DNA from: an uncultured archaeon
GTDB lineage: Archaea; Asgardarchaeota; Lokiarchaeia; Sigyniarchaeales; SOKP01
Direction of reading: 5' to 3'
NCBI GenBank assembly: GCA_964508365.1
Contig: CAZDTP010000043.1
Span: 1-34,719, forward strand
Length of the DNA: 34,719 bases
The first letter of the stretch is position 1. Each line of letters opens with the position of its first letter. The translations under genes were made by a program, and so were the position numbers. The notes below the pieces were generated by a model. The model saw nothing but the letters and a program-made list of their open reading frames with translations. It was not told the origin of the DNA and made no database searches. This document shows positions 1 to 34,719 of this stretch, piece after piece.

Positions 1-87
1 GCAATTGATGAAGATAGAAAAAGAGAGATCGTAAAAATTTTAAGAAATCTAATTAATAACGATAATATAGAGATAAATTATTATTAG
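1..87 (+). CDS. 3' end of an upstream gene (partial, unknown product)
   Basis: Frame 1 is open from the window edge (AIDEDRKREIVKILRNLINNDNIEINYY) to TAG at 85-87. Confidence 0.55.
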   Translation, partial: AIDEDRKREIVKILRNLINNDNIEINYY

Positions 88-123
88 TTTTTGTATATAT
101 TCATATTTCTAACGGCAGTGACG

Positions 124-1131
124 ATGAGTAAAAAAGAATTTATTATTGGAGCAGATATTGGAGGTACTTGGATTCGAGTTGCTATATGTCCTATTGAATT
201 AACAAAAGAGGCAATTATGATTAAGACGATTCAGACTCCAAAGATAAATGAATATTCGATCAGTAATGCAATAATCTCCTTAATCACTCAACTACTGATT
301 GATAATAATATTGAGAAGGACCAAATCTTAGGAATTGGTTTAGCTTCCGCTGGGCCGATAAATATAGAAAGTGGGGAAGTTTTCAATAATGCGAACTTGG
401 GTTTTAAGGAAATTCCACTAAAAAAACCAATCCAAGAAAAATTTTTGGACGTTCCTATTTATCTGATTAACGATTGTAACGCTTCAATTTTAGCAATTCA
501 TTATTTTGAAGCAAGTGACGATGAAAAAGATAATATAGTTTATATTACGATGTCAACAGGAATTGGGGGCGGAGTTATTTGTAACGGACGTCTACTTCTC
601 GGTAAGGAGGGTAATGCTGCAGAAATTGGGCATGGAATTGTAAATCACCAGAGCATATTCCAATGTAATTGTGGTGCGTTTGGTTGTTGGGAAGTATATA
701 GTTCTGGTACTGGAGTTAGAAACAGGGCTTTAGAAGCAATTAAAACATCCAGTTTCAGTTCGAAAATTTTGATGTTTATGGTTGATAACGATGAAACAAA
801 AATCACTGCAAAAGAACTGTTTCAAGCAGCAAAAGGAGGAGATAAATTTTCCAAGAGTATAGTCGATCAATGCATCTTTTATACTAAGGTGGGGGTTGGT
901 TTAGTGAACAATTTTTATGACTGTGCTTCAATATATTTTGGAGGAGCTATGATGAAAGATAGTGATTTAATTCTACCACCCCTGATTGAACAATTCAAAA
1001 CAGAACCTATCTTATTTACTATTAATACTCCACCTCAACTTAAAGTAACCAAAAATTTAGACAAAATAGGCATAATGGGAGCTTTAACGCTGGTTAAATA
1101 TAAATTGGAAGGGAACCCATTAATCTTATAA
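124..1131 (+). CDS. ROK family sugar kinase (glucokinase-like)
   Basis: N-terminal ADIGGT phosphate-1 motif, LINDCNA, STGIGGG, AEIGH and Zn motif CNCGAFGCWE. ATG at 124 preferred over TTG at 91. Confidence 0.92.
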   Translation: MSKKEFIIGADIGGTWIRVAICPIELTKEAIMIKTIQTPKINEYSISNAIISLITQLLIDNNIEKDQILGIGLASAGPINIESGEVFNNANLGFKEIPLKKPIQEKFLDVPIYLINDCNASILAIHYFEASDDEKDNIVYITMSTGIGGGVICNGRLLLGKEGNAAEIGHGIVNHQSIFQCNCGAFGCWEVYSSGTGVRNRALEAIKTSSFSSKILMFMVDNDETKITAKELFQAAKGGDKFSKSIVDQCIFYTKVGVGLVNNFYDCASIYFGGAMMKDSDLILPPLIEQFKTEPILFTINTPPQLKVTKNLDKIGIMGALTLVKYKLEGNPLIL

Positions 1132-1154
1132 AAGTTTTCAATCCACGATAAATC

Positions 1155-2597
1155 ATGGAAAGAAATGGCTTAATTTTCACTTTTAGTGGAATCCGAGGGA
1201 TATTTGGAAAGGATTTAAACTTTGAAATCGCAAAGAAAATTGCTATTTCGTTTGGCAAGGGGGTTGATAGTGAAAATAGAGAAGTCATCGTGGGACGCGA
1301 CACAAGACCAAGTGGTAAGTTTATCGAAAAGGGCATAGTCGAAGGATTAGTTGCGACGGGATTTAAGGTAATCAATGTAGGAATATGTCCAACGCCAATT
1401 ATCATTCATACTAAAAACCTGTTTAATATACCCGCTGGAATTATAATTACAGGATCTCATAATTCAAGTGAATGGAACGGTCTTAAACTTTTATCATCGA
1501 TTACTTATTTACATAATAGTGATCTAGAAGTGATCTCTCGTTCTTTAAAGAATATTAATTTCGGAAATTATAACACGAATAGCAAGGCAATAAAGAGAAA
1601 TGTTAGATTCATTAACCCAATTCCGAATTATATTAAAACGCTTTATAATCATATAAATATAAACAATATTACAAAAGATAATTCTCTTAGAGTAGTCCTT
1701 GATACAGGAGCAGGAGCAGGAAAATGTGCTACACCTCAAATTCTTGCTGGTCTGGGGTGTGAAGTTAAGATTATCAATAACGATCTACTTGTAAACGATA
1801 CTTTTCCGAGAGAGATTGAACCAATATCTAAAAACCTAAAAGATATAATTATGGAAGTGTGGCAAGGTAAATTTGACGTAGGTTTCGCCCACGATTCCGA
1901 TGCAGATCGACTTGCGATTATAGGTGAAAATGGGGTTTGTTACCCTGAAGATATTGGATTAGCACTTATAACTGAATATTTTCTAAAGAATAATATTAAC
2001 CAAGCTAAAGAGTTCATATTTGTTACAAATTTAGCTTCTTCGCTCATGTTTGAAGTTATAGCTGAGAAATATAATGCACAAGTAATAAGAACCCAAATTG
2101 GAGAGATATTTTTGGTTGAAAAAATGCATAATCTCTTGAATGAACAAACGAAATCTTCAATGAACCGATATATTTTTGGCGGAGAAGGCTCCTGTGGTGG
2201 AGTTATATTTCCTGATTTTAACAATACTAGGGACGGTCTTTTTGCAGCAGCTAAAATTATTGAAATCATGGTTGAAACAGAAGAGAGCATATCGAAACTT
2301 GTCTCTCGACTTCCAAAGTTCTTTTCCCATCGAAAACAAATTAGCGTAAATCCTAAAGATGTCAAAGCAATTATATCTGGAGTTAAACAAGAATTGATTA
2401 GCGAAGGCGAAGAAGTCAATCAATATGGGAATGATCTAAGGTTTGGTAAAGAAAAAGAGTCGTTTGTTCTAATCCACCCGTCAAATACAGAGCCACTAAT
2501 TAGAGTTATTTGCGAGGCAAAAGTTGATTCTTTAGCGCGGATCTTCTGTGAAACAACGACAGAACTAATAAAAATAGTAATTGAGAATCAACCTTAA
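1155..2597 (+). CDS. Phosphohexomutase superfamily (phosphoglucomutase/phosphomannomutase/GlmM-like)
   Basis: FSGIRG, GRDTR, phosphoserine loop TGSHN, metal loop HDSDADR, GGEGS sugar-binding loop, C-terminal PSNTEPLIRV. Confidence 0.92.
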   Translation: MERNGLIFTFSGIRGIFGKDLNFEIAKKIAISFGKGVDSENREVIVGRDTRPSGKFIEKGIVEGLVATGFKVINVGICPTPIIIHTKNLFNIPAGIIITGSHNSSEWNGLKLLSSITYLHNSDLEVISRSLKNINFGNYNTNSKAIKRNVRFINPIPNYIKTLYNHININNITKDNSLRVVLDTGAGAGKCATPQILAGLGCEVKIINNDLLVNDTFPREIEPISKNLKDIIMEVWQGKFDVGFAHDSDADRLAIIGENGVCYPEDIGLALITEYFLKNNINQAKEFIFVTNLASSLMFEVIAEKYNAQVIRTQIGEIFLVEKMHNLLNEQTKSSMNRYIFGGEGSCGGVIFPDFNNTRDGLFAAAKIIEIMVETEESISKLVSRLPKFFSHRKQISVNPKDVKAIISGVKQELISEGEEVNQYGNDLRFGKEKESFVLIHPSNTEPLIRVICEAKVDSLARIFCETTTELIKIVIENQP

Positions 2598-2612
2598 GTA
2601 TTTTATTAAAAA

Positions 2613-4445
2613 TTAATTATTTAATTCCTTTAAAATAACATCAGCTAACTTTTTACCAACTATTTCAGCGATATCTTCAAGCGGAGCTTGCTTGATATTG
2701 TTCACGCTTCCAAATTTTTTAAGTAGCTTATTTCTAGTCGCAGGTCCTATCCCTTTGATATCGTCTAAAACCGATCTTTTCACGCGATTCTCCCGTTGCT
2801 TTTTGTGGAGTTTGACAGCGAAGCGGTGAGCTTCATCTCTAACTCTCTGAAAAATTTTAAGGAGATTAGAATTTTTAGGTAGAATTATAGGATTCTTCTC
2901 GTTAGGAACAAAAATCTCTTCAAATTTTTTAGCTAATCCAATGATTGGAATGCCTTCAATACCGAGTTCTTTTAAAACAGAATATCCCGCATTAAGTTGC
3001 CCCTTTCCCCCATCAACAAGAATTAAATCAGGTAATGATAAATTGTTCTCAATTAACATTGTATATCTTCGATTTATCACTTCTTTCATCATTGCTACAT
3101 CGTCGGGAGTAGATTTTGTGCGAATTTTGAAGTGCCGGTAATATTTAGTATACGGACGCCCTTCGAGAAAATAAACCATAGAACCGGTTGCATCTGTTCC
3201 TTCGATATTTGAAATATCAAATCCTTCAATAATCCTTGGTATTTTAGGTAAATGAAATATCTCTTTAGCTTCTTCCAGAGCTTTCTGAATTTGGTTTTCT
3301 TCTTTTCTTTCAATTTCTTCCATTTTTATTTCTTGATCTACTATTACTTTTGCGTTCTTATTAGCTATTCTAAGTAAACCATATTCGTCTTCAAGAGGAA
3401 CCCTTATTTTTATGTTTGTTTTATGTTCGTCAAGGATTTCCCTAAACAAATTAATTTCTTCATATATTTCGGGAATTACTATTATATCAGGTAAATTGTG
3501 TGTAAGGTCTTGGTAAAATTGTTCCAATATCGAAGGGAAAATAGCATTCTTTTGAACGATTTTATCTGCTATATTCACAGGAAAAGCGCTTTTATTAGCT
3601 ATTTTTCCATCGCGAATGTGAATTATTACCATTGCAATATATTTCTGCTCATCGTCTTTAAAATAGCCTATAATGTCCTTATTTTCTTTACGATCTAATA
3701 AAACATTTTGAGAGACTGTTGAATTATCAATAGCTTGGAGTTTATCTCTCCAAAAACCAGCTATTTCGTAACTTTGTTTTTGAGCCGCATTCTTCATCTT
3801 TTCATTAATCTGCTCTTTTAATTCATCTGTTTGTCCTTTGAGAAACATCTCTATTTGCTTCACATTTTGTATATAATCTTCTTCTGTTATAGCTTCGATA
3901 CAAGGTCCCGGACATAGTTTTAATTGATAATACAGACACGGTCTTTTCTTTATTTTTACTCTTTTTTTACAAGAACAATATGGGAAGATCTTACGTAAAT
4001 CACGTAATATTCTAGTGATTTCCTTTTTATCAGTAAAAGGCCCCAAAAAAAAGTTTTCTTTTGAATATTTTTCTGGACCTCTTATGATTCTGATTCTTGG
4101 AAATTTTTCTGAATAAAAAAACCCAACCCAAGGATATGTCTTTGAGTCGCGCATTACCACATTAAAACGCGGTAGATATTTCTTAATTTGTATATTTTCT
4201 AGTATTTTTGCTTCTTTTTCGTTTTCTGTAACTATATATTCAATAGATTGAATATTTTTAACGAGTTCCTTGATTTTCTCTTCGTAGTATGGATCGTTAT
4301 AATTAGTTTTGAGAAAGTACTGATTTACCCTTTTCTTTAAATTTATAGCTTTCCCGATATAAATAATAGTCCTTTTTTTATTGAGGAAAAAATATACACC
4401 TGGCTCGTTGGGCAAGCTTTTTCGCTCTAGGTCAATTTTACTCAT
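2613..4445 (-). CDS. uvrC: Excinuclease ABC subunit C
   Basis: GIY-YIG domain (PGVY...IYIGKA..L..RV), Cys-rich CLYYQLKLCPGPC, UVR coiled coil, RNase H-like domain (IEGFDISN, DLILVDGGKGQL, RDEAHRFA), C-terminal HhH (IKGIGP). Confidence 0.97.
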   Translation of the reverse strand: MSKIDLERKSLPNEPGVYFFLNKKRTIIYIGKAINLKKRVNQYFLKTNYNDPYYEEKIKELVKNIQSIEYIVTENEKEAKILENIQIKKYLPRFNVVMRDSKTYPWVGFFYSEKFPRIRIIRGPEKYSKENFFLGPFTDKKEITRILRDLRKIFPYCSCKKRVKIKKRPCLYYQLKLCPGPCIEAITEEDYIQNVKQIEMFLKGQTDELKEQINEKMKNAAQKQSYEIAGFWRDKLQAIDNSTVSQNVLLDRKENKDIIGYFKDDEQKYIAMVIIHIRDGKIANKSAFPVNIADKIVQKNAIFPSILEQFYQDLTHNLPDIIVIPEIYEEINLFREILDEHKTNIKIRVPLEDEYGLLRIANKNAKVIVDQEIKMEEIERKEENQIQKALEEAKEIFHLPKIPRIIEGFDISNIEGTDATGSMVYFLEGRPYTKYYRHFKIRTKSTPDDVAMMKEVINRRYTMLIENNLSLPDLILVDGGKGQLNAGYSVLKELGIEGIPIIGLAKKFEEIFVPNEKNPIILPKNSNLLKIFQRVRDEAHRFAVKLHKKQRENRVKRSVLDDIKGIGPATRNKLLKKFGSVNNIKQAPLEDIAEIVGKKLADVILKELNN

Positions 4446-4672
4446 TTTTTTTAATATTTTTAGTTTTTCAAATATAAATTAGAAATTTAAGTTAAAAATC
4501 GTTTCTACTAAATGGTAGATTACTATATTAATAATGAAAGAGACTAAATGTTATTTATGATTATAGAATATAGCTACCAATTTTTAGATGAGAAAGATCA
4601 GAAGATTAATTTTTGCTAATTCCCTTTCACGCTAAAAAACAATATAAGAATAAATAACTTAAGAATAATAAA

Positions 4673-4882
4673 ATGACGCATATTAAAATTTGCCCAAAAT
4701 GTAAGCATGCAACATTAAAAAGTGCTGTCAATGTTTCTGGTTGGTTAGCACCAGATATGTACGAGTGTACTTCATGTAATTATATTGGTCCTCTTTTTAT
4801 AGAAATCGATCCTGAGGATTTTAAAGAAGATAATGACTCTTATGAAGGTGGTACCAGTAATAAAGAATACAGTGAAAAGTAG
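4673..4882 (+). CDS. Small Zn-ribbon protein with acidic tail
   Basis: CPKC and CTSC knuckles; lies 33 nt upstream of the R15P isomerase gene on the same strand. Confidence 0.7.
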   Translation: MTHIKICPKCKHATLKSAVNVSGWLAPDMYECTSCNYIGPLFIEIDPEDFKEDNDSYEGGTSNKEYSEK

Positions 4883-4915
4883 TGGCTGTTTTTATATTAA
4901 ATAAGAAATAAATAG

Positions 4916-5866
4916 GTGAATGAAATTAAACAATTGTTAAAAGATGCTGAAAAGATTAAATCGTTAGAAATACAGGGAGCGACAAATATAGCCCTAATGG
5001 CTATCGATTTTTTGAATAGTTATGCCCAAAGGCTAACGGATAATAATACTGAAGAACAGTTTTTAAATAAATTAGAAGAAGCAAAGGAGATACTGTTTAA
5101 TGCCCGCTCCACTGAACCAGCGTTGAGAAATGGACTAAATTTCATAACAAATAGATTGAAAAAACTTAAACACGAATTCAAAGAAGATCACTTTTTAGAG
5201 TTAATAAATCGCTATAAAAATGAATATCAAACAATAATTCAAAATTCGAAAAAAAAGATAGCTGAAATTGGAGCTAGAAGAATTCCTTTTGTAGAATCAG
5301 ATGATGACTACATCATTATGACCCATTGTCACTCGTCTGTTGTAACGGGTATCTTATTAGAAGCAAGAGCGCAAGGAAAGCACTTTGAAGTGATAAATAC
5401 CGAAACCCAACCCCGCCTTCAAGGAAGAAAAACAGCGAAAGAGTTATTAGACGCTGGAATAAAAGTTTATCATGTTGTGGATAGTGCTATGCGGTGGGCT
5501 GTAAATCATAACGAGGTTAGTCTTATTCTTATTGGAGCAGATAGTGTTACAAGTGAGGGAACTGTTTTAAACAAAATAGGATCAAGATTATTAGCTTTAG
5601 TTGCCCATGAAGAACACGTTCCGTTTTATGTTGCTACTCCCCTTTTGAAATATAATCCTCAAACTTCATTTGGTGTTATAGAAAAAATTGAAATGCGAGA
5701 AAGTTCAGAGATATGGGAGAATCCACCAGCAGGTTTGGAAATTTTAAATCCTGCCTTTGAAACTGTAAGTAGGAGGTATATAGACGGTCTAATTACAGAG
5801 GCGGGAATTTTTGCGAGTAGCCATGTACATAATTACTTTGAAAAATTGTATCCAGAGATGATTTAA
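4916..5866 (+). CDS. Ribose-1,5-bisphosphate isomerase (eIF-2B alpha/beta/delta family)
   Basis: IQGATNIA, RSTEPAL, THCHSSVV (catalytic Cys region), ETQPRLQG, IGADSV, NKIGS, NPAFE; adjacent to RuBisCO. Confidence 0.9.
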   Translation: MNEIKQLLKDAEKIKSLEIQGATNIALMAIDFLNSYAQRLTDNNTEEQFLNKLEEAKEILFNARSTEPALRNGLNFITNRLKKLKHEFKEDHFLELINRYKNEYQTIIQNSKKKIAEIGARRIPFVESDDDYIIMTHCHSSVVTGILLEARAQGKHFEVINTETQPRLQGRKTAKELLDAGIKVYHVVDSAMRWAVNHNEVSLILIGADSVTSEGTVLNKIGSRLLALVAHEEHVPFYVATPLLKYNPQTSFGVIEKIEMRESSEIWENPPAGLEILNPAFETVSRRYIDGLITEAGIFASSHVHNYFEKLYPEMI

Positions 5867-5875
5867 ATTAAGTTT

Positions 5876-5883
5876 AAGGTGAT
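5876..5883 (+). promoter_or_regulatory. Shine-Dalgarno-like AAGGTGAT upstream of rbcL
   Basis: Archaeal GGTGA core a few nucleotides upstream of the in-frame ATT at 5890. Confidence 0.55.
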
Positions 5884-5889
5884 ATAGAA

Positions 5890-7164
5890 ATTAAATATGA
5901 AGATTTTTTAGATTTAACATATGAACCAAATGAGGAAGACCTTATTTGCTTGTTTAAACTTAAACCTGCAAGCGGTTTTCCAATTGAAAAAGTAGCTATT
6001 AGGGTTGCTGCTGAAAGCAGTAACGGTACTTGGACGGCGCTTAAAATTCCTGAACATATTCGAGCATTATGTGCTAAAGTTTATGAAATAAATAATAATT
6101 ATGTAAAAATCGCATATCCCAACGATTTATTTGAGGAAGGTAATATGCCTCAAATTTTAAGTTCTATTGCCGGAAATATATTTGGTATGAAAGCTTTAGA
6201 TGGTTTAAGGTTAGTCGATGTGAAGTGGCCTAAAAACTTAATACATTCCTTTAAGGGACCTCAGTATGGAATAAAGGGAATTAGGGATTTACTTAAAATT
6301 AAGAAGAGACCAATTACAGCTACTGTTCCGAAACCCAAAGTAGGGTATTATGCTGAGGAGCACGCTCAACATGGCTACGAAATCTGGACAGGAGGAGTAG
6401 ATCTGTTAAAAGACGACGAAAACCTATCAAATCAAAAGTTTAACAGATTCGAAAAAAGGCTCGATCTTAGCATGAAAATGAGGGATAAAGCAGAAAATGA
6501 AACCGGAGAGAGAAAGAGTTACTTAATAAATATTTCCGCTGAAGTAGACGAAATGAAGCGTCGTGCGAAGCTAGTGAAAGATTTTAACAACGAATATGTT
6601 ATGATCGACATATTGACTATTGGTTGGGCAGCAGTTCAAACTGTTAGAGAGGAATGTGAAAAATTGGGTTTAGCTATACATGCTCATAGAGCGTTTCATG
6701 CTGCTTTTGATAGAAATCCTAATCATGGAATGAGCATGAAAGTTCTTGCTGAAATAGCGAGAATACAAGGTGTAGATCAGCTTCACATAGGAGGTTTGGG
6801 AAAATTATCGGGCGATAAAAGAGAAGTGTTGAATAATTTTAAGAAAATTGCTAATAATTCGAATGAAGCCGATTTGGAGGTCCTACCACAGGTTTGGCAT
6901 GGAATGAAGAATGTTTTAAGCGTATGTTCAGGAGGAGTTCATCCGGGAATAATTCATCGTTTAATCGAGCTTTTATCAAAAGATATTGTTGTTCAAGTCG
7001 GAGGAGGTGTGTTTGGTCACCCTGGTGGTACACAAAGCGGTGCGAAAGCCTTAAGACAAGCAATTAATGCTTACATGGATAACATTAGCGTAAATGAATA
7101 CGCTAAAAGTCATGCCGAATTAAAGCAAGCATTAGATTTGTGGGGAGACGAAACACCGATATAA
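5890..7164 (+). CDS. rbcL: RuBisCO large subunit, form III-type
   Basis: AAESSNGTWT, catalytic PKPK, carbamylation motif DLLKDDE, HAHRAFH, DQLHIG..GKL, SGG, GGG. The frame extends upstream of the ORF-track TTG (5950) with RuBisCO-like KYEDFLDLTYEP; proposed start is ATT at 5890. Confidence 0.95.
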   Translation: MKYEDFLDLTYEPNEEDLICLFKLKPASGFPIEKVAIRVAAESSNGTWTALKIPEHIRALCAKVYEINNNYVKIAYPNDLFEEGNMPQILSSIAGNIFGMKALDGLRLVDVKWPKNLIHSFKGPQYGIKGIRDLLKIKKRPITATVPKPKVGYYAEEHAQHGYEIWTGGVDLLKDDENLSNQKFNRFEKRLDLSMKMRDKAENETGERKSYLINISAEVDEMKRRAKLVKDFNNEYVMIDILTIGWAAVQTVREECEKLGLAIHAHRAFHAAFDRNPNHGMSMKVLAEIARIQGVDQLHIGGLGKLSGDKREVLNNFKKIANNSNEADLEVLPQVWHGMKNVLSVCSGGVHPGIIHRLIELLSKDIVVQVGGGVFGHPGGTQSGAKALRQAINAYMDNISVNEYAKSHAELKQALDLWGDETPI

Positions 7165-7261
7165 CTCTATTTTGATATTATCTACTCAACCTTGTTTTTG
7201 TCATATTTTTATTGGAAAAAGATTAATAATGTCCTTAATTATAATATAGAGTGATTAGAAT

Positions 7262-7573
7262 TTGAGTGAAGATAATACTAAAGAATTAACAATTGATGTA
7301 AAAGAATTAAGCCTTGAAAAGGAACAATATATTGAGGATCTATTAAGATTTCTCGAAGAACAGTTACCGCAAATAGAAATTTCTCGAAGTGGAAACAGTA
7401 TCGAATTGATTGTTCCAAGTAAAATGTCAAAAAGAGTAATTAAATTAAGGATCAAGAAGTTTCTATATCGAAAAAATTTAACAGAGAAATACAGACCGAT
7501 TTCTTATAATACCTCAGATATTGAAGGTTATAGAATTAAGGAGAAAAGATCTTTAGAATTAACCTATTACTAA
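7262..7573 (+). CDS. rpl22e: Ribosomal protein eL22 (L22e) homolog
   Basis: FLEEQL...ISRSGNSIEL...SKRVIKLRIKKFLYRKNL aligns by eye with eukaryotic eL22 FLQERI...IERSKSKIT...SKRYLKYLTKKYLKKNNL; length fits. Confidence 0.75.
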   Translation: MSEDNTKELTIDVKELSLEKEQYIEDLLRFLEEQLPQIEISRSGNSIELIVPSKMSKRVIKLRIKKFLYRKNLTEKYRPISYNTSDIEGYRIKEKRSLELTYY

Positions 7574-7620
7574 CTCATCTATAACAAACCTATATTAATA
7601 TTAAAATATATATTTCTAAC

Positions 7621-8583
7621 GTGTCAAGTATAGAAATTGTCATCAAGTCAATCGATGATTTGCTAAGGTGCATAAACCTTTCAAGTTTGTTAGAACTTTC
7701 TGGATGGCCAAAACCAGGAAATGTACACAGAACGAAAAATTTTGAAAGCACAAGTTTTGAGCACTTTCTAGCAGGAATTTCTGCTATTCAGCCTAATTTT
7801 AGAATTCTATGCGAAAAAGTTTATAGTACTATTGAAAATGATAAGCAATCATTTAGTAACATCGAATTAGGTGTGTTTTTTAAAGAATCTGTTATAGAAA
7901 TGATGAAGTGGCAAACCGGAGGAAATGTAATATTAGGGCATATTCTCATCTTAGCTCCCCTCTCATCTGCCGCTTCAATATGTATAAAGTTAAAAAAACA
8001 TAGACTTATAGATTTTGAGTCAATTTTAACCAAGATTATAGAAGAAACAACAGTTAATGACACATTAAATTTATATGAGGCAATTAAAATTAGCAATCCA
8101 GGAGGATTAGGCCAAATTGATAATTATGATGTTAATGATCCAGGGGCATACAAAGAAATCATCCGTGATGATATAAATCTTAAAGAAATATTTAATAAAT
8201 CTCAAGATTACGATTTAATAAGCAGAGAGTATGCTACAGGATTTAAAATCGTTTTAAAGGAAGGTTTACCTTACTTTCTTGATAGTTTTAAGGAACATCG
8301 AAATATAAATAAAACAATAGTTAATACATATATGAAATTACTAGCTAATCATTTTGATACCTTGATTATCCGTAAAGCAGGTAAACCAGAAGCAATGAAA
8401 GTTTCAGAAATGGCTTCAAAAATCATTTCACAAGGAGGAATTTCTACTAATAAAGGATTAAATTTAACAATTAAATTTGATAAAAACATCCAAAAACGAA
8501 ATGGAAAGTTAAACCCTGGCACAACCGCAGACCTTTTGGCTGGAGTAATTTTCTGTGCTTTGTTATTTGGTTTGATTTTTTAA
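7621..8583 (+). CDS. citG: CitG family protein (triphosphoribosyl-dephospho-CoA synthase-like)
   Basis: PKPGNVHR, NVILG and the C-terminal LNPGTTADL signature. Confidence 0.85.
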   Translation: MSSIEIVIKSIDDLLRCINLSSLLELSGWPKPGNVHRTKNFESTSFEHFLAGISAIQPNFRILCEKVYSTIENDKQSFSNIELGVFFKESVIEMMKWQTGGNVILGHILILAPLSSAASICIKLKKHRLIDFESILTKIIEETTVNDTLNLYEAIKISNPGGLGQIDNYDVNDPGAYKEIIRDDINLKEIFNKSQDYDLISREYATGFKIVLKEGLPYFLDSFKEHRNINKTIVNTYMKLLANHFDTLIIRKAGKPEAMKVSEMASKIISQGGISTNKGLNLTIKFDKNIQKRNGKLNPGTTADLLAGVIFCALLFGLIF

Positions 8584-8715
8584 ATTTCGAAGCCATTAGA
8601 ATCATCGGTCAATCTCTTTGGAGGAATGGTAAATATTTTTAGATTTAGAAGGAAAAATTTTTGTTATTGAAATACTATCTTAAGTATAATAAAATTTCTT
8701 AAATCGTCCAAAAAA

Positions 8716-9063
8716 ATGCAATTTTGCGATGAATGTGGCTCTATGATGTTGCCCTCGACAGTGAATGGTCAGAAAGTTTTTAAATGTAAATGTGGCTGTA
8801 CCAAACCTCTTTCGGAGGAAAATATAGATTCTTATATCCTAAAAACCAAAATAGAACAACCAATTAGAAATGAAGTCTCAAACCTTACTGAAGTAATGAA
8901 ATGGAAGGAAGAAAATTTAAGAAGCGCAATTAAAAATTTTAAATGCAGTTGTGGCTACGACAAAGCACACTTAGAAACGAGGCAAACTAGAAGCGCAGAC
9001 GAGGGTATGACTCACTTTATCACCTGTTTAAGATGCGGTAAGATGCGAAAAATTGGATCGTAA
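8716..9063 (+). CDS. tfs: Transcription factor S (TFS; RPB9/C11-like)
   Basis: Two Zn ribbons (FCDECGS; CSC...CLRC) and QTRSADE with the catalytic DE hairpin. Confidence 0.9.
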   Translation: MQFCDECGSMMLPSTVNGQKVFKCKCGCTKPLSEENIDSYILKTKIEQPIRNEVSNLTEVMKWKEENLRSAIKNFKCSCGYDKAHLETRQTRSADEGMTHFITCLRCGKMRKIGS

Positions 9064-9369
9064 TTAATTTGTTAATTTTTCTAATATTTTTGGTTGAGAT
9101 ATATCCTCATCAAATCTAATTTGTATCGTTTTATTCGCATTTTTCGGTCCCGCAATTATTTGAATCTGATTGGTTGCAACATTTAGCTTTTTACTTAATA
9201 ATTTAATTAATTCTTTATTCGCCTTATTTTTAACGGGTTTAGAGATTAAATTAATTGAAATCCAAGAATCAATAAATTGGTTATATGTTATTTTTTGTAC
9301 TTTAGAGTTTGTTTTAACTTTTATCTTTAAAAAAATTGTACGCTCTGAGCTATCTTTGGAAAAAACCAT
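9064..9369 (-). CDS. DUF167/YggU (UPF0235) family protein
   Basis: KVKTNSK...PVKNKANKELIKLLSK...IQIIAG..NANK pattern. Confidence 0.8.
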   Translation of the reverse strand: MVFSKDSSERTIFLKIKVKTNSKVQKITYNQFIDSWISINLISKPVKNKANKELIKLLSKKLNVATNQIQIIAGPKNANKTIQIRFDEDISQPKILEKLTN

Positions 9370-9387
9370 GATAATGATTCCTTAACC

Positions 9388-10788
9388 CTATAATGAAGTA
9401 AAATCGTCAGCATTATTCTTAAGTATTTTAAATGAGGGTATAGATAATCTTATACCTCCTGCTAATTTATGACCACCACCCGTTCCTCCAATTTTTTGTT
9501 TTATCGTACTTATAACACTATTAACACCCATGTGACCGCTTTCTAAATATTTCCGAGAGCACCTCACACTAAGTTTAACCATCTGAGTTTTCTTCTCGAG
9601 TCCACCTAGGAACATCATCTTATCGGGATTTAGTAATCCGTTAACGGAAGTAAAACTTGCTGTGTCTGACCAATTGCTCGGGGGTATTTTACCGTTTCCT
9701 GCATCTATGAAAATTGTGCTTTTAGTTTCATAACGAGGCAATTCATTTGCTAATATTTTTAAATTTTGAACCAGTGTATCGATATATTCATTATAAAGCT
9801 CTTTGGCGTATCGCGTAATAGATTTTTGGTATATAATCGAAATAGCAGCGCTAATATTTTTAAATGATAGAATGTTTAGCAATATAGCGTGCTCAAACAC
9901 AAATCTTAATAAACCTTGCTTTTGAGGCAATAAAGCAAAGTGTCCAATACCAATATCAATACTTTTAAGAATTCTTTGAATTTCATCTTGCTCTAAATCA
10001 ACAATTTTTTTATTGGGGTTTATGTTTATGCTATTTAAAAAGGATTTAATGGTTTGATCACTTTCACCACCATATCCAATTAGAAAAGGCAAAATACTAT
10101 ATTTTAAACCCTTTTTTATAGATTCATTCATACTTCCAAAAAGAATTAACCCTTCCTGATCTATGACAAGATCTTCGTCGCATATTTCTTGATAAATTTC
10201 CTTATTAAAAGACTGGAGCTTTTCCATGGACCGTAAGGAGTCTCCCGCAATTCCGATAACGGCAAGCCAACCTTGCTTTATAATCGATAAATTTATTTTT
10301 TTAGCAAACAAATAAGCTAAAGTAGCACCCGATACATGATCTAAACCGTCAAATCCAAAAACCGTTGGATTAACAAAGAATAAATTTTCTGGAAGTTCTT
10401 CCAAATCTATATCGCAATCGACTTCATGGTGATCAAGAATGTAAAAATGTTCTTTTCGTTTTTTAATAATAGGCACTAATTCAGCTAGATTAGAACCCAC
10501 ATCAGTAAATATTAGTGCAGTTCTGCTGTTTTGAGTTTTCGGTAAAATTCCATTTAAATAACTTCCCCACGAAACAGATCTATTATAGATGAAATAATCA
10601 TAATTGAATTTCATTTTTTGGAGCAAATTTTGAATAATTTGCAGGCTACTAATCCCATCTGCGTCATTATGTGAAATTGCAATCATGTTATTATAAAGAT
10701 TTTGAGAATAATCCTCGAAAAAGTCTACAGCAGTATTGAGGTGTTTTAAAAATTTAGTGCGATCTGGTTTTGTGCCCATAAAAATCAT
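9388..10788 (-). CDS. DHH/DHHA1 phosphoesterase, archaeal RecJ/Cdc45(GAN)-like
   Basis: SHNDADG, FTDVG, LDHH, DHVSGA and C-terminal DHHA1 GGGHKLAGG. Start may be the ATG at 10779. Confidence 0.85.
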   Translation of the reverse strand: MIFMGTKPDRTKFLKHLNTAVDFFEDYSQNLYNNMIAISHNDADGISSLQIIQNLLQKMKFNYDYFIYNRSVSWGSYLNGILPKTQNSRTALIFTDVGSNLAELVPIIKKRKEHFYILDHHEVDCDIDLEELPENLFFVNPTVFGFDGLDHVSGATLAYLFAKKINLSIIKQGWLAVIGIAGDSLRSMEKLQSFNKEIYQEICDEDLVIDQEGLILFGSMNESIKKGLKYSILPFLIGYGGESDQTIKSFLNSININPNKKIVDLEQDEIQRILKSIDIGIGHFALLPQKQGLLRFVFEHAILLNILSFKNISAAISIIYQKSITRYAKELYNEYIDTLVQNLKILANELPRYETKSTIFIDAGNGKIPPSNWSDTASFTSVNGLLNPDKMMFLGGLEKKTQMVKLSVRCSRKYLESGHMGVNSVISTIKQKIGGTGGGHKLAGGIRLSIPSFKILKNNADDFTSL

Positions 10789-11068
10789 TTAATAGGATTT
10801 TCGACATTAATATGTTTAATCGGGTATAATTGGAAAAAACTAATATATCATATTAAGCTTCTTAATTACTTTATTATTAAAAATGTGTTTTTAAGTAATA
10901 GATATGCCTTTTAAAGGCGGTTATGAATGATATAAAAATATATTCAATAAATATAAATATTCGTATAAGAAGACATTCACGGAAATTTAAGTAAAAATTA
11001 AAATCTTAAGAATAATTAATTAATTTTATTTAATTTTTTGATCAAAAAAATTCACTTTAAAAATAAAG

Positions 11069-12790
11069 ATGAAGAGCAATAATTACTGGAAATCTATTAT
11101 AGTCGTTATAATGCTAATGAGCACAGTAATCTCTTTGTTTCTTATTGGTCCTTCTTCAAATTACCGCTCTTTAAATCTTGATAATAATGATATCCCTATA
11201 ATTCCCGAACGTAGTTCTTTTTCGGAAGATGATTACTCTCCAATTATTAACACTCCTGAACAGGGACTTGGGAACATAACTATTACACAATTTTCATTTG
11301 ATGAAGAAGGTATTTTTAATCAATCAGATAATTATCCTAATCTCGTAGACGATTTAAGCTCTGGAGCGTTAAATATCTCATATTTAGAAACTAGATATCT
11401 TCAAACTATTAAAATCGCCCAATTTAATAATCTCGATAATTCTTTCCCAGAATCGAACAAGATAAAAGTGCTGATTAACGAATCTATTAGTGTTCAGTTT
11501 AATAGTTCCATAGATAATTCTGAGGGTTATTTAATCTATAAACCAGTCTTATATCCGAGAGTCCTTAATCAAGTACTTGTGAAAAATAGTACTGATTCTA
11601 TTATCGAAGAACTGAACGAAGGAGATTACTCGATTGATTCTGATGATTATTTTGTGTTCGACTATCAGAATTTCTTCTCAATAACTTTTCACAATTTTTC
11701 GATCTACTTCATATTTGAGTATACTCTCACCCTAGAAACTTGGGATTTAACTCAAAACCCTAGCGATGTCTTGTTGTTAACACAACAAACTCAAGACTTT
11801 AGCCCTTCATTTTATTATAACTTTACTTTAATTGGAAAAAAAATCACGGGTAACCTAACAAAACCTCCAGAACTTGCTGATAACCTCGTTTTAGAAATAA
11901 TTGTAGATCCCCTTGATAAGGAGTTGTTTTTTGATCATATTTTAGAAATAGATGATCAAACTAAATTAGATTTTTTGGAACCAGATAAAAAGATAAACGT
12001 ATCAATTTCTGCTGATGAAAAATTATTTTCATTAAAATTTAATGCTAATTTTACTATAATATTTGAAAATTCGGTTGATTTTAGCTGGGCAATAGATAGG
12101 TTAATAGGAGAGAGAAATATTCGCGAAAGAATTTATTTTCCATCGCTTATTTCTGGTCCAAAGCACATTTTTCTTAAAGATATTACACTAATTGAGAAGA
12201 CAATAATCGTAGATCAAATAATTAGTAATAGTTCATTATTTGCAAGAAATGTGAATGTACAGGATGTGATCGTTTCTATAACGCAAGAAACCATCGAGAA
12301 CAGTTTGCTTTTTACTAAGAATGCGGTAAAAAGGAAAGGATTAAAACTTTTTATTCCATATATCATCGTTGGCGAAACAAATCCATGCTCTTTAAAATAT
12401 TCTGCTACTAATGACCTTAAAATCGTTCTTACCGATAGTATTCGTATGCCTTTAGTTGGATATAGGATAGAATTAAATTATTATGGAAAAAAATATGGTA
12501 CATATATCTCGAACGATTTTACCCAACCAATGGCTTATGCATACTCAGATGAAAACGGAGAGATTTTAATCGAAAATGTTCCTAATGGGAACTATACTGT
12601 TAAAGTATACAAAGGCACTATTTTAAGTACAGAATTTCAAATTAATACTTTTAGAGAAGTTAACTATTTGATTACAGATGTTTTTCATTTTCCACTTTGG
12701 ATTCTAATATTTGGAGGAATTAACGGCATTTTAATACTGTTAGGTTTACTCTTATATTTTAAATACACGAAAAAATCTCAGAAAAATTGA
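11069..12790 (+). CDS. Predicted membrane-anchored extracellular protein
   Basis: N-terminal hydrophobic signal/anchor, many N-x-S/T sequons, prealbumin/carboxypeptidase-regulatory-like segment (SDENGEILIENVPNGNYTVKV), C-terminal TM helix plus basic tail. Confidence 0.7.
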   Translation: MKSNNYWKSIIVVIMLMSTVISLFLIGPSSNYRSLNLDNNDIPIIPERSSFSEDDYSPIINTPEQGLGNITITQFSFDEEGIFNQSDNYPNLVDDLSSGALNISYLETRYLQTIKIAQFNNLDNSFPESNKIKVLINESISVQFNSSIDNSEGYLIYKPVLYPRVLNQVLVKNSTDSIIEELNEGDYSIDSDDYFVFDYQNFFSITFHNFSIYFIFEYTLTLETWDLTQNPSDVLLLTQQTQDFSPSFYYNFTLIGKKITGNLTKPPELADNLVLEIIVDPLDKELFFDHILEIDDQTKLDFLEPDKKINVSISADEKLFSLKFNANFTIIFENSVDFSWAIDRLIGERNIRERIYFPSLISGPKHIFLKDITLIEKTIIVDQIISNSSLFARNVNVQDVIVSITQETIENSLLFTKNAVKRKGLKLFIPYIIVGETNPCSLKYSATNDLKIVLTDSIRMPLVGYRIELNYYGKKYGTYISNDFTQPMAYAYSDENGEILIENVPNGNYTVKVYKGTILSTEFQINTFREVNYLITDVFHFPLWILIFGGINGILILLGLLLYFKYTKKSQKN

Positions 12791-13116
12791 TAGTAATTTT
12801 CATTGACAACATTGAAAACTTCTTAAGTTTTCTTGACAAGAGAATTATGGATCAAGTGTTTTATGAAATTAAAGAGATTAAGGAAGAAACAGATTTATCT
12901 AAAGAAAATAAAATAGAGATAGTACTTCATTATTTAGCAAAAATTGGAGATACCTTAATATTATACGAAACGAGACAAAAAATTTCAAAAGCAATTAATT
13001 CTAATAGTGATTCGGACGTAATAAATACTCTGCAAAACATTTTTGATAAAGCAGATGCATCATTAAAATTAGTGAAAGGGAAAATCAGAGAAATTTTCCT
13101 CTCATACTCGCCATAA
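12787..13116 (+). CDS. Hypothetical protein
   Basis: 109-aa ORF; its TTG start overlaps the upstream TGA (translational coupling); typical coding composition. Confidence 0.65.
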   Translation: MIVIFIDNIENFLSFLDKRIMDQVFYEIKEIKEETDLSKENKIEIVLHYLAKIGDTLILYETRQKISKAINSNSDSDVINTLQNIFDKADASLKLVKGKIREIFLSYSP

Positions 13117-13143
13117 TAATTAGTAGAATTAGTTATTGTTTCT

Positions 13144-14723
13144 TTAGTTTAATTCTTTACCGTAACCTATTAAACGATAACGCCGATTTATAATTCTTGA
13201 AATCGCAAAAATCGAATTCGCTGGAGCACAAATTGGTGGGTTTAAACTAATAATATATGAATTTTTTAAGATTTTTATAACAGTTCCAGCCGTTTTTTCC
13301 GTTCCAACGACGAGTAATAACTTCTCGTTATGTTTTAACTGTTGAACTTTCATCTGTACCTCCACACCTAGCACTCTTTCCAAAAGGTTTACTTGTAATT
13401 CGACTTCAAAAATTATCTCAGGTAAAGTGTCAGGTCTACCAACTAAGTGTCCTATTAGAGAATCTCCCTTCGTCAAAGCAGGATCTAACATGGTTCCTAA
13501 TCCTATTAACCCTCCTGGCTTGGCTTCTTCTAAAGAATTAGTTCCTTGGCTTATGCTAGCTATTTTAGTTCTGAGTGGCTGATAATCATTTTTAACTCGT
13601 AATCCTGGCCTGATCTCAATTTCTTTCCCAACTTGAACCTTTCCTTTTAAAACCGATCCACCAATTACACCACCGTTTAAATCGTTTATTTGTGTGCCAG
13701 GGCGATTTATATCAAATGAACGAGCAACTAAAAATTGGAATTCCTCGTCCTCTTGAGTTATTGGTGATGGGATTATTTCTTCAAATGCTCGAACTACTAA
13801 ATTAAGATTTGCTCCAAATACAGCAGAAATTGGAATAATAGGGGCATTTTGTGCGATAGTGCCCTTCACAAATTCTTTAATCTGATTATAATTTTCTAAA
13901 GCTTGTTCTTTTGAGACAGCATCAATTTTATTTTGTATGATTATAATGTTCTTTATACTTGCGATATTCAACGCTGCTAAATGTTCTCTAGTTTGTGGTT
14001 GAGGACATATTTCATCAGCTGAAATTAACAAGCAAGCACCGTTCATTAAGGAGGCTCCGCTCAACATAGTAGCCATTAATATTTCATGACCTGGAGCATC
14101 AACAAATGATATATTTCTTTTAAATTCTAAGGTTTTTGAACAGTTTGGACAAGTGAATCTAGGTTGCCCTTTTTTTCTAGCAATCTCTGCCATATAGTAT
14201 GTTAAATATTCGTTGCACTCAGAACAATACAAAATTGTTGCGTTAGAATATCCCAATTTAATAGAAATACCCCGTTCTTGTTCTTCAGAGTGTCTATCCG
14301 TCCAATCGCCAGTTAAAGCTTTGACTAGTGTGGTCTTTATAGGAATTGTCGAAATGACTAATTCATTCCATGATCTACATGGCCCACTAGTCCAATATTA
14401 CATTCTGCTTGTATTTTTATTAGTTCTTTGAGGTTAGTGCTTTTTTCTGGCTTTGCCTTTTTTGTTGTTGTTACTTCTTTGGTGGGTTTCTCTTCTGCAT
14501 CCAGTTTTGGAGTTTCTACTTCTGACGATTTCTCCTTCAATAATAATCCTGCGCTTTCTATAAATCTCAATGTTGTTGCTTTGCCAATACCTTTGATCTT
14601 TAGTTTCACAATATCCTCTGGCTTAGACGAAGCTAAAATTTCAACAGACTTAATGCCTGCTTCTACTAATTTTTTAGCCATTTCAGAACCGATGCCTTTT
14701 ACATCTTCTAGATGATAAACCAT
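13144..14723 (-). CDS. eif2g: Translation initiation factor 2 subunit gamma (aIF2-gamma) with N-terminal (HhH)2 domain; two exons, complement(join(13144..14336,14366..14723)), 516 aa when spliced
   Basis: Exon 1 ends NIGLVGHVDHG. Exon 2 reads KTTLVKALTGDWTDRHSEEQERGISIKLGY, then the Zn knuckle, DAPGH, QTREH, NKID, SA and the domain II/III motifs. The spliced CDS is 1551 nt and in frame. Confidence 0.92.
14337..14365 (-). other. 29-nt bulge-helix-bulge (BHB) intron in aIF2-gamma mRNA
   Basis: Central helix AUGG/CUAU, 3-nt bulges AAU and AAA, inner hairpin GAAUUAGUC-AUUUC-GACAAUUC. Cutting after the 2nd nucleotide of each bulge gives CAU GGA AAG ACC (H-G-K-T). Confidence 0.88.
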
Positions 14724-14971
14724 AATAGATTTAGTTTTTTATTATAATTATTTCTTACTAATTATTCCTTAATTTTATTAATTCTCTTGAGAAAATAAAT
14801 AATTATACTTTGTTAATTGTAAACACTAGTTCTCCCATTCATCATATAACCTTTTAAGGGTATTTCTCCCCACGCCATATTTTTTAGTTAATTGGGTGAA
14901 GGAAGAGTATTTAATTATCTCTTTGTTAAACTAGAATGTTATAAAAAGGATTTATTTTAAACAAGGAGAAA

Positions 14972-15199
14972 TCACTTTATCGTTTCTAGCGTTTTTATTG
15001 CCCCAGGTTTCTTCTCTAACTCTTTATAAGACACTCGCAACAGACTATCGACATAAAAAGTTGAAGTTTTTCCACAAGATTCACTCGTATGATGAATATA
15101 AATTGGAGCAGGATATTGAGAGGTATTTACATCCTTTTCTTCTATCCTAAACACTATCCTCTGATTACAATAAGGGCACGTGTTAAATCTAAGTGGCAT
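14972..15199 (-). CDS. Small hypothetical putative metal-binding protein
   Basis: CPYC plus YPAPIYIHH...C; 75 aa with an ATG start. Confidence 0.7.
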   Translation of the reverse strand: MPLRFNTCPYCNQRIVFRIEEKDVNTSQYPAPIYIHHTSESCGKTSTFYVDSLLRVSYKELEKKPGAIKTLETIK

Positions 15200-15325
15200 A
15201 ATAAATACTTGAGTTTTAACTTTTTAATCGTATACTTATTTTTAATTATTTATAATATGTGTAAATATATTTTTTATTCTGAAAAAAATTATATAGTTAG
15301 TCACTTTTTATTATTTTGATTTTCC

Positions 15326-17479
15326 ATGGGGAAGCGTGGGTTTCAGAAATTTATTGTTTTTTCACTTATAATAGTGTTTATCATTCCAGTAATTACTCTC
15401 CGGATTGAAATTGAAGGACAATACACTAGAGAAAAAGAGATAATAGAAAATATAAACATATCAAACTCTCTTCTTAGTTTAGACAATTTATCATTACCAA
15501 GAATCGATTATGATGCATTAAACGACGCTTGGACTAATCAAAAAATAGAAATGTTAATAATCGTAAACGATTCGAGCTTTGTGGATTCTGTTACACCTTT
15601 AATGAACTGGAAAAATGAGAAAGGTGTCAAAACCATCATTTTATCTAATTATACAGAATATGAAGGTAGGGATAAAGCAGAACAGATCAGAAATATGATA
15701 AAAGATTATTACGAGAAGGAGGATATTCAGTGGGTCCTTCTAGCGGGCGATGCAGAAGAGAGTTTAATTCCCATAAGATATGTATATAACCCAGATGTTG
15801 TTGTAGTGAGTGGAGAATCGGAATATTCAGGCTGGAATGCTTATTCCAAACCTACTGATTATTATTATGCAGATTTAACAGGATCGTGGGATAGTAATAA
15901 TAATAGCATTTGGGGCGAATCTGCTGAATATACAGAAGCACTCGACGAGATCTCATGGATTCCAGAAGTATATGTTGGTAGATTACCCGCCGATGATGCG
16001 TTTGAACTCGCTGTGATGGTAAATAAAACTCTTAAATACGAAACTGATCCTTTTCTTGGAAACTGGATGAACAAAATGTTATTAGCGGGAGGAATTTCAT
16101 CGTACATCCCTCCTGAAGACGAAGCACGCTTAACAGAGTTAATTTGGGAAAATTACACAATATGCGAGATGAATTTTACTCATTTAGTTAAAACCACCTC
16201 TTCATTTGCGCCAGCGACCCCACCAACGCCAAATTCCCTTGATTCTCTTACCGATACAAGTTTTCGTAACGAATTTAATGCAGGATATTCAACAGTTATT
16301 TTTGCTGGTCATGGGAGCCCAGTTGAATTGACTGATGATAATAGTATGATATATTATACTTACACTAATGCTCTATCAAGTAGTAATTTGTACATGCCTT
16401 CTTTGTTCTACTCCGACGCGTGTACAACATCCTCATACGATATGGGGGATAGTAGCATAGGAGAAACACTTATTAAACAAAATATCTCAGGTGCGATTGG
16501 ATTTATTGGCGGAATTCGCGTAACTTGGTATCTTGAGGAAGATGATAATTTAGAAAAACTTAACAGAGGAAATGCTAAACTGTTTTGGGAAGTATTTTTC
16601 AAAGAAAAAAAGTTTCAACAAGGAAGAGCTTTGTATGATTCTAAGGTATCCTATATGAATAGCAATTATTTCAAAAGAGGAGAGGCTTCTATGATTCAAG
16701 AATGGCAACGCAAGAATTTGTTAACATACAATTTATTAGGTGATCCTGAATTAGATATATATACAAAAGTGCCAGAGAAAGTGTCTAATTATTTTAATGA
16801 GGATTTATACGAGGGACAATGCGTTTCATTTCAAGTTAAAGATGATCTGGGAAGAATTGTTCCAAGGGCAAGAATTAATTTGAAGGGTTCAAATGGAAAA
16901 TACCGAACAATATACGCCGATATAAACGGTCAAGTTGATTTCAGATTACCTCCAGGAGCTTATGAGAATTATAGTGTAATAATTACCGGACATAATGTAA
17001 TCCCTTCTTATCATAATTTTACTACTTTACCAGATACTGATAACCCGATTATTCTTGATGCTAATCACAGTCCTCTTGCCCCAACGGTATCAGATAATAT
17101 AGGTTTTTCTATACACGCCAGAGACAACCACTCTGGAATTGAGAGTATCTTTGTCATTATTTCTGAGAACAATTTCCATGAATATTCAATATATCGCCTT
17201 GTGAACGAATTTAATGAAAACAATGAACAGTTTGATTTTATTCTAAACAAAGAAGAACCGGGATATTATTCTTACGTTATTGTTGCTAGAGATTATTTAA
17301 ATAACACTAGCCTCTTATTAAGTGATAAATTTAATTTCGCAATACAAAAGCCATTTACGGATGCGGTGTTAATTATTACTTCTATATTAATTGTAGGATT
17401 GGTAGGTGTCTCATCGTTAGTTATGTTAATCCGATTGAATAAATATGAAAAGAATTTTAGGAGATCTGTAGAAAACTAA
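15326..17479 (+). CDS. Peptidase family C25 (gingipain-like), membrane-anchored
   Basis: Signal peptide, WVLLAGD, PTDYYYADL, PEVYVGRLP, catalytic His (FAGHG) and Cys (SDACTT), YNLLGDP, C-terminal TM helix. Confidence 0.88.
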   Translation: MGKRGFQKFIVFSLIIVFIIPVITLRIEIEGQYTREKEIIENINISNSLLSLDNLSLPRIDYDALNDAWTNQKIEMLIIVNDSSFVDSVTPLMNWKNEKGVKTIILSNYTEYEGRDKAEQIRNMIKDYYEKEDIQWVLLAGDAEESLIPIRYVYNPDVVVVSGESEYSGWNAYSKPTDYYYADLTGSWDSNNNSIWGESAEYTEALDEISWIPEVYVGRLPADDAFELAVMVNKTLKYETDPFLGNWMNKMLLAGGISSYIPPEDEARLTELIWENYTICEMNFTHLVKTTSSFAPATPPTPNSLDSLTDTSFRNEFNAGYSTVIFAGHGSPVELTDDNSMIYYTYTNALSSSNLYMPSLFYSDACTTSSYDMGDSSIGETLIKQNISGAIGFIGGIRVTWYLEEDDNLEKLNRGNAKLFWEVFFKEKKFQQGRALYDSKVSYMNSNYFKRGEASMIQEWQRKNLLTYNLLGDPELDIYTKVPEKVSNYFNEDLYEGQCVSFQVKDDLGRIVPRARINLKGSNGKYRTIYADINGQVDFRLPPGAYENYSVIITGHNVIPSYHNFTTLPDTDNPIILDANHSPLAPTVSDNIGFSIHARDNHSGIESIFVIISENNFHEYSIYRLVNEFNENNEQFDFILNKEEPGYYSYVIVARDYLNNTSLLLSDKFNFAIQKPFTDAVLIITSILIVGLVGVSSLVMLIRLNKYEKNFRRSVEN

Positions 17480-17520
17480 CTATATAATACACAGCCTTTT
17501 AAGTTTAACGGTTTATTATG

Positions 17521-17534
17521 AAAAAGTTTAATTA
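17521..17534 (+). promoter_or_regulatory. Candidate BRE/TATA promoter for the 5S precursor
   Basis: AAAAAG-TTTAATTA lies about 20-25 nt upstream of the first hairpin arm (17551); the AT-rich background limits certainty. Confidence 0.35.
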
Positions 17535-17550
17535 CTAGCTCGTACTATTC

Positions 17551-17625
17551 CTATTACTTACAACCATATAAATGAAGCATTTTACAATAATATAGCCAAA
17601 GTTATGAAATGGTTGTTAGTGATAG
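17551..17625 (+). repeat. Inverted repeat / leader hairpin (17551-17567 pairs with 17609-17625)
   Basis: CUAUUACUUACAACCAU / AUGGUUGUUAGUGAUAG: 17 positions with one U-U mismatch and one G-U pair. Confidence 0.75.
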
Positions 17626-17816
17626 TATTAACCACATAATCTCGTAGCAATTAGCTATAACGCCGGAAGTTAAACTGTTTTGCGTTGCAAATAGTACTAT
17701 AGTTGAAAATCTATGGGAACTTGCAAACTGTAGCTTCGGCTACGGTCATGGTAATACAGGATAGTACCCGGTACCATCCGAACCCGGAATCGTAAATGTG
17801 GTTAATGATTATCACT
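17618..17816 (+). repeat. Inverted-repeat processing stem flanking the 5S gene (17618-17637 pairs with 17796-17816)
   Basis: AGUGAUAGU/AUUAUCACU (9 bp, one G-U), a G bulge, then AUUAACCACAU/AUGUGGUUAAU (11 perfect bp). Confidence 0.85.
17669..17789 (+). rRNA. rrf: 5S rRNA, circularly permuted gene (3' half 17669-17734, UUCG linker 17735-17738, 5' half 17739-17789)
   Basis: All 5S elements are present: helix I CUGUAGC/GCUACGG, loop A UCAU, helix II GUAAUACAG/CUGUUUUGC, helix III ACCCGG/CCGGAAGU, loop C ACCAUCCGAAC, helix V UUGCAA/UUGCAA, loop E AGUA/GAA, helix IV with a GAAA loop. Confidence 0.92.
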
Positions 17817-17892
17817 GGTTTTGTCATTTTCTTATAAATAATGTTTTTAAAGCATACAATATAAGTTATAATAAGAGTAGATTAACTCTAAC

Positions 17893-18447
17893 TTGAAGAT
17901 ATATATGCCCGGAAAATTTGTAACAGTTTTAAAGACAATTGGAAGAAAATGGTTCATTTTTCTTGTAGCTGTAATCATTATCGTCTTTTTCTTCAATCAA
18001 ATCGCTGCTATAATAATTACTATTATTACGATAGTCTTATTTGGCATTTCTTATATTCCCACTTTATTGTTTTCTAAGAAATTGAAAAAGTTTTTAAGTA
18101 ATATCAACGTAATTGAAGATAAGAGCGTTGCGAGAAGACTGAAACGCCCTTTATCCCAAGTACAAGAGAATATGTACAAGTTATCAAAAAACCAAAATAA
18201 AAAGGATTGGTTAATAACTTTTTATAACGGACACTATTCTTTTTATAACGAGAAAGTGATTGAGAAATTCAAGGATTTTTATAATAAAGGGCTGGGAGAA
18301 AAGGAAATCCTCGAACAGCTGAAAAACTTTGAGATTAATACAAGAGCTGAAATTAAAACAATCGAAGAAACTTTAGTAAATAACGATAGATTGAAAGGAA
18401 GAAAGGTATCGGTCAAAGAATATAGAGATAAAAAAAGGTATTCCTAG
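17893..18447 (+). CDS. Hypothetical membrane protein
   Basis: N-terminal hydrophobic hairpin followed by a basic soluble domain; start may be the ATG at 17905. Confidence 0.7.
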   Translation: MKIYMPGKFVTVLKTIGRKWFIFLVAVIIIVFFFNQIAAIIITIITIVLFGISYIPTLLFSKKLKKFLSNINVIEDKSVARRLKRPLSQVQENMYKLSKNQNKKDWLITFYNGHYSFYNEKVIEKFKDFYNKGLGEKEILEQLKNFEINTRAEIKTIEETLVNNDRLKGRKVSVKEYRDKKRYS

Positions 18448-18467
18448 ATTAAAAATTACCTATTCAA

Positions 18468-20579
18468 TCAGGATTCTTTTGTAATTTTAACTACAGTTCC
18501 TTCGACCTCTTTAGGGTTACCTTCATGATCCCTTATCAAGTGAGAATTTAAATGAACCGATATAATTTCCCCTTTGCCATTCTTGATTTGTATTTCAAAA
18601 TTAGTAATATAACCGTTCTCTAATAATTCCTCATAATATTTGTTTTGTTCGTTTAATTTATTCGCAAATTGGGATGATTCAGAACCAATTAAAGATATCG
18701 ATGCATCGTAACCCAAGATCTTGTTGAAAGCAGAATTATGCATTAATAAGTTACCCTTAAATTCGCCTTTGTAAAATCCAACATCTAAATCGTTTAGTAT
18801 TTTCTTGTACATCTCTTCAGATCTTCTTAATTCTTTGGTTCTTTCTTCTATTTTTTTCATAAGACTTTTATTCAATAACATTAAGCTTTTCTCAGATTCA
18901 ATCAATGATTCTTCCATTTTTTTGTTTTCAGTGATGTCTCGAAGTATCAAAATGGCTAACTCTCTTTCTCCCTCTATGTTAAAACCTGCTACGCTTGATG
19001 TACACCAATAATTTCTCTTTTTTCCATTTATATCTAGATAAATTTTCTCTTTTTCGTGTATTTTTCCATCTTTAAACATATCAACAACGATACATTCACT
19101 ACATGGTTTACCCCTATGTGAAAATACTGTATAACATTTTTGTCCTGTTATTCGTGAACCAAACAATTGTTTTGCTACATTATTAAACCAAACGACATTA
19201 AAGTGGTTATCCACTAAAAAAATTACTTCAGTTAAAGAAGAAATAATGCCAGCAAGCAATTGATGGCTTCCTTTTAAAGTTTCTTCTGCCCATTTGCGTT
19301 CTAAAGCATTACCAATAATCTCAGATGTCGTTTTAAAAATGTCGAAATCGCTTTCTTCCCATTCACTTATGCTATTAATATTGTCGAATCCAATATATCC
19401 ATAAGATTCCTTGTTTATTGTAATTGGAAAAGCAAGTAATGATTTTATATTCAACTTTTCTAATTCTTCCTTAGTTTTGGTTGCTTCTTTAGGAATTTCT
19501 GATAAGTTCTTAACGATTATCATTTCATTTTCACTCCCTAAATCAAATATCCAAGGAAATCTATTTTTACTTATAGTTGTTAAATTAATCAGTTGTGGAT
19601 CTGTTCCTTCAACGCACCACTCTTGAATGTAAAACTCAAGCGAATCTTCTTCGTTGAATAGCAATATATAAGCGCGTGTTGCTCCAATAAAAGTACCCAT
19701 TTCGAGGAGTGAATTGCTTACTGCTCTATCAATATCTACAGTACGAATAAGCCTCGATGAAATGGTAGAAATAAATTTTTCGTTCTCAAGTTTACGCTGA
19801 ATTTTTTTTTCGAAATTTTTTCGCTCCGTAATATCCATTATAAAATTTTGTATCAAATTTTCCCCCCCAATATTAATAAAAGACAATTGATTATTAATCC
19901 AAGATTTAGTCCCGTCCTTTTTAGTTATTTTACATTCGATAGGTTTAAGTGATTCGCCTTGCGTTAATTGAGATATTTTTTCTTTGAATATTGGAATTAA
20001 ATTTGGTGAATATATGCCTAAATCTAGGTATCTTTTTCCGTAAACATCTTTTTTGAGATAACCAAACTGCTGCTCAGAAGCTTTATTGCAATCAATAATA
20101 ACACCTTTAAAATCAGTAATCACCATAGGAATTGGAGACCTTTCAAATAACAATTTATACATCTCCTCAGAGTTTTTTAGTTTTTCCTCAGCTAATTTCC
20201 ATTGAGTTATATCTTTTATATGCACAATTATCAGATCAGGAGGGAGATGGTGTATTTCAAGAGAATTGTATATCTTTTCTCCCCTTGTTTTCATTTGTAA
20301 CTCTGATTTTTCTGTAATGCTTTTTTTTTCACGAAAACATTTTTTTATTGCTTCTATAATATCAGGTCGATCCTCATGCATTACAGATGCCTTTTCGTGG
20401 AGTAGATCCTTAATCTTTCCATTACTAAGTTTTACAGCCGCATTATTATAAGCAATCAGTATAAACTCGTTTTTGACATTCTGCCAAACATATGTTGGAA
20501 TAGGCATACTATTGAAAAATTGATTAATGTTGTCATCTAAGAGGAAATAGTTTCTTCCGAGGTCAGTTATCTTCTTCAC
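18468..20579 (-). CDS. Multi-PAS/GAF sensory protein without a recognizable output domain
   Basis: Repeated PAS/PAC ends (DITQWK, DITERK, DITENK), a central GAF (LLAFPI...YGYIGFD) and a coiled coil; no HisKA or HATPase motifs. Confidence 0.82.
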   Translation of the reverse strand: MKKITDLGRNYFLLDDNINQFFNSMPIPTYVWQNVKNEFILIAYNNAAVKLSNGKIKDLLHEKASVMHEDRPDIIEAIKKCFREKKSITEKSELQMKTRGEKIYNSLEIHHLPPDLIIVHIKDITQWKLAEEKLKNSEEMYKLLFERSPIPMVITDFKGVIIDCNKASEQQFGYLKKDVYGKRYLDLGIYSPNLIPIFKEKISQLTQGESLKPIECKITKKDGTKSWINNQLSFINIGGENLIQNFIMDITERKNFEKKIQRKLENEKFISTISSRLIRTVDIDRAVSNSLLEMGTFIGATRAYILLFNEEDSLEFYIQEWCVEGTDPQLINLTTISKNRFPWIFDLGSENEMIIVKNLSEIPKEATKTKEELEKLNIKSLLAFPITINKESYGYIGFDNINSISEWEESDFDIFKTTSEIIGNALERKWAEETLKGSHQLLAGIISSLTEVIFLVDNHFNVVWFNNVAKQLFGSRITGQKCYTVFSHRGKPCSECIVVDMFKDGKIHEKEKIYLDINGKKRNYWCTSSVAGFNIEGERELAILILRDITENKKMEESLIESEKSLMLLNKSLMKKIEERTKELRRSEEMYKKILNDLDVGFYKGEFKGNLLMHNSAFNKILGYDASISLIGSESSQFANKLNEQNKYYEELLENGYITNFEIQIKNGKGEIISVHLNSHLIRDHEGNPKEVEGTVVKITKES

Positions 20580-20740
20580 CTAATAGATTTGATTAAATTC
20601 TTTTATTTGATTGTGAATTGTCAACCTTACAAAAAATTTTAGGAGGATAGTCATCTTTAATAATAGTTCATTAATTGATTATATAATTATTTATGTATTG
20701 AAAAAAATAATTAAAAATTAAAAAAAAGAGTAAATTCCTG

Positions 20741-21046
20741 TTAAATTTTCAAATCTCCGAAGTTATAATATTTTCTTACTGGTTTTTTGACATTCCAGAC
20801 GCATTCTAATCCCTTAGGAAATTGTACTAAATCTCCCTTTTTAAATTCGAGTTTTTCGCCAGTAGAATTATCAGTAACTTCTATTTCTCCTTCCAAAATA
20901 TAACAAGTTTCAGTATCGCTGTAAGACCAATCAAAAACGCTCTTTTCTTTTTCCCAGATGCCCCAGGATTTAACTCCTAGTTCATTTAACTCTTCCTCAG
21001 AAGGTATTTTCTTTTTCATTTCTACCACATTTGTCCGAGATATCAC
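20741..21046 (-). CDS. Cupin (DUF861/cupin_3-like)
   Basis: WGIWEKE...FDWSY...ETCYILEGE...GDLVQFPKG...W; start probably at the ATG at 21019. Confidence 0.85.
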   Translation of the reverse strand: MISRTNVVEMKKKIPSEEELNELGVKSWGIWEKEKSVFDWSYSDTETCYILEGEIEVTDNSTGEKLEFKKGDLVQFPKGLECVWNVKKPVRKYYNFGDLKI

Positions 21047-21381
21047 TATTTTTAATGATTATTTTGATTAGTATTAAGTAATAATAAATTAAATATTAAT
21101 TGTATAATTGCCTTTCGGACTTTATATAATAGAAGAAATTTTATTATTAAGATAAAATATGTGTAAGATACTAAAATTAGTTAAAAAGATATTAAAACCT
21201 TAAAATAGAAATATAATTTAAATTTACTTAAATCAAAAAGGTAAAAAATGAAAATTTTTATTAGATATTAAAACAAGTATTTAAACTTTTAATAGGATAA
21301 ATTAGTAAATTTTTCATTCAAAACCTCTATAACTACCAACAATTGAGCTATTAAAATTAAGAAAACGAGAAATTAGAAAAT

Positions 21382-21900
21382 ATGAAGAAGTTTATCTTAA
21401 AAATACTTACTGCAGGAGAAGGAGGAGTAGGAAAAACCACACTTCTTCATCGTTTTGTAGAAGGTAAGTTTAGTGCTGAAACGAAGATGACAATTGGGGT
21501 AGAATTCTTTCTTAAAGAGGTAAATATCGATAGTCAACATTGTACGCTTCAATTATGGGATTTTGGAGGTCAACAAAGGTTTAGGTTTCTGTTAGAAAGT
21601 TATGTGTTAGGTGCAAAAGGAGCTTTACTACTTTTTGATTTAACACGTCCAATGACTTTGGAAAAATTAGAAGAATGGGTAAATATTTGCCGTAGGGGTA
21701 ATCCGGATTTGCCTATACTTTTTTTAGGGACCAAAAACGATTTAAAGGAAGATATCATGATAACCGATGACTATGCTGCAGAATTTAAGGAGGCTTTCAA
21801 CCTTTTTGATTATATGAAGATTTCAAGTAAATCTGGAGAAAATGTTCTTAAGGCTTTTGATTTATTGACAAAAAAAATATTAGATCGTCAAAGTTATTAA
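21382..21900 (+). CDS. Rab-like small GTPase (Ras superfamily)
   Basis: G1 GEGGVGKT, G2 TIGVEF, G3 WDFGGQ, G4 TKND, G5 SSK; no C-terminal prenylation Cys. Confidence 0.92.
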   Translation: MKKFILKILTAGEGGVGKTTLLHRFVEGKFSAETKMTIGVEFFLKEVNIDSQHCTLQLWDFGGQQRFRFLLESYVLGAKGALLLFDLTRPMTLEKLEEWVNICRRGNPDLPILFLGTKNDLKEDIMITDDYAAEFKEAFNLFDYMKISSKSGENVLKAFDLLTKKILDRQSY

Positions 21901-21923
21901 TTTTTTACCATATTTATGGAGCA

Positions 21924-22355
21924 ATGTTAGAAAATCTTATCGTAATTGATGCGAACTTCATATTACTTCCATTTCAGTTTAAAATTGATTATCTATATGA
22001 TATAGATAGTAGATTAGAGGGGCGTACTGTTTTCATTCTTTTTAAGCAAATTTTAGATGAATTAGAAGCTAAAAGACTTCGAGAACCAAATGCTACAAAG
22101 TTTATTATGAATTTAAAGTCTGGCCTTTCCTATTTAGAGAATAATTATAAAAAATATAATATTGTTTATAACCATCTTATAAAATCAAAGGGGGAACCTA
22201 CGGATGATTTTTTAGTAAGAAACTGTCAAGAATTAAAAGGAAAAGAGATTAGAGTCTATTTAGCGTCTAATGATGCAGATCTACGTAGAAAAGTGAGAAA
22301 AATTGATGTCAGTACTATATTTCTTCGCCAGAAAAAGTTTCTTTCTTATGATTAG
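21924..22355 (+). CDS. PIN-domain nuclease, Fcf1/Utp24-like
   Basis: IDANF, ELE, TDD and ASNDADLRRK acidic PIN motifs. Confidence 0.75.
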   Translation: MLENLIVIDANFILLPFQFKIDYLYDIDSRLEGRTVFILFKQILDELEAKRLREPNATKFIMNLKSGLSYLENNYKKYNIVYNHLIKSKGEPTDDFLVRNCQELKGKEIRVYLASNDADLRRKVRKIDVSTIFLRQKKFLSYD

Positions 22356-22463
22356 CGCTAAACCTTTATTATAAGATATTTTACTTGCTGTTATCGTTAG
22401 TATATATTAATCAATATCTGCAAATTTGAAGATATGTAATAGTTATATTGAAATAGAAGAAAA

Positions 22464-23651
22464 TTATATTCGATTTATTACTATCTCTTTTATATCTTCA
22501 AGCTTGAGGCGAACTGGATTATTTTTTAATCCCGTATTTTTAACGATCTCTTCGACATCTTTATGTGTAATTCCATATTTACCTAATGGCTCCAGATTTA
22601 ATTCTTCTGTCCATCTTTCAAGAGTTTCTATAAGCGCTGAACAATAATATGACACATCTATATTTGCCTCGTAACTTTTACCAGTTATTAATGCTCCTAT
22701 TATTGCATGCTTCATTAAGCCATGCTCGCCATCATGACCAATTTGCTCTAATCTCTTTACATTCATTTTTGTACATTCAGCAAGTAACGTCCCGCATACT
22801 GTTCCGTGAGGTATATTAAACAATCCACCTATTGAGGAGGCTAAACCGTGGACAATTCCCAATCCAGCGTTTGCAAGGACAATACCGGAGACTAAAGAAC
22901 CATAGGCCATGGCAGATCGTGCTTTCAAGTCTGAAGATTTATAGCTGTAAACGGGAATTATATTATCTTTTATTTGTTTGATTCCACTATACGCTAACGC
23001 TTCAGTTAAAGGACTTGAACGAGGAGAGACGTATGCTTCTAACAACTGTGTGAAAGCATCCATTCCACAAGCTGCAGTAATTGAGGGTGGACAGAATACA
23101 ACGAGTTTAGGATCCACTATAGCATAATTCGGGATAAAATTATCGTGCCGTAAAGATTTTTTAAATCCTTCGGAACCGACCTCAGTTATGACAGCGTTTT
23201 TTGTTGCTTCGCTACCGGTCCCTGAAGTAGTAGGAATAGCAATGTATGGAATTTTTTTTCCATCGTGTACCTTATCTCCAACACCCTCAAGGTATTTCTT
23301 AATTGATTCTTTCTTAGGAATCATCGCTGAAATGGCCTTTCCAGCATCAATAACGCTACCACCCCCAATTCCAATAATTAAATCTAAATTTTTCTGTTGA
23401 AATTTCTTAACAGCGTCATCAATTAAGGATGGAGTAGGTTCTCCAGCGATTGATATTGAATAGAAATTAATGGCTCTTCTGAGCATCTCGTTTGTGATTT
23501 CATCCCATTTTCCAGATGCCTTAAGCGATGAACCTCCGATCACATACAAAACATTATTTCCGAAATTAGTGATAATATCGTATAATTTGCGAAGGGTACC
23601 AGCTCCAAAAATTATGTTAGGTATGCTTGCAAATCTAAAATTTGAGATCAT
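22464..23651 (-). CDS. Iron-containing alcohol dehydrogenase
   Basis: GGGSVID, IPTTSGTGSE, DAFTQLLE, GIVHGLA and PHG metal ligands. Confidence 0.92.
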   Translation of the reverse strand: MISNFRFASIPNIIFGAGTLRKLYDIITNFGNNVLYVIGGSSLKASGKWDEITNEMLRRAINFYSISIAGEPTPSLIDDAVKKFQQKNLDLIIGIGGGSVIDAGKAISAMIPKKESIKKYLEGVGDKVHDGKKIPYIAIPTTSGTGSEATKNAVITEVGSEGFKKSLRHDNFIPNYAIVDPKLVVFCPPSITAACGMDAFTQLLEAYVSPRSSPLTEALAYSGIKQIKDNIIPVYSYKSSDLKARSAMAYGSLVSGIVLANAGLGIVHGLASSIGGLFNIPHGTVCGTLLAECTKMNVKRLEQIGHDGEHGLMKHAIIGALITGKSYEANIDVSYYCSALIETLERWTEELNLEPLGKYGITHKDVEEIVKNTGLKNNPVRLKLEDIKEIVINRI

Positions 23652-23751
23652 TCTACTAGCTTACTAAGAATTTAAATTAATAAGATTTTTAACTTAATTT
23701 AATTTAGATAATTTGTTTTTAGTAAATAAGATATAGGTTTGTTAGTAAAAA

Positions 23752-24087
23752 ATGAAACAAATAAATGAAAAAGATTTTCAATATAGAGGCGGAGAATCTG
23801 GTGTTAAATATTTGATGCGTGGACCAAGTATAGATTGGGGGTTAATTCTATTAAAACAGGGTGAAAAAATGGCTGAAAAGGCTCACGGGCATAATTCACT
23901 TGATGAAACGTTTTATTTCGTTGAGGGGGATGGTGTTATGATTGTAGATGACAAAGAATTCGTTGCTTTAGAAGGAAGTGTATTTTTAGTGGAACCAAAA
24001 GAAATGCATAATATTCGGAACGATTCTCAAAAATCTATAAAAATTTTATTTATTAAAGGTGATTATAAACCCGATGATAAATACTAA
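23752..24087 (+). CDS. Cupin domain protein
   Basis: HGHNSLDETFYFVEG and PKEMH cupin motifs. Confidence 0.85.
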   Translation: MKQINEKDFQYRGGESGVKYLMRGPSIDWGLILLKQGEKMAEKAHGHNSLDETFYFVEGDGVMIVDDKEFVALEGSVFLVEPKEMHNIRNDSQKSIKILFIKGDYKPDDKY

Positions 24088-24117
24088 TATTGTACACATT
24101 GTTTAAAGGAAAAAATC

Positions 24118-24498
24118 ATGGCAAAAAAAACAGGAAAGCAAGTGAAGAGAGGCAAAGGACCATATGTTCCACCACCTGTCACACGCGTTAAGTTTCCCAC
24201 TAAGAGGTTAGGAGAAATGTTTGGTAGAATCGTTGATATTTATGGGAATGAACGGATGGGGGTATTTTGCGAGGATGGTAAACACCGAGTAGGCAGAATT
24301 CGCGGTAAAATTAAAAAACGCGTTTGGATAAGAAAGGGGGACCTAGTAATAGTGTCTCCGTGGGATTGGGAAACAGAAGTCGCAGATAAACCGGGAAAAT
24401 GCGAAATAACTTGGAGATATACTAATGCAGAAATATCTTGGCTCGAAAGAAACAGAAGAATTCCTGAGATATTAGATATAAATAACATACCATTATAG
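24118..24498 (+). CDS. eif1a: Translation initiation factor 1A (aIF1A)
   Basis: OB fold with GRIRGKIKKRVWIRKGDLVIVSPWD and WRYT. Confidence 0.93.
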   Translation: MAKKTGKQVKRGKGPYVPPPVTRVKFPTKRLGEMFGRIVDIYGNERMGVFCEDGKHRVGRIRGKIKKRVWIRKGDLVIVSPWDWETEVADKPGKCEITWRYTNAEISWLERNRRIPEILDINNIPL

Positions 24499-24678
24499 TA
24501 ATTCATAAACCGATAAGGCTGATTAAATATTGAGAAATCGACTCTCATAATAAATATCTCCTTAAAAGGCAAAATTTTTAATTTAGAAATTCCTTTATAT
24601 ATTAAACTACTTTTTTAAGAAATCGATTTAAAAGCATTCTAAATTTCGACAATTCAAATAAGAAAAAAGTGAGTAAAG

Positions 24679-25449
24679 ATGGTGGACCAAGAGGATCAGC
24701 CTGGAAACAATAAAGAGGAAGAAATAGAGGTAGATGAAGACTTAACCGTGGCAAAAAACAATGATGTTGAGGAGGGTGAGCCTTCTACTACTCTTTTTGC
24801 TGTGCGAACTACGATAAACCAAGAAAGTAACATATTGCGACAAATTTTTTACCGGTTTAAAATTTTAGATGTAGTTCCCGATATTAGAGCAATGCTTGTA
24901 TCTCCTTTATTACCCGGTTATGTATTTTTTGAAGCTCCTCAAAAAAGATCTGTTCAAATTGCCGTACAAGGAATTCCCCATATAAAAGGAAGAATCGTTC
25001 AGAATATTGATTTAAACGAATTAAAACACGTCTTACTACCTAGAAGCGTCACCGAATATTTAGAATCGGGTGATACCGTTGAAATTATAAGCGGTGTATT
25101 CGAAGGTTCAAGGGCGATCGTTATGCGCATGCCACACGATACATCAAGTAGCGAAGAAGTAGTGGTACGACTTCTACAAGAAGAAACTCCTATTACGATT
25201 AAAATTCACGGCGACTACCTCAAACTAGTTGAAAAGAAAAAATTAGAGAAAGAGGCTATACCAGAAATTCAATTAAGCGAAGAACAAGTAGCTTTGGATT
25301 TAGATAAAGCTATAAGTTTTGACGATGATTACGACGAGTTTGAAGAAGAATCAGTTGAAGGCGTAAAAGCAGAAAAATCTGAGGAATTTGATGAAGATGA
25401 TGAAGAGATCGACGATGACGACGAATGGGCTAAATTTGATGGATTTTAA
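24679..25449 (+). CDS. spt5: Transcription elongation factor Spt5 (NGN + KOW) with acidic extensions
   Basis: FAVRTTINQE, PGYVFFEA and KOW GDTVEIISGVFEG; D/E-rich N- and C-terminal tails. Confidence 0.88.
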   Translation: MVDQEDQPGNNKEEEIEVDEDLTVAKNNDVEEGEPSTTLFAVRTTINQESNILRQIFYRFKILDVVPDIRAMLVSPLLPGYVFFEAPQKRSVQIAVQGIPHIKGRIVQNIDLNELKHVLLPRSVTEYLESGDTVEIISGVFEGSRAIVMRMPHDTSSSEEVVVRLLQEETPITIKIHGDYLKLVEKKKLEKEAIPEIQLSEEQVALDLDKAISFDDDYDEFEEESVEGVKAEKSEEFDEDDEEIDDDDEWAKFDGF

Positions 25450-25635
25450 GGGTAAATAGTAACGATCCAACACCATTAAATTTTCTCTGTTTCTAGTCCA
25501 CAGAAAGAAAAGTGTATTATTATTGGTTTTATATCATTAGAATGATTTATACAAGAATTTTTAAATCTATACTTTTATTAAAAGAATATAAAACCATAAT
25601 TTTAAAGGTATAAACCTAATTTTCTTTGAGCTCCA

Positions 25636-26379
25636 ATGATTAAAAATATCTTCATCATGAAATCAACGGGCGAACTACTTTTTTATAAAACTTATGAAGA
25701 AATTTTTGACATTAAACTGACAAGTAGCTTTTTAAGCGCAATCTTCTCTTTTGTGAAGCAAACCTTGAAAACAAAAGAATTATCTGAAATTGAAGTTGGA
25801 CCATTTCGATTTATCTTTGAAGTAGAAAAAGCCAACTCTAGTGAGCTCATGTTTGCTCTCTTTAGCGATAGAACGGATAATCTTGTAGAGCTGAGAAACC
25901 AGTTACGGGAAATAAAAAGTGAATTTCTATATGAATTTGATGTGAGAGAGTTAACGGAAAATTTTAATGGAGAAGTCTCGATATATCAAAATTTTGAGAA
26001 AAACGTTGACCGAATAATTGAGAGCAAAAAGCTAGTTTCAGAAGAAATTCAAAAAGATTTAATCGAAGTTTTTAAGGAACTTCATACCTTTTCATCTTTT
26101 GTAATCTCATCCGCATTATTGACTCAAACTGGAAGAGTTATCGTTTCATACCTAAACGCTAATGTCCTTTCAGAGATAATAAGATTATTAGAGAGTAGAT
26201 TTATAATAGGGAATTCAAGAATTAGTGAATTAATATCACTCGAGGAATACGGTATTTTGTCCTTAGTAGGAATTGACAACTTTATTTCTATAATCCAGTT
26301 CAAGAAAAATTGTCCATTCGAGACCAGTTTGATAATATCTAAAAAGTTTTCAAAGAGACTTAAGAAATTGATAATGTAA
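25636..26379 (+). CDS. Longin-like plus roadblock-like domain protein
   Basis: N-terminal IFIMKSTGELLFY...SSFLSAIFSF longin pattern; second half VISSALLTQTGRVIVS resembles a roadblock/profilin fold (by-eye assignment). Confidence 0.65.
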   Translation: MIKNIFIMKSTGELLFYKTYEEIFDIKLTSSFLSAIFSFVKQTLKTKELSEIEVGPFRFIFEVEKANSSELMFALFSDRTDNLVELRNQLREIKSEFLYEFDVRELTENFNGEVSIYQNFEKNVDRIIESKKLVSEEIQKDLIEVFKELHTFSSFVISSALLTQTGRVIVSYLNANVLSEIIRLLESRFIIGNSRISELISLEEYGILSLVGIDNFISIIQFKKNCPFETSLIISKKFSKRLKKLIM

Positions 26380-26601
26380 AAATACCTATAACTCCTAATT
26401 CTCTCCTTATATTCAACTACTTTTCTTATTAAATAACTTTTTAAATCCAAAAAAAGAAGATGATTTTGAATATCCATTTGTCTTAAATCGATCTTCACCT
26501 CTATTATTTTCGAGTAATATTAAAAGTTTATTTCATTTTTCTTTTAGTAGTAATATCACAAAATAAAAGATTTTAATTATAAAAAGTGGGAGATTAAAAA
26601 A

Positions 26602-27906
26602 ATGGAAGAAGAAATTAAAACTAAATTTGTAAATCAAGCAATAAATGACGAAATCCTCGAGAAGTTAAGCTTAAAAAACAGATACGCGTTTTTGAATACG
26701 AACTTAATGACGGTTATAGATCAAAAGCAGATGAATTTCTTAAAAAAAGCTCAGAAGTTTTGTGTGCGATTCGAAAAGAAGAATAACATAACTCATGCAC
26801 CAGACGAAGAATTTTACCATTGGATCCCCGATTTCGGAAAAGAAGGCCTTATATCGCGGGCGCATCCCTATGAAGAAATTGGTATGGACTTTCCAGATAA
26901 CGGGTTAGCAATTGAGTTAATGAGGTGCTTATCTTTAAGCTTTTTTGACCCCATGTTTTCCATGGCTGGAGGAGCAACGATTTTAGCTATTAATCCCATT
27001 TATTACCATCACGAGAATGTCCCTATCAGATTAGAGGTCCTAAAAAAATTCGTAACGGGAGAAACGCCAGGAGCAATTTTAATCACCGAACCTGAGAGAG
27101 GTTCCGACGCTGTGCATATGTTAACCACTTGTGACGAACAGCCTGACGGATCTTTTCTTCTAAACGGAGAAAAGATTTTCAACACCAACGCACCTAAAGC
27201 AGGATATGTCATTGCTTACGCTACAGCAGAACAAAACAACGGGAACACGATGGCTCAATTCCTTATAGACACCTCGTGGGATGGATGGGAATGCAAACGG
27301 GTTAATATTCCTTGGGTAAATAAGGTATGGATTGGCCACGAGCACTTAACTAATCTACGGGTTCCTAAAGAATATATTATAGGTGGTGTAGGTAAAGGAA
27401 GAGAACATTTATTTGAAGGGCTCGTACCAGAACGAATAGGTATTGCCCTTGACGCAACATCACAATGCTGGAACGCAATTGCTCACGCAGCTATATACGC
27501 AAATAACAGAAAACAATTCGATCAAATGATTTTGAAGTTTCAAGGCGTAGGCTTTCTATTGACAGATTTGTGGGCTAGGTTATCTAATGTAACTCAAGGG
27601 TTATTACGATTCTGTGAACAATACGACGCTAAAGTCGAACATTATGGGGGAGAACTCCCAAAAAATCTCGCTCAAGCTATGGTAGCTGGAGCAAGTCAAT
27701 ATAAATACCATACATGCGCTCTTTCCAGAGAAATATGTTATGAAGCTGCAAACCTTATGGGTGGAGCGGGTTTGTGCGATAACACTTTGATGCACGATTT
27801 ATTAAACATCTCGAGAATACAAGAAATAGTTGGCGGCAGTCGGCAAATTCAACAATACATTCTTAGCATGGCCATGAGACAGCTTTACAAAATGTCAGGT
27901 ATTTAA
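26602..27906 (+). CDS. Acyl-CoA dehydrogenase (paralog 1)
   Basis: ITEPERGSDA, LNGEKIFNTN, RKQF...KFQGV, NLMGGAG, EIVGGSRQIQ. Confidence 0.92.
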   Translation: MEEEIKTKFVNQAINDEILEKLSLKNRYAFLNTNLMTVIDQKQMNFLKKAQKFCVRFEKKNNITHAPDEEFYHWIPDFGKEGLISRAHPYEEIGMDFPDNGLAIELMRCLSLSFFDPMFSMAGGATILAINPIYYHHENVPIRLEVLKKFVTGETPGAILITEPERGSDAVHMLTTCDEQPDGSFLLNGEKIFNTNAPKAGYVIAYATAEQNNGNTMAQFLIDTSWDGWECKRVNIPWVNKVWIGHEHLTNLRVPKEYIIGGVGKGREHLFEGLVPERIGIALDATSQCWNAIAHAAIYANNRKQFDQMILKFQGVGFLLTDLWARLSNVTQGLLRFCEQYDAKVEHYGGELPKNLAQAMVAGASQYKYHTCALSREICYEAANLMGGAGLCDNTLMHDLLNISRIQEIVGGSRQIQQYILSMAMRQLYKMSGI

Positions 27907-28103
27907 GATAACGATCATAATCCAATCACTTATTTTCTTTATTTTTTTTTGTTAACCATTAATTAAATCGATCTTTTTGAATTTCTGATCCTGATATTAA
28001 TAATTATTCAATACTAAAAATTAATATGAAAAATCATATTTCTCTTCGTAAGACTATTTCTCTAGTAATTTTCAAATAAATTAAAAAAATCGAAGTTAGA
28101 AAA

Positions 28104-29408
28104 ATGGAAGAAGAAAAAAAAAATAAATTTATGACTCAAGCTATAAATGACGAAATCCTTGAAAAGTTAAGTTTAAAAAACAGGTATTCGTTTTTAAACA
28201 CAAATTTAACAGCTATTTTGGAACCAAACGAGTTTAATTTTCTAAAAAAAGTTCAAAAATTCTGCATGCGGTTTGAAAAGAAAAATAATATTACGCACGG
28301 ACCTGACGAAGATATTTACGACTGGATTCCTGCGTTTGGTGCTGAAGGTTACCTAACAAGAGCTCACTCCTTTGAAATGTGTGATATTAATTTCGAAGAA
28401 TATGGTGCAACCGCGGAATTTATGAAATGTTTAGCCGTAGACTTTTTTGATCCCCAATTTGCGTTAGCTGGGGGTGCAACCGTGCTAGCTATCAACCCTA
28501 TTTACGAACATCACGAAAATATACCCATTAGATTAGAAATCATGAAAAAGTTTGTGACAGGGGAAACGCCAGGGGCAATATTGATCACCGAACCAGAAAG
28601 GGGCTCGGACGCAGTACACATGTTAACCACTTGCGACGAACAGCCTGACGGATCTTTCCTTCTAAACGGAGAAAAGATTTTCAACACCAACGCACCTAAA
28701 GCAGGATATGTCGTTGCTTACGCTACAGCAGAGCAAAACAACGGGAACACGATGGCTCAATTCTTAATTGATACATCGTGGGACGGTTGGAACTGCGAGC
28801 GTGTTTACATTCCGTACGTACCAAAAGTCTGGTTGGGGAAAGAAAGGCTCGATAACCTTAGAGTGCCAAAAGATTACGTGTTAGGCGGTGTAGGAAAGGG
28901 TCGGGAACACCTTTTTGAAGGTTTAGTTCCAGAAAGAATAGGAATAGCAATTGATTGCATAGCTCAGAGTTGGAACGCGGTTGCTCATGCTGCCATATAT
29001 GTCAACAATAGAAAGCAATTCGATCAAATGGTTCTTAAATTCCAAGGAGTGGGTTTTCTCCTAACTGATCTCTGGGCAAGATTAACTAATGTCACGCTCG
29101 GACTTTTAATGTTTTGTCATAATTATGATAATAAGATGGAAAAGTTTGGAGGAGCGCTTCCTAGAAACATTTCTCAAGCTTTAGTAGCTTCTGCAAGTCA
29201 GTTCAAGTATCACGCTGCTAAACTTGCACAAGAAATTTGTTATGAAAGTGCAAATCTTATGGGCGGTGCAGGTTTATGCGATAATACTCTAATGCAAGAT
29301 TTATTAAGCATGTCCAGAATCGCTGAAATTGTTGGAGGAAGTAGACAAATACAACAATACATCCTTAGCATGGCTATGAGACAACTTTACAAGATGAGTG
29401 GTATTTAA
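28104..29408 (+). CDS. Acyl-CoA dehydrogenase (paralog 2)
   Basis: Same motifs and same length (434 aa) as paralog 1; tandem duplicate. Confidence 0.92.
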   Translation: MEEEKKNKFMTQAINDEILEKLSLKNRYSFLNTNLTAILEPNEFNFLKKVQKFCMRFEKKNNITHGPDEDIYDWIPAFGAEGYLTRAHSFEMCDINFEEYGATAEFMKCLAVDFFDPQFALAGGATVLAINPIYEHHENIPIRLEIMKKFVTGETPGAILITEPERGSDAVHMLTTCDEQPDGSFLLNGEKIFNTNAPKAGYVVAYATAEQNNGNTMAQFLIDTSWDGWNCERVYIPYVPKVWLGKERLDNLRVPKDYVLGGVGKGREHLFEGLVPERIGIAIDCIAQSWNAVAHAAIYVNNRKQFDQMVLKFQGVGFLLTDLWARLTNVTLGLLMFCHNYDNKMEKFGGALPRNISQALVASASQFKYHAAKLAQEICYESANLMGGAGLCDNTLMQDLLSMSRIAEIVGGSRQIQQYILSMAMRQLYKMSGI

Positions 29409-29609
29409 GACATCCAATTTCTTCACATCTCTATTTTTTTTTATTTTTATTATCTACACTTAGAAACAGTAGTTAAATCTTTTACTTGGAGCACTTCTAT
29501 TCTTTACATTATTTTTTATTAAAAAAATAACTGTAGATAATATTGGTATAAAAGAAAAAGAAAAAAAAAGGAACTTATATATTTAATAATTTATCCAGTT
29601 CACAGAGAC

Positions 29610-30935
29610 TTAGGAAACTGACATTTTATAAAGTTGACGTAAGCTCATACTCATGATATACTGTTGTATTTGCCGACTGCCGCCAACTATTTCTTGGATT
29701 CTCGAGATATTCATATAGTCGTGCATCAGTGTGTTGTCACATAAACCTGCGCCACCCATGTTATTCGCACATTCATAGCAAACTTTTTTCGCGAGTTTCG
29801 AAGCGTGATACTTGAACTGACTTGCTGAGGCAACCATTGCTTGGGAAATGTTTTTTGGGATTTCTCCACCGAATTTTTCGAATTTTTCATCAAATGACTC
29901 ACAAAATTTGAGCAAACCAAGGGTTAAATTAGTAGTTCTTGCCCAGAGATCGGTCAAAAGAAAACCTACTCCTTGGAATTTAAGAATCATTTGGTTAAAT
30001 TGTTCTCTGTTGTTAGCATAAATTATTGCATGTGCTAATGCTCCCCAGCATTCACTAACACCCATTATTGCGATAGAAATTCTCTCTGGGACTAACCCCT
30101 CAAACATGTGCTCACGTCCTTTCCCAATTCCTCCTAACACATATTCTTTTGGAACCCGAACATTCGTAAGTGTTTCTTTTCCAAGATAGAGCTTTGGAAC
30201 CCATGGTACTCCAGCACGTTCTACGTGAAATCCGTCCCAATTGGTATTAATTAAGAATTGTGCCATCGTGTTCCCGTTGTTTTTCTCTGCTGTGGCGTAT
30301 GCAACAACCCATTTGGAACGCGGAGCATTAGTATTAAAAATTTTAACTCCGTTGAGCAAAAACGAGCCATCTTCCTGCTGATCACAAGTGGTTAATTGAT
30401 GTACGGCATCCGAACCTCTCTCTGGTTCTGTGATAAGAATAGCTCCAGGAGACACTCCAGTAACCATATCTTTAAGAGCTTCTAATCGTTCTGGAACATT
30501 TTCGTGATGTTCGTATACAGGATTTATTGCAAGGACGGTCGCACCTCCTCCCATCGCAAATTGTGGATCAAACATATCGATTGCTAAATTTCTCAAAAAA
30601 TCAGGTGCTAAACCCCAATCGTCGTAATGAACATCGCATACATCAAACGTGTGTTGACGGGTTATGTAGCCTTCGGCTCCAAACGCGGGAACCCACTCGT
30701 AAATATCTTCGTCAGGTCCGTGCGTAATATTGTTTTTTTTTTCAAACCGCATACAAAATCGTTGGACTTCTTTAAGGAAGTTAAATTCTTTTGTTGAAAG
30801 TATAGCCATTAGATTATTGTTCAAGAAAGAATATCGATTCTTAAGGCTAAATTTCGCAAGAATTTCGTCGTTAATTGCTTGCACTTCAAATTTTTTACCT
30901 GGCATATTAATTTCGTGACCTTTTATGATTTTCAT
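29610..30935 (-). CDS. Acyl-CoA dehydrogenase (paralog 3, inverted)
   Basis: Same motifs; convergent with paralog 2. Confidence 0.92.
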   Translation of the reverse strand: MKIIKGHEINMPGKKFEVQAINDEILAKFSLKNRYSFLNNNLMAILSTKEFNFLKEVQRFCMRFEKKNNITHGPDEDIYEWVPAFGAEGYITRQHTFDVCDVHYDDWGLAPDFLRNLAIDMFDPQFAMGGGATVLAINPVYEHHENVPERLEALKDMVTGVSPGAILITEPERGSDAVHQLTTCDQQEDGSFLLNGVKIFNTNAPRSKWVVAYATAEKNNGNTMAQFLINTNWDGFHVERAGVPWVPKLYLGKETLTNVRVPKEYVLGGIGKGREHMFEGLVPERISIAIMGVSECWGALAHAIIYANNREQFNQMILKFQGVGFLLTDLWARTTNLTLGLLKFCESFDEKFEKFGGEIPKNISQAMVASASQFKYHASKLAKKVCYECANNMGGAGLCDNTLMHDYMNISRIQEIVGGSRQIQQYIMSMSLRQLYKMSVS

Positions 30936-31187
30936 TTTGTAATTTAATTTAGATATAAGAAGGTGAATACTATTTTCTTTTTTAACCTTTTTTTCAAATG
31001 GTATTCTATATAATTCAGAAACATTCGGAATAAGATTAAGTTTGAGCCTTAGGATTTTAATAATGAGATTTGTAACCTTACCTCTTTAAAAAAGAAAGTG
31101 TTCAGGTTTTTTTTCTAGTCTAGAGAGAATTTAATAAACACATAAATGTAATAAATCTTATTTAATATCGACCTTATTTAACAATTA

Positions 31188-32090
31188 ATGAAAATTTTAC
31201 TAACTGGAAGCTCCGGTTTTATTGGATCTGCTCTAAAGCGATTATTAGAAGAAGAGGGTATTGAAGTTGTACCTTTTGATATCAAAGATAATCCATTAGA
31301 TGATGTTCGAGATTTTTCAGCTTTACAATCCAAAGTATTGGGTGTAGATGGCATTGTTCATTTAGCAGCAGTGAGTAGAGTGAAAATTGCACATGAAAAT
31401 CCTTTAGAATGCGTAAATACTAATATTGGAGGTATAATTAATGTGCTCGAGTCTGCAAGACTGTTTCGCGCAGATAATAATAATCCTTGGGTGATATTTG
31501 GATCCTCTCGAGAGGTATATGGTGAGTCTGCAATCTTACCTGTAAATGAATCGTCAACTCGTAAAGCGATTAACATCTATGGAGTCTCTAAACTATCTGG
31601 AGAGGAATTATGTAAAGTATACTCAAAGAATTATGGATTAAAAGTAAGAGTATTAAGATTTTCCAATGTTTACACAGGAAAAAACGATCATTTAGATAGA
31701 GTCATACCAAAGTTTATTTTACAGGCTTTTAATGAAGAAGATTTGATCATTAATGGAACAGGAGAGGAAATTTTCGATTTTACTTATATTGATGATACTA
31801 TTCAAGGAATTTGGGGCTGTGTTCAGGAAATAGAGAGGAATAAGCACCTTTTTGACGATTTCAACATATCAACAGGAATCCCAATATCATTAAAACAATT
31901 AGCCGACACTATTATTAAAAAGACTCGAAGCAAAAGCAAAGTTGATTTTACTAAGCCAAGATCTTACGATGTCAACAAATTTTACGCAAACCCTAGTAAA
32001 GCAATAAAAATACTTGGATTTCTGCCAAAAATTACATTAGATGAGGGAATTGATTTATCTATAGCGGAACTTAAAAAAAAGCCTTCCTAA
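31188..32090 (+). CDS. NAD-dependent epimerase/dehydratase (extended SDR)
   Basis: GSSGFIG, HLAA, SSREVYG, YGVSK (YxxxK), DFTYIDD. Confidence 0.9.
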   Translation: MKILLTGSSGFIGSALKRLLEEEGIEVVPFDIKDNPLDDVRDFSALQSKVLGVDGIVHLAAVSRVKIAHENPLECVNTNIGGIINVLESARLFRADNNNPWVIFGSSREVYGESAILPVNESSTRKAINIYGVSKLSGEELCKVYSKNYGLKVRVLRFSNVYTGKNDHLDRVIPKFILQAFNEEDLIINGTGEEIFDFTYIDDTIQGIWGCVQEIERNKHLFDDFNISTGIPISLKQLADTIIKKTRSKSKVDFTKPRSYDVNKFYANPSKAIKILGFLPKITLDEGIDLSIAELKKKPS

Positions 32091-32170
32091 ACCTGTAAAA
32101 GTTCTTAATTTAAGATATAAATTTAAAAAAATAAAAAAAATAAATAGATAATGATTAAAGTATGTAAGAA

Positions 32171-32383
32171 TTAATCGTCCTCTTCATCGGCTCCCATTAA
32201 GGATTCGATTTTATTTTCGAGTTCTTCAATTTTATCGTTAAGGGCATCAATTTTTTTGTACGTCTCGCAGGTTTCGCACCCATCGTCTTCTTGGCATTGT
32301 GGAAGAGTGTCGCAAACTTCCTCGAGCGTGTCCATTTCATCCTTCAATTTTTCAACTTCTTCTTGAAGATCATCAATACTCAT
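32171..32383 (-). CDS. Small acidic coiled-coil protein with a central 4-Cys cluster
   Basis: Heptad repeats flank C-x5-C-x5-C-x2-C. Confidence 0.75.
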   Translation of the reverse strand: MSIDDLQEEVEKLKDEMDTLEEVCDTLPQCQEDDGCETCETYKKIDALNDKIEELENKIESLMGADEEDD

Positions 32384-32508
32384 ATTTTACACCTTTACTA
32401 ATAAAACCATTAGATCATATGTTTGGTAGAATATTTATTTTATTATAGAGTTAGTAAACAAATGATTTCTGTAATAAAAAAGAAAAAATGAAGTTATAAA
32501 ATTTTTTA

Positions 32509-34554
32509 TTAAGTTTTTAGTTTATTCATTTTGGTTTCGATCTTTTTGTCTAGTGCGTCAATCTCTTGAGTTAAATTTTTTGTTTCTACGGATATTTTCT
32601 CAAACCTACTCTCTTGATCGTTGAGTTTCTTGACATAGCGCTCCTTCAGAGTGATGGATTGGGTATCCTCTCCTAATATAGATATATTTTCTCTAAGCCT
32701 TGATTGTTCGTCAGACATTTGGTCTCTTTCTTCAACCAATTTCGATCGATCCTTTATTTTTTGGTTTGAATCTTGGATTAATTCTGCAATTTCTTTTAAT
32801 TCATTTTCCAACTTTTCATTGATAAATTTTTGCTTAACATAAAACCCGACTCTCTTTAATATGTCATCTCTAGACCAATTTCTTAAGTAATTGCTTGAGT
32901 AATCCTCTCTTTGTTCTTTTAGTTTAAAAGTTATAGCATCTTTGGGCTTTAAAGTGATTTTAAAGCGCCAATAATTAGGTGTTTCTTCGGGATCAACAGG
33001 TTTTTCAATAAATTTATAACCATAAGTTTTAGGGTGATCTAAATAGAGTTCCTTTTCTTCACTAGTTTTATTTTTTATTTTGTATGTAGTCATCATGTTC
33101 GTGTAGTAATATTCGTAAGAATACCCGCTTCCTATAGTAATTTTATGAACGCTTAAGCTTTCGGTTTTAACTTCGTGTGTAATTAAAATTGCTTGTTCTA
33201 CAGCATAATTTAATAAACGCGTGTCTTCTTTGTTAAGAAAAGGAATTATTGCTTCACCTGCTAAATTATCGTCGTAAATTATTGTCACAGGTCCTCTTTC
33301 AAGTGTTAGATTCGTATTATTTGTGATCTCAAGGCACGCATTTGGGTTTTTATCGTATTCGTTTTTGTTGTACAACAACACTCGCCTCGCTTTAATCACC
33401 TCTGTTAAAATTGGGACTAACGCAGATTGTTTCCTTTTAATGGTTACTGGGTTAGATATATTGTATTCAAAGAGTTCTCCTAAATCTTTAGTTTGTACTT
33501 GCGTTTGGGATTTTACCTTGTCCAACAGAGCATCATCAGACATTACACCCCTCATGCCACCATATCCTGCTGGTGCTCCTGGTGCAGGTGGAGGCATTCC
33601 CATACGTCCCTTTTTTGCCATTTTCATCATTGCTTTAGGTGCTGCTTCTAAAGCGTCCATTTCGTACTCTTCATATTCCTCCATTTTTAATCCTTCTTCG
33701 ATTTCAGTGGGTTTTACACTTAAAACTCTTGGAGGTCGTATTACAGGGCGCTTGATAAAAATTGGGCGATAAAATTCATATTTAAATGAGACAGGCATTC
33801 CAGCTACTAGCGATAACTCCACATTTTCCCAATCTTGATTAGTTGTATTTTCTATAAGGCTCCATCCAGAAAGTAGACATTTTTCTTCTTGAGCTTGTTC
33901 CTTACTCATTATCAAGCGATAAGATGTTTTCCAAATTGGACTTTCTCGGATATAATATACAAAAATGATCCTTTCAACTTCATTGTCCCCTCCCGATTCG
34001 CAATTGATAATGATTTTTTTTGCGTCTTTTTTCTTCCCTGATATAACGGTATCCAAAAAGAATTTAAGATCCTTTTTTATCTCGTCATTCATGATTTCAA
34101 AAGATTTGAAATCTGAGAAATTGAATTTAGAGATTTCGTCGTTTTCTTGGAGTAGAATTAGCAGATTTTCTACAGTTTTCTCACTCTTATTCATCTTTTC
34201 TATTTCCTCAATTCCAATGATCGTTCCTACTATAATTTTACCCCCTGTAACGGTTAACTTAACATCTGCCCCTTTTATCTGCGTAATAAGAGACGACAAA
34301 GACCCTCTATCAGGAATATTGAGCATTATTGATTTTAAAAGTTGAGAGGTTTCTAGAGCAGCGTCATATGAAATTGAGCTAATATAACCTTTATCACTAG
34401 TATCCAAAACAAAGAGAGATTTTAATACGTCATCCATTTCATCAATTTTAAACTCTAACTCGAAGGTACCTGTTCCTATAACATTACCTTCAAGAATGTA
34501 ATAAGAGATCCCTGATTTATGAATAATTACTTTCTTGACATTTAATTTCGACAT
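32509..34554 (-). CDS. DUF4139/DUF4140-type protein with a C-terminal coiled coil
   Basis: WKTSYRL, IENTTNQDWENVELSLVAG.P, LFEY.I..PVTIKRKQSALVPI, LERGPVTI; long terminal coiled coil. Confidence 0.75.
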   Translation of the reverse strand: MSKLNVKKVIIHKSGISYYILEGNVIGTGTFELEFKIDEMDDVLKSLFVLDTSDKGYISSISYDAALETSQLLKSIMLNIPDRGSLSSLITQIKGADVKLTVTGGKIIVGTIIGIEEIEKMNKSEKTVENLLILLQENDEISKFNFSDFKSFEIMNDEIKKDLKFFLDTVISGKKKDAKKIIINCESGGDNEVERIIFVYYIRESPIWKTSYRLIMSKEQAQEEKCLLSGWSLIENTTNQDWENVELSLVAGMPVSFKYEFYRPIFIKRPVIRPPRVLSVKPTEIEEGLKMEEYEEYEMDALEAAPKAMMKMAKKGRMGMPPPAPGAPAGYGGMRGVMSDDALLDKVKSQTQVQTKDLGELFEYNISNPVTIKRKQSALVPILTEVIKARRVLLYNKNEYDKNPNACLEITNNTNLTLERGPVTIIYDDNLAGEAIIPFLNKEDTRLLNYAVEQAILITHEVKTESLSVHKITIGSGYSYEYYYTNMMTTYKIKNKTSEEKELYLDHPKTYGYKFIEKPVDPEETPNYWRFKITLKPKDAITFKLKEQREDYSSNYLRNWSRDDILKRVGFYVKQKFINEKLENELKEIAELIQDSNQKIKDRSKLVEERDQMSDEQSRLRENISILGEDTQSITLKERYVKKLNDQESRFEKISVETKNLTQEIDALDKKIETKMNKLKT

Positions 34555-34597
34555 AAAAAGTATATGTCGATTTACTAATTTAAATTTTGATTCTTTT

Positions 34598-34642
34598 AAA
34601 AAAAAATAATGAACAGATAGGATATTGCTATATTCTGTTCAT
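34598..34642 (-). terminator. Hairpin followed by a U-tract after the partial gene at the right edge
   Basis: 9-bp inverted repeat ATGAACAGA (34609-34617) / TCTGTTCAT (34634-34642), followed on the minus strand by a long T run. Confidence 0.45.
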
Positions 34643-34719
34643 AGACTTTCTTTCAATATTTCTAGAGTATCTTCTTCAATCGTTTCTTTTGGATGTTCTT
34701 TAATCTGACCGAGATATTC
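34639..34719 (-). CDS. 3' end of a gene entering from the right edge (partial)
   Basis: Minus frame EYLGQIKEHPKETIEEDTLEILKESL then TGA at 34641-34639. Confidence 0.5.
   Translation of the reverse strand, partial: EYLGQIKEHPKETIEEDTLEILKESL

Follow-up and report, generated by a model that had tools for sequence, protein, structure and literature searches.

Circularly permuted 5S rRNA gene and intron-containing aIF2-gamma gene as predicted substrates of tRNA-type splicing in a Loki-type Asgard archaeon

Introduction

Permuted tRNA genes, in which the 3′ half is encoded upstream of the 5′ half, reportedly occur in Cyanidioschyzon merolae and Thermofilum pendens, where the BHB is said to be formed from the ends of the transcript, with a circular intermediate presumed. 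RNase P and tRNase Z then cut the permuted tRNA circle open, which leaves normal ends. Permuted 5S rRNAs occur in mitochondria, and to our knowledge neither a BHB nor EndA is involved there. These mitochondrial rRNAs (Valach et al. 2014, PMC4267664) were the sole match when the full-text literature was searched for permuted 5S.

The SRP RNA gene of Thermoproteus tenax is permuted and its RNA circularised, and the circular RNA has been demonstrated (Plagens et al. 2015, PMC4731332). In the literature searched, the SRP RNA of Thermoproteus was the only permuted essential RNA that is circularised by the endonuclease. Archaeal pre-16S and pre-23S rRNAs carry a BHB in their leader-trailer stem, are cleaved by EndA and pass through circular intermediates; 5S rRNAs were not processed in this way in the cultures studied (PMC12918454).

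Splicing of the tRNA type in archaeal mRNA was found to be confirmed for cbf5 only, again in the literature searched. The cbf5 pre-mRNA of Desulfurococcales and Sulfolobales contains a BHB intron of 16–44 bp (Watanabe 2002; Yokobori 2009, PMC2738675). This intron disrupts an essential motif, and the cuts were predicted between the second and third bases of the bulges (PMC2738675). The hosts possess a hetero-oligomeric EndA of broad specificity, and the intron was gained and lost among relatives (PMC2738675).

A stretch of 34,719 nucleotides of a Loki-type Asgard archaeon (the window) was analysed here. The initial annotation of this DNA had proposed two non-tRNA substrates of EndA/RtcB, an mRNA for an initiation factor and an rRNA. 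By the sequence tests that were run, both candidates appear to be genuine substrates of this pathway.

Results

The features of the two genes are collected in Table 1. Each of the four cut sites had been described as a helix followed by AA^N, three of them as GGAA^; all were located in the sequence where they had been placed, and the three GGAA^ sites were confirmed.

Table 1. Features of the aIF2-gamma gene and of the permuted 5S rRNA gene, in positions of the window; introns, cuts and folds are predictions.
Feature	Position	Strand	Remarks
aIF2-gamma exon 2	13144..14336	-	NCBIfam IF-2 subunit gamma E=1.4e-157; Pfam GTP_EFTU, GTP_EFTU_D2, eIF2_C
aIF2-gamma 3′ site	14336..14342	-	CUAU (14342-14339)-AA (14338-14337)^A (14336); predicted cut between 14337 and 14336
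BHB intron of aIF2-gamma pre-mRNA	14337..14365	-	29 nt; based on sequence, fold and relatives
aIF2-gamma 5′ site	14365..14371	-	AUGG (14371-14368)-AA (14367-14366)^U (14365); predicted cut between 14366 and 14365
aIF2-gamma exon 1	14366..14723	-	ORF 14358..14723; Pfam HHH_5 E=1.7e-10; intronless orthologues keep the frame onward
Outer processing stem of 5S precursor, leader strand	17618..17637	+	Partner strand 17796-17816 (minimum-energy fold)
BHB leader half	17660..17669	+	Helix h ACG 17660-17662, pairing with CGU 17791-17793; central helix CCGG 17663-17666, pairing with CCGG 17784-17787; bulge AA^G 17667-17669; predicted cut between 17668 and 17669
3′ half of 5S rRNA, encoded first	17669..17734	+	GUUAAAC...helices IV/V...CUGUAGC; weak RF00001 match 17634-17732
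UUCG tetraloop	17735..17738	+	Bridges the 3′ and 5′ ends of helix I, free in a normal 5S
5′ half of 5S rRNA, encoded second	17739..17789	+	GCUACGGUCAUGG...loop C...CCCGGAA; weak RF00001 match 17744-17817
BHB trailer half	17784..17793	+	Central helix CCGG 17784-17787; bulge AA^U 17788-17790; helix h CGU 17791-17793; predicted cut between 17789 and 17790
Outer processing stem of 5S precursor, trailer strand	17796..17816	+	Minimum-energy fold

The first exon of the aIF2-gamma gene encodes an N-terminal helix-hairpin-helix (HhH) domain, followed by a linker and the opening half of the G1 motif (...NIGLVGHVDHG); its last base opens a Lys codon. Exon 2 completes this codon and continues with KTTLV..., the GTPase domain, domain II and a C-terminal domain; alone it spans positions 23–408 of the 412 of the NCBIfam profile for translation initiation factor IF-2 subunit gamma. 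The 29-nt insert between them shifts the frame, and an unspliced mRNA would stop at the in-frame UAG at 14360-14358 and encode the HhH domain only. Its excision joins ...GHVDHG to KTTLVKALTG... in frame, identical to the intronless orthologues. An insert at the same codon was found in 15 of 79 related species (7 of 30 relatives in a smaller comparison); the other 64 have an uninterrupted GHVDHG-KTTLV, so that its absence is precise. As in a cbf5-type intron, a short frame-breaking insert is thus precisely missing from orthologues. The genome, which is 100% complete, yielded no second aIF2-gamma copy.

Around the insert, the predicted central helix AUGG/CUAU has 4 bp with one G-U pair, and the bulges are 3 nt each (AAU and AAA), as expected for a BHB. 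The intron folds as a hairpin GAAUU-A-GUC/GAC-AAUUC with an h′ of 5+3 bp. The exon helix h is weak in this genome, with 2 bp and a mismatch followed by a distal exon-exon helix of 8–9 bp. The central helix covaries among the relatives, from AUGG/CUAU here to AUGG/CCAU in two loci (L115, L162) and ACGG/CCGU in a third (L173), and in the intron hairpin the sequence is swapped while the pairing is kept.

The sequence comparisons indicate that the only 5S rRNA gene of this archaeon is circularly permuted, with the back half encoded first. The only RF00001 matches in the whole genome are its two halves, with 16.3 and 15.5 bits, which in genomic order fall below the gathering threshold of 38 bits. 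An Rfam search of the window gave no match at the gathering threshold or at E<=10, as expected for a permuted gene, and ARAGORN found no tRNA in the window. When re-ordered, the sequence matched positions 5–114 of an HMM made from the sister family's normal 5S genes (nhmmer, E=4.9e-8), whereas none of 200 shuffles matched, and its minimum-energy fold consists of helix I and two arms. As in the SRP RNA of the T. tenax type, the halves are swapped, the native ends are looped together and there is no canonical copy: a search of the 100%-complete genome gave no normal 5S gene. Nor was one matched in 115 of the 117 genomes of the family, against matches in eight of the ten genomes of the sister family. 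Two canonical 5S genes in the set are likely contaminants: one (51.9 bits; G015, contig C263) is unlike Loki 5S genes and occurs in a genome that also has a permuted copy, the other (80.8 bits; G069, contig C68) was judged by its score alone.

The permuted layout was found in at least 54 independent assemblies. Among these are contigs that reach about 1 Mb and a record with a chromosome title, CP070805.1. Two alternative break points exist among the permuted genes, the type-2 genes being without the inner helix, and in some relatives BHB introns are nested inside the 5S gene. A 32-nt pattern across the predicted joint had no match in metagenome contigs. A looser pattern matched 43 long metagenome DNA contigs, of which four were tested and all four proved to carry a normal archaeal 5S (82–88 bits). 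By these matches, the joint recreates a segment that is contiguous in the normal 5S genes of other archaea; they bear on that joint only as the place where canonical sequence is recreated.

The fold was compared across related genes. Pairing was present in 92.5% of cells, against 31–42% when the partners were slid. Across 17 distinct genes, helix h showed GC in 10 and AU in 7 with zero unpaired cells, and the central helix CG in 14 and UA in 3. Helix I was 100% paired, with three pairs altered on both sides, and covariation was seen in helices I, II, IV and V as well. Genes that end in CCAG have the leader CUGG, so the leader is complementary to the end and not a copy of it. This covariation points to selection on the permuted fold.

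In the 5S genes helix h measures 3–6 bp. The outer stem of the precursor is about 20 bp long, with a fold z of -4.9 relative to shuffles. The leader site is relaxed, since G17669 can pair with C17783 to leave a 2-nt bulge, which corrects an earlier reading; the trailer bulge has 3 nt (AAU). In the minimum-energy fold of the precursor, the leader CCGG pairs with the 5′ strand of helix III and not with the terminal CCGG. In the folding model the BHB of the 5S is therefore one among several near-equal folds.

The BHL-like 5S site was said to need an EndA of a relaxed-specificity type, and such a type appears to be present. The genome encodes two EndA paralogues of about 200 aa. The alpha-like one retains Tyr, His and Lys and aligns without gaps across the region of the crenarchaeal extra loop (defined in PMC2724299) of 3P1Z_B and 2CV8, while its match to the EndA of M. 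jannaschii begins only after the loop region. The beta-like paralogue has Ser in place of the catalytic His of M. jannaschii. These alignments indicate a two-subunit EndA of the broad-specificity type with the crenarchaeal extra loop. RtcB is present (559 bits).

A BHB scan combined with an open-frame filter gave 680 candidates, mostly junctions between neighbouring genes. Two more mRNA introns were found, in the LeuRS gene and in an AIR-synthase-like gene without any translation-family match among Pfam and NCBIfam profiles. Both inserts are short, break the frame and are precisely absent from some orthologues. With these, the substrates extend beyond the first two, as the search proposed in the initial annotation had anticipated. 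The aIF2-gamma intron is carried by G000, G002, G003, G004, G012, G014 and G015, the AIR-synthase-like intron by G000, G006, G010, G018 and G024, and the LeuRS intron by G000, G005, G006, G009, G023 and G024. At least 10 changes of the aIF2-gamma intron are required on the aIF2-gamma tree, and the distributions suggest that gain and loss of the three mRNA introns were independent of one another among close relatives. The permuted 5S extends across the family, whereas about a fifth of the species have the aIF2-gamma intron.

Other candidates were rejected: C9:66152-66178 is antisense to a V-ATPase gene, C1:123160 is a methyltransferase beside a proteasome subunit, C41:35490 a SET domain gene beside a gene of no assigned identity, and at C13:45223 the HMG-CoA synthase is complete by itself; C52:14244 and C61:8307 contain a start codon and a ribosome-binding site. 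A motif search for introns in thiolase and uppS gave no clear site. This genome, in 149 contigs, contains no 16S or 23S gene. The 16S and 23S flanks of a relative (G042) yielded no BHB of the correct hand in the strict scan and dimer fold; long leader-trailer stems are present there, with bulges 9 bp apart.

The permuted 5S lies 1–5 kb from aIF2-gamma in 58 of 80 species/loci, with or without the intron. The adjacency is independent of the intron and thus represents inherited synteny unrelated to splicing, in line with the earlier caution that the proximity might be a coincidence.

The BHB shape itself is not rare. A strict genome-wide scan (3-nt bulges, h+h′ of at least 7 bp), which undercounts, found 96,809 in the 4.07-Mb genome, with AA in 13.4% at a given bulge and in 1.8% at both. 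Two of the AAs at the four sites are not free: the one at the 5S end belongs to the conserved ...CCGGAAGUUAA... segment, and in the 5′ bulge of aIF2-gamma the Lys codon of GGA-AAG begins with the second A. At the 5S leader, which is discarded and whose neighbouring sequence varies, AA was present in 51 of 54 genes. AA also occupies the 3′ bulge of the aIF2-gamma intron in 11 of 15 cases and that of the LeuRS intron in four of five, and the nested 5S introns of the relatives are mostly AA^N. Among the 3′ bulges of tRNA introns in this genome, a small set limited to cases whose spliced product ARAGORN accepted, AA was the commonest with about 8 of 19 (binomial p = 0.002). Across independent sites the count was 13 of 25 (p = 5e-6). 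The third base of the Gly codon was A in all 15 intron-bearing aIF2-gamma alleles versus 21 of 64 (33%) intronless ones. Free bulge positions thus carry AA far above 13% across the relatives, and the signature is real.

Other bulges occur at presumably working sites (UC, AU, AG, CG and GG). The type-2 5S genes have UC^U or UC^A (13 loci), the AIR-synthase-like intron has AU^C at its 3′ bulge in five of five, the LeuRS 5′ bulge is AU or AC, and tRNA introns without AA show UA, AC, CG, UG, CC and GG. From these counts AA^N appears as a general bias of the BHB sites of this lineage, not special to 5S and aIF2-gamma. Of the shared signature that had been noted at the four sites, the excess over chance stands; its restriction to a set of substrates does not, and two of the four AAs are fixed by the product.

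Discussion

It is likely that both RNAs are obligatory substrates of ordinary EndA/RtcB splicing, that AA^N combines a constraint from the products with a bias of the lineage, and that the elements were gained independently and stand together through inherited synteny. The aIF2-gamma pre-mRNA would fold a BHB around the 29-nt hairpin within its P-loop codons, EndA would cut each bulge behind its second base, with RtcB joining the exons to restore GHVDHG-KTTLV. In the 5S transcript, leader and trailer would pair into a relaxed BHB, with the leader CCGG and the terminal CCGG as its central helix. Cutting would free 121 nt, and joining of the ends would recreate the ...CCGGAA-GUUAAAC... of loop C and helix III. 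A covalently closed product with helix I capped by UUCG is the most likely outcome. The products, through the 5S sequence and the GGA-AAG codons, would impose part of the AA^N. What remains would come from the lineage bias, which is seen in tRNA introns, in the other mRNA introns, in the nested 5S introns and in the 5S leader that is discarded. The A-rich bulges probably reflect what the enzyme cuts well; they could partly mirror a general abundance of A in unpaired RNA, the genome having 32% G+C.

The proposal that this lineage routes its translation components (5S, aIF2-gamma, LeuRS and tRNAs) through EndA/RtcB as a splicing regulon, in which splicing sets translation capacity and AA^N is the control element, can point to two of the three verified mRNA introns lying in translation genes, to the family-wide dependence of 5S, to the truncation that unspliced aIF2-gamma mRNA would suffer and to the AA kept even where it is discarded. 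However, the free bulges of the tRNA introns, too, most often carry AA, the result that had been named in advance as speaking against AA as the mark of a set, and together with the AU^C of the AIR-synthase-like intron this means that the signature marks no set. AA is also absent from the type-2 5S ends, the AIR-synthase-like gene is without a translation-family match, the introns are patchy and uncorrelated among species more than 80% identical, and there is no sign of regulated rather than constitutive splicing. These data do not support AA^N as the mark of a translation regulon, and we consider such a regulon improbable. The related idea of EndA/RtcB as a checkpoint on translation capacity, at which the only 5S, most tRNAs, aIF2-gamma and LeuRS share a step whose efficiency is tuned by the A-rich bulge, has an equally low probability in our estimation.

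A strict AA rule, by which the Asgard two-subunit EndA would recognise AA^N on top of the structural BHB rule, would account for the constancy of the leader AA amid varying neighbours, for the uniform GGA codon of the intron-bearing alleles and for the excess over independent sites. It has to contend with conserved and presumably working sites that have other bulges, in type-2 5S, the AIR-synthase-like gene, the LeuRS 5′ site and tRNAs. In the solved EndA-RNA complexes, as far as is known, the shape of the bulge is recognised rather than the identity of its bases, which also counts against such a rule, and we find it unlikely, if slightly less so than the regulon. Artefact or decay would make aIF2-gamma a frameshifted pseudogene or a case of ribosomal bypass and the ‘5S’ a scrambled or mis-assembled remnant, with the real 5S missing from the assembly. 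The number of contigs, the lack of 16S and 23S genes and the failure of either RNA to attain an Rfam threshold in genomic order would fit. Yet the same-codon insert recurs with compensatory changes in 15 species from independent assemblies, the aIF2-gamma copy is the only one in a complete genome, and the permuted 5S is repeated across its many independent assemblies, with covariation that argues for selection on the permuted fold; an artefact is therefore extremely improbable. Ordinary splicing of both RNAs by EndA/RtcB remains the preferred reading.

On this preferred reading, a family of Asgard archaea, relatives of the eukaryotes, appears to depend on the tRNA-splicing machinery for its only 5S rRNA, and some of its species appear to depend on it for an initiation factor and an aminoacyl-tRNA synthetase too. 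The permuted layout explains seemingly missing 5S genes, which also lower the quality grading of genomes. For annotators it is a warning that frameshifted essential genes may be spliced. The sites also form a natural substrate set for asking what a two-subunit EndA prefers.

The aIF2-gamma intron resembles that of cbf5 in being a short BHB intron within a coding sequence, where it interrupts an essential motif, with the same cut position, a similar type of EndA and a history of gain and loss. It differs in its host genes, here the P-loop of aIF2-gamma, LeuRS and an AIR-synthase-like gene, in the phylum (Promethearchaeota/Loki) and in the presence of several introns per genome; the splicing of cbf5 was shown by cDNA, whereas that of aIF2-gamma we infer. 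The 5S gene shares with the SRP RNA of T. tenax that an essential non-coding RNA is encoded in swapped halves with no detectable canonical gene, and that ligation would restore the functional sequence as a circle. Unlike the SRP RNA, it is a component of the ribosome, is permuted family-wide (117 genomes), has two break points and in some species contains nested BHB introns. In contrast to permuted tRNAs, its helix I is shut by a tight UUCG loop with no evident re-opening signal. The mitochondrial 5S rRNAs have the same circular permutation, but are organellar and not archaeal, and the genes of the circular pre-16S and pre-23S rRNAs are not permuted, unlike the 5S gene described here.

Genome context and the permuted 5S rRNA gene

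The assembly behind the window (4.07 Mb in 149 contigs, 100% complete, 32% G+C) has MAGs of the Promethearchaeota, the current name for Lokiarchaeota, as its closest relatives. Its 5S rRNA gene (17669-17789) is encoded with the halves in swapped order, bounded by the bulge-helix-bulge (BHB) sites CCGG-AA^G and CCGG-AA^U (^, predicted cut) and enclosed by a leader/trailer stem roughly 20 bp long. These halves, with 16.3 and 15.5 bits, were the sole matches to RF00001 in the whole genome, and a 5S match (E<=1e-7) was absent from 115 of the 117 genomes of the same GTDB family (>=80% complete). By comparison, 8/10 genomes of the sister family contained one. An HMM built on 5S genes of the sister family aligned with the re-ordered gene at positions 5-114 (E=4.9e-8). 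With the genomic order kept, the hit fell into two parts, and 200 shuffled controls gave none.

Among 17 distinct genes with the break point of the window (type 1), 92.5% of cells were paired versus 31-42% with the partners slid. Covariation was observed in helix h (GC in 10 genes, AU in seven, unpaired in none), in the BHB central helix (CG in 14, UA in three) and in helices I, II, IV and V of the 5S rRNA. The leader reads CUGG where the gene end reads CCAG, so it is the complement of that end and not a direct repeat left behind. Sequence matching a pattern across the joint ran uninterrupted in 43 metagenome contigs, of which four were tested, each with normal archaeal 5S genes (82-88 bits).

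Coordinates and loci of the features discussed
Feature	Position or loci	Strand	Description
5S 3' half	17669-17734	plus	encoded first
5S UUCG loop	17735-17738	plus	
5S 5' half	17739-17789	plus	encoded second
aIF2-gamma N-terminal region	14367-14723	minus	HhH_5 domain (in exon 1) and Lys/Glu/Thr-rich linker
aIF2-gamma insert	14365-14337	minus	29-nt hairpin flanked by AUGG-AA^U and CUAU-AA^A
AIR-synthase-like intron	C3:30946-30975 (L064:1147-1176)	minus	30 nt; ACGU-AA^U ... GCGU-AU^C
LeuRS intron	C33:27701-27729 (L182:2702-2730)	minus	29 nt; UAUG-AU^U ... CAUA-AG^A
Alpha EndA	G000 C9:62003-62605		
Beta EndA	G000 C1:52034-52639		
Type-2 5S	L120, L126, L130, L133, L136, L138, L143, L154, L159, L160, L163, L170, L177; also L014, L016		
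Nested 5S introns	L105, L111, L116, L117, L129, L141, L161, L162, L169, L175; L018, L019, L024-L026		
G000 is the window genome; C, contigs; L, extracted loci.

5S variants among relatives

Parsing of 59 related 5S genes (58 loci and the window) gave 41 of type 1 and 13 of type 2, with a leader/trailer BHB in all 54. The type-2 break lies 16 nt from that of type 1, across loop C (...CCGGUC^ and ^CCAUCC...). Type-2 genes start with CCAUCCGAAC... and end with ...ACCCGGUC, the end bulge being UC^U or UC^A, and at least six switches between the types were counted on the aIF2-gamma tree.

In some relatives the permuted gene carries one or two nested BHB introns of about 30 nt, in loop C (UCCG-AA^A...CGGG-AA^C) and helix IV/V (CUGC-AA^A...GCAG-AA^U). 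The 181-nt gene of locus L166 may contain two. A swapped-half 5S was also seen in G026, a GC-richer genome from another family of the order (L012:1330-1720, minus strand; ...GCUGUCUAC-UUAG-GACGGCCAUAGG...), with its break apparently elsewhere, near helix II/loop B, which suggests that the permutation either arose more than once or predates the family. In sister-family genome G032, three normal 5S genes follow one another at a spacing of about 375 bp (C1:1399892-1400758; L004), a tandem arrangement from which a permuted gene could arise.

The insert in the aIF2-gamma gene

The minus-strand ORF 14358..14723 ends in NIGLVGHVDHG, and a second frame (13144..14256, extendable to 14336) resumes with KTTLVKALTG and by itself matches the profile of translation initiation factor aIF2-gamma over positions 23-408 of 412 (E=1.4e-157). 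Both cut sites predicted here by the initial annotation, and both in the 5S, are present as it wrote them. In the family of the window genome and in its sister family alike, aIF2-gamma frames are 490-540 aa long, which suggests that the N-terminal HhH_5 domain and linker are order-wide; an unspliced mRNA would yield the HhH_5 part alone (121 aa).

Of 30 loci sampled across the order, seven carry an insert at exactly the same codon, and the others read uninterrupted GG(N) AA(R) ACN. Species representatives had it in 15/79 cases and lacked it in 64/79. Its length is 29-30 nt, its hairpin varies in sequence by clade with pairing preserved, and the central helix varies on both strands (AUGG/CUAU, AUGG/CCAU, ACGG/CCGU). 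Relative G008, with 91% protein identity, is without it, and its presence changed at least 10 times on the aIF2-gamma gene tree, a rough count as the tree is midpoint-rooted and built on a single gene. Neither a pseudogene nor an assembly error fits this comparative pattern.

Further mRNA introns

Strict BHB shapes whose excision fuses two long open frames were sought genome-wide in a scan that is incomplete. Beyond aIF2-gamma, two convincing introns were predicted, so that the search for further non-tRNA substrates proposed in the initial annotation did yield candidates. One interrupts the N-terminal AIRS domain of an AIR-synthase-like gene, with h and h' of 8 bp each; it occurs in 5/35 relatives with compensatory hairpin changes, and intronless alleles read GFHVTRAALRDLY uninterrupted. 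The other separates PMGYD from SFGLPAEN in a bacterial-type leucyl-tRNA synthetase (LeuRS) gene, whose exons match tRNA-synt_1g positions 3-46 and 48-146. Five LeuRS loci have the intron, which the window genome has in common with G006, G009, G023 and G024, and 16 read PMGYD(S/A)FGLPAE without interruption. Downstream of the shared intron, LeuRS of G009 has an additional 30-nt insert with two TAG codons.

Two other structures were noted. Antisense to a V-type ATPase subunit I gene lies a strong hairpin of BHB shape (G000 C9:66152-66178, plus strand; about -12.6 kcal/mol), which may reflect chance or a small RNA that lacks annotation. In relative G042, unlinked 16S (L178) and 23S (L180) genes are enclosed by very long leader-trailer stems; no strict BHB was found in these flanks, the bulges being 9 bp apart and of opposite hand.

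Shared cut-site signature, the proposed regulon and gene order

From an AA shared by the four cut sites, the initial annotation proposed that several translation components may form a splicing regulon. Among 96,809 BHB-shaped candidates in the window genome, taken as the chance set, AA occurred in 13% for a given bulge and in 1.8% for both. The product limits two of the four AAs, one at the 5S end and one at a Lys codon; the signature stands above chance at the free positions. AA was found at the discarded 5S leader bulge in 51/54 genes (others AU, AC), at the aIF2-gamma 3' bulge in 11/15 (others AU twice, AG, UA), at the LeuRS 3' bulge in 4/5 and at tRNA intron 3' bulges in about 8/19 (p = 0.002). 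Most nested 5S introns have AA^N, and at the synonymous third position of its Gly codon aIF2-gamma has A in 15/15 intron-bearing alleles versus 21/64 intronless ones. The AA pattern is real, and it is probably functional. The bias is general to the BHB sites of this lineage, those of tRNA introns among them. It is a preference and not a rule, as conserved sites have other bulges: type-2 5S ends carry UC, the AIR-synthase-like intron has AU^C, the LeuRS 5' site shows AU or AC, and tRNAs have many others.

The distribution of the introns also speaks against a regulon. Over 25 sampled genus genomes, the three mRNA introns occupy differing sets: aIF2-gamma in G000, G002, G003, G004, G012, G014 and G015; AIR-synthase-like in G000, G006, G010, G018 and G024; LeuRS in G000, G005, G006, G009, G023 and G024. 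The window genome looks instead as if BHB mini-introns had settled at any site with flanks that permit the fold. That translation genes hold two of the three verified mRNA introns is suggestive, but three are too few and the scan is incomplete.

The suspicion that the proximity of the two substrates is coincidental was borne out. A permuted 5S and aIF2-gamma are on opposite strands and 1-5 kb apart in 58 of 80 family species, including many without the aIF2-gamma intron, and in the sister family the two genes are far apart. Judged from these loci, the linkage is inherited gene order, unrelated to splicing.

Splicing enzymes and proposed processing

RtcB and two paralogues of the tRNA-splicing endonuclease EndA, each about 200 aa, are encoded in the window genome. 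The alpha-like protein keeps Tyr, His and Lys, has its top match in the heterotetramer of Aeropyrum pernix (catalytic chain) and aligns across the segment forming the crenarchaeal extra loop (as defined in PMC2724299); in the beta-like protein Ser occupies the catalytic-His position. Relaxed specificity, which the initial annotation considered necessary at the 5S site, is predicted from the two paralogues and the loop segment.

With motifs, covariation and enzyme genes demonstrated, we infer the splicing chemistry as follows. The BHB would fold once the aIF2-gamma transcript is made, alpha-beta EndA would cleave each strand after the second bulge base, and RtcB would seal the exons at the predicted joint CAUGGAA/AGACCAC, linking a 2',3'-cyclic phosphate to a 5'-OH. 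The freed 121-nt 5S piece would be ligated end to end, giving the predicted joint ...CCCGGAA/GUUAAACUG... and restoring loop C/helix III. Because helix I is capped by the tight UUCG loop with no evident re-opening signal, a closed circle would be the simplest end product. The minimum-energy fold of the precursor has the leader paired to the 5' side of helix III, so the BHB would have to compete with a pseudo-mature fold; the precursor contains three CCGG copies with three possible pairings.

Comparison with known systems

Full-text searches found no literature on permuted or circular archaeal 5S, and a recent paper (PMC12918454) denies 5S processing via circularisation for the cultures studied. 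The signature test, EndA type, LeuRS intron and evidence against a regulon are new here, as are two 5S break points and nested introns inside one family. The two-paralogue EndA arrangement occurs in 44/60 Asgard genomes according to a recent preprint. The presence/absence pattern of the aIF2-gamma insert is that described for the cbf5 intron (PMC2738675), and the analogue behind the inferred 5S ligation and circle is the Thermoproteus SRP RNA (PMC4731332).
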